From Octopus vulgaris (Eukaryota), in contig OX597823.1 of the NCBI GenBank assembly GCA_951406725.2, positions 76,694,001 through 76,758,000 on the forward strand: a stretch of 64,000 nt of DNA. The letters run 5' to 3'. The position numbers were made by a program, and so were the translations under genes. A model generated the notes under the pieces. It saw only the letters and a list, made by a program, of their open reading frames with translations. It did not search any database and was not told the DNA's origin. Positions 1-64,000 of the stretch are shown here, piece by piece (the first letter of the stretch is position 1; the number at the start of each line of letters is the position of its first letter).

Positions 1-35
1 GTTTTTGTTGTTGTTGTTGCTGCTGCTGTTGCTGT

Positions 36-360
36 TCAGCAAAAATGGTCTTCGTCCCAGAGTGGGAGAAGTCCGAAACGTGGTCCTCTGCTATTCGTAA
101 AACTTGCAGAAGAGAAAGCAGGTCAACCCCTGACACCGAGAGCATCGGCTCAGCGGTTGCATAAGAAGTCGGGGATAAGAAACAGGAAGAAAGAGTGGGA
201 GAAAGTTAGGGCGAAAGAGTACAACAGGGGTCGTCACCACCCCCTGCTGGAGCCTCGTGGAGCTTTAGGTGTTTTTGCTCAATAAAAACACACAACGCCC
301 AGTCTGGGAATTGAAACCGCGAGTCTGCTTCCCTAACCACTGGGCCATTGCGCATCCACT
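36..360 (-). mobile_element. tRNA-derived SINE (same family as 20461-20660)
   Basis: Reverse complement starts gtggatgcgcaatggcccagtggttaggg (A-box-like), has a B-box-like ggtttcaattccc, and ends in a (CAG/CAA)n tail; shares body sequence with 20461-20660. Confidence 0.7.
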
Positions 361-509
361 GTTGCTGCTGCTGATGTCCTCCTCCTCCTTCTCCTACTAC
401 TACTACTACTATTACTACTACTACTACTTTAATTGCTCGCTGGTCACCAAAAGCAGAGGCTGTCTTCTCAACCAAACTACTGCTGTAGGTGCTGTTGGAT
501 GATGGGCTC

Positions 510-760
510 TGGTGATGATGTTATTCCACAGTTTCTGTCTCCATAGTACTAACCATAGCATGCTCAAGGTCAAAACACTGCTACTTCAGGTCTTCCTCAA
601 TATGTTTTGCTCATGTCTTCTTATGGACAGTGGACTGGATTCACCAGTTTGTGGGATGCTGCCACCACAGAAGTTGGTGTGGTAGACTTCCAGTGCTCAT
701 TCTTCAGACATGGCCATATCACTGTTGTCTGTGCTGCCAGACTTGGTCTTCAATGGTTAG
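510..760 (-). mobile_element. Decayed RTE-clade LINE, 3' ORF fragment
   Basis: Minus-strand translation YGHV*RMSTGSLPHQLLWWQHP..W......KKT*AKHIEEDL resembles the RTE C-terminus; contains stops. Confidence 0.55.
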
Positions 761-848
761 CCTCTCTGTTAAGTTTATATAATCATAATATATAAAACCA
801 GTCTTCTCCCTTTTTGACTTAGGAACTTTACCCATCTGCATACACACA

Positions 849-886
<38 letters not shown>

Positions 887-1392
887 CACACACACAGGGC
901 AGAAATAAAGGATATTGAAGAGTGTCTTAAGATGTATGGTAATTTACCCCAACATCACACATCATCAGAGAGAGAGAGACGAACAAGATACACAGGGCAC
1001 TTTGGAGAGCAAAGGATCAGATCATCAGCAATGTTCTTTGGTAACTGAAGCATGGGTGCACAAATGTTGGTCGACCACATTGGACCTACATACAACGACT
1101 GTGCAAGGACTCTATGTGCACCTGAGAAGACCTGCCATGTGCAATGGAAGACAGTACAAAGTGAAGGGATCGAGTCATAGCAATCCATGCCAAAAAAGCA
1201 TGACTGGATGATGATGGTGATGATGATGATGATGTCTTAAGATCCTGCAGGAGAGAGACATGTATTAATGGCATATAGGAAAAAGAGGTTGTACCACATT
1301 AGAATCAAGGCATTGGAAAGCATCACAGACAGAATTGTCAGTAGAAGGTCTAAGCAAACATGACTATCAATGTGTTTGAGGTTTCTTTGAAT

Positions 1393-1394
<2 letters not shown>

Positions 1395-1424
<30 letters not shown>

Positions 1425-1730
1425 TATCGTTTAACGTCCGCTTTCCATGCAGGCATGGGTTGGACCATTTGACTGAGGACTGGCGAACCAGATGGCTGCA
1501 CCAGGCTCCAGTCTCGATCTGGCAGAGTTTCTACAGTTGGATGCCCTTCCCAACGCCAACCACTCCAAGAGCGTAGTGGGTGCTTTTACATGCCACCAGC
1601 ACAAGGGCCAGTCAGGTGGTACTGGCAATGCCACGATCAAATGGTGTTTTTTACATGTCACTTGCACAGGAGCCAGTCCAGCGGCACTGGCAACGACCTT
1701 GCTCGAATGTCTTTTCACTTGCCACTGCTG
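1395..1730 (-). mobile_element. RTE LINE 3' UTR-derived repeat with (GAT)n tail (family A)
   Basis: (CAT)n followed by cgtttaacgtccgctttccatgc...ggatgcccttcc...gtagtgggtgctttt; more than 10 copies in the window. Confidence 0.8.
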
Positions 1731-2168
1731 TTAATTTCCAGGAAATGCTCATGGAACACATTTCCCAAATGATAGCCAGTATTGCTCAAGTATATACATA
1801 TATATCAATGCAGAGCTTTCATGTTATACTGTATATTAGATTATAGGAGACATAGTCAAAGTAGCAGAACATATCAACAGAAATCTCAGATCCAAGAGGA
1901 GTAATTGTTTAGCAGATGAAAGAAAATATAAAACAATGAAGTTCAGAATACAAAGACATAACAGAAGTGATGTGTATAGGGAGTGAGGTAACTACTGACT
2001 TGAAGGTTGCAAAGATTTAGGTCCCTTTTGAAGTAGTGTAATTTCAGGAAGGAAGCAGTTGAGAAGGTAGGGTAACAGATAATAAAAGCATCCAAGCAGT
2101 AGTGTAAGAAGTAAGGATGAAGGGTACTTGGACTGCAAAACTTAATTTTTTTTTTTTTTTTTTTACAG

Positions 2169-2242
2169 AGATTGAAAATGGCAGTCTATACATAAATACA
2201 TACACAGTATCTGATAAATTCATCTCTATGAATTCATCACAG
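2169..2242 (+). CDS. Candidate 74-nt internal host exon (EIENGSLYINTYTVSDKFISMNSSQ), gene unidentified
   Basis: Branch-like cttaat, long poly-T and acag acceptor; CAG|gtaaat donor; only one of three frames is open. Confidence 0.35.
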
Positions 2243-2475
2243 GTAAATCACATTGCTGTAAATACCTTACCTGAAGTTTCTTTTACCTGGTAATTTGAAA
2301 GCAAGGTAATTATACTGAGAGCTAATGCCTCATCGATAATTCTATCATATTACTTTAGGTCTACTGAGTAAATACATCATTAAACATCATAGTTTTTTAA
2401 AAAATTTCCTCTTAGTGTAAATATATTTCATTTCATTAACAATGAAAAGAAGCAATAAATGAATATAAAATGTTC

Positions 2476-2521
<46 letters not shown>

Positions 2522-3189
2522 AACAAGCAAATCAAAATTCATTTTAGAAATCAGAACCATATGAAATATTGTGAAAAGCCAAAAAAATGACAATAGTGTA
2601 GCTAATTGTAAAAGAAGCATTGTAAAACGACAGATTATTCGCTATGCCTTTTCAATAATCAAGTATTTCATGATGTTGATATTCGTTGACAATCTTACTG
2701 TTCTTTCTTTATTTATTTATTCATTTTTTTTGTTTTTTGTGATGTGTTAATATCTGTAGAGGCGATATATTGTTCTTATATTACTTCATTTCTTGATTAT
2801 TCTTTAATATTTCTCAAAAAAAAAAATAATAATAATAATAAAAAGAATATGTGCTTTAGGCAAGAATATTTTTCTATTTAAATTTCTTTTTTATTGTTAA
2901 TGAAATGTGTGTATATTTACTTCAAATAAAACTTTAAATGATATTTAACATTATGTTTATTATAATCTTTAATGATTTATTTTATTTAAAGAATATTTAA
3001 CGATACATATACCCTGTAGATAAAAAACATGTGGAGTAGTCTACAAATGATGTATTTGGCAGATAATTAAGATAATTAAAGGGTGGTGTATTTATTCACT
3101 GTCTAAATCATCAATAAACAAACATACATATATACATACACACATATAAACTGATATATGCATGCATGCATAAGGACATACATACAGTT

Positions 3190-4180
3190 TTGATCACAAA
3201 GGAAGGGATTTTGGTCTGGATAAGTGCCACATTTGGTTGTCCAGTGGGGATTACTAACCAGACAATGAATATGGATACCAATGATCTCTCCATCTATTTC
3301 AGTTATCTCTAATGATAGCTGTTAAAATTATCTTGGAATTGAAGAGAATATTGCATCTGTTCACATTGTGGGCAGAGCTAAAGTGACCAGAGATGTTTCA
3401 ACAGACTTTGGGGAAATGTGGAAGGCAGCACTATCAATAAGACCATATCTTACAAAGTTTTCCATGGTATCAGTGCTTATACCAACGTCTGAGAAAATAG
3501 ACAGGATAATTGTAGAGATCTGATATTTGGATATTAAAAGTAGGAAGATTTTTAAAAGTTATTATAAACTTCTACAACAACAGTGATACTGAAATGATTC
3601 ATGAAGGTGGAAGCAGAGGCAAAGGTATAAGATCATTCCAGACAGTCTTTGAGGACTAAACAACACCTACATAACAACAAAGAGGAAAATGATTACATCA
3701 CATGTGTTCTCAACCATGAAAGTTACAGCATCACAAGATCAAGTGAAGAATTACAGAACATGCTATTCTAAGTCAGCAACTGCTCTACTGGAACAAAGAG
3801 TGGTTAGGCTGACCAATTAAAATAGAAACTTAGAGGAGAAACAGAAAAGAAATATGCATTATATCACCAGAAATTCTTGCATGGGTACACATTCCACAAG
3901 CTAGAGAATACTAACAATAGCCTCTCCTGGATGTGTATGGCATACATCATGTCTCATCTAGAAGGGTACACTTTTGCTTATCAAAAATAGTAGGTAGTTA
4001 CTAAACATTTTATAGATAAGAGGGATATGCTATCTCTAAATATCCAAATTGTAATAGGAGATATTGATTGTGCCATATCAGTCTGGAAGATATTAAGTTC
4101 ATCATCAATGGCTGTTTTAAAATGTCTGCTAGATGCTACCATTTTCATTAAGACATAATTTTGTTCACAACATTATCCAG
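3190..4180 (+). mobile_element. Decayed R4/Dong-like (RLE) non-LTR retrotransposon, RT to zinc knuckle
   Basis: Fragmentary motifs FGLDKC, YLGIEEN, DIKSRKI, GIRSFQTVFE, SHLEGYTFA and CHISLEDIKFIINGC..MSAR...RHN; many stops and frameshifts. Confidence 0.65.
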
Positions 4181-4473
4181 AATGTAAAGTGGTTTGCATT
4201 AGGAAGCGCATCAAGTCACTGGACCCAATACAAAACAGGTATCAGAGCATTTGGACTCATTGGATCTTGTCAATCCATTCAACTCATGCCAGCTTAAAAG
4301 ATGAAGACGACAATGATGATGATGATGATGAGGATAATCATGGTGATGCTGATACCACCACTGCTGATTCCAGTGAGGTCACCAATGTCACCCTCACAAA
4401 TGATGACAGAGTTCTATTCATCAATTATTCATCAGTCAACAGAAGCCAAAAAAAGAAAAATTAAAATTATAAT

Positions 4474-4876
4474 GGCGTAGAAGTGGCTGTGTGATAAGTA
4501 GCTTGCTTACCAACCACATGGTTCTGGGTTCAGTCCCACTGTGTGGCACCTTGGGCAAGTGTCTTCTACTAGATCCTCCGGCTGACCAAAGCCTTTTGAA
4601 TGGATTTGGTAGACAGAAACTGAAAGAAGCCCGTCATATATATGCATATATATGTGTGTGTGTGTGTACATGTGTGTATATGTCTATGTTTGTTCCTCCA
4701 ACATTGCTTGACAACCGATGCTGGTGTGTTTATGTCCCTGTAACTTAGCAGTTCAGCAAAAGAGACCGATAGAATAAGTACTAGGCTTACAAAGAATAAG
4801 TCCTGGGATCGATTTACTCAACTAAAGGCAGTGCTCCAGCATAGCCACAGTCAAATGACTTAAACAAGTAAAAGAG
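4474..4876 (+). mobile_element. tRNA-derived SINE family B, full length
   Basis: A-box tggctgtgtgat, B-box gggttcagtcc, cttgggcaag core, internal (TA/TG)n, 3' end aaacaagtaaaagag; about 7 copies in the window. Confidence 0.85.
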
Positions 4877-5405
4877 AGAGATTTTAAGCCAGTATTAATT
4901 TCTTTGGATGCAAGTTAAAACCCTGCCTCAAAATGAAGTAATGATATGAAGTCATATTATTCAGGTAGACGATGTACATACTTGAATGCATCATTCTTTT
5001 GTCTATTCCTGATTCATTCAATCACCAATCACTCATGATACCAACATCTATTATATATTTTGTTGCTAAATGCATAGCAGTTTCTTTCAGTAGTGACTGA
5101 CAAATTGAATAATCTCTGAAATATATTGATATCCTATGAAGTAACCAGCAAATATTCTATGTTTTCTGTATGTTATAGTGTTGAGATCCATTCTTCCCAT
5201 TTGTTTAATTTTCCATTGACATAAAGTCATAGCACCATCTACCTGCTGAGTCATTGTGCACTCTTGGTGATTAAATGTCTCTTAGTTGAACTGCAATTGT
5301 ATTGCCAATGTTTATGCATAATATACTCTTCTATATGTGAGTGCATTAAAGACTGCATATATACATGTGTGTATACATATATATATCCATACATACATAT
5401 TATAT

Positions 5406-5474
<69 letters not shown>

Positions 5475-5498
5475 AATACACACACACATATATATATG

Positions 5499-5567
<69 letters not shown>

Positions 5568-6160
5568 ATATATGTATACACATGTGTGTGCATATATGAA
5601 TGTATTAATGTGTGTTCGTGCATTTATGCATACTTCACATGCTTAAGGAGAGAGGAACCTGACAAAGAGGTGGGGTATGTGCAATTGCAAGTGGTAATTT
5701 GAAACTGCTGTAATTAACTTAAACTACTTTTAAAATCAGTGAACATTAGGTGATAACTATTGAGAATTTCTTTCCTTCTGATTCTAGTCTATTGTAGTAT
5801 TTTCATTGTTCGTTTGCCATTAAATGCATCTCCGACTGTCTGGTACATTGATCAATGCAATAATAGACATGTCAAGTAGAAGCCAATGAGACAATACTCA
5901 TATTATATACAGTTAATGTAGTCATCAATTATGGTATTCAGAGAAATTCATTGAGACACTTGTGGGCTTCCATAGGTTAAATCAGGAATTGCAATGCTCT
6001 GCTTCCATATCAATGGGTCTGTTAGAACTAGAGTAAAATCTAATGCGTGCAGTATCCCAGAATTTGGATTGTCAAGCTGGTGGACACTAAGCATGTTTTA
6101 AAACCTGCCTAGGTAACATCTCCAGTGTATGAAACTATTAGTAACTCATAACTGTATACT

Positions 6161-6507
6161 CATCATCATCATCATCATTAACGTCCACCTTCCATGCTTG
6201 CATGGGTTGGACGATTTTGACTGAGGGCTGGCAAACCAGACGGCTGCACCAGGCTCCAATCTTGATCTGGCAATGTTTCTACAGCTGGATGCCCTTCCTA
6301 ACACCAACCACTCCGAGAGTGTAGTGGGTGCTTTTTACGTGCCACCAGCACGGGGCCAGCCAGGGAGTACTGGCAATGACCTCGCTTGAATCTTTTTACA
6401 CATGCCACCAGTACAGGTGCCAGTAAGGTGACATTGGTAATGATCACGCTCGGGTGGTGCCCTTTTACGTGCCACTGGCACAGAGACAGTTGGCTGCTCT
6501 GGCAACA
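6161..6507 (-). mobile_element. RTE 3' UTR repeat (family A)
   Basis: (CAT)n plus the conserved ctggatgcccttcctaac block. Confidence 0.8.
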
Positions 6508-7220
6508 TTAAACAATAGTTCTCTCTCATTGAATGAAGTAATTTTTTGTTGATCATACCTTAACAGAAAAGTAAATTATACATACATGTATGTATAATTT
6601 TAGTTATGCATGCATGACTGTTTTTATGTAAAGATATTGAAGAATTATAATATTTATAATATTCTCTCCATGCCAGCAAAAAAAAAAGACCTTTTGATCT
6701 CTCTTTATGTCATAATTGTTCAAGAACTGATTTTTAATCAGGTTTAAAACCTGGTAGAACATTGACATTGAAAATGCATCACTGGAAACTCAAGAGGTTC
6801 AGTTACACCATACTAATAAAAAAGTAAGGTTGTATCATATGTTGTGAAAATGTACATATAGAATTTTAATTGGATAATGCGTGTCAAAAAAGTTAAAACA
6901 TTTGCATTCTTTGTAAAGTCAATTTGCTTGTAAACAGATGAATGGGCAGCTGAAAAATGAGGAAGTAGGTAATGTTGATGCTATTAAACTGGGAGTTCTT
7001 CTGTCAAGGCTGGAAGACAGCTAATATATCGTATATAAAGAAAATAGAGCAAAATAATATATATATCAACAATGGCTGCCAAATGAAAATTTCAAACTGT
7101 GAAAAAGATGACATCCTTTGCTTTTATTGTATGGCCCAATAACAGATTGTTTACTTGTGCCTGGTTTAACTAACACACATGGCGTAAGATTACAACTCCA
7201 CTCTCATTCACACATATATA

Positions 7221-7386
7221 TATACGACGGGCTTCTTTCAATTTCTGTCTACCAAATCCATTCACAAGGCTTTGGTCACCCTGAGGCTCTAGTAGAAGAT
7301 ACTTGCCCAAAGTGCCACGCAGTGGGATTGAACCTGGAACCATGTGGTTCGTGAGCAAGCTACTTATCACACAACAACTCCTACAC

Positions 7387-7389
<3 letters not shown>
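7221..7389 (-). mobile_element. SINE family B, 5' half
   Basis: Reverse complement of the 4474-4640 sequence. Confidence 0.8.
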
Positions 7390-7453
<64 letters not shown>

Positions 7454-10016
7454 TGCAGTTAAAGATATGTCTGGTAATAGAGTGACCAATGGTTTTGCAT
7501 CCTTAAAACACTAAGCTTTATGGACGTGTCATATATATTTAACTGCATATAAAAAATACATTACTTCTCTCTTCTTTAGGGTATGCTTCTTTTTCGCATA
7601 TATGATCCACTGACAATACATACACACACACACACACACACATATATATTCCCACACATGTATACTACCTCAAAGTTTAGCTATGCAACATACATTGATT
7701 GGATCAAAAATTACTTTGGTTTTCAACTCTTATATAAATTATCAACGGTTTATATGAAGAAAGAGCAATGATGCTGCAAAGTTGGTGTGGTTTATTAGTA
7801 AATTTTTGTTGTATGTAAAAATGTATTACTATGGGTGGTTTAATGGACTGTTAAGGGTGTGTGGAAAAAAAAAGACATTTGCAAGGAAAAAGAGAGAGTA
7901 GTAGACTATAAAAGGGGAGAGGAATATGTGGGCGGAAAGTAAATGTTGATAAGGTGAGGTTAAAGGGAAAATTATGGTAAGGACATTTTCTCTGGTTTGA
8001 TAGTAAAAGTTAGGTTGTAACTTTTTGAGCGCCTAAAGCAATTATTGATCATTTACATGTTGTTGGTAGGGATCATTCAAGTTCCTGAGTAAATAGAGTT
8101 GCTAAAAGGTAGATTTGTATCGGAAAATTTGTCACTCTGAGTAGTTTGTGTGAGAAATTTTACTTCTGCAACATTAGTATTTTCTGTTATGTTGGTTATA
8201 TATAGAAATTTATGGTTTGTTGTTTTTAGCTGCTGTTAAGGTTAATATAAGGATGTATATAATTTTAGATAGAATGGATTCGATGTGTGTAGAAGAGCAG
8301 GTCAGAGAGAAGTTAAATTCAGAATTTTATGCTAAAGGCTGGCTTTTAAGCATATCTTCAACTAAGTAAGAAATGTGTATTTTCCTGCCTTTGTAGATAA
8401 ATATAGGTGTTGTAATTTTTTTTTATTTATATGCATGAACATGTATGATTTGTGTTTATATATGTATATATGCATCTGTTTCTATTTGTGCATTTACAAC
8501 TTTATGCATATATTGGAGTCACCATGCCTACATAGAAGTATTTTATTTTTGTGCATGGTACCTTAAGTTCCACATGAATGTTATATATAAGCATGCATAT
8601 ATATTTGCATATGTGCATACATGCATAAATCTGCATTATACAGATTTGTGTGTACGCAAGAGTATTTTCTGTTTGTTTGTTTTTATTTATATTTAGTTAT
8701 GTGTAATGTATGTTTCTCTATGCATCGATATATTAAAAATAATAGGTAGGAATAAACACTTCTTTATGTTCTATGTATGTTATTATATGTGTATGCAGTT
8801 GTGTGTATATGGGTATATATACATGTGTGAGTATAAATATATATATGAGTATACATATATATTGTTACCTATCTATGGACAAATATAGATATGCATGCAT
8901 ATGTGTATATATATATATTAAATATATATATATCTACATACATATATAATATATATTATATATATAATATATATATATATGTATATATGTATATATGTAT
9001 ATATGTATATATACACACACACACACACATACACATACATATTTTTTAACACAATATATCTGTATACGTATATATGTACATAGATGTTAGCACAACTGAG
9101 AGCATGCATGTCTGTATTTGTAAATGTATGTTTGTGTATTTACATGTATGTGTGTGTTATATGCATATAGATTTATATGTATGTGTATATATGTGTATGT
9201 GCATGTATGTGTGCTTTTATGTTTCCATATATATATATTTACAAGCATATTCATATGTGCATATGTATATATATATATGTGTGTGTGTGTGAGTTAATAT
9301 ATATTTGTTCTTGTAGATACCTATATGTGTTCATCTTTCAATATTCATGATCAATACGATTTCGTATATTTGTATAAGTATACACATATTTGTCCATAGA
9401 TGAGTGTATGAACATATATTAGTAGATGCATGTGTATATGTGTGCCTGTACGTATAAATATATCTATATATGTGAAAATATTTATTTGTTGAGACTTATA
9501 TGTATGAGCATGTTTACACATACTAACCCATTAATTTTTAGATTGTGTATAAAATCTGTATCTACACAAATGTATATATTTATCCATCAGTTATCGATGC
9601 AAAATTTATGTTAACATTAAAATCTATATTGATATCAAGTGATAACACCTGTATCTATCATTAAAGCTTCTATTTAAAAAAATATTCTTACTCAGGGGAA
9701 GATGTGCTTAAATACAACCCCTAAGCATAAACCACTGAATTTAATCCACCTTTGACCTGTGATCCTATACAAGTCTAACAGGTCACACCTGAATGTACAT
9801 GCTTGAATGATTCTTTTCCAAAACTAAATATAGCCAACATTGTAGAAATCACCTGATGAGATTCAACGGAGCATCCAACCAAAATCCACTGGATGTAACC
9901 TTTCTTTGACCTAACTATAACCTGTTCTATTTAAATCTAATTTTCAAATCATGCCCAATAACCAACAATTGAGCATTTGCTTTTCACCTTATTATTTTAC
10001 TACTTCTAGCCATATA

Positions 10017-10584
10017 TTGGGTTGTCCGGAAATCTTGTGCCGATTTTTAAAGGAAAGAAAACGGTCAATAAATACTTGCCATTACATTTTTAATCAACCA
10101 AATATGAGCCATTCTGTTGCACAATGCGTCTCCATCTTTCCTTTAACTTGAAAATACCCTCTTCACAGAACTGAGGTGGTTTCATGGCAAAGAATTCATC
10201 AAGGTATCTTTTTATGTCATCCAAGGAATTGAAATTTTTACCATTAAGACTATTCTGCAGAGACCTGAATAAGTGGAAATCTGAAGAAGTAATATCTGGT
10301 GAGCATGGAGGGTGGGGGTAACACATCCCAGCCAAGCTGCAGCAATTTTTGTCTGGTTCCCAAAGGATCAAGTGCCGAAAATGAACTTTCTTATCTTCCA
10401 TTTTAAAGGGTTACAGAATTAACACAGGTTATAGGAACATAAACCTTCTTCTATGAAAGGGATAGCTTAAACTGTACTTTAAATGGAGGTGTAGTCAAAT
10501 CTTATTTTATGGACTCAACCATGTTCTAAAATAAGTCGAAAGGTAAGCTACTGTAAATTGGCACCAACTTTCTGGACAACCTAA
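10017..10584 (-). mobile_element. Internally deleted mariner (DD34D-type) transposon
   Basis: TIRs ttgggttgtccggaaa...tttctggacaacctaa after a TA; transposase C-terminus HPPCSPDITSSDFHLFRSLQNSL...RWRRIVQQNGSY. Confidence 0.85.
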
Positions 10585-10789
10585 ATACATCATTTGCACA
10601 TATTAAACATCACATACCTTACTCGCAAATTTCGAATTCACTCCTGCATGCTCCCTTTCATGATTTCACCCTTGCCCACTTACATATCCATAAATACATA
10701 GATGATGGGGTTTTTTCCTTGAAACTAAAGAACATAATTTCTGAGGGATGTAAATTTGGAAGGACAAAACCCAACTTTTCCATATCAGT

Positions 10790-11002
10790 TTCAAATTTTG
10801 GCACAAGACCAGCAGGTTTGGGTGAGGAGCTAAGTTGATTACATCAACCTTAGTGTTCAACTTATTTTATTGACCCCAAAAAGATGAAAGGTAAAATTGA
10901 TCCCAATAAAATCTGGACTCAGAATATAAAGATGGAAGAAATTCCGCTAAGCATTTCTTTATTCTTCACCTGGCAGGTTGATGATTCTGATAACTTGCCA
11001 CC
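10790..11002 (-). mobile_element. Decayed Nin-domain-like SINE (family C)
   Basis: attgaccccaaaaagatgaaaggtaaa is the reverse complement of the gcctttcatcctttcggggtcgat core. Confidence 0.6.
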
Positions 11003-12077
11003 ATTCAACTTTTTCCATATTGCTAATATTGTTCAATTTTTTTTCTTTTCTTCTGTCATTCTGCTTTTCTTCTCGTTTTTTTTTTTTTTTTTTTTGTCAC
11101 TGATAATGAATCTGTGTTAATCTACTGGATATCATCTTTTCAAATTTGCAATACAAAAAAGGCTGATTAGTCATATGTATGCCTTGCACACTATGGTTAA
11201 CCGTAGCTGAAAAAGGCAAAACACTTTTAGCTGGAAGGTTATGTCTCTGGCCTTCTTAATACAAATTCTTGCTTCTCATGAGTTGCATATGAAATGATAG
11301 AAATAATACCAAAAATGAGTTTTCAATTCACAGCAACACTTTATTCTTCCACTAAATGAATTATACAGTGAACCAGGTTAATACACCAGGAAGAATGTGG
11401 GCTGTAGAAATTCATTCATAGTTGGCTTCTCAACTCAATCAAACTTGGTTACATGTATTTCAAGAGGAACAAAAATAATGTGACACAGCTTCCTCAAAAC
11501 AAACTCCCACTTCTGCTAAAAGGAAAAACTTCTTGTTATTCACTAACAAAAAATGGCTCAGATGAACATTTAGAATTTGCTGTGTTTGGTGGTCTATTGT
11601 GCTAGACAATTTAATACGTACACCATATTTTGCATAAAACTAGACCAATCCAAATGTGCATGTGTGTATATGTGTATATGCACGTCTATGTGTGTGTATA
11701 TATAAGGAACATTACATCAGTGACCAATTATTTGACACTTACCCATGAATACCCTTTCAGAGTAGTTAAGTCTAAACATGCAATTATGAATTTAGTTTTG
11801 CTCCACACTCAATAAAAAAAATTCCATGATATTACAAGGGATGCTTCATCTGTGGAAGAGAGTGAAAAGCCATATTTGTGCTGCTCATGTTAGGGAGAAA
11901 AATCAAGTGATGCCATTGCTTGAAATCAAGTCGAAGCTATCACATATAAATTCATACACACATACATGTATACATGAACATACATACATATGTACAAACA
12001 TGTCCCTACAAATGCAAATATATGTACTCATACAGGTGTTAACAAATATTCAAAGATAAATGCAAACACAGATAAAT

Positions 12078-12497
12078 CATCATCGTCATTATTGTTTAAT
12101 GTCTGTTTTCCATGTTAGCATGGTTCAACCGGGGTCTGGGTAGCCAGGAGGCTGCAGCAGGCTCCAATCTGATCTGGCAGTGTTTCTACAGCTGGATGCC
12201 CTTCCTAACACCAACCACTCCGTGAGTGTAGTGGGTGCTTTTTATGTGGCACTGGCACAGGGGCCAGAGAAGGCTGGCAAACAGCCACGATCGGTTGGTG
12301 CTTTTTATGTGTCACCAACACGGATGCCAGTCAGGCAGCACTGGCATCGACCACGTTCGGATGGTGCTTCTTACATGCTAACGGCACGGGTATCACAACT
12401 ACAATTTCCATTTGATTTTTATTTTGATGTTGATGTTGATGTACCTGACTCAATAGGTCTCCTCAAGCACAGAAGGTCACCCTACGATCCAAGGTTA
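12078..12497 (-). mobile_element. RTE 3' UTR repeat (family A)
   Basis: Same conserved blocks as the other family A copies. Confidence 0.8.
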
Positions 12498-13519
12498 GAA
12501 ATATATAAAATATACACAAGCAAATACAGATATATAAAATTAGAAGAAGCAACGAAAATAACTCAAAAGGACCAATGGCATGACTTTGAATAATTAAGTT
12601 AAGAAGTGCATCTTGAATAATATACCTTGTAAGATTATCAATTTCTTGAAATCACTTTTTATTAAAGACAGAAACATATTTGACTTTGTTTCAGTTCTAA
12701 TTTGGCAAATTAAGCTGTCGATAAAATTATATGCAAATTAATTTTTTGAAATGCAAAAATAGAAAATATTCACCAAGAAAGATAGAACTAGATTATACTG
12801 ACAAGCATATAAATTAAATGAAAATGCATGTCCATAGGACTATCTAGCCTGTAAACAAAAGTCAGATAGTTCTCTCTCTCTCTTCATCAAAATTAACTCA
12901 CAAATTTAAAACAAATTTCTTGAAATTATCTCCCCTTGTCCTTGAGAGTCGCTTGCATGAGCCATTAGGTTTATGTTTCTGTTTTGAAACCAGACCCAAA
13001 TCAAATTAAACTAGAAATGTATTGGATATTTCGTTCAGTACACCAAATTTGGTAAAGCAAGTTACTCATTGAATTAACATGTGATGCAGCTTAGTATTTG
13101 ACAGAATGTATCCTGAATGTGATTCTGAAGTGGAATCACTGTGAGAAGGCTTCATTTTATAGGTACAATCCATGCAACAGCTTATTGAGAGTGTTCTGTC
13201 TACATAATTTTACTCACAAATCTTGAGCTAATCTGAGGCTTTAGAAAATGAAAATGCTTGTAATAGATGTCATGCTGGGATCAACCATGGAAGCCCAATG
13301 TTGTGAAACCAAATTTTTAATCATTCAGCTTCCCCTCTCTCCTCCTCTCTCTCTTTCTGTCTCACTTCCCTTCTCTCTCCCTGTATATATAGGTTAGGTC
13401 AAGTGTGGAGGCATGTGCCATTGCAATGCATTGCTGCATTCACTATTTGTTCCCAGGTCTTCTAGAACTATCTGATGTGGCATACCAGCAGTTCTGTTTT
13501 TCCAGTGTGCCAGGAACCT

Positions 13520-13888
13520 ACTCTTTTATACTCTTTTACTCTTTTACTTGGTTCAGTCATTTGACTGTGACCATGCTGGAGCACCGTCTTTAGTCGAACA
13601 AATCGACCCCAGGACTTATTCTATTGGTTTCTTTTGCCGAACCACTAAGTTATGGGGATATAAACACACTACTATCGGTTGTCAAGCAATGTTGAGGGGA
13701 CAAACGCAGACACATAAAGATATACGACGGGTTTCTATCAGCTTCCATCTACCAAATCCACTCACAAGGCTTTGGTCAGCCTGAGGCTATAGTAGAAGAC
13801 ACTTGCCCAAGGTGCCACACAGTGGGAATGAACCCGGAACCATCTTGCTGGTAAGCAAACTACTTACCACACAGCCACTCCTGCGCCT
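13520..13888 (-). mobile_element. SINE family B, full length
   Basis: Reverse-complement match to 4474-4876. Confidence 0.85.
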
Positions 13889-14109
13889 ACATAATATTTC
13901 TTTATAATATTAATTTATACCGGAAACAATATATATTATGAATATAATACAAGTCGACAATTTTTTTATCATATATTAATTTTGTAAACAAATAATACAA
14001 TATTACATAAGCATTTTATAATCATTTTATAATGTTTCTTTCTTTTCTGAAAACTTGGCGCATACCAACAGCTAGTGGCTCATGGACAACCACTTTGAGC
14101 TGCACTGCT

Positions 14110-14380
14110 CTAGGGCAATCTGTCAAACAGAGTCCTGGTCAGTCCCCAACTCTGTGAGATACCTTCTTATCTGCCATGACCGTGAGGCATGTGGTTGACC
14201 AACACAAGCCGTCAACTCAGCCAAGTCCTCAATGAAGAGTACATGGTAAGCAGGGTCTAACTCGGAAAATCGAACAACGTGATCAGTTTGAGCTGGAACT
14301 CCTGAATCATACAAGAAGCCAGACACATTCTTGTTTCTGATTTGAGACATTAGCTGGATATGAAATCTGAGCAATAGTAA
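14110..14380 (-). mobile_element. Decayed RTE/RTEX-like LINE C-terminal fragment
   Basis: HVVRFSELDPAYHVLFIED...GQPHASRSWQIRRYLTELG resembles the GHVARF..DPA..L...GRPRASW..QI..YL.ELG signature. Confidence 0.65.
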
Positions 14381-14398
14381 CCTGTGTGTGTGTGTGTA

Positions 14399-14457
<59 letters not shown>

Positions 14458-14579
14458 CTGCATGTTTGCGTAATAACAATAATTCTAGGATGGAATTCAT
14501 AAACGTTTTATACATCACTATGCGCATTTTCACAAATCACATGACTTTAACACCAAAGACTGTATCCTTGAGATGAATA

Positions 14580-15098
14580 CAGTATAGTCTGTATTATCCA
14601 TGGACATCTGGTTGCTCATCATCACTGATTCATTCCATCAGGAGATACTGCATTATTGGATGAATTACAGGAGGATGTTTCTCCCCTCTTGCCTGTATGA
14701 AGGCCAATCTATCTATGTGGGTATTTCTGTATGTACTGGGCATGGGAAGGTCAACAAACCATCACTGTGTAGCAGCTGACCACCTGTAGGGCTCAGAATT
14801 TTTTGAGGAGAGTCACATCTTGAATAATGTACTACCATCCTTAATCTGCTGAATCAATGACCAGAATGAATAGCAAATAAATCCAACACTACCATATACA
14901 ACTCCATCCCCATATTACTACCTCCATTCTCATCACCTAATTCCTCCAGCCAAGCACATGCAGAAATACCTACATAGCTAGATTGGCCTTCATACTGCCA
15001 AGAAGGGATAACATGCCTCTGTGATTCCAGAATCACCTGCTGGAATGAACCAATGCTGTTAATCAACCAGATGGCCATGGATAATATGGACTATACAG
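14580..15098. mobile_element. Old MITE with about 170-bp diverged terminal inverted repeats
   Basis: ta-cagtatagtc...ccatggacatctggttg...tatgaaggccaatcta mirrors tagattggccttcata...caaccagatggccatgg...gactatacag-ta. Confidence 0.7.
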
Positions 15099-16029
15099 TA
15101 CTCATCCCAAGGATGTTAAAATCATGTGATTTGTGGATATGCACATAGCGATGTATTAGATATTTATAAATTCCATCTTAGAATTATTGTTATTCTTATA
15201 TTTATCCTACATTATATCAGTATAACCATGATGCAACCCTGAAAAACTAACTCACTAGTCAGTATTATTAGATGCTAGCCAACAATGAGATAGGAGCTTT
15301 TTATTGCATACTGTTAACATTACCATAAACGAATTTAGAAGACATATATGTCTATGGGTTTGTGAAAACAATTATAAAAAGCATTTACTTCTATACAGCT
15401 TACCTTATAACATGTGTGTCTGAAAAGCTGAAAGTAGTGAAAAGCACAGACACATAAACTTGCCCCTTCATCAAGACTGTGTTTATCTGTGTTTTTCTAA
15501 TGATGCTTTTTTTATATATAACTATTGGTTTATAAATGAAGAATTTTTTTTTAAAATATCGATACAGTATCAAGAAATTTTCCTAAAAGCATTTTAAATA
15601 TATATGAATATATATTCACGGTCTGAAAATTCATTGAAAAAAAAAAAAGAAAAAACTACTTTAAGCTGTGCAAAGCTGAACAACAGCAAAAATCAATCAG
15701 TAAAATGTGATTTTTCAGCTGCAAAATCTCTTTTGGCTACAATATGCCCTAAAATTTATTCATTGAAACTATTTTTAATACAAAACATTTTTTGTGCACA
15801 CAAAATATTTTCTCAGTGCAAGTACTTTCCAGTAATAGGTTATTCTCTCTCTTTCATAGCATATAAACTCATCTTGTGAAAGCATTCCCCAATATTTTTA
15901 CTGTTTAAATGTTACATGAAAATGTTTGTTATGTGAAAACAAAATTCTGTAGTTATCCCTTCACATAAAAATGTATACAATTGGAATATTTACTTCCTAT
16001 GTTAAAAAATAAAACTTGCTTTATTCAAG

Positions 16030-16094
<65 letters not shown>

Positions 16095-16158
16095 TTACAA
16101 ATTTAGTGCATTTTCAATCCTTTTTTAATAATTTTCATACACACACGCATGCACACAT

Positions 16159-16337
16159 ATCTACTACGGTTGTGGGAAATTCTGTCTGTGCATGTGTTCA
16201 TGGAGTTGTTAGCTAACTCCTCCTACATCGTTTTATCGATTTTGATGAAATTTGACACGTGGGTAGAACTCATGTCTGGAAACCTCGTGGCATACTCAGA
16301 TAGTTTCAAAATCAATAATAGGGCCCCTGGAAGGGAT

Positions 16338-16340
<3 letters not shown>
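16159..16340 (+). mobile_element. Possible Helitron-like 5' fragment
   Basis: Starts a|tctact; ctaactcctcctacat resembles ctaactcctcccacat of the 49035 Helitron. Confidence 0.4.
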
Positions 16341-16373
<33 letters not shown>

Positions 16374-16819
16374 CCAAGGAAAATAACCCATTCATTTTCC
16401 TAAATTATTTGGTAAAAATGAAATTAAGTATGCTTATTTCTTAGTATTTGAACAGTTAGAGCTATTTTTGCAATCTATCCAGTACAACCCTTAAGCAAGA
16501 AATAGTATTTTCCTAAACAATAGACCCAGTTATTTTGGCCCCTGAAGGTAATATTCTCTGGGAATGCACAAAAGCCCTTTTCAGAGTTATTTATTTTGAA
16601 TTGTTATTATCTCATATCTGGTTAGATTGTTATTACATATGCTTCACAATTTTAGTATACATGCCTTATTGGTATTTCCATCTAAGTTCTATATACTCTG
16701 AGAATGCATTAAAGTCCTTTTGGGGGCTCCTTTATTTGAATTCTTACTATCGGGTAACTAATTTCATGTTATTACATAACTGACTTCACAATTTGAGCAT
16801 TCATAACTTATTTGGAATC

Positions 16820-17105
16820 CCTATGGCATTTGGCTCACCATCATAAGGTCGTGAGTTCAATTACCAGTGATGTGTTGAGTCCTTGAGCAAGACACTTCAT
16901 TTCACATCGCTCCAGTCCACTCAGCTGGCAAAAATGAGTAGTACCTGTATTACAAAGAGCCAGCCTTGTCACACTCTGTGCCATGCTGAATCTCCCTGAG
17001 AACTACGTTAAGTGTATGCATATCTGTGGAGTGCACGTCAATTTCATGAGTGAGCTGTTCCATTAATTATATCAGCTGGGACCCTTGTCGTCGTAACTGA
17101 TGGGT
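16820..17105 (+). mobile_element. tRNA-derived SINE (ccttgagcaagacact core)
   Basis: B-box gtgagttcaatt followed by gtccttgagcaagacacttc...gtccactcagct. Confidence 0.6.
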
Positions 17106-17289
17106 TTCTTATATATAAACACATACATACATGTGCATATATACATATACACACATGCACACATGCACATATATACACACACGCACATACATACACACAC
17201 AGACACACACCTAACATGCTTTTATAAACTTACCATGGACTAAATTGAGTACCTTTGCCCTCAGAAGCCGAACCGTGGTATTGAACCTA

Positions 17290-17521
17290 AGGCGGCGAGC
17301 TGGCAGAAACGTTAGCATGCCGGGCGAAATGCGTAACCGTATTTCGTCTGCCGCTACGTTCTGAGTTCAAATTCCGCCGAGGTCAACTTTGCCTTTCATC
17401 CTTTCGGGGTCGATTAAATAAGTACCAGTTGCGCACTGGGGTTGATATAATCAACTTAATGCATTTGTCTGTCCTTGTTTGTCCTCTCTGTGTTTAGCCC
17501 CTTGTGGGTATTAAAGAAATA
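17290..17521 (+). mobile_element. Nin-domain-like tRNA SINE (family C) with 13-bp TSD
   Basis: Perfect TSD ggtattgaaccta at 17277-17289 and 17522-17534; B-box gagttcaaattcc; gcctttcatcctttcggggtcgat core. Confidence 0.9.
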
Positions 17522-18177
17522 GGTATTGAACCTACAGTCATGTGATTACCATGTAAATTTCCTAACTGCACAGCCCTGTTCATACTCAGTGCTCCTTTAT
17601 GTGGTGGAGAGGATTCCACACACACACACACACACATACCGCTCTCTCTCTCTCTCCCTCCCTTGTCACTCTCTCACTTTCTGTAAATATTGATCAATGT
17701 ATAAGATACATGTTATTTCATCCTTACATTGTATTTTCCCTTTCTGAATCTAATTCTCACATCCTGCCTTCTATTACATTTTCTTACATTTGACCCCTTC
17801 CTTCTTTCTTTCCCTTTAAAGACAATATTACAAGCTATGTTTTATGGCCTTGCTTACTAGCTTGTGCGGTGGTGGACCTTTGACCACACTCCAATGCCTA
17901 TAATTTATGCATATCCTTTTCCTTTGTACTTTGCTTCAGGTCATTTTTTTCCTCTCTTTTGCTGGTTTCCATATTTGTTTTCCTTGTTTTCCTTGTTTTC
18001 TTTGTTTATAGTTATGTGAATTTTTGATGGCTGAAGATCCTGGCTTCCTTAGGATTTCTATGTTATATAAACAAAATCTTAATGTTTTGGTGTATATATA
18101 TATATAGGTATATATATATGTATATATAAATAAATAAACAAATAGATAAATATATATATATATATATATATATACAT

Positions 18178-18385
18178 ATCATCATCATTATCACAATCAT
18201 CGTTTAATGTCCACTTTCCATGCTGGCAAGGGTTGGGTGGTTTGACTGAGGGCTGACAAGCCAGAAGGCTGCACCAGGCTCCAATCTGATCTGGCAAAGT
18301 TTTTACAGTTGAATACCCTTCCGAATACCACCCACTCCAAGAGTGTAATGGGGGCTTTTTATGTGCCACTGGCACAGGAGCTAGT
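18178..18385 (-). mobile_element. RTE 3' UTR repeat (family A), short
   Basis: Conserved family A blocks. Confidence 0.75.
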
Positions 18386-18400
18386 CACATACACACACAC

Positions 18401-18515
<115 letters not shown>

Positions 18516-18529
18516 TATATATATATAAA

Positions 18530-18740
18530 GTTAATCCAAACATGAAAACACAAAGAGAAAACACAACAACGTGAGGACGTGGTACAAGTATAGTGTTATT
18601 GGACACTCAGAAATGGAAAGAAAGAAGGAGGATTTAACATGTCAAGTGGAGCTCTTTGTCAGAAACATAGGAAAAGGAAAGATCCAAGGAAGAGAAGACG
18701 GAGGAAAAAAATCGCCAATGGTACACACGCAGTCACACAC
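18530..18740 (-). mobile_element. Decayed PLE pseudo-LTR relic
   Basis: Reverse complement tttctgacaaagagctccacttgacatgttaaa resembles a decayed ctgatga-agagc..gctc-gaaacgtt HHR; flanked by (CA)n and (TA)n. Confidence 0.4.
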
Positions 18741-20460
18741 ACACACACACACGTGTTATAATACTATTCCACATATACCAAAACAGCCATACCAACAATC
18801 CAACATACATCCATCATCAGCTGCCCCACAGATATCATTATGGTTTCGACACCTGGGCAGTGCCATTCAATCCATCAGTGTCAACTGCAATAAAATAAGT
18901 GTTGTTTGAGAACAAGCATACCAAAGAAATCATAACTTTCAAACATATTTACCCTATGTACAACAGTATCGGTAAATAAATTCAATAAGTAAATCAATAA
19001 CAAACTCTGAAATATGCAACTAAACCGAAACCAAACCTTTAAGTCATACATTTTATTCCCTACAGTCCTCCATATTATAATATGAAGGTGAAAGCTTAAC
19101 CACATTCATTCAATCTAAATATTGGCAGGATTAAATGCTAACTTTAAAATTAAGCTATAACAAAGAAACACATAAATCTATGTATATCTGTATTGGTATT
19201 AATAGTAAACCTACAATAACTAAATTATATACTAAATAGCAATCAATCTTTAAGTCCATACAAATAATAATCCTGCTAGTCTTCCATTGTTACTACTATA
19301 ATAAATAAAAAAAGTGAAAGCTTTATTTCAATTCTCTCCGAGACAAAACACTATTGAATTTAAATTTAACAAATAATATAATAATTATGAGTGAAATACA
19401 TTATTTCATTATTCAAAAGATAATAATAATAACACTACCTACTCATTAATATATATTGCCCTTTCAAGCTTTAATATAAACTAATGAACTAAGAGAAACA
19501 TTAAATTTATTAAATAGGAACTAATAAAAATATATATATATATATACATATATACACACACACACATAACATATATATAAATATATATATATATATATAA
19601 CTCCCAATAAATTGGTAGAGTGCCAATTCGTTTGTCCACTCACACACACATATATATACACACACACACACACATGCAAAACAATATGAGCATGGCTACA
19701 CACCCACGTATAGAACTATATATGAGCACATGCCACCCCTTTCTACCTAACCTCCAACAACAACCTGACCAATTTCTAATATACCTCATGGTCTATTTCC
19801 TTTCCTCCACATGGTCAATTTCCTGTTTGCTACGCAGTATTTTCCAACAAACTGTTACTCATGTACCAACATTAAACCATAACACTGTGTGACCTTCCTC
19901 GATCAATCACAGCCCACCCTATGGTAATAACAATCAGCTTCTGTCATTCAAATCCCAAATGGTTGAAGACTAGCATCACACTTGAAACTCAAGAGTACCA
20001 ACGAATTTGAATCAGACTGTTTTAATCAATACATGTAACTCCCAATAAATTAGTTGACTGCCCTTCTTTCATTTGTTTACTCACTCGTATGTGTATATAT
20101 ATATATATATGAATATATGATGGGCTTCTTTCAGTTTCCATCTACAAAATCCACAAGGCAGTGGTGGTGGTTGTGGTATGGTAATGGTGATGGTGATGGT
20201 GATGGTGATGGTGGTAGTGGTGGTGGCAGTTATGGTGCTGCTGCTCCTTCTACTACTTCTGCTGTTACTGCTTCTGCTGTTGAAGATGCTGCTGCTGCTG
20301 CTGCTGATGGTGATGGTAGTAGTAGTGGTGCTGCTGCTGCTTCTACTACTGCTGCTTCTTCTTCTTCTTCTGCTGTTGCTGTTACTGCTGAAAAATGATA
20401 ATGATAATAATAGTGGGTGTGGTGGTGGCAGCAGCAGTGGCAGCAGTGGTAGCAGCAGCA

Positions 20461-20660
20461 GTGTGGAGGTGCAATGGCCCAGTGGTTAGAGCAGCAGACT
20501 CACAGTTGTAAGAACATGGTTTTGATTCCCAGGCCAGGCATTGTGAGTGTTTATTGAGCAAAAACACCTAAGCGCCACGAGGCTCCAGTGGGGAGGGGGG
20601 GTGATGAACCCCGCTGTACTCTCTCACCACAACTTTCTCTCACTCTTCCTTCCTACTTCT
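20461..20660 (+). mobile_element. tRNA-derived SINE 5' part
   Basis: tggcccagtggttag A-box, ggttttgattccc B-box; same family as 36-360. Confidence 0.7.
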
Positions 20661-20944
20661 GCCACAAAGCAGAGGAACCATGGTGTAACCCACTATGGTG
20701 TGGTAAACTTTCAGACCCTAGTCTAGATTGCGGATCCTCTGTACCCCAGGATGGTTCAGCTCTCCACCTGTTAAAAGCCACCGTTTACGGAATGAGGATA
20801 ACAACATAGCTTTCATGCCTGTGCAACCGTCATTCTATCGCGTGTGATGGGTGGATCTTCAAGTTGCCACACGCATTCTTAGTAGCTTAGATTAGGATCA
20901 AATTAGAGATTATTCTTTGTGGCTAATGGCGTGAGTCCTGAGTG

Positions 20945-21211
20945 GAAGAAGAAAGAAGAAGAAAGAAGAAGAAGAAGAAGAAGAAGAAGAAGAAGAAGAA
21001 GAAGAAGGAGAAGAAGAAGAAAGAGAAGAAGAAGAAGGAGAAGAAGAATGAGAAGAAAGAGAAGAAGAAGAAGAAGAAGAAGAAAGAGAAGAAGAAGAAG
21101 AAAGAGAAGAAGAAGAAGAAAGAGAAGAAGGAGAAGAAGAACAACAAGAAGAACAACAAGGAGAACAAGAACAAGAACAAGATGAAGAAGAAGAAGAAGA
21201 AGAAGAAGAAG
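20945..21211 (+). repeat. (GAA)n purine microsatellite, about 265 bp
   Basis: Seen directly. Confidence 0.95.
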
Positions 21212-22193
21212 CAGTGGTTGCAGTGATGGGGATGATGATGACAATGACGACAACGATGACGGTGATGTTGACGATGACAACAATAACCACAACAACAATA
21301 ACATTGATGAGGTTTTGGGTAACAAGCACAAGTCAGGGATTCTGACAGCTTCGCCTAGTCAGCAAAAAAAATTCTTCAGGATGATGTTACCAGTTGCCAA
21401 TGAGAAGAGCAAAGAAAAATGAAAAATACTGCTACTACTTCAGTTAATTAGACACCAGCACAGCTTCTCTGTATTTCACACAAAATCTGTACATAGTAAA
21501 AAGAATTAACCGTTATGAAACCTGACAAGGGAAAAGACAAGCTTCTGATGTAAAACATTTTAATAAGAACACCAAAACCAAATTACACTATGATTTTTAC
21601 CGAAATAGAATATCAAATGAAACATTTCTTGCTAAAAGTTAAGACATTCTTACTGAGAACAGCATGCAAACTGTCATACAAAATGTCAGGTGAGAACTCT
21701 ACTATATCACCTGAAGATATTGCTGGAACTTTCAGAAAGATAGTTGCTATGGATGAGAAAATAATATTAATTTCAAATTTTGGCACAAGGTCAGTATTTT
21801 TTTTTTTTGGTGGGGGTCAAGTACATCAAGCCTCCAGTGTTCAACTGGTATCCATTTTATTGACCCTGGAAGGACAAAAGGCAAGGTCAATCTCGATGGA
21901 ACAGAACAAAATTGTATGCTTTCTGCTAATGCATTTGGTATGGTGTTTGTTGATTGCCACTGGTTGTTGAGAACATGACAGAGGTAAGTGGAACACTTTT
22001 AAATGCTCAAATGGGAATATCATGTAATGTATTGCAGTCAAAGAGGAGAACAGTAAATAACTTCCAGGCTTTTGCTATCAGATCTCCATGGTTTTTGGCG
22101 ATAGAAAGGACAATAAAACTCCTGCAGTTCCTATCAGAGGCCTAACAATACCAGCTACTGGAAAATATCACACTTCCTGTCGCTAATTTTATA

Positions 22194-22736
22194 TCATCAT
22201 CATCATCATCATCATCATTTAACGTCCATTTTCCATGCTAGCATGGGTTGGACGGTTCGACCAGGGTCTGGGAAGCCAGGAGGCTGCACCAGGCTGATCT
22301 GGCAGTGTTTCTACAGCTGGATGCCCTTCCTAATGCCAACCACTCCATGAGTGTAGTGGGTGCTTTTTATGTGCCACCGGCACAGGTGCCAAGGAAGGCT
22401 GGCAGTGGCCACGATCAGTTGGTGCTTTTTATGTGCCACCGGCACAGAAGCCAGTCAATGCGATGCTGGCATCGGCCACATTTGGATGGTGCTTTTTATG
22501 TGCCACCGGTGCAGGTATCAAAGCTACAATTTCCATTTGATATTTATTTTGATGTTGAGGTACTTCACTCAATAGGTCTCCTCAAGCTCAGCCGGTCACC
22601 CTATGATCCAATGTAAGCACAGCAGGTCGTTCTGCAATTCAAGGTACTTTGGGTGGGCTGGGGCTATGCGCAACTGGTGCAGGAAGCAGCCATGAACTCA
22701 CATTATTTGTCAGGTCTTTGCAGTCATACCATATCT

Positions 22737-22739
<3 letters not shown>
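22194..22739 (-). mobile_element. RTE LINE 3' end (ORF terminus plus whole 3' UTR, family A)
   Basis: Family A blocks extending to tggagatatggtatgactgcaaagacc (WRYGMTAKT), homologous to the ORF end at about 39240. Confidence 0.75.
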
Positions 22740-22776
<37 letters not shown>

Positions 22777-23284
22777 GAAGGAAGTGTTTCTAACTTTGTA
22801 ATAGCATGAAAGACTTTCTTAAGAGAATTCAAGAGTGCAAACATAAATGTGACCTCAGCAACTGCAAAAACTGAACAATGTTAATTTCCGGGAATGAAGA
22901 AGTGTTCTATACAACCAATAAAGTGAACCAATCACAGCACTGACATGATAAGTATTACTTGTCTGGACCTGGGAGGCCAGCTGATGTCATATAATCCCAG
23001 CACTAGACTAACAATTGTGCATACAACTGGTGTCAGCACTAAAGGAATACTAAAGTGTTGTGGAGGGATTCTGACCACCATCAAGTGACTAAAAGTTGAC
23101 TGACTCATTGTTTTAAAACAAAGAACTGTGAGCGATTGACAGTTCTGGTTGGCAAGCAGTTCACTGTGAGCCTCTGATATGGAGCATTGAGTCTCATGTA
23201 ATAGTAGTGTGTCATGTATATACTTTCTTCCCCACTGCTTCATAATATTACATGTCCAATACAAGGATATAAAATAAAGTCGCT

Positions 23285-23760
23285 GTCATCATGTATTATA
23301 TGTCTGCTCCACATTAATGGTATTGCAATGAAGATCTTCCAAGTTCTCCAGCTGCTTTGCCAACTCTTGTCTTATCAGTTCTTGACATTGTCTGTCCATT
23401 GTGTTCTTTGCCTGCCTCTTGATCTCCTACACTCTACTCTTCCAGTCATGATAATGTTTTCCAGACCTCTACTTCTTCAAATATGGCCATTATAAATGAG
23501 GTTTTGTTCAAGAGTTGCCATTTTTCACCTACCTGTTGTAAAATCCATTCATGAGTCTGATGGTCCTTGTAAGAGACTTGTAACATTCTCCTACACACTC
23601 ACATTTCAAATGCATTAATTATGATCTCTTCAAATTTGTTCAGGATCCATTCATCACAACCATAAATGCCTGTTGGCGAAACGAGCATTCATACTGACTT
23701 TGTTTTTAACTTGGTTGGGACACTTTTGCCACTCCAGATGTTATTAAGTTGTTCCATAGA
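23285..23760 (-). mobile_element. Decayed RTE-BovB-like LINE fragment
   Basis: IYGCDEW...INAFEM*VCRRMLQVSY and GHI*RSRGLENIIMTGRVECRRSRGRQRTQWTDNVK. Confidence 0.8.
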
Positions 23761-23961
23761 ATTTCAAGAAGCATTGACAGCTTGCATTGAAAACAAAGAA
23801 TAAGAGAGTGTGGTAGTTTAAAATCAATATAGTTACCATGTAGAAGTAAAAGATTTACATTTTGGGTTCCAACTGAAACATCAACCCTCCTTTTTTTTCT
23901 CATAATAGCACCTTTCATTTAAATTACTACACTATAGCTTTCTTAGGCTATGCATAAATAT

Positions 23962-24340
23962 TAGGAGTGGCAGTGTGGTAAGTTGCTTGCTTATGAACCA
24001 CATGGTTCCAGGTTCAGTCCCACTGCATGGCATCTTGGGCAAGCGCCTTCTACTATAGCCTCAGGCCAACCAAAGACTTCTGAGTGGATTCGGTAAACGG
24101 AAACTGAAAGAATTCCGTCGTATATATGTATATATATATAGGGTGGGTGTGTGTATATGTTTGTGCATCTGTGTTTGTCCCCACAACATCGCTTGACAAC
24201 CAATGCTGGTGTATTTACGTCCCTGTAACTTAGTAGTTTGGCAAAAGTGAATGATAGAATAAGTATTAGTCGATTTGCTCGACTAAAGGTGATGCTCCAG
24301 CATGGCCACAGTCAAATGACTGACACAAGTAAAAGAGTAA
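23962..24340 (+). mobile_element. SINE family B
   Basis: Match to 4474-4876. Confidence 0.85.
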
Positions 24341-24706
24341 ATAAACTCATGGAGACAAGAATGTATTAGTGAAAGATTTATTCTTTTAAGTACATCAGGG
24401 CAACAGCTACCAGTTACTTCTGCCACTCAAGGCCTGCTCAACCAGAAGTCTACTTCACTACTGACCAGCTCCCTAGCTAGCCCATAGTAAAGTTCCTGTC
24501 TAGAGTTCATCTGTCATAAATCCTACTCCACAACAACTTCCTTTCACACCAAAGTATCATATTTTCATATTCAGTTCATAAATTCTTCCAAAAGAGAGAA
24601 AGTAGACTACAAGTCAGGGTTGCTTCATGGTTGCAAATGTTAACAACTTCTTCATGTCTGGTATAGAAGGGTAGGCAACTTTCAAGGAAACTAGCATCTG
24701 CAGGTA

Positions 24707-24803
24707 TAACCACTATGCCATATGACCATGGGCATTTGGCATAGTGGTTAAGAGTGCAGGAGGCTACAAACTCCAAGTTTCCGAGTTCAATTCCAGTCAA
24801 TGA

Positions 24804-24847
<44 letters not shown>

Positions 24848-25027
24848 TCGAAAAATACCTTAGGAATGAGAACCCAGGTTTGAAATTTCCCCAAGTCACC
24901 TGAGGAAGGCTGGAGGGTATATCAGCTGAAACATGTTAACAACAAACAAGATGAGGACAAATATCCATCAAATGTAAATAATGTAAATAATGTACATTAT
25001 TCGTCATCTCTTAAATGTAGAACTGTA
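24707..25027 (+). mobile_element. tRNA-headed element with (AAT)n spacer and HHR-like 3' part
   Basis: A-box tggcatagtgg, B-box gagttcaattcc; ctgagga-a-ggctgg..tcagct-gaaac at 24900-24931. Confidence 0.55.
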
Positions 25028-25829
25028 AGAACAGAAATGTTTATGGTTGATATGGGTGAAAGTTCTTTTATTATCAGACAGCCTGAGCAGGGTTAACCTG
25101 AGGTAAGCATCAACATAGTCAAGAAAGCTTATAACTATTTTTTCCGATCTATATCATTATCTATCTATGCTAATTGTGGTTTATGAAATTTTCCATGAAA
25201 AAGTTTACAGATATAGTTCTTTTTTTTTCTCATGATCGTTCTTCCAGACACATTAATTGGATTATGCATAAAGAACCTTATTTTCTATGGTATGTATTGA
25301 AATATATAAACTCTGCATCATCTTCTCATACTACGAAAGCACATGACTAACCCAGTTTTAATCATGGGAAGACACAGCTATCTATACCAAAGATTGTTAA
25401 AATCAACATTTAAATGACAAATCTGAGTAATGAGGGTTGTATTTGGGAAAAAAAAAGAAGAAAAAAATATGAAGCATTTTATCTTTCAACTTTTTTAGTT
25501 GGATAGTTAACATTTTAACTATCCAACCAGACACAAGAGGATAGAGTGAGGGAAGATAAAAGAGTCAATGATCAGATCAAAAACCTATTTTGAAATGATG
25601 CAGATGGAGTATGCTCTAGTTAAAAATAAAGCAATTAGAAGGAAAAATATGGCAACTAAGGTTAGTAGAATCAGCATCATCATCATCATCATCATCATCA
25701 AGGTCATCGTCATCATCACCTTCACCATCATCATTGTCGTCGTCGTTGCTGTAGTCATCATTGTTATTATTTTGGTTTGGTTCAGGTTCACAGAGTCAAA
25801 AGGAATGACCTAGGTTCAAATCCTGCTTG

Positions 25830-25995
25830 GGGTTTTCAACCTGGGGAGTAAGGTGGTCAGATGTTAGGGGTGATGTGGTTGCAGAAATTGTCTGACAGCC
25901 ATGACTGGCTTCTCGTGCTTGTGTGGCATGGTGCAGAGTCCTGTTATCAGACACCAGACATAGGGTCTTCCAGCAGCCATTTTCTTGACTCAGGG
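25830..25995 (-). mobile_element. DD37D/maT-like transposase fragment
   Basis: AAGRPYVW...QDSAPCHTS..SQSWLSDNFCNHITPNI*PPYSP; homologous to 27560-27950. Confidence 0.7.
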
Positions 25996-27357
25996 ATTGC
26001 AATCAGGGGGTCTTTTCTCTTGGAGGCTTGCAGGTGCTGGTGACATGTAAAAAGCACCTATCTCAGTGTCAAGTAAATCCAGGTTAAAATTTAAGCATAA
26101 TTTTTGGAAGAAGCAGGAGGACACCTAGGAATCATGGGTGGACCTGGCTCCTGTAGAGTGTCACGTATAAGGACTGAAACACTTGTCAGATGGTAGTTCT
26201 TCTTCTGAAGATCTCTCTTGCTGTGCACTCACCTTGCGATGAGTTTCTGTTATATTTTTCATAGTTCAAACTACACAAAGGAGTGTGTGAAAAGTAAAAT
26301 AGGAATTTTGAAAGACGTTTCTATGAAACTAGTTTTTAAACATCAAATAACTATGGGAGGTCCACCAGAATAAAATAATAATCAAAGGGGGCCATAGATA
26401 AAAAATGGTTGAGAACCTCTGGGTTAGAATATGAGTAGAGGGAAAGGAACAGATGCCTTGCTGTAGGAGATGTACATGGTTACCCCAGCTGGAAAATAAA
26501 TAGTATGGTGCTGATGATGTGTCAGAGAATACCCTCAATTTTCAGGAAGGTGAATAAAAGAGAAGTTGTATGGATAGAGAAGAAAGTTCACAGGGGTAAG
26601 AGAGGTGAGTGGCAGGTGGATGGGGATAATCAGAGGGAAACGCAGTGAGTGATGAACACATGTAATGACCACCGGGGTCAGATTAAGACCCATAGAGACT
26701 CTATGCATTTAAAAGATTTTGGTACCCCTTGCATATAAGTAATTTAAATTATAAACAATATGATACCATAAAAAATTTTAATTTTTCAAAATGAAACAAA
26801 ATTAATTGTGACATGAAAAATAATGTTTATCTTTGTATACTTCCATTTTATTTATTTTCAAAGAGTTTTCTCCAGCATTTTTAATTGCAAAATCTCTAAT
26901 TAGTTCTTCACTATGACACCATGAACACTTTAAAATTACATTTCTGATAATATAAGCCACTTAGAATATTATTTTAGCAAGTTTAATGTGATTTCTTTTG
27001 TGCCATAAACCATTTACCATTTCTGTAATGCCTCTACTTCCTTTGATACCCAAAGCACATACTTATTTTGCTTAATAGTTAATTTAGCACTGATATTGAC
27101 ATATCAATGGGAAATAGATAATATTTTAAGGATTATTCTACAAGAAACTAATTCCTGTAAAGGTAAAATGAAACAGATCAAGCCATCAGATTTAGCATCT
27201 TTAAATTTTAATCTTTTGATAGAAATGCATTTAGAAATAGCTGAAAGAGATGTGTTACAAAGAAATATATTATTCACATATAGAAAACACTGAAATTGCT
27301 GTATGTTGTATAAGTTGCCTGGAAGAGAAAAGTGAAAATCACACTGAAATCTCTGTG

Positions 27358-27391
<34 letters not shown>

Positions 27392-27622
27392 GGGTGCAGT
27401 GAATAGATTGTTGTCTAAATTATGCAAAAATGAGAATAATACCGACATTTCATTTTAACAGATATATTTACCAAAATTACATAATGATATCTTGAATTAC
27501 TTAGGAGTTTTGTTTTTCTCTTGCTCAACTGCACCCCACACAAATTAATGAAGGGGTTTGCAACCTGGGGAGTAAGGTGGCTAGATGTTAGGGGTGATGT
27601 GGTCACAGAAATTGCCTCACAG

Positions 27623-27849
27623 GCAAGCAGGCAAAAATGTTAGCACGCCTAGCAAAATGCTTAGCGGTATTTTATCTGCCATTATGTTCTGAGTTCAAAT
27701 TCCGCTGAGGTCGACTTTGCCTTTCATCCCTTCGGGGTCAATAAATTAAGTACCAGTTACGCACTGGGGTCAATGTAATCGATTTAATCCCTTTGTCTTC
27801 CCTTGTTTGTTCCCTCTATCTTTAGCCCTTTGTGGGCAATAAAGAAATA
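27623..27849 (+). mobile_element. Nin-like SINE (family C) nested in the transposase
   Basis: 16-bp TSD agaaattgcctcacag / agaaattgtctgacag (27607-27622, 27850-27865; 2 mismatches). Confidence 0.85.
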
Positions 27850-28098
27850 AGAAATTGTCTGACAGCCATGACTGGTTTCTCATGCTTGTGTGGCATGGTG
27901 CAGAGTCCTGTTACCAGACATAGGGTCTTCCAGCAGCCACCCTCTTGACCCAGGGATGCCCTACCTCCTCCAGGCACTTGATGTAGTCCTTCATGTTGAG
28001 TCTGAGGCAGTGTGGCAAGATGAATGGAGGCATAACGTTGTCATCACTAGTGATCACTCCAAACACCATGATATTAACTGGATGCTTGATTTTTATCA

Positions 28099-28423
28099 CA
28101 TAAGGGACTAAAGCCATCTGAATATGGCTAGGGACAGGGCAGGGTGGTGGGGGTGTTACTGTTGCATTTAGCCCCAGGCGAACATCGACGTCACCAGAAA
28201 GGCTCGACACCGTCACGGTGCCCTTAACCTGCAAAGGTTAACCTTGCAGGTTAAGGGCACCGTGACGGTGTCGAGCCTTTCTGGTGACGTCGATGTTCGC
28301 CTGGGGCTAAATGCAACAGTAACACCCCCACCACCCTGCCCTGTCCCTAGCCATATTCAGATGGCTTTAGTCCCTTATGTTATCGAGCAGTTACTGTCTA
28401 TATCCCTTTTAGAGAATTATTAT
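28099..28423 (+). mobile_element. Retro-insertion with (ATT) tail whose 5' part is an inverted duplicate (fold-back palindrome)
   Basis: Perfect 16-bp TSD tgcttgatttttatca (28083-28098, 28424-28439); palindrome 28098-28380. Confidence 0.8.
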
Positions 28424-28712
28424 TGCTTGATTTTTATCATTTTCAGTATATGTTTTAGGGACATGGCAAGTCAACAGTTGTTCTGTGTGTTCACCATTTG
28501 CTCATAATGATGCTTCAATTGTGAATGCCCAGCAGTACAGCATGTTGTTTCCAAATTTCTGGCAGAGTGAATTGCATCTTGGTACTGTTTTTCTCGCAGA
28601 TGGTGCCCAACTGACCTGTATAGTCAGCAAAATCAAAATCAAACAATGTGCACGCATGAAATAAAAAAATACAAAATGGCAACAATTTACCCATCGCACC
28701 CTGTATTTATAT

Positions 28713-28713
<1 letters not shown>

Positions 28714-28748
<35 letters not shown>

Positions 28749-29316
28749 GTTTAGCGTCCGTTTTCCATGCTAGCATGGGTTGGACGGTTCCTACTGGGGT
28801 CTGTGAAGCCAGAAGGCTTCATCAGGCCCAGTCAAATCTGGCAGTGTTTCTACGGCTGGATGCCCTTCCTAACGCCAACCACTCCGTGAGTGTAGTGGGT
28901 GCTTTTTACGTGCCACCCGCACTGGTGCCAGACAGAGCTGGCAAACGGCCACGAACGGATGGTGCTTTTTATGTGCCACCGGCACGAGGGCCAGGCGAGG
29001 CTGGCAACGGACACGAAACGGGGCGGTGCTGGCAACGGTCGCGAAACGGAAAGTTCTCTTACATGCCACCGGCACTGGTAACACATCTGCAATTTCCATT
29101 GATCGATTTCCATTGATCGATTTCGATTCTGATCCTCACTTGCCTCAACGGGTCTTCACAAGCAGAGTTTTGACATGCCACCGGCACTGGTAGCACATCC
29201 GCAATTTCCATTGATCGATTTCGATTCTGATCCTCACTTGCCTCAACACATCTTCACAAGTAGAGTTTTGTGTCCCAAGAAGGGAAGGTATGCATACGTA
29301 GGCCGGCTCCATCCCA
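28714..29316 (-). mobile_element. RTE 3' UTR repeat (family A) with internal duplication
   Basis: (CAT)n tail at the left; unit catgccaccggcactggta...tcttcacaag duplicated at about 29062 and 29174. Confidence 0.8.
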
Positions 29317-29332
29317 TGGACGATTCAACTGG

Positions 29333-29885
29333 AAGACCCGGCAGGACAAGTGAGACCATAACCCGTGGCCTCTACACGGGATGTAGCCAGTCCACTTATG
29401 CATACCTTTCCTTCTTGGGACCCAAAACTCTGCTTGTGAACACCTGTTGAGGCAAGTGAGAATCGAAATTGATCAACATCAATGGAAATTGCAGGAAGGA
29501 CCAGGTGCTGGTGGCACGTAAGAGAACCATCTGAACGTGGCCGTTGCCAGTGTCGCCCTGACTGGCCTCGTGCCGGTGGCATGTAAAAGCACCATCTGTT
29601 CGTGGCCGTTGCCAACGTCGCCTAGCCCCCGTGCTGGTGGCACGTAAAAAGCACCATCCAATTGTGGCCGTTTGCCAGACTCGTCTGGCACCTGTGCCGG
29701 TGGCACGTAAAAAGCACCCACTACACTCATAGAGTGGTTGGCGTTAGGAAGGGCATCCAGCCGTAGAAACATTGCTAGATCAGACTGGGCCTGGTGCAGC
29801 CTTCTGGCTTCCCAGACCCCAGTTGAATCGTCCAACTCATGCTAGCATGGAAAGTGGACGCTAAACGATGATGATGATGATGATA
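29333..29885 (+). mobile_element. RTE 3' end (family A), inverted relative to its neighbour
   Basis: Begins at the ORF end aagacccggcaggacaagtga and ends in (GAT)n. Confidence 0.8.
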
Positions 29886-30408
29886 TATATATAAAGTGTA
29901 GGTGGCATGCAAGTGGGTATATATTTGTAAAAAAGAAGTTTGAAAACGCCACTATATAAGATAAATTTTATTTTTCTTAGAGATTTTACCTGTTTCAGTT
30001 CTTCTTGAAAAAAACGAACCTTATCAAAAGCATTTCTAAAAGTGTAATAAAAAAGTTCATAATTGTTTCTTTCTAGTCTTAACAGAGTCCACGTGATGGT
30101 GTTTTGTGTTGGGGAGCATAATAGCAGTCTTGTGCGTTGACTGGAATCATTGGCTGTAATAGTGTAAGTGACCGTTGGTCATAATAGCAGTAGTAGCATA
30201 CACTGTTGGTCATAGTAGTAGAAGTGACTGTGGTGGTGGTTGGAGTTGTAGCAGCAGTTCATTAGCTGTAGTAGTAGTAGTAGAAACAGTAGAAGTGCTA
30301 TTACAGCCAATGGTCACTGAAACCATCACAAACCAGGAATTAAGAATCTACAAGAACAATGAAAGGAAACTATGTTATAATGTAAGCCATTATATAAACA
30401 AAAAAAAA

Positions 30409-30451
<43 letters not shown>

Positions 30452-30539
30452 CATCATCATCATCATTATCATTATTATCATTATCATAATTATAATAATA
30501 ATAATAATAATAATAATAATTATTATTATTATTATTATT

Positions 30540-31070
30540 GAGTGAGCGAGCAGAGCATGCCATCAAAGTGACACTGGGGTAAAATATACGAAGCCCAGTA
30601 TACCCATCATGACTACCCGTCTGATAAGGGTACACCAGGTACATGCATCACAACCATATGTGTGCGACATGGTGATCTCATATCAAGATAAACAGCACAT
30701 GACCTTGCAGGTGGAGCCCAGTTAGAATTTTCTTCAGATCGAGTAAACCATCCCGCTCAAAAGGTCCCTGAATAAGGGTTGTTTAAGGACGTTGAACGAA
30801 ACACCCATGTTTCCAGAGGTGAATTATTCAAACCCCAAAGAATCCTCCTCAACACATGGCTATGATGCTCCCCCACTACTTCTGCTCGTGATCAGAGATG
30901 CACATATCGTCAGCCACTAAGGGACATGCTCAACTGGTTACGGTCAAACAACTGACAAGCAAATCTGTGGCATTGAGCAGAATATTTGCTGTAGCCCATC
31001 TTTTATACCAAGACAAAACAATGTACATGATAACACTTCCAATCAGTTAAGATCAGAAGCCATGAGAGCA
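30540..31070 (-). mobile_element. (TAA)n-embedded non-coding retroelement, copy 1
   Basis: Three homologous copies share a fixed low-coordinate end (gtgag...gcat...atcaaagtgac) and have variable far ends; all flanked by (TTA)n. Confidence 0.75.
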
Positions 31071-31133
31071 TTATTATTATTATTATTATTATTATCATTA
31101 CTATTATTATTTTTATCATCATTATCATTATTA

Positions 31134-31168
<35 letters not shown>

Positions 31169-31256
31169 ATTATTATTATTATCATCATCATCATCATTAT
31201 CATTATTACTATTATTATTATTATTATTATTATTATGATTATTATTATTATTATTT

Positions 31257-31505
31257 CTCTCTATCACAGGTTTTGTTGGAGCTCCTGCAGTCTTGCATGC
31301 ATAGCGAGTTTGCTACCTACAAGCTTAAATAACATGCTATCCGTTCTTTTCAGCTATCTAAAACTTTCCTGATTTTTCTGGCCATGCCAAGGCAAACCTT
31401 TTGTAGCTGTTCTACTGGGCACTCTATTCCAATTTCCTTTATATTCACTTTGATGCCTTCTAATACCGTTCCCAAGGATCCAACAATAATTGGCACTATC
31501 TTCAC
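31257..31505 (-). mobile_element. R4/Dong-like LINE 3' end (RLE endonuclease C-terminus)
   Basis: KIVPIIVGSLGTV...EQLQKVCLGMARKIRKVL*, short UTR, then (AAT)n. Confidence 0.8.
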
Positions 31506-31526
31506 CTTATTACTACTATTATTATT

Positions 31527-31992
31527 GAGTGAGAGAAGAGTGCATGCCATCAAAGTGACTCTGGGGTGCAAATATACGAAACCCAATATACCCATCATGA
31601 CTACCCATCTGATATGGGTACACCAGGCACATGCATCACAACCACATGTGCATTACATGGTGACCTTATATCGAGGTAAACAGTTCATGATCTTGCAGGT
31701 GGGACCCAGTTAGAATTTTTTTCTGGTTGAGCAGTCCATCCCATGCAAAAGATCTTTGAATAAGGGTATTTTTTTTAACAGATGAGGAATGAAACATCCA
31801 TGTTCCTAGAGGTGAATTATTCAAACCCTAAAGAATTTCTCTCAAAGTATGGCTATTATCCTCCCCCACTACTCTTGCTCAGAATAAGAGATGCACATAT
31901 TGTCAGTCACTAAGGAACGTGCTGAACTGGCTAAAGTCAAGTAACTGACAAGCAAATCTGTGGTATTGTGCAGAATATATGTGGTAGTCCTT
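31527..31992 (-). mobile_element. (TAA)n-embedded retroelement, copy 2
   Basis: Homologous to 30540-31070. Confidence 0.75.
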
Positions 31993-32002
31993 TATTATTA
32001 TT

Positions 32003-32525
32003 AGTGAGAGCAAAGCATACGATCAAAGTGACATTGTGGTACAAATATACAAAGCCGAATATACTCATCATGACTACCCATCTGATAAGGGTTAACCAGG
32101 TACATGCATCACAACCATATGTGTGTAACGTGGCGATCACATATCAAAGTAAACAGCACATGATCTTCAGGTGGGGCTTAGTTAGAATTTTCTTCAGGTT
32201 GAGTAGCACATCCTGCTTAGAAGGTTGTTTAACAAGGTCTGTTTCCAGGGGTGATTATTCAAACCTAAAAGAATCCCTTTCAGCACATGTCTATGATGTT
32301 CCTCCACTACTCCTGCTCAGGATCAGAGTTGCACATATTGTGAAACACTAAGGGACGTGTTTAACTGGTGAATGTTAAGCAACAGACAAGCAAATCTGTG
32401 GTATTGAGCAGAATATTTGCCATAGCATATCTTTTATACTAAGACAAAACAATGTACATAATAACATTTCCAATCAGTTAAGATCAGAAGCCATGACAAC
32501 CAGTACCTGGTACTGCATTTGGGCA
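32003..32525 (-). mobile_element. (TAA)n-embedded retroelement, copy 3
   Basis: Homologous to 30540-31070. Confidence 0.75.
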
Positions 32526-32594
32526 TTTATTATTATTATTATTATCATTCTTCTTCTTATTATTATTATTATTTTTATTATTCTTCTTCTTCTT

Positions 32595-32625
<31 letters not shown>

Positions 32626-32630
32626 TTATT

Positions 32631-32661
<31 letters not shown>

Positions 32662-32874
32662 TTATTATTATCATTATTATTATTAATCATCATCATCATC
32701 ATTGTCATCATCATTATTATTTTCATTATTATTTTTATAATTATTATTATTTAGATGTACCTCTGTTGTATTATATAATTTATGACATAACTGTTTTTGA
32801 CAATATGAATATAAAATTTTTATATTCTCGATAGTACAATTAGAAACAATTTAATGATAAAATTTAATGACAGA

Positions 32875-32926
<52 letters not shown>

Positions 32927-33099
32927 GATATATATATACATACATATAATTGTGTATTTACATATATATATATATGTGCATGGATGATTGTATATACATA
33001 TGTATATATATCCATATATAGATATATATGCATATATGTATGCATATATATATATACACACACATCTGTATGTATTTATATATATATATGTGCATATGC

Positions 33100-33151
<52 letters not shown>

Positions 33152-33382
33152 ATCTGTATTCTGTATATATATATATATATGAAGAAAATCTGTATTTATA
33201 GCCCCAAATATTCTACTTTCATTATATTGGTAATTATGATATGTGTATCTCTAAACTGCAGTTATAAGAAATACAGTTCTCATTACACCCACACATAAAT
33301 ATATTTTTGCATATATATATTAACATGCACACATATAAGTATGTATGTATACATATATATATATATGTGCAAATATATATAA

Positions 33383-33422
<40 letters not shown>

Positions 33423-35609
33423 TTATATATACATGCACATGCCCACACATGCTTATGCACACAATGCACACAAATATATGCTATGCATGTACGTATAGAA
33501 TTACTTACATAAACAACTTATGATATGGTTTATATAACATTCAAATCCAACAGAAATAGTAGACAGAATCTTCAGCCATCAAGAATCCACGTAGCCATAA
33601 ACAAATAAAAGATAGGAGATTCCAAGGCAACGAAGCAAATAAAATTACACAAATGGTAAGAGAAAAAATACCTGTAACGAAATATCTGAAAAAGGAAATA
33701 CATAAATTGTGATCAAACCAATTCCTGAATGTTGCCATAAACCATTACTAGTTCCATAGATATTACTATATAGGAGAGAGAGAGTGAATAATATAATGTA
33801 ATAGTAGAAAGGGTATGAGTGTGAGGTTCGGAGAAAGAAAGTAAAATGAATGCATTGAAAAAAGATAGGCTTTACACTTTGGTCGATATTGGAAAAAATG
33901 GCAGAAAGTCAAAAGAATAGTTTTCAATATCTAGTTATGTCTATGTGGTTGTGTACGTTCTGAGTTCAAATACCACTAGGTGGACTATGCCTTTCATCCT
34001 TCTGGGAACAATGAACCAGGAACAAGTTAGATGTCGGGGTTAGTATTATCAAATAGAACACCTCCTATGTTTGTGGCCTTGTGTTTAAGTTAGAAATTAA
34101 TATTTATGAAAACATCAAGAAGAAAATAAAACAAAAGATTGTAAAGTGAGTGGGACACAAAAAGGGGAAGAATGTGTGTGTTTGTGCATGTGTGAGAGAG
34201 AGAGAGAGAGAGAGGGGGAAAGAGTGTTTGAAATAGACAGGAAAAATAAAGAAATTTAAAAGTAGGCATAGACATGTTGCAGTGGATAAGACCCTAGTGG
34301 AGATTTGAAGCAAAGCTCTCAGATCTTCCCTGTCTTGAACCACAAACTAATGTATTTCCATAATAGTAAAAGTGTTGCAATAAAAGGTTTCAATGTGTAT
34401 GTGAATATCGCTCAACCAGTCAGTACTGGTTCACTTATTACAGTTGATATACCAAACTTTGAGAAACACAGTGAATTTTCCCGCTAAGCAGATTGGCCAA
34501 AGATTCTAGAAGCTGGCTTACAGCTATAAAAGCTGGTAAATTCAATCTCAGGCCAGAGAGCAATTATGCCATTTGGAGGAATCTGTGTCACTTGTTACTG
34601 CAAGTTGGTCGCTTCTCTCTCTTTCACTTTACTTATATAACATGCTTTTGTCATACACAACATAAAGCACAATCATTAATTTGTAGTGTTGAGCACATTA
34701 ATTGTACATAGTGATATAAATTCCATATTCTATTCTCATAACATAATCAGATAAGTTATATTACAGAAATTTCCTAACTCTTGTTCATTGAATGTTATTT
34801 CATTAATTTACTGAATGTACATTTTTAAATATAATAATGCTGATTAATCAAATATTTGAAAAATCAATTAAACTTTAGTATAGCCATTGTCTACACATGC
34901 AACCTACCTCACATTGTGAACAGCAAAAAGAAAATATATGACTAACTTCCACACTAAATCCTGTCAACAAGTGATATTAATATACCCAATGAATTAGAGT
35001 ACCAAAGACAAAATTCCAGGTGTACAACAAAAGAGCAATATGGTAATGAGATAAACCTTTATTGGAAAATGCTAATTAAAATAAGATTGCATGTACCAGG
35101 GGCATGATCTGTAAAAAGATGAACCTGTATTATCCCAAATGCACCAAAATGTGACTACATCCTTGTCAACAAACAAATTAAATAACAGATGTCTTGCTAC
35201 TTTCAACATTATTCAATACTAGCAGGAAAATTGCTTAGTCTAAATGCAAATTGTCATAGAGTAGAATAGAGAAAAAGAAACATAGCACATCATAATAAAC
35301 AAAAACGATATAGTTTTGTGTTGCTATCAATAAGGAAATCTTGAGTTAGCTTCAAGAAAATAATGAAAATAATGAGTCACTCGTCCAGAAAATAAAACCC
35401 TGAACATGAAAAGGAGAAAGGTAAATAAACAGGGACTGAATTGAAGGAGCACAGAGGAAAGAAGAATGGTAGAGAAATGGAAGCCTATGAAGAGGAACAC
35501 CAAAATCCAAATTGAGTTTTCAATTCTCTGTAAAGTAATTAAGACATTTGGAGATGGATAAATATCGATTTCAAGTTTTGACACAAGGCTAGCAATTTTG
35601 TGGGAGGGT

Positions 35610-35814
35610 CCCTGTGCCGGTGGCACATAAAAAGCACCCACTACGCTCACGGAGTGGTTGGCGTTAGGAAGGGCATCCAGCTGTAGAAACACTGCCAGAT
35701 TAGACTGGAGCCTGGTGCGGCCTCCTGGCTTCCCAGAACCCTGTCGAACTGTCCAACCCATGCTAGCATGGAAAGCAGACATTAAACGATGATGATGATG
35801 ATGATGATGATGAT
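35610..35814 (+). mobile_element. RTE 3' UTR repeat (family A) inserted in a decayed family C SINE
   Basis: Family A blocks with (GAT)n tail; the family C relic continues to about 35990. Confidence 0.75.
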
Positions 35815-36559
35815 AAGGCAAGTAGATTATATCATCTCCAGTGTTCTACTCATTCTTATTTTACTGAACCTGAAAGGAGGGAAGGCAAAGGTGCCCTTAG
35901 TAGAATTTGAACTCAGAACATGAAGATGAATAAAATGTTGCTAAGCATGTTGTCTGGCATACTCTCATTTCTACCAGCTCACTGCCTTAACTTAGATGAA
36001 TACTAATTAAAGAACCTGTTGTGGGCTGCAGAAGAGGGGGGGTGGAAAGTGTGAAGATATGCAGGAGAGTGACAGCACTGTATTAATTGGTTGTGATAAC
36101 ACTATATTGATTAGTTATGACAGCACTATATTAATTAGTTGTGACAGTACTCAGAAATGAAGACAGGAGTACAGTGACAGACAAAATGAAGTTGGAAGGG
36201 ATGCATGTAAAATGAATGCTTTAAAATCATCTGTAATGATCAATCTGTATGATCTCGAGTCTTAGAAGTGCCACCTATTTTTATCATTGAAATAGAAAAT
36301 CTTTTAAATATCTTTATGAACACAGATAAATTCTCAGGAAAGTTGTTATAACAATAGTTATGTCGATGTATAGTGAGTAAAAATGGTGGAAAATATTCAT
36401 TCTGTATTTCCATCAATATTTGCAAGGGTCAAGAAACTTGAAGTAGCACAGGATGGAATCAAGTTATTTTAAATAATATCTGTAACTCCTACTAAATTTG
36501 TTGAGTGCCCATTTCTTTTGTTTGTCCTCTCACTTGTGTACACACACACACACACACGT

Positions 36560-36626
<67 letters not shown>

Positions 36627-36679
36627 TATTTGCAGATGAGTAGCAGTGCAAAGTAGTAAAGGGAAATAAGCAAACTTTA

Positions 36680-37290
36680 GGTTAGTTCAAATATGTTTGT
36701 GACATATTTTTAACTTCAAAAGGCAATTTCACTGCAGCATATCATGGAGAAAAAAATACTCACGTATGATAAAAGGTAAAAATATGCTACTCTCAGCTCC
36801 ATAGCACCCTCTCTAAACCCCTAAATACATTCCTGGTTCATTATACCTTCCTCAGCAGGAGGATATCAAACAAGGATATCCTTGAGCTGAGAGAAAGCTG
36901 TACCTTGATGGTAAACTGCAGTAACATTACCTTTAGAAGCTAAAACATGTCACAAACTCAGAATTCGTTTATTTTGCATCACTGCTTCATGCTGCTACTT
37001 AAGAATTTGTTCAAACTGGGAAGACTACAAGTGATAATCAGTCACTAGTGTTAACTGATTTGCTATAAAGCTACAGTTTTCTGTCAGCTGAGGGTTACTT
37101 CTTATTGGGGTCTCCTACTGATATCACCATAGCAAGCAACAAATATATTTAGGGATTGAGCGAGCATACAACTGAGCTGGTAATGGTGTATTTACACCTT
37201 TTGCCATAAACAAGAATTATTTTCTCCTGGTAAACTGCTGTGAAATTGCCTTTAGAAGTTAAAGTATGTCGCAAACATTTTTTAACTAAC
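36680..37290. repeat. Diverged inverted repeat, about 150-bp arms (old MITE)
   Basis: gttagttcaaatatgtttg...aaaggcaatttcac...ccctaaata mirrored by tatttaggg...gtgaaattgccttt...caaacattttttaactaac. Confidence 0.6.
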
Positions 37291-37301
37291 ATGTAGTTCG
37301 T

Positions 37302-37336
<35 letters not shown>

Positions 37337-37487
37337 CTGACTTGACATTATTCACATACACACACACACAAATATATAAAATATATATATATGTATGTAT
37401 GTATGTATGTATACGTATGTATGTATTATATATATATATATATATATATGTAGACAGAGAGAGAGAGAGAGAGAGTTATAGATAGAA

Positions 37488-37522
<35 letters not shown>

Positions 37523-37610
37523 TAGATAGATAGATGGAAAGGCAGACAGACAGATAGATAATTAGATAGAGAGATATACACAGGTGTGTGTAATTATGTA
37601 TAGAAGAATA

Positions 37611-37995
37611 TATTACTCAAAGAAATACCAACTTAGTTTGATTTGCATGTTTTATTTACAATCTTACAATAATATAATATAAGATAATTATTATATAATA
37701 AAATGATAGAATATTGAATGTCCAATCTGATTGGACTAGTACTTTCATGCATTAAACTATGCAATCTTCTGGTTCATGTAGTTATGTTTTACAATTTACG
37801 ACTGTGTTATGTAAAACATAAACTGTCACCACTACCACATGAATGTGAAGATTGCATAGTTTAATGCATGAGAGTACTAGTTCAATCAGAATGGACATTT
37901 AATATTCTATCATTTCATTATATCATATTATCTTATATCATATCATTATAAGTTTGTAAATAAAACATGAAAATCAAAGTTGGAATTTCTTTGAG

Positions 37996-38000
<5 letters not shown>
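37611..38000. mobile_element. Palindromic MITE with about 170-bp arms next to (TA)n
   Basis: tattactcaa...catgcattaaactatgcaatcttc mirrored by gaagattgcatagtttaatgcatg...ttgagtaata. Confidence 0.8.
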
Positions 38001-38068
<68 letters not shown>

Positions 38069-38110
38069 ATATTTTGTTTTGTTTTGTTCTGACAACGTAA
38101 TTCCTGGTTT

Positions 38111-38190
38111 TTCCTGAAGAGAAAGCTGCAATATGGTATCCTTATTTAATCAGAATTTGGAAAATTGTGGCCTTTGAAACATGTGTGGAA
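38111..38190 (+). ncRNA. Degenerate type I hammerhead ribozyme (cleavage triplet GUG, probably inactive)
   Basis: ttc-CTGAAGA-gaaagctgcaat...attgtggccttt-GAAA-c-atgt-g-TG-gaa; followed by aataaa. Confidence 0.5.
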
Positions 38191-38299
38191 TGTAATAAAA
38201 GGAATTCTGTGCAATCTTCATTCAACTCCATTTCTTCCAATCACTAATTATATAAATAAATATATATATATATTTACATGAACAGCTGTGTAAAAATGT

Positions 38300-38735
38300 G
38301 CTGATCTCTAACTGTGGAGGGAACCTGTAAAAGAGGTTCATCCCAGCAAGGTGTGGGACGTAGTGGTGAAATATGATCTTCAGATGTTGAGTCGCATAGA
38401 GGTGATGACAAGTGACAAGGACTTTTGGCGATTTACTACGCTTGGAAAGATATATCAAGGCAAGTGAAATCATAATCAAGACGTGTCAGAGTAAATGCCA
38501 GTGACACATAGAAGGCAGCTGTGCTGGGGACACAAAAGGCACATGTGCTGGTGACATAAAAAGGCACCCTGTACACGTTGTGGAGTGGTTGGCATTAGGA
38601 AGAGCATCCGGTCATAGAAAATCAAGCCAAACAGATTGGAACCTGATGCAGCTCTCTGGCTTACAAGTTCCAGTCAAACCATCTAATCCATGCCAGCATG
38701 GAAAATGGACGTTAAGTGATGATGAAGATGATGAT
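38300..38735 (+). mobile_element. RTE LINE 3' end (ORF terminus plus family A UTR)
   Basis: VEGTCKRG..SKVWDVVVKYDLQML...MTSDKDFWRF followed by family A blocks and a (GAT)n tail. Confidence 0.75.
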
Positions 38736-38737
38736 AT

Positions 38738-38953
38738 ATGAGGTGATGCTGAAAAATTCCTGGCTTTAAGGGTATCAAGAAAAGTCTAGCTGGAGGCTCA
38801 AACTTCCAAGTTCTTTTATAGGGCTGAGAAAAATTAAAGGACTGCTGCAATATGTGTGTGATTCTGAGAGAGGAATATGTTGAAGAAAATCATATTTAAC
38901 TGATCCTCTTGTATTTTCTTTTAACCAAAGCCAGCAACTTTTCAGCACTCACA
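38738..38953. mobile_element. Mariner-derived MITE
   Basis: TIRs tgctgaaaaattcctggcttt / aaagccagcaacttttcagca; empty-site paralogue of 48895-49618. Confidence 0.7.
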
Positions 38954-38959
38954 TGTGTA

Positions 38960-38993
<34 letters not shown>

Positions 38994-39012
38994 CGTGTGT
39001 GTGCGTGGGGGG

Positions 39013-39752
39013 GGAGAAAAGTTGAACATAAGAAGCATCCGATATGGTGTGCAAGAGAGATGACTGCGCTGGTATGGTCATGTGTTGTGTATGGATGAGG
39101 ACAGCTGTGCGAAGAAGTGTCACACCCTAACAGTGGAGGGAACCTGTGAAAGAGTTAGACCAGGAAGACATGGGATGAAGTGGTGAAGGACAACCTTCAA
39201 ACGTTGAGCCTCACAGAGGCAATAACAAGACCTCTGGATACATGCTGTGCTTGAGAAGACCAGGCAAGCCAAATGAGATCATAGTCAAGGTTGATACCAG
39301 TGTCACATAACTGGCCCATTTAAAAGCACCCTTTAATCATCAGGCAATATGCTATGCTCATGAAGACCTGTTGATCTGAGTGAAATCGTAGCCGTGACCA
39401 ATGGCAGTGCCACTTGACATGTAAAAAGCATGTAAAAAGCATCATTAGTGCATGGTCGATGACAGTGCCACTTGACTGTCACCCATACTGGTGGCACATA
39501 AAATGTACCATTTGAGCATGAGCTGATGCCAGTGCCACCAGACTGGCTTCCATGCTGGTGGCATGCAAAAAGCATCCACTACACTCTTGGAGTGGTTGGC
39601 ATTAGGAAAGGCATCAAGCTGTAGAAACCGTGCCACATCAGATTGGGGCATGGTGCAGCTTCCAGCTTGCCAGTCTTCAATCAAACCGTCCAACCCATGC
39701 CAGCATGGAAAGCAGACGTTAAACTACAACGATGATGATGATGATGATGATG
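39013..39752 (+). mobile_element. RTE LINE 3' end (ORF terminus, 3' UTR, (GAT)n tail)
   Basis: EKLNIRSIRYGVQER*LRWYGHVLCMDEDSCAKKCHTLTVEGTC...AVLEKTRQAK*; shows that family A is this LINE's 3' UTR. Confidence 0.85.
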
Positions 39753-40155
39753 TGATCTTGAGAGAAATTCAGCTGCTGTTTCTATTTTCTGTCAAATCTA
39801 ACTACCATGTTGAGGTTTCTGTAGCTGGTTCATGCAACATAGGTAGAGTTTCGTAAAAACTGGACATTATTATTTCAGGTCTAAAGAGTATGTTGTACAA
39901 ACAAAACTGAAAAATACTTGAATGGTAGCAAGTGGTTGAGTGGTTAAAAAAAAATTAGCAATGTCTAGACATGTTCAGCAATGGAATTTAGATTAAAAAT
40001 ATAAGTCAGAAGCATTTTTTTAAATTTAAAATTTTGCCTGATTCTTTATATTTCAATATATATATTATGCGACCTGGTTTAGGTCCTCAGCTGGATACAT
40101 TAAAATTTTTGCAAACGTATTGTATGAAGGAAAAGAAGATGAAACAATCAAAGTT

Positions 40156-40215
<60 letters not shown>

Positions 40216-40247
40216 TATATACATAATATATATATATATATATATAT

Positions 40248-40287
<40 letters not shown>

Positions 40288-40297
40288 TATAAATATA

Positions 40298-40344
<47 letters not shown>

Positions 40345-41754
40345 CATATATACACATATGATAGACAGATATATATATATATATGTACACACATATGCAC
40401 ATATATACACATATGTATATATGTGTATATGTACATATATGTATATATATACACACACAAACACACACATATATATATATGTATATATGTATACATATAT
40501 GTACACATATATATATATGCATATTTACATATATATATACACATATATACATGTGTGTTTGTGTGCAAACACACACACATATCCACACACATGTATATTT
40601 GTATACACGCATACATATGCACACACACACACACAAAGACACATACACAAATATAATACAACTGTTCAGACATGCATACAGACACACTCAGAAATATTTA
40701 CATGCACATGCATGTCTTCATTTTATCGAATAAGTTGTTTAAAAATATTGCAGATTTCTATTTGAATACAAGAAGAAGCTATGAACAATGGAAAATTTTG
40801 TTTTGAATAAATCATATTTTTTTCTCATATTCAATATTTGTTCGTTTTACAAAAAATTTTTTTTTTCCAAGTAATAGAAGCATTGTTCAATGGATTTTTT
40901 TCCTGTTAGTCATATGTATATGTATTTGTTAGTATACCCTTATGTAAATATATAAGTATATATTTTTACAATACATATATGTAAATGTGTGTCTATAAAT
41001 GTGTGTGTTTTCAAATATAACTATAAGTGCATATATGTAGATATGTGTATGTATATATGTGTACATATATATATATATGCATGTATATATATGCGTATAT
41101 GTATTTATATACACATGTACGTACATCACATTGTTAACATGTGGTTAGATGTTTTTCATATAAAACATAAAATGCACACTACACACTTAAAAATTGTCTT
41201 GTAACACTGAAAAAAGTCAGTACTATTTCTTTTTATCAGCTTAAGATAAAACTTTAAAGCTTGGCTATACCAAGATATGAGATGTTTAAAACACTGTCAC
41301 AGAGATAACATCACATCACTCTCCAAATGAAGAATTGTTCCTACTGGTAGTGCATGGAAAGAGCCACACAAGACCATAATAGTTAAAAATAGTGTCATTT
41401 ATGTTTAACTGAAAAATATTACAGCATAATTCACTCTGTATCAATAATGGACAGAAAATACGGTTAATTTCTGTTTGTACACAAAGTACAAAGTTTTGGA
41501 GGTAAACGGAATTGATTTTGTAAGAAATTACATTACAACCTGCTTCCATTTATTTTACTGTGAGAAATATCACAATGTTTGGTGTTGCGCTGTTATTATT
41601 CCAAATGGAAGTGCAAAACCAGATCTTAAAATCAGCTACAATCTGTTCATGTATGCATGTGTGTGTGTGTGTGTACTGCAAACGCAAATGCACATAGATA
41701 TATATATATATATGGATGTATATGTATATTGTAGGTGCTTGTGAAATTTTTCAG

Positions 41755-41796
41755 TCAAACGGAGGTTAGAACAGAAGCCACAGGCGTTGGAGACTG
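41755..41796 (+). CDS. Candidate 42-nt host exon (KRRLEQKPQALET, or QTEVRTEATGVGD in another frame)
   Basis: tttttcag acceptor, CTG|gtaaaa donor, frame-preserving, GC/CpG-richer than its flanks. Confidence 0.25.
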
Positions 41797-43112
41797 GTAA
41801 AACGCTGTGCACATCAATGGGTTTAAAAATAATAGTCTCTTGAGTGAGAGTAAGTGCAGATCTTTGTGAAACATTTTCTTCTGTTGCTCCGAGGAAAGAT
41901 TGTTTGAAATTTTCAACAAAAATTTGGGTATTTTTTGCAATTAGAACTTAATTTAATCTTGATATGAGATGATGGAAGATGTAAGCTTTCAATTAACACT
42001 GTGGTCAAATGCTTACATCTTTTCTTATATAACTGTGCCTTATATAACTTGCTCATATCATGCAGCTGTTTTCTCATTTGTCACTTGACTTCCAGATATA
42101 CTTTGAAAGTGCTGTAGTATTTTCCAGCGTTAATGTCAAACATTCCACTCAAAATACTTGCCCAAGACTTTTACAAAAACATTTTGCTCTATGGGTTGGA
42201 AGGGAGGTCTGAACTTTAAAATTATGTGATTTTAGCGTAAACCTAACCATATAGCTATGCTCCCTGCATACCAGCTCTTATTTTGATACAAACAATGTTA
42301 AAAGTTATATATTTGTAAACAATATACGATTAAAACAATAAAGATAGAAAACTTCTGTAAATTAAGCCTGAATTTCTTTCTTGTTTTTGTCAGGGACATA
42401 GTTGATTATATTAGCCCCAGTGCTTGACCGATACTTATTTCATTGACTACGAAAAGATGAAAGGTAAAGTCAGTTTTAGTAGAGATTGAACTCAGAACAT
42501 ATAGGCAGACAAAATACCACAAACATTTTGTCCTGAATGCAAATGATTCTGCCAGCTTGCTGCCTTATACTAACAATATACAGAAACAACTCTAGCTTGA
42601 GTGATTTTGTTTTGTAGGTTTATTGAAAGAAGTTTGACCTTGGGCTAAATAACTTTATATACTACGTTATTATTACAATATAATGTAATAAATAATGTAG
42701 AAATGTAATGTAACTTTTATAATTTGTTTGTATTGTTTTTGAGATGAGGAAAATTATTTGGTGACCTGGATATCAATGTATTTACACGTAGAATCACAAC
42801 TCCATTATTGCTTTGGGAAATAACCTCTGTATATCGTTTGTTCTATATTTTGAAATTGTGTAAAAGTATTCAATGCAATACTATAAAAACTTTAAGTGAT
42901 TTTGAAAATAAGCATTTAAGTTTGAAACCAGTTGGGAAAGATCTATATTGATAGTGGTTTGAAATTATATGCAGACATTAAATGAAATCAAATTTTGAAA
43001 TTGGATAAAAAATGTTGCCTATTTTCAATTTTTGTCTTTCGTTTTATATGTGATTTGAATGAATCTCTAAAGTTTTAAACTTTTTCAACAATATATTATG
43101 TGTATACATACA

Positions 43113-43146
<34 letters not shown>

Positions 43147-43238
43147 CAATAAACATGAATACACACAAACACAAATATGCATACAGAACATACATACACA
43201 TACATATATACATACATACATACATACATACATACATA

Positions 43239-43573
43239 CATCATCATCATCTTTTAACGTCCGCTTTCCATGCTAGCATGTGTTGGACGATTTGACTGAG
43301 GACTGGCAAACCAGATGGCTGCATTAGGCTCCAATCTGATCTGGCAGAGTTTCTACAGCTAGATGCCCTTCCTAACGCCAACCACTCCGAGAGTGTAGTG
43401 GGTGCTTTTACGTGCCACCGGCATAAGGGCCAGTCAGGCGGTACTAGCAATGGCCACGCTCAAATGGTGTTTTTTATGTACCACCTGCACAGGAGCCAGT
43501 CCATCAGCATTGGCAATGACCTCGCTCAAATGGTTTTTCATGTGCCACCGGCACAAGTGCCAGTAAGGCGACT
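43239..43573 (-). mobile_element. RTE 3' UTR repeat (family A) in (TACA)n
   Basis: Family A blocks. Confidence 0.8.
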
Positions 43574-44154
43574 CTACATACATACATACATACATACATG
43601 CATAATGCATACATATATTATTTAAATATTATTTAATAACAGTTTGATTCAGTTCCCTGCAACTTAAAGCTACATAGGCTTGATAGGCTTGTCCAGTGAA
43701 GCTAACACCAGGCTCTATGAGCCTGATAACTTCAGTACATTTGATGTGCCTACAAATCTTATCCATTTAATTTTGTTTAGGCACAAACCTCAGAATGCAT
43801 GCTTAAAAGTTTCCATGCTCCTCATTGTCAGCCACCACTTGCTACTTCCCTGTCTCAGAGTAATCCAATGAAATGGCTATACTGGTGGAACTCCTTTCAG
43901 CTTAGGATAACTATAATAATAACAATAATAACTTGCAGCTTGAAATTTATACACTTTATTAATGCATAGCAACATGTTTCTGCACCCCACACATTCATTA
44001 GATAACAGCAATTTTCCATATTCATTAGAAAGTGTACAGAAGAATATGTTGTGATGCATTAATAAAGCCTATTAATATTCATTCACAAGTTATTGTTGTT
44101 ATTACACACACACACACACACACACATATATACATACATATACACATATATATG

Positions 44155-44209
<55 letters not shown>

Positions 44210-44253
44210 GTATATATATATACGTATGTGTATACGTATATATATATGTATAT

Positions 44254-44284
<31 letters not shown>

Positions 44285-44689
44285 CACATACACATACATA
44301 CATATATATATATCATAAGCATCGTCATCGTTGTCATTTAACGTCTGTCTTCCATGCATGCATGGGTAGGTAAGGGTGTATAATGGTTTGTGGGCCCTCT
44401 GAAACCAGTGAGCTTAATGTTGTTGATGCTCTGATTAAATCATTGCTGGTTAATGTCTGCAAGAAAGACATGAGAAAGGAGCAGGTTCTAAATGCTTTTT
44501 GTTTTAAAGAAGGAAGTCTATACAAAGTACAGAGCCAGTGAATGGTTACTTGTGCAATAGGGGTCACAGGAGTTATAGAGATGAGTAGCTCATTGATGCT
44601 TGAGCAGTGGACGTGCAAGGCCAGCAAGATTCAAGGAGATGTGAGAATTATAGATAAGACAAAGAGGAGATGACACACCTGTGGACCAG

Positions 44690-45990
44690 ATCAAGTTTCT
44701 TTATGTCTGAAAGCCTCCTTGCATTCAAACATTTCCTTGACTTACGTCCTGATCCCCAGCCTAACACTCCTACTCTCCTCTGATTGACCAAACTACAAAA
44801 CTAATTCTCCCTTAGAATTGCTTTTCTTTCATTTTTGGTAAAAATTTCCCTTTAAAGTCTTACTAAGAGGTAAAGTGTAGCAATGGGAACAAAAGTAGGC
44901 CCCAACTCTATGAACGTTTTTGCCAGCTATGTTGAGCCCCAGTTGTTCTCACAATCCCATTCCTTAGCTATATGGTCATTACATCGACGACTGTATTAGT
45001 GTAACTTCACCTGCTTGTAAACAGTTCATCTCCTTCCTCCCTTTCATTCATTTCTTCCACCCCACATCTGAATTCTCTTGCTTTGTCTTCAGCACCTCCA
45101 TTAACTTCTGTTATCACTTTTGTTATCATCTGTCACTCTTCTCTTACTATTTCCATCCCCTACAAATCTACAAATTCCCACTTGTATTTCAACTTATTCT
45201 CTTCCCACCCACGTACACCAAAATGTCCATCCCTTACTCTCGGTTCCTTCATCTGCGTTGGCTTTGTAGTGACCATCATGACTTCAAAACACTGCACAGT
45301 CCCAACTCATAGCTTTCCAATTTATTTAATGCAGATACCCTCCACTATCATCCAAGCTGCCCTCATCCATGTTCAGCCTTTTCATTGTACACAGACCTCT
45401 CTCCCCATGCCTATTCCATCCTTACATGCCTTCACCTCTTCTTATCTACCATCCCTCCATCATTCCAACACACTATTTTACATGCTCTCTGCTATCTCCT
45501 ATCTGACACATCCATCTCCTGCGTTTTCCTCAACCTGCCACTCCCTTCCTTCAAACATGCCCACTATCTACATAATCTTCTGGCTTGTAGCTCTTGCCCC
45601 ACTTCCAGCATTTGGTCCAGCTCCTTCCTTTGCTCCCACCCACACTGATATACATGTTCCTTCCTCTCTAACACCTCCATATTCACTGTTACCACAACCA
45701 ATCCTTCCTCATTACCACTCTCTTCACTTGCTGCATCTGCTGCTCTCTTTGCCACCCTTTGTACATTGGACAAACTGGTGAACACCTGGTTAATCTTTGG
45801 CTGAAAACCTCCAGGACATCAAACTCAGTAATGACACCCCAGTCAAATGCCATATCTGGCGAACATCAGTTTGTGTTGAGACTGGCCTTGCACAGAGGCC
45901 ACGTGGACACCTTTCTTCATCTTGAGCAGGAATTAATTTTTTCTCTATCCAAACATCAGTCCCTCATAGTCTAAATTTTCCATTCCTTTC
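44690..45990 (+). mobile_element. Decayed Penelope-like element (Neptune-like), RT plus GIY-YIG
   Basis: VAMGTKVGP, YGHYIDDCIS, YKSTNSHLYF...SSHP, CSDHHDF, YIGQTGEHL, EQELIFSL; frameshifted. Confidence 0.75.
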
Positions 45991-46136
45991 CATTAAAAGC
46001 CCCCATTTACACACTGTTTCACACATCATCCCCCTCTTACACTGTCTGTGTCCACTCAACTTTCATTGCACACACACCTAAACAACACTAGCGAACTCAT
46101 TACCAACACCACACTGACATGTTCAGACTACATATA

Positions 46137-46171
<35 letters not shown>

Positions 46172-47319
46172 ACACACACACACACTCCTTCTTCCTACTT
46201 TACATACACTAGCACCCACATTTCCATTACCATCCTCTATGCTACCCATCTTTATACTTATTGTAACAAGTATATAACACAACTACATTTCCCAATGATT
46301 ACTACTTTTGTCACATGTTTTCCACTAGACATCTCTATCCAGTATGACACACATAACACCCTCATGCACACATGCACAAACAAAAACAGAACATGCATAC
46401 ACATACACATGTATATACACACATTTATACATACACAAACAGAAAACAGCAAACACACATGCATACATACATTTACAAATTCATAAACAGAAAACTGTAC
46501 ACACACACATGCATACACACATTTACCCATGCACAAATGGAAAACAGCACAGACACACACATGCATACATGCATTTATATATGCACATACACAGGCATAT
46601 ACACATTTGCTCATGCGCAAATACATATGGTACACACACACATTCTTGCACACATACACTCTCACACACACTATTGCATGCACACACACTTACATTCACA
46701 CTCGTGCACACACACGTATGCTGGATAGCTTTATATACGCACACTTGCAAATCAACATACTCACACATGAACACTCAATATACACACACATAAGAGCTTC
46801 ATATACATATGTTTGTATACACACACATGTCAGATACCCTCATACATATAAAGACAGAAAACAAGGATGCAAACATATACACATATACACACACACACAA
46901 ATGCACACAGTAATAGCTTCATACATGTGCATGAGCTTGCACTCACACATGTGAGATAGCCTCATACACACATATGAGCACACACACATATATACCAGGT
47001 CTACAGTTGTCTCCCTTGCCACTTAAACCTCATGTCACCCTTCACAGTTGGCCCCTTGCCACTTACACTTCTAACAACCTCTTCCTTCTTACAGTCATTT
47101 CAATGTATGCTAACCATCTAATTGAGACATGTTTGCTCTTTTCTCTCAATTTTTTCTCCCCTCATCTATTCTTTCTGCAGAAGAGCACATACTTGAAATG
47201 CAAAAGACTTTCCCCTTTATTTTTCTTGGATGTAAACCTAATACACTCCCTGTTTGTTTTTGTATTTTGAAAGCATATTCTTTTCAACATTTTTCCTTTT
47301 TCTACTCTAGGCAGAAGAC

Positions 47320-47697
47320 CCAAAATTTTTGGGGAGGTGGGGCCAGTCGATTAGATCAAGCCCTGTATGCAACTGGTACTTAATTTATCAACCCCAAAAG
47401 GATGAAAGGCAAAGTCGACCTCAGCAGAATTTGAACTCAAAACATATAGACAGATGAAATACCTATTTCTTTACTTCAAACAAGGGGCTAAACATAGAGG
47501 AGACAAACAAGGACAGACAAAGAGATTAAGTCGATTACACTGACTCCAGTGCGTAACCCGGTACTTATTTAATCGACCCCGAAAGGATGAAAGGCAAAGT
47601 CGACCTCGGTGAAATTTGAACTCAAAACGTAAAGACAGATGAAATACCGCGAAGCATTTCACCCAGCATGCTAATGTTTCTGCCAGTTTGCCACCTT
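47320..47697 (-). mobile_element. Two tandem or nested family C SINEs
   Basis: Two aaaggatgaaaggcaaagtcgacctc cores, each followed by cagatgaaatacc. Confidence 0.8.
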
Positions 47698-47926
47698 TTC
47701 AAAGCATATTCGCATTAATCATGCTTACATTTTCAATAAATAATGCATCCAATAGCAGTTTGATGAGAAAATAAATGGAATATAGTTACTTCTTTGAAAA
47801 TAACTATCTGTTAGTAGTAGAAAGGACGACTAACCACACATGCTGCAAAAAGTCTCATTCAACCCATGCCTGCAAAGAAAGAGAGAACGTAATTGTCAAA
47901 ATGAAGATTGTCAAAATGATATAGAC

Positions 47927-47969
47927 ACCTCTGATGAGAACCCAGTAAGGTTTGAAAATTTATTAAGGT
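47927..47969 (+). ncRNA. Minimal type I hammerhead ribozyme
   Basis: acct-CTGATGA-gaacc(cagtaa)ggttt-GAAA-a(ttta)t-TA-aggt; all core nucleotides and stems I-III are present. Confidence 0.7.
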
Positions 47970-47987
47970 TGTTCATCCTTTTTATAA

Positions 47988-48646
47988 GCCTAGGAGTGGC
48001 TGTATGGTAAGTAGCTTGTTTACCAACCACATGGTTCCGGGTTCAGTCCCACTGCGTGGCACCTTGGGCAAGAGTCTTCTACTACAGCTCCAGGCAGATC
48101 AAAGCCTTGTGAATGGATTTGGTAGACAGAAACTGAAAGAAGCCCGTCATATATATGTATATATATATGTGTGTGTGTCTGTGTTAGTCCCCCCCCCAAC
48201 ATCATTTGACAACCGATACTGGTGTGTTTACGTCCCTGTAACTTAGCAGTTCGGCAAAAAGAACCGATAGAATATGTACTAGGCTTACAAAGAATAAGTC
48301 CTGGGGTCAATTTGCTTGACTAAAGGCGGTGCTCCAGCATGGTCACAGTCAAATAACTGATACAAGTAAAAGAGTAAAAGAAGCCCGTCGCATACATGTA
48401 TATATATATATATGTATATGTGTGTATACGTTTGTGTGTCTGTGTCTGTCCCCGCTCCCCAACATCGCTTGACAACTGATGCTGGTGTGTTTACATCCCC
48501 GTGACTTAGCGGTTCAGCAAAAGAGACCGATAAAATAAGTACTAGACCGACAAGGAATAAGTCCTGTGATCGATTTGTTTGACTAAAGGTGGTACTCCAG
48601 CATGGCCGCAGTCAAATGACTGAAACAAGTAAAAGCGTAAAAGAGT
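47988..48646 (+). mobile_element. SINE family B with tandem duplicated 3' half
   Basis: Full copy to about 48380, then a repeat of aagcccgtc...aaacaagtaaaag. Confidence 0.85.
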
Positions 48647-48894
48647 AATAATAAACATAATGACTGTGGTGCTTAAAGCCAATGTTGCTTGCCATCATTT
48701 CATAGAATTTCTCACTGTTTAATCTTGCAGTTGACATAAAGATAATAAAAGTGGATCAAACAGAACATCAATCACTGTGTTGCGCCAGAGAGAATAATTA
48801 GATTTAAATGAATAAATTAACTATGCCACATATACTAAGTAGTCTTTCTTCCTCATGTTCATGCTGTCAAATGTACAAATGAGAGAATAATCAT

Positions 48895-49618
48895 ACAAGG
48901 GGGTGCTGAAATTTTCCTTGCTTTAAGGGTATCACAAAAGGCTTTATTGGAGGCCTAAACTTCCGAGTTCTTTTACAGGCCTTAGAAAAACTGAAGAACC
49001 ACTGCAATGAGTGTGTGAAGCTGAGAGGGGAATATCTATATATATAAAACTCTAGTTGTGTGAGTGTCTGTCCCCTTCGATTTAGATTCCTAACTCCTCC
49101 CACATTTTGCGGTGCAGTTTAACCAAATTCGGGTATCTTATAGTCGTGATTCATATCGAGCCCGTCTGACTATTAGTGCGCGTCAACGATGAGTCTACGA
49201 TTTAAAAAATAATTTAACATCATTTTTTATTCCATTTTAATGCATAAAATGCATCGTATGTCGATGGCGGCGGAGTTGGCGTCCACGCTCACAGCTGCAC
49301 CTGTTTGCTTCTCCCACCTTCTTCCCTCGTGAAGCTGTGGGGAAGGGAGTGTAAAGAAATCAACGTCGTAATGCGTTGTGAAGGAAACCAGCGTTCTTTT
49401 AGAACAACGACTTCATGGCTTGAAGACACCAAAACAAAAATGGCTAAGAAAGCCCGAATTTATAAGGGAAGTAACTCTCTAAAAATGCTTATATAGTTAT
49501 TTCCCTTACAAACCCGAGCAACGCCGGGCGATACTGCTAGTGTTACATAAAATCATATTTTACTGATCCTCCTGTATTTTATTTTTACCCAAAGCCAAAA
49601 ACTTTTCAGTACCCCCTC
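48895..49618. mobile_element. Mariner-derived MITE split by a Helitron
   Basis: TIRs aggggggtgctgaaa / tttcagtaccccct; halves colinear with 38738-38953. Confidence 0.75.
49035..49540 (+). mobile_element. Non-autonomous Helitron
   Basis: 5' TC, 3' CTAG, subterminal hairpin cccg-agcaacgc-cggg, inserted at A|T with no TSD (gaata|tgtt as in the empty paralogue at about 38875). Confidence 0.85.
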
Positions 49619-49644
49619 ATACATATATATATATATAGATAGAT

Positions 49645-49731
49645 CATCATCATCATCCTCATTGTTCGACCGTGGTCGAGACAATGGAATTTACCATGCT
49701 ACGCTAGACTTTACGGTCCATCATAGCATTA

Positions 49732-49735
<4 letters not shown>
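49645..49735 (-). mobile_element. RTEX-like LINE extreme 3' end
   Basis: NAMMDRKV*RSMVNSIVSTTVEQ* plus (GAT)n tail. Confidence 0.55.
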
Positions 49736-49778
<43 letters not shown>

Positions 49779-50114
49779 TAAATATTTATGTGTGTATATG
49801 TACATACGTATGTATCAATCTATCTATATATCTATGAATGTTTGTATGTATGTATGTATGTATCTATCTATCTATCTGTCTATCTATCAATCTATATGTC
49901 TGTCTATCCATCAATCTATCTCTCTCCCTATATATATATTTCTCTCAATTTTTTTCCTCTCTTCATCCATTTCCTTTCTTCATTATTTTCTGTAGAAAAG
50001 TATAGGCTTGAAATGTCAAAGTCTTTTTTATTTTTCCTGACCGTCAAACTGATTCACCTTGTTTGTTATTCCCTCACCTGTCTCAGTCTTTTGGTTTTTG
50101 TACAATTTTGAATC

Positions 50115-50147
<33 letters not shown>

Positions 50148-50150
50148 CAT

Positions 50151-50545
50151 AGGCATAGAAGTAGCTTGCTTACGAACCACATGGTTCTGGGTTCAGTCCC
50201 ACTGCGTAGCACTTTGGGCAAATGTCTTCTACTATAGCCTCAGGCTGACCAAAGCCTTGTGGGTGGATTTGATAGATGGAAACTGAAAGAAGCCCATCGT
50301 ATATATGTTTATATATAAGTATGTGTGTGTATATGTTTGTGTGTCTGTGTTCGTCCCCACAACATCACTTGACAACCAATGCTGGGCTGTTTACGTTTCT
50401 GTTACTTAGCAGTTTGGTTAAAGAAACCTATAGAATAAGTACTAGGCTTAAAAAGAATAAGTGCTGAGGTCGATTTGCTCGAATAAAGGCAGTACTCCAG
50501 CATGGCCACAGTCAAATGACTGAAACAAGTAAAAGAGTAAAAAAG
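50151..50545 (+). mobile_element. SINE family B
   Basis: Match to 4474-4876. Confidence 0.85.
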
Positions 50546-51557
50546 TATATATATATATATTAGACAAACACACACATACACATACACACATATATGTACA
50601 TTTACCTTCATATACACATATATATTTAAATATCTATATGCATATATGTACACATGCGCATATACTAACACAGAGGTGTTTTTGTACAGTATATAGCTAT
50701 ACAAACATGTACACGCACGCACACACACATCGAGTGATATTCCTAGACCTTCTTAGGTATTAATCTAGACTGCACTATCTGAGTTTTGTTTGCTTTGTAG
50801 TGTCTTTCTATTGATAAAGCTTTCATAACTAATCTTTTTTATGTTTTAGGGAATTCTATACATACAAATGCATGTGTTATCAACAAATATTTGTTCTATC
50901 TAGTTCTTTTAGTGCTGTGTAAAGCAATGCATTGCGATATATCTTCTTTTTATTACAAGTACATTGTCAGCTGGTAAGATAAATGCACGCTACGTACAAA
51001 ACACAACCAATGTAAATAGTTAGAGCTATAAAGTTTAACTTTCATGTTTGTATTCAAAATTGTAAATTATATTAGTCATATGAAGTTTGTTCAGCTGCTT
51101 GGTAGCTTGTTGTTTGGTTTTTGAAGAGGATATCTTTCATTTAAGCGTTTTTTTGTATTATATTATTAATGCTAGTTTATCGTTGTAATGTATGTTGTGT
51201 AGCGTATTCATTTGCTCAATGGCCAATATGTATTTGCTCATTGCAATACACTTTATGTCTGCTTTGTTGTTTTCACTGTTCATTGCGTCTGGTGTATTTA
51301 TTGGGTGGAATTTCTTTAAGTGTATATCCGATATTGATTGTCTTGGTATTGTTCTATTCATTCCATGTTGTAATACTTTAATTGTGGAAGAGAAGAGTCT
51401 AAAGGTTTGTTTTTTTTTTTTTAAGTAGGGATTTTACAACTTTTATTTTATCCTGAGGTGGATATTCATTATTTCCTGGCATGTGAATAATCATTTGTTT
51501 GGGGGCTTTAGTGAGAACTAATGCAAACTATATCGATTTCACCTTCTTTTCACAAAG

Positions 51558-51592
51558 GATCAGTGAAAATCATGACCTCAACGTACCTTGAG
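51558..51592 (+). CDS. Candidate 35-nt host exon (GSVKIMTSTYLE)
   Basis: Branch actaat, pyrimidine tract tttcaccttcttttc, aag acceptor, GAG|gttaag donor, in about 1.3 kb with no recognisable repeats. Confidence 0.3.
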
Positions 51593-52115
51593 GTTAAGCT
51601 GTATAAATATGTTTGTACATAGAGGTAAACACACAATGCCTGTCTGTTATATTTCCTTTATATTTACATCTAAAAACAGAGTTGCTGTGTTGCATTAATT
51701 TTTGCTTAATCCTGCAGAATTTAAACCAGCCATAGCAAAACCCAAATAATTTACCTGTTTTATGATGAAACAGGTCATGTCTAGTCTTACATCTATCCTG
51801 CAGTGTTATTCTAAAAATGCGTAATAATACCATCAAAATTTCAAAGCTATAAGGTAATGCATGATTAGTCCAAAACAGTGTGAATAAATAATTGTTGCAT
51901 TCGACTGAATGATCTTCTGAATGCTAAATGAAAGGCCTGCGTAGGTTAGGCATTAATATTTGGAATAGCTCTAGTAAAAGTCACTTATTGCAGTCTCTTT
52001 GGCCAAGAGCTTTAAGATGACAATAACTGACCTGTTACATAAAGGTGTCACGATATCTTGAATGTAAATGGAACCCTGAGATGCAGAAATTTTGATTACA
52101 ATAAGAGTTTGATAA

Positions 52116-52632
52116 TTAGGATGAGGAAAAATTTCTTGCATGGTGTTAAAAGAATTCTTTGTTATATATTTTTGTGGTGTGTGCATTCATTCAGTTCGTG
52201 TCATGTTCAAAGTACTCAAAACTTGTTTGTCAAAAGTTTACTTTGTTTCAGCAAGATAACGCAAAGCTACATACCACAAGAAAGACTAGCAACAAGACTG
52301 AAGAACTGGAAGGTGTGGAAGTTCTACCACATCCAGCCTGTAGTCCAGGCATTGCTCCATCTGACTATGGTCTGTTTTGATCAATGCAGCACCTTATGAA
52401 AGGTCACCAGTTTGAGTCATTTGATGAAGTTGAAAAAGCCTGTCAAGGATTTTTCAATTCAAAGCCAAGGGATTGGTACTTTGACCGAATCCAAAAGCTT
52501 GCAGATCATTGGCAGAAGGTCACAGAACATAATGGTCTTTATTTTGAAGAATAGTTGTTGTTGTTTTTGAATAAATTCTTGCATAAAAAATCATTATTTT
52601 AACATGGCACACAAACTTTTTCTTCAACTTAG
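52116..52632 (+). mobile_element. Internally deleted mariner (DD34D-type)
   Basis: QQDNAKLH...LPHPACSPGIAPSDYGLF*SMQH...WQKVTEHNGLYFEE*; diverged TIRs. Confidence 0.85.
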
Positions 52633-52772
52633 TATTATAATATGTATCTTTCAGTCACTGTGTGTTTGTCTAACTCTCTTTTTGTCTTTTATTCTCCACC
52701 CTTTCTCTTTATGTATGTGTATATAGCTATAGATAGACAGACAGATAAATGTGTGTGTGTGTGTGTATGTGC

Positions 52773-52805
<33 letters not shown>

Positions 52806-53156
52806 CAAGAAATCAAAAAAGGAAAATACGCACACTTACATGGTTATAATATAATTTTTAATATATCGACCGGTTTCGCAATCGCTATGCATGATATAAT
52901 GTTTAATTTATATGAATATATATTTTTTCTTAAGAAGAAACATATATATATATATACATAGACATATATAAATAAATAAATAAATGATATAAACACACAC
53001 ATACACACACACACACATGCTGAGTAAATCAAAGGAATTTTCAAGGAATTCAAATTATATTCCTCATAACAAGACAAAAAAACATTATTAATGGCAATGA
53101 GTGAATTTATAGCAGAAATTGAAAGAAGCTTTCATATATATATTCATACATACATT

Positions 53157-53302
53157 TGCCCGTAACTTAGTGGTTCAGCAAAAGAGACCAATAGAATATG
53201 TACTAGGCTTACAAAGAATGAGTCCAGGCATCGATTTGTTCAAATAAAAGCAGTGCTCCAGCATGGCCACAGTCAAATGACTGAAACAAACAAAAGAGTA
53301 AA
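53157..53302 (+). mobile_element. SINE family B, 3' fragment
   Basis: ccgtaacttag...gtcaaatgactgaaac. Confidence 0.8.
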
Positions 53303-53486
53303 ATTGTAAAGGATTCATGTGGAAGGAATATGTAGGAGAGGAAGTGATGGGGAAGAAGTAGGGACGATAGGTGTGAAGATTAGGAATCTCATGAAGGAGA
53401 TGATGAGAGAAGAGAACAAGTGGTGTGAAGTTGTGCTGGGGAAAACTCATCCGAATCATACAAACATAGAAAAATGGATGTAAAAT

Positions 53487-53825
53487 GATGATGGTGGTGG
53501 TGGTGGTGATGGTGATAGTGGTGGTGGCTGTGGTGGTAGTGGTGGTGGCTGTGGTGGTAGTGGTGGTGGTGGTGGCTGCGGCAGAGGTGGTGGTAGTGAT
53601 TGTAGTGGTGGTGGTGGTAGTGGTGGTAGTGGTAGTGGTGGTGGTGGTGATGACGATGGTGATGCTAGTGGTGGTGGTGGTGGTGGTGATGTTGATGATG
53701 CTGGGGGGGTGGTGGTAGAGGTGATGATGATGGTGGTGGTGGTGGTGGTGCTGCTGCTGCTGCTGCTGGTTGTGGTGTGATGGTGATGCTGATGGTGGTG
53801 GTGATTGTGATGATGATGATGATAA
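53487..53825 (+). repeat. (GGT/GAT)n microsatellite
   Basis: Seen directly. Confidence 0.95.
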
Positions 53826-55700
53826 TAGTACACATGCACATGTGTGCGCATGTGAATGTGTCTATGCATGAATGTGTATGTGTGACTGTGCATGTGAATG
53901 CAGGCGTATGTTTGCATGTGAAATACACATCAAATCACGTACTAAATTAAAGTGGAGTTAGATCAGTTGAACAAACAACATAATTCTCCATTGTCAAAAA
54001 AAAAAGAAAAAACAAAGGAAAATGCATCACCACTACCACCACCACCACCACCATAACCACCACCACTACCACCACCACCACCACTACCATCATCATCATC
54101 ATCATCATCATCATCATATCCACACATGTATGTGTATGGCATGTTTGTAAGTGCATACACATACACATACATATACACATTCAGAAATACACACACACAC
54201 GTGTGCACATGCAAAACCTCGTACATTCACATTCATTCACGCACAATATTTTCATTTATTTAATGCATTTTACTCATGAGTTTTCACCTTTCAAAATTCA
54301 ATACAGTCATTAGTTGCTGATTGATATTTCTATAACTGAAAATTTCATCTATTATTTGAACATTTCATCCAAAACTAAAACATTTATTGTACCAAAATTG
54401 CACCCAATTAGAGCATTTCTCTATTATAATTTTACTTATTCACTCACCTTCAACACTAATTTGAATTTACTGAAACATGTTTTAATTACATATCTGCATG
54501 TATGTGTATTTGTTAGCGTGTTCGTAAGAGTATTTTAGTGTGTGTGTGCATTTGTGTTTGTTTGTTTGCATTATGCAGTTTCTGTACAAGAGGTTGTGTG
54601 ACCTAAGTGAAATGCACCTGTGTGCACATATGCATTCGCATGTTAGTATGTGTTTGCTTTATTGAAAGCAGTATGACCTGAGAGCAATGTGACTGTTTGG
54701 ATCTATATGCATGCATGTGTGTGAGTAGGTGCATGTGTGCGAGTATGTGCACAGTGTATGTTAGTGCATGTCTGATTTTCTGTATGTAGGTGTGTGTATT
54801 TGTGCATGTATGATTTTGTGTATGTGTGTCTGTGTGTGTTTGTGCATCTCTATGTATTTACTAATGTTTTAGAAGCAGTATGATCTGAGCAAAGTAATTA
54901 CAATTTTGTTCTTTATTCAATTATATTTTCAATCATAAATCCAGTATTCTGTTAGATTTCTCGCTATAATGTCGCAATGCAAATACCTATTTTCTTTTTG
55001 TGCAGCAGAGCTGAGAAAATGAATCGCATGTTCTAGCAACAATAATATTTTGCTAAGAGCATTCATTTAATATATTACAGTGATTGTGACATTAACTTTA
55101 CCTAATTAGGCTTAACCTGGTGTTCATTTCAGACATAAAACAGGTTCAAGTTAAGGTTATGATTAAGGCAAGATTTGAACTCACCGTGTAATAAGAAGTT
55201 ACCGAGTACCTCAACCTAGTTTATCCAATGCTCTACTAATTTCAGCAACTAACAGCTATATCCATGTTTGTAATAATTAAAGCTAAGGAGATTAAATAAA
55301 ACTGCTTGACCTGCTAGAAATACAAGCTATTAGGTTGTCGCACGTGAAATGTCATGTTTGAAAAGTAATAATAAAATGTTTCAGAAGTGTTGAAGAACTG
55401 ATTCATATCAAACTAGCTGCTGCTAGCTACCTAGAACCCACAAAAGTAAAAAAGAGAGATAGCGACAATCAGAAAAATGGAAAATGTCCCTTACATTTGA
55501 AAACTATGGAAATATTTTTTAAAAAAGCATTTCATTTAATTTTTCCGTAATTTAATTGTTTTTCATGCTTTACTCTAAGCTGAAGAAGTCACAAAGACTA
55601 AAACCTGTACTAAAATGTTCTTCATAATAAAATTATTTTAGCATTTTCTACCTTGTCTTATTTTCCTTATACATATCAACTCATGTGTTCCTTTTCAACC

Positions 55701-55867
<167 letters not shown>

Positions 55868-57034
55868 TATGTATACAACTATATGAAACTTCTACCAGTT
55901 TGGCATGATACATACTAACATATATACATCCATTACTTGCATACACACATACTTCTATAAATACACACTCATATAGATGCATAAATTCTATGCATCCACT
56001 CATATTACTAAATCTGATACCTTAGCTTCACAATCTCGTTCATTATTTAGTATACCTAAGATTTATATTTTCCATATCTACTTAATCTTAAAAGCATATC
56101 TTATAAACCATTTTTTATTTTTTACTTTCAATCTTAACTTCATCTTTTCAGCAAGGATATATGTTCAGCAGAAAGTAATTGCATTTTACACAAGTTGAGC
56201 CACTACGCATCGTCTTAGAAACAAGGTTTTTATTACCAGTAAGCTCTCAGCATTATTTGATCATATTCATTGTATACATTCCACCAATCTCCAAACTTTC
56301 TTCTTAGGGATCTTGTCTACACTCTCTCTGCTTACTAGAAACTGTTGCCAAATATCCTGCAGAATGACATGCTCCTGTCTTAAATCTGGCGAGAACACAT
56401 TGCATAAAGTAGTCGTAGAAATACAAAATGGCAAGATGGCTATGGTTGAAATGTCAGTGAACTGTGAATATAAGTCTTCTGGATCAGAGGCTGACATGGC
56501 ATGCACAAGACCAACATCTATGGTTTTATTCTAATGTTTCTAAAAATTTTCATGCTGTTTTTTATGATAAGCTTTTATTAAAGAGTCCTAGTGCATAACC
56601 CAACCCCACCCTTACACAATCCAACCTCACCCTCCCTATCCATCCCACCCACCCCACCCCATCCCTTAAACCCACTTCCATATACACCACTCTACCCCAA
56701 CCCTCAGCCTAATCCACACCCCACCCTTGCTTTCGTCTCTCTTGCCTCCCCCACATCCCAACACTACCACACCACACACCATCACTCAACACAACACCAC
56801 ATCACATCACATCACAATGCACACACTAGCACTGACCACTTCCCAGCACCCACACCATCAGCCACACACCTACACATGCACACACGCACATGTCAAGGTC
56901 ATCAGCCCCATTCCACAAGCATTTACATGCTCTCTTACATGCATACACACCTTCGTTTTGCGATCACCAATACTTTATTATCTCCCCTTCTTCCTAGCTC
57001 TCCTGTATGACCACTCTGTCCCGTATTTGCCATA

Positions 57035-57240
57035 ATAGATAGCTAACCACTACACATTCTTTATTTTCTCTCTTTGCTTCTTTCTGTGTTCCTTTCTGTG
57101 GAAGTGCATAAGCTCGAAACATTAAGGACTTTTCGTAAGCTCGAAACCTTAAAGACCTTTTCACTTCCCGAGCATTAAACTAATACATCTGTTTGTTGTC
57201 TACATCACCTATCTTCGTCTTTTGTTTTGTTTTTTTTTGT
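57035..57240 (+). mobile_element. Decayed PLE pseudo-LTR with HHR-like motif and partial duplication
   Basis: cttt-ctgtgga-agtgc-ataa-gctc-gaaacatt-aagg, then a repeated taagctcgaaac. Confidence 0.45.
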
Positions 57241-57324
57241 GAAATTGGAAAATTTGTGAAATGCTGATATATATTGTCACAACATCTATTTGAGGTAAGC
57301 AATAAGCGTCACAATGCATGACAT

Positions 57325-57485
57325 CATATCAATACTCACAAATGTTCAAAATGTCTTCCATGCTCTTTGTGACAGCATCTTAATCGAGAAATCCAAGCTC
57401 ATGTAGCATTTTGAAGTGTAACTTGAGGGATGTCATACCAAGCTTTTATCAAGCAAGTTTTCAATTCATCAAGGACAGTTAGATA
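57325..57485 (-). mobile_element. Tc1/mariner-superfamily transposase C-terminal relic
   Basis: LDELKTCLIKAWYDIPQVTLQNAT*AWISRLRCCHKEHGRHFEHL. Confidence 0.6.
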
Positions 57486-58348
57486 GCATTGATATTTCTG
57501 ATCTGTGTTCCAATCCTGTCACAGTCATATCTATCTTCACTTTTACCAATGTCTATAAAATAATTATGTCTCAATTAACTTGCATTCATACAATTACCGT
57601 ACACCTCCCTCAAAATGTTCGTCTTCTGCCTGTGATTAAAATAATTTGTAATCTATTGAAATACTTATTATAATAATGCATCAACTGTAGTTTTGAAGAC
57701 AAAAAGCAAGATCTAAAATGTAAGTGGGCAGAAAAACTTCATAAACTTTACCATTAAGCTTTACAAAAATCCCTTTAGGGAGATTCCATGACAACTTTTC
57801 CAACGCAGCTAAAAAACAGCCCCTCAGTAAATTTACATAAATTTAACATGAGTGTAACCTGCTCTAAGGTTTGAATTTTAGAATAGAATTCCTTATATTG
57901 AAAATGAGAATGCATGGCTCCTGTCAGATGAATGCATTAATTATGTCAGCTAACTTTCTACCTAACATTTTTGTAAGCAAAGCTGACTAAGATATTCCAA
58001 CATCAAGGAGAACAGCAGTAACATTCATTTAATATAAACACCGAACTCATATATATTTATAAATAGAACAAATTTGTCACCAATAGAGGTAGATTTTGTT
58101 TTTTTTTACCAAACTTTCCATTTTAACATGTTACTTGGTTGCAAATCATCTGTTTTCTATTATTCTTGCACTAAGTTCTTTGACAATATTTTCTATTACA
58201 CAAGCTATCTAGATAAAAGAATCCATATATTACTTTGATACGTATATCAATACATTAATTATTTATATATTGTATCACACAGACATAGAATATATTATAA
58301 GAATATATGAGCATATAGCTTAGACACACAATATACAGCTCAAATATA

Positions 58349-58392
<44 letters not shown>

Positions 58393-58394
<2 letters not shown>

Positions 58395-58579
58395 TCATCA
58401 TCATCATCATCGTTTAGCGTCCGCTTTCCATGCTAGCATGGGTTGGACGGGTCAACTGGGGTCTGTGAAGCTGGAAGGCTTCGTCAGGCCCAGTCAGATC
58501 TGGCAGTGTTTCTACGGCTGGATGCCCTTCCTAATGCCAACCACTCCGTGAGTGTAGTGGGTGTTTTTTACGTGCCACC

Positions 58580-58583
<4 letters not shown>
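58393..58583 (-). mobile_element. RTE 3' UTR repeat (family A) between (TA)n tracts
   Basis: Family A blocks. Confidence 0.8.
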
Positions 58584-58618
<35 letters not shown>

Positions 58619-58625
<7 letters not shown>

Positions 58626-60430
58626 ATGATGCTCTGTTTGTTATCCCTAGTAATAATAAATCTGTTATAGAAAGGATTAGAAAGAAAATTAATAAGTTCT
58701 TTAAGGATTTCAACCTCAGTATAACGTATGAACCGGGCACTAAAATAGTTAACTTCCTAGATATTACGCTAGACCTTAACTCCAAGCTGCATTACCCATT
58801 TAGAAAGGAAGGCGAAATCACGAATTACGTAAATAAATTATCAAATCATCCCCCAAATATAATTGAATCTTTAGTAAGAAATATTTCATTAAGAATTTCA
58901 AAATTATCATCCAATAAGGATATATTTAACTCCCATTCTGAGCATTATAATGCGGCGTTAACTAAGGCTGGATACAACCAAAAGATTACATTCGTTGATA
59001 AGGAGAACTCACGTATTCCTAATAAGGAAGTTATCAGTAATCACGTAAGCAGCAATACAGACCAAGCCCGAAATAAAAGTAGAATTAAATTAACGGTAAA
59101 CGCTAATCTAACGTACAGGCCCAACAATTCAAATAGAAACATTGACCAGAACATAGGTAACTCGGATAATATCAAAGTAGATAAACCAAAGATGCACACA
59201 AATAAAAATAAAAATAATGGTAATAAATACAATAGCTCCGGTGAGATGAATAGTAATAATTCTACGAACCCTAAATTTAATAAAAAAGATATAATATGGC
59301 TGAATATTCCTTTCAACTGGGCGATACAATCGGATATACAGAACAAATTCAAAGTAATTCTGGAAAAAAATTTCCCAATCTCTCATAGATATCATAGAAT
59401 TATTTCTAGGAAAACAGTTAGGATTTCTTATTCAACCCTCCCAAATATGTCCACTTTAATAGCTAAGATTAATAATAACAACATTAAACTAGCCAGGAAA
59501 AATAGAAATAAAAATAATAATATCAGCATGAATACCAATAGCAATTATAATAATACTACCAACAATAGAAACAGCAATAGTAACTATCAAAACATGGGTG
59601 AAATTAGTTACCACAGAATGACTAATAACATTAACATTAATAGTAATAATAACAATACCGATATTAATAGAAGTAATAATGTTAATAATAGAAATAATAG
59701 AAATAAGGCTAATGGAGAAAATAAGGAGAATGAAAATATCAGTGATATCTATAACAACAATATGCAGTCGGATAAAAAGACTAACAATAATAGTAACATT
59801 ACCAATAATATAAGAAATCATGGTAGGACTTTAGACCTAAAAGATGAAACAGAAGGATCAATAAATAATAGCAATACTTTAGATATCAGCACCAACTATA
59901 GAAATATTAATAACAATAAGGACAATTATACTCATGATAATCAAAATAATAGGAACCTAAGACATCTACCCAAGAATAATCCAAAACCTGAAGTTGTTCC
60001 TCCTGTGTGTAAGTGTAGAATAAAATCAAAATGCCCGGCACCTGGTCTATGCGGGGAAAATAATGTAATCTATAAATGTACCATATCCACGGAGAATAAC
60101 AAATATCTTTACATTGGATGTACAATTAATTTTCTAGCCAGAGTTAGAAATCACATCTCGTCTTTTAAATTATGTCATAAAGCTGGTACCACCACACTTT
60201 CAAACAAAATCTGGGAACTCAAAAATAATAATAATAATTATAGCCTTAATTGGGAAATAGTTAGGAGAGCAATTCCGTATAAAAATAGCAGGGTTGGTTG
60301 CCAACTATGCTCCATGGAGACGTATGAAATTCTAAAGCATAGAAAACATAGAAACTTATTGAATAACCATATCGAACTAGGTCAAGTTTGTGTCCACGCT
60401 AAATTGAAGACTTTAAAATATTTTAAATGA
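58619..60430 (+). CDS. PLE polyprotein, 5'-partial: RT palm/thumb, Asn-rich linkers, CxCx5C, GIY-YIG endonuclease (603 aa, no stops)
   Basis: I translated 58619-59191 by hand; it is open and in frame with ORF 59192-60430. Motifs: YRDDAL, VNFLDITLDL, YVNKLSNHPP, YNAALTKAGY, IIWLNIPF, ISYSTLPNM, CKCRIKSKCP..C, VIY...YIG, R.RNH..SF, LSNKIWELK, CQLC..E, CVH. Confidence 0.9.
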
Positions 60431-61472
60431 TTAGAATATTCGTAACTAGATAGATAGATAGATATAACTTGATTTTTACTAGTATAGCACTGCTTTAAGT
60501 AGATAACTAAGAGTTCTCACACTACAGTTATCTTTTTCCTTATATCTGCATCAGTTTTTTGAGAACAGGGAAATGAATAGTACTTATACGCTGCTTAATT
60601 GAGGCTTTATTTAATTTCAAACTCATAATTTTAAATTTTTAAATCTTAATTTTAAATCTTAATTTTAATTTTTAATTTTAATTCTTAACTTAATCTAATT
60701 TAAGTAGCATAACTTTAATAAAATAAAAAGAGTTACTAAAGCCCCATAATTCTATTTCAAAATTAAATAAATAAGGCTACTCCCTCGGTGATAATATGAT
60801 TATCTTCATTATGATAGACAATTCCCTAACACCTTGTAAATGATCTTCTAAGATTTGACCTGTAGTCCGTCAATGTATGAATAATAACAGCAACTCCTTA
60901 AGACAGTAAAATGAATAAATTAAATAAATAAATTTTATTGACTTTTTGATAAGATTATACTTAGATTTTCCTAATGTATTTTCTTTTGATTTTAGCCTTT
61001 GACCCCTAAACCCCTAAACCCCTGACCGTGTTATCTCTTTAGATCCTCTTTAAATTCATAGCTGCTTTCGACAGCAATAAATTAGCTGTTTTACTGGTCA
61101 AAGAATAATATTCTCCTCTAGTTCCTAGATGCCTGTAAATTAAAACCAGACTTGCCGTCTACTAATTCTTCTGTATAACTAGAACCCTCTTTTTTCTTTT
61201 TCTTTTTTTCCCTTCTTTCCCTATTTCTTTCTCTTTTCTCTTTTTTCTTTTTCTTCTTCTTATTCTCTTTTTCTTTTTTTCTTTTTCCTTTTCTCTTCTC
61301 TTCTAGCCCCCCCCTTTTGCTCCCTCCCCCTTTATTTTCTCTCTTTCCTTCTCTTTCCTTCCCTTTTCTGTTCTTTGCCTCTCTAGAAAGCCCTTCAGCC
61401 TTTAAAAGTTAAATAGCTACAGTCTCTTGAAAATAGCAGTAATGTGATTAATGTGGCAAATACCTAATCATA

Positions 61473-61765
61473 TAGCAAGAATTGATACCCACCTCATTGT
61501 GTTCAACCATTGATAAATTTATCTCCTGTGAATATGAAATTCCTCTTCATTTCTCTGAAATTTACATCTACACCATTGGAAATTGTGCATCTATACAAAG
61601 GATTAATTCACCCTCTCGGTAATGCTAATAAGCAGGAATTGAAACCCACCTCGTTGTGATTAGCAATGGATAAATTTGTCTTCTGTGAGTATGTAATCCC
61701 TCCTCATATCTCTGGAAATTCATATGTACACTATGGATTAAGTCACCTTCTCTGTGATGCTATTA
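61473..61765 (+). repeat. Diverged direct duplication (about 135-160 bp) in the PLE 3' region
   Basis: agcaagaattgatacccacctc... at 61473 versus agcaggaattgaaacccacctc... at 61631. Confidence 0.8.
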
Positions 61766-61912
61766 AAACATTTTTAAAATTCTGTGATAAGACTGTACAT
61801 CATCTTTAAAGAACTTTAATGAACTTTGGAAATCTGTTTATGTTACTTAATTATCTACATTACTTCATGAGTATAGCCTCAACCACTAGGATGTCTAGAG
61901 AACTCACATGTA

Positions 61913-62003
61913 TTTTAGCTGATGAGTACGGGACACGTTTATATGCTGCAATTTTTGCAACTTTTAATAAAGCCTGTCCTTGTATGAAACGATTGTACTA
62001 AAA
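61913..62003 (+). ncRNA. Type I hammerhead ribozyme with extended stem II
   Basis: ttttag-CTGATGA-gtacgggaca...tgtccttgtat-GAAA-c(gatt)g-TA-ctaaaa; 6-bp stem I, predicted cleavage after A61997 (GUA). Confidence 0.85.
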
Positions 62004-62150
62004 ACCTATCCATTCTTGTTGCTTCTTTCTTGCTTATAATCACCCCACATTACTGTATTGTTAAAACCGTATAGTTTGTTTTGGTGCATCTAAGTTAGGT
62101 ACCATATTCAAGTAAATTCATTTAAATTAACTTGAATCTTTATTGCTTTT

Positions 62151-62186
<36 letters not shown>

Positions 62187-62189
<3 letters not shown>

Positions 62190-64000
62190 GTGTCGGTGGC
62201 ACATAAAGACACCATCCGAAGACCCGGCGACGTAGTCAGTCCACCTGTGCATACCTTCCCTCTTATGACACTTGTGAAGACCTGTTGAGGCAAGTGTGTG
62301 ACACTTGTGAAGACCTGTTGAGGCAGAGGCAAGTGTGTGACACTTGTGGAGACCTGTTGAGGCAAGTGTGTGACCCTTGTGAAGACCTGTTGAGGCAAGT
62401 GAAAATCAAAAATCAAATCAAACCAAATCAAAATAGATGAACATCAATGGAATTTGTATCTTTGTGGTTCCAGTACCGGTGGCACACAAGAAAACCATCC
62501 GAACGTGGCCGTAGCCAGTACCGCATCGACTGGCCTCCGTGCTGTGGGCACAACAAACACCATCTGATCGTGGCCGTTCGCCAGCCTCATCTGGCACCTG
62601 TGTCGGTGGCACATAAAAACACCATCCGAAGACCCGGCGACGTAGTCAGTCCACCTGTGCATACCTCCCCTCTTATGACACTTGTGAAGACCTGTTGAGG
62701 CAAGTGTGTGACACTTGTGAAGACCTGTTGAGGCAGAGGCAAGTGTGTGACACTTTGTGAAGACCTGTTGAGGCAGAGGCAAGTGTGTGACACTTGTGGA
62801 GACGTGTTGAGGCAAGTGTGTGACACTTGTGAAGACCTGTTGAGGCAAGTGAAAATCAAACCAAACTTGTGAAGACCTGTTGAGGCAAGTGAAAATCAAA
62901 CCAAATCAAAATAGATGAACATCAATGGAATTTGTATCTTTGTGGTTCCAGTACCGGTGGCACACAAGAAAACCATCCGATCGTGGCCGTTCGCCAGCCT
63001 CATCTGGCACCTGTGTCGGTGGCACATAAAAACACCATCCGAAGACCCGGCGACGTAGTCAGTCCACCTGTGCATACCTTCCTACTTATGACACTTGTGA
63101 AGACCTGTTGAGGCAAGTGAAAATCAAAATCAAAATCAAAATCAAATCAAATCAAATCAAACCAAATCAAAATAGATGAACATCAATGGAATTTGTATCT
63201 TTGTGGTACCACTACCGGTGGCACACAAGAAAACCATCCGAACGTGGCCGTAGCCAGTACCGCATTGACTGGCCTCTGTGATGTGGGCACATAACAAACA
63301 CCATCCGATCGTGGCCGTCCGCCAGCCTCATCTGGCACCTGTGTCGGTGGCACATAAAAACACCAACCGAAGACCCGGCAAGACTAGTCAGGCCATAACC
63401 CATGGCCCCTACTTGGGACGTAGTCAGTCCACCTGTGCATACCTTCCTTCCTTCTTGTGACACTTGTGAAGACCTGTTGAGGCAAGTGAAAATCAAATCA
63501 AATCAAATCAAAATAGATGAACATCAATGGAATTTGTATCTTGTGGTACCAGTGCCGGTGGCACACAAGAAAACCATCCGAACGTGGCCGTAGCCAGTAC
63601 CGCATCGACTGGCCTCCGTGCTGTGGGCATGCAACAAACACCATCCGATCGTGGCCGTTCGCCAGCCTCATCTGGCACCTGTGTCGGTGGCACATAAAAA
63701 CACCATCCGAAGACCCGGCAAGACTAGTCAGGCCATAACCCGTGGCCCCTACCTGGGACGTAGTCAGTCCACCTGTGCATACCTTCCTTCTTGTGACACT
63801 TGTGAAGACCTGTTGAGGCAAGTGAAAATCAAATCAAATCAAAACAAATCAAAATAGATGAACATCAATGGAATTTGTATCTTTGTGGTACCAGTGCCGG
63901 TGGCACACAAGAAAATCATCCGAACGTGGCCGTAGCCAGTACCGCATAGACTGGCCTCCGTGCTTGGGGACGTAACAAACACCATCCGATCGTGGCCGTC
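62187..64000 (+). repeat. Tandem array (about 260-480-bp units) derived from the RTE 3' UTR; runs off the window edge
   Basis: aaaatagatgaacatcaatggaatttg recurs at about 62430, 62908, 63168, 63510 and 63851; internal about 33-bp subrepeat gacacttgtgaagacctgttgaggcaagtgtgt. Confidence 0.9.

Follow-up and report, generated by a model that had tools for sequence, protein, structure and literature searches.

A young octopus Penelope-like element family, assigned to the Hydra clade, with two alternative 3′ end sites at (TA)n targets

Introduction

Within the Penelope-like elements (PLEs), the Hydra clade is defined, in the available part of its description, by an RWK motif, a DKT motif, a CxCX5C motif, loss of CCHH, CxxC and CxH motifs, a canonical hammerhead ribozyme (HHR) and (TA)n targets (PMC8557442). 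The same source, Craig et al, names inverted PLE structures with a tail on one side as an open question (PMC8557442). Where this one-sided tail is mentioned for other PLEs in the accessible sections of two papers, it is called “often” present or “optional” and measures 30–40 nt (PMC8557442, PMC3846280). In vitro work on the Poseidon element of Anolis, as far as the consulted part of the paper reports, found two internal starts of reverse transcription that match the tail, with both target strands nicked and extended and HHR cleavage not needed (PMC11167929). In the 2026 paper on Octopus vulgaris repeats, the word Hydra is absent from the main text in the version available, and the supplement may hold the family treated here (PMC13282606).

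Here we describe a PLE copy in the window, the whole 64,000-nt stretch of O. vulgaris DNA that was analyzed, together with its family in the same genome. The value of the case is carried by a rule that governs the 3′ ends of the family and not by the window locus itself.

Results

Structure of the window copy

A sequence-only reading of the window had described a PLE with an intact frame for reverse transcriptase (RT) and GIY-YIG endonuclease (EN), followed by non-coding sequence and flanked by (TA)n. Most of its description of the layout was accurate (Table 1). The frame is indeed open for 603 aa and ends in a GIY-YIG-type EN with its VIY...YIG core at 60065–60121; the CxCx5C linker motif (CKCRIKSKC) is present; the non-coding region, put at about 1.7 kb, measures 1722 nt; and (TA)n tracts adjoin both ends. 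The last base is 62152 rather than 62151.

Table 1. Features of the window copy and its flanks, in window positions.
Feature	Position	Strand	Remarks
(TA)n target tract, 5′ flank	58584..58622		last 6 nt TATATA (58617–58622) match the element too
5′-truncated ORF, family residues 355–957: YRDD, RT motifs 6–7, thumb, inserts, EN	58619..60430	+	
First Asn-rich insert, family residues 486–570, 25% N	59012..59266	+	low pLDDT in model
Second Asn-rich insert, family residues 665–814, 35% N	59549..59998	+	low pLDDT in model
CxCx5C linker motif CKCRIKSKC	60008..60034	+	
GIY-YIG-type endonuclease: VIY...YIG, R, CxxC, E, N, CxH; no CCHH	60065..60427	+	
3′ non-coding region	60431..62152	+	3′ part is the pLTR in tandem copies
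Type I hammerhead ribozyme, long stem II with inner hairpin	61913..62003	+	predicted cut after 61997
End site A	62033..62038	+	stop point of 59/129 family ends; window copy reads through
“Tail” of 114 nt between end sites A and B	62039..62152	+	predicted stem-loops
End site B, the 3′ end of the window copy	62152..62152	+	used by 69/129 family ends
(TA)17 target tract, 3′ flank	62153..62186		

The claim of an intact element did not hold. In the full copy L035, which differs from the window ORF by 8 aa, YRDD stands at residue 355 of a 957-aa ORF; the window copy, which begins there, therefore lacks the first 354 of the 957 family residues, and with them RWK, DKT and RT motifs 1–4. Considered as an autonomous PLE, it has neither a complete RT (motifs 1–7) nor a start codon. 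Judged by its sequence, it is a dead fragment that cannot encode a working RT. In stretches around family copies the element continues for another 1120 nt upstream of the window break, giving a unit of 4650 nt, and in full units the sequence continues for 55 nt beyond end site B to an ATG. The family sequence at the break is CTATATAGGG, and the Y codon of YRDD and the first base of the R codon fall within the 6-nt TATATA that element and flank have in common.

This last feature would also be expected if the copy had once been longer or two-armed and had lost its 5′ part through later deletion or recombination between TATATA and the (TA)n tract, and (TA)n tracts are unstable. However, the window copy differs by 0.5% from its nearest relative, which leaves little time for such a loss, and among 15 loci examined six other single-armed copies (L033, L050, L052, L068, L077, and L111) likewise join (TA)n at their 5′ ends. 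Moreover, no further piece of the family was found within the window, and no remnant lies upstream of the copy. We regard later loss as quite unlikely. The window copy is instead likely to be a single-armed, 5′-truncated insertion of a young Hydra-clade PLE, made by target-primed reverse transcription from an internal site.

Several repeats lie in or near the copy. An internal direct repeat of about 104 nt with about 80% identity (61475–61734, in the 3′ non-coding region) is common to family copies, and a short CCCTAAA-like repeat in the same region (61004–61021) possibly arose by chance. Directly beyond the 3′ TA tract, a tandem array of 340–413-nt units (approximate lengths; 62186–64000) has very high read depth and is probably SINE-derived. 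An interspersed repeat of about 190 nt (58394–58583) lies between two (TA)n tracts and is 90% complementary to 29696–29884; we take it to resemble an octopus SINE.

Protein features and phylogenetic position

Full copies of the family encode a single ORF of 957 aa (L035) in which the RT is followed by a C-terminal EN. RWK is present as RRIRWKTY, and DKG is replaced by DKT, as PADKTG. Inspection by eye showed that the EN contains both CQLC (CxxC) and CVH (CxH) but lacks CCHH, with one Cys only between VIY and YIG, in contrast to the CxxC of the canonical proteins P0044 and P0063. The canonical HHR core and the (TA)n bias are found as well. None of the marks of Neptune and Nematis (DKG, a CX2-5CxxC linker, CCHH) occurs in the family protein P0002, whereas among the canonical proteins checked the linker was seen in 12/12 and DKG in 11/12; an N-terminal EN, the mark of Naiad, is also absent. 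The unit of 4650 nt exceeds the size of less than 3 kb that is typical of the Hydra clade, although this size is not a defining feature.

A tree of 38 rows, built from a quick search without published Hydra, Poseidon or Naiad references and with groups labeled by motif, separated 25 RWK/DKT-type from 13 DKG-type proteins with an SH-aLRT of 100, and placed the family and two sister families on a long branch. The earlier assignment to the Hydra clade is thus supported at the sequence level: full copies carry all the defining motifs, and their RT stands apart from the 13 DKG-type PLEs in this quick tree, which has no Poseidon row.

Pfam yielded no genuine match to the window protein, to the full-length protein or to three homologues, and a PDB sequence search with P0002 gave 0 matches; a profile search of PDB gave one weak match, to a retron RT (E 0.02). 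In a structure model with a mean pLDDT of 75, the two Asn-rich inserts are disordered, and TERT is the structure in PDB that the model matches best (E 5.7e-9). The EN call is based on the motifs together with an Atlas lead scored at 0.94, 33% of whose members carry PF01541. The sole named homologue is an Octopus sinensis protein with 70% identity over 42% of the query region. An ankyrin repeat gene model of O. sinensis (P0017) opens with roughly 200 aa that belong to a related Hydra ORF and appears to be either a chimeric model or an exonised element.

The hammerhead ribozyme

The intact HHR announced by the sequence-only reading is borne out as a type I ribozyme with its core elements CTGATGA at 61919 and GAAAC at 61986. 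A search for the Rfam hammerhead found no match at E≤1 in 50000–64000, and folding of the single sequence was not significant (z-scores −0.42 to −0.76), so that the ribozyme is supported by covariation, examined in 11 related sequences of the same genome. In these the core is invariant and 91.8% of cells pair, compared with only 30–41% in slid controls; the shuffle control is inflated by the relatedness of the sequences. Double changes affect 10 pairs, of which 8 lie within the HHR and include 3/5 in stem I and 4/10 in stem II. Self-cleavage is predicted.

Size and age of the family

A search with the first 378 nt of the window copy returned at least 303 candidate ORF pieces, the best 40 of which, window copy included, are 98–100% identical. 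Searches with the 3′ end gave 1969 and 1461 candidates, figures that are not copy numbers. The copies analyzed are the 40 best-scoring ones per search, a sample that leans to young copies spanning the queries; within it, the 37 copies of more than 3 kb show 0.5–4.7% substitutions relative to the window copy. The frame is open from RDD to the stop in 28/38 sampled copies, so the open frame of the window copy reflects the youth of the family and is not special to this locus. Nine distinct ORFs above 900 aa were seen, 7 from the family and 2 from a sister family, and synonymous outnumber non-synonymous codon changes among full ORFs (27:13, 28:15, and 27:12). Both the family and the left flank of the window copy are present in all four sequencing runs examined, whose contigs are interrupted at the repeats to either side of the insertion.

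On these sequence comparisons the family is young and high-copy, in line with the recent activity that had been proposed. The accompanying suggestion of a poorly described family stands in part: the family differs from the published octopus one, but that one, Hydra-1_Obim, is already in print. Full-length copies elsewhere would supply protein to truncated ones such as the window copy.

Open ORFs also occur in at least four other families of Hydra type in this genome (L163, L181, L261, and L281; 842, 1090, 727, and 717 aa from stop to stop). The 727-aa family includes many near-identical copies, and by eye the 717-aa family is far closer to Hydra-1_Obim. A canonical DKG-type PLE family (L037:892–2586) is also very young, with 15071 candidates, of which the 114 scored are 99–100% identical.

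Two end sites and their targets

We collected 129 distinct 3′ ends of family copies. Counted from the predicted HHR cut, 59 terminate at site A (+36 to +41), 69 at site B (+155), and 1 at +16, in counts to which one of the two 3′-end search sets contributed copies selected for presence of the B end. Both sites thus lie 3′ of the HHR cut, about 114 nt apart. Arms with less than 90% identity to the reference were excluded from the end counts, as were arms whose end lay less than 12 nt beyond the HHR cut or closer than 25 nt to the edge of a locus. Repeated records of the same genomic place were also removed, together with arms that read through (18, 4, and 15 in three families). No 5′ end at the HHR cut was found among the copies, a result that is biased by the queries. 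The proposed (TA)n bias extends beyond the window: (TA)4 occurs within 12 nt of 125/129 ends, compared with 5.2% of window positions, and the remaining 4 ends adjoin degenerate TA repeats or N. The L163-family B ends L173 and L178, however, adjoin (CT)n before (TA)n, and L224 adjoins (GATA)n, so that targets are not strictly (TA)n.

The two sites are not combined freely in head-to-head insertions. An A arm is paired with a B arm in 46/47 of them, the exception pairing B with the end at +16, whereas independent choice of site by the arms would be expected to give about half AB. Two sister families follow the same rule (10/11 and 13/15; 69/73 over three families), and a fourth family also has two ends, at +37 and +108. 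The three AA or BB pairs among the 73 have outer flanks that agree at 94–99.5% over about 400 nt, so that they look like later inverted duplications or assembly artefacts.

Arms of one insertion resemble each other, with a divergence of 1.08% compared with 2.38% between insertions; where the two arms overlap by 100 nt or more, those within an insertion are the closer ones in 38/42 pairs, and the opposite holds in 4/42. This likeness points to one donor or one RNA, to which conversion between inverted arms could add. It would also be expected if a single cDNA folded back or switched template and copied itself into the inverted arm, as has been proposed for the Adineta Penelope from junction palindromes in the part of that study at hand (PMC3846280). 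In at least seven insertions (L032, L037, L039, L053, L056, L058, and L063), however, each arm has sequence that is missing from the other: the long arm ends at A without the tail, and the short arm carries the tail. Neither arm can then be a fold-back copy of the other, barring later deletion of an internal tail from the A arms, and we consider self-priming highly improbable.

A different account starts both arms at one site and has the EN trim the tail from one of them during resolution of an intermediate. This route would likewise produce a strict one-tail rule, site A is TA-like (TTATA) and thus a possible EN substrate, and Craig et al (2021) hold, in the available text, that the tail most likely comes from EN-mediated resolution (PMC8557442). 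The ends themselves fit it less well. A G is carried at 38/59 A ends (window equivalent 62034; for example L032, L033, and L037) but by 0/75 read-through alleles, which suits initiation better than a clean cut; in single-armed copies, A ends are as precise as B ends; and starts matching the tail have been measured for Poseidon in the consulted portion of that work (PMC11167929). Trimming by the EN is accordingly unlikely in our estimate, though with a modest chance of being right. The simplest reading of the end counts is double priming, with one site used per target strand.

Addition of a C without a template, or slippage on CG as synthesis begins, may account for the G at A ends. A target origin, which predicts G(TA)nC flanks, was not supported: AC ends 10/38 of the runs, compared with 64/192 in the window. 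B ends of the family and both ends of the L261 family are mostly G|TATA, with a templated G.

Stem-loops are predicted a few bases 3′ of A and of B. Across the 11 sequences, no variation occurs in helices 5 and 9, and a single double change was seen in each of helices 6 and 7. That these structures position priming at the two sites is a lead only.

Discussion

Proposed insertion mechanism

Because the end sites are both 3′ of the HHR cut while the arms reach beyond it in the 5′ direction, we infer a template that runs unbroken through the HHR site. In the mechanism that we propose, the RT-EN protein would bind such an RNA, whether a tandem transcript left uncleaved or a circular form, and nick both strands of a (TA)n tract. 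Each 3′-OH would then prime a cDNA, aided by short TA-like matches, one at A and one at B, with the stem-loops just 3′ of each site perhaps placing the priming. Both cDNAs would extend upstream through the HHR site, stop at variable points and be joined head to head. Target-site duplications (TSDs) are unreadable inside (TA)n, and the staggered double nick is what we infer. The window copy would represent the B-primed cDNA only; synthesis would have stopped within the GLY-R codons at the internal TATATA, a match that likely also served to join the cDNA to the (TA)n flank.

The strongest form of this model makes double priming obligate: the two nicked strands would always take different sites, every primary two-armed insertion would consist of one A and one B arm, and both cDNAs would come from a single HHR-spanning template. 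We give this form an even chance. If it is true, the octopus lineage, with its 114-nt spacing, full-length ORFs and putatively untemplated G at A, would be a clean test case for the inverted ends of PLEs. The end counts speak for double priming at two sites of the RNA rather than for copying by fold-back, and they define precise positions for mutagenesis. A literature search, limited to the parts of papers that it brought up, found no printed count of a strict one-A-one-B rule. Beyond the mechanism, the family extends the small Hydra clade by a long, Asn-rich, recently amplifying octopus lineage with full-length ORFs.

Comparison with known elements

The comparisons below refer to the accessible parts of the cited descriptions. 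The family resembles the Hydra clade, including Hydra-1_Obim of Octopus bimaculoides, in its single ORF with a C-terminal GIY-YIG, in RWK, DKT, and GLYRDD, in the CxCx5C motif, in CxxC and CxH with no CCHH, in an HHR with a canonical core and in its (TA)n targets (PMC8557442). It differs in size, as its unit of 4650 nt and ORF of 957 aa stand against a general size below 3 kb in the clade and against 2507 bp and 709 aa in Hydra-1_Obim; it contains two Asn-rich inserts, unlike Hydra-1_Obim; and its HHR has a stem II of about 60 nt with an inner hairpin, in contrast to the short stems II given for the HHRs of the clade, and flanks unlike those of Hydra-1_Obim (PMC8557442). Since Hydra-1_Obim is 2507 bp long and has a different HHR, the family studied here is another family, and by sequence comparison it is new and distinct.

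The Penelope families of Adineta vaga share with the octopus family inverted pLTRs that stand head to head, only one of which bears a tail, and in-frame Asn-rich inserts between RT and EN, although their inserts are longer (460–554 aa) (PMC3846280). Their tail of 31 nt is called optional, and their TSDs are readable, unlike those of the octopus family (PMC3846280).

Poseidon PAc of Anolis carolinensis belongs to another clade and has a tail of 30–40 nt, compared with about 114 nt in the octopus family (PMC11167929); in two other families of the octopus genome the tail is about 73 nt. The PAc starts are rich in AC and lack homology to the target, whereas the end sites of the octopus family are TA-like (PMC11167929). 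The accessible PAc description contains no tally of arms by start site (PMC11167929). In both systems, however, two internal sites, measured as RT starts in PAc and probable RT starts in the octopus family, define the tail, and the HHR lies upstream of them; in PAc both target strands are cut and extended, as we propose for the octopus family (PMC11167929).
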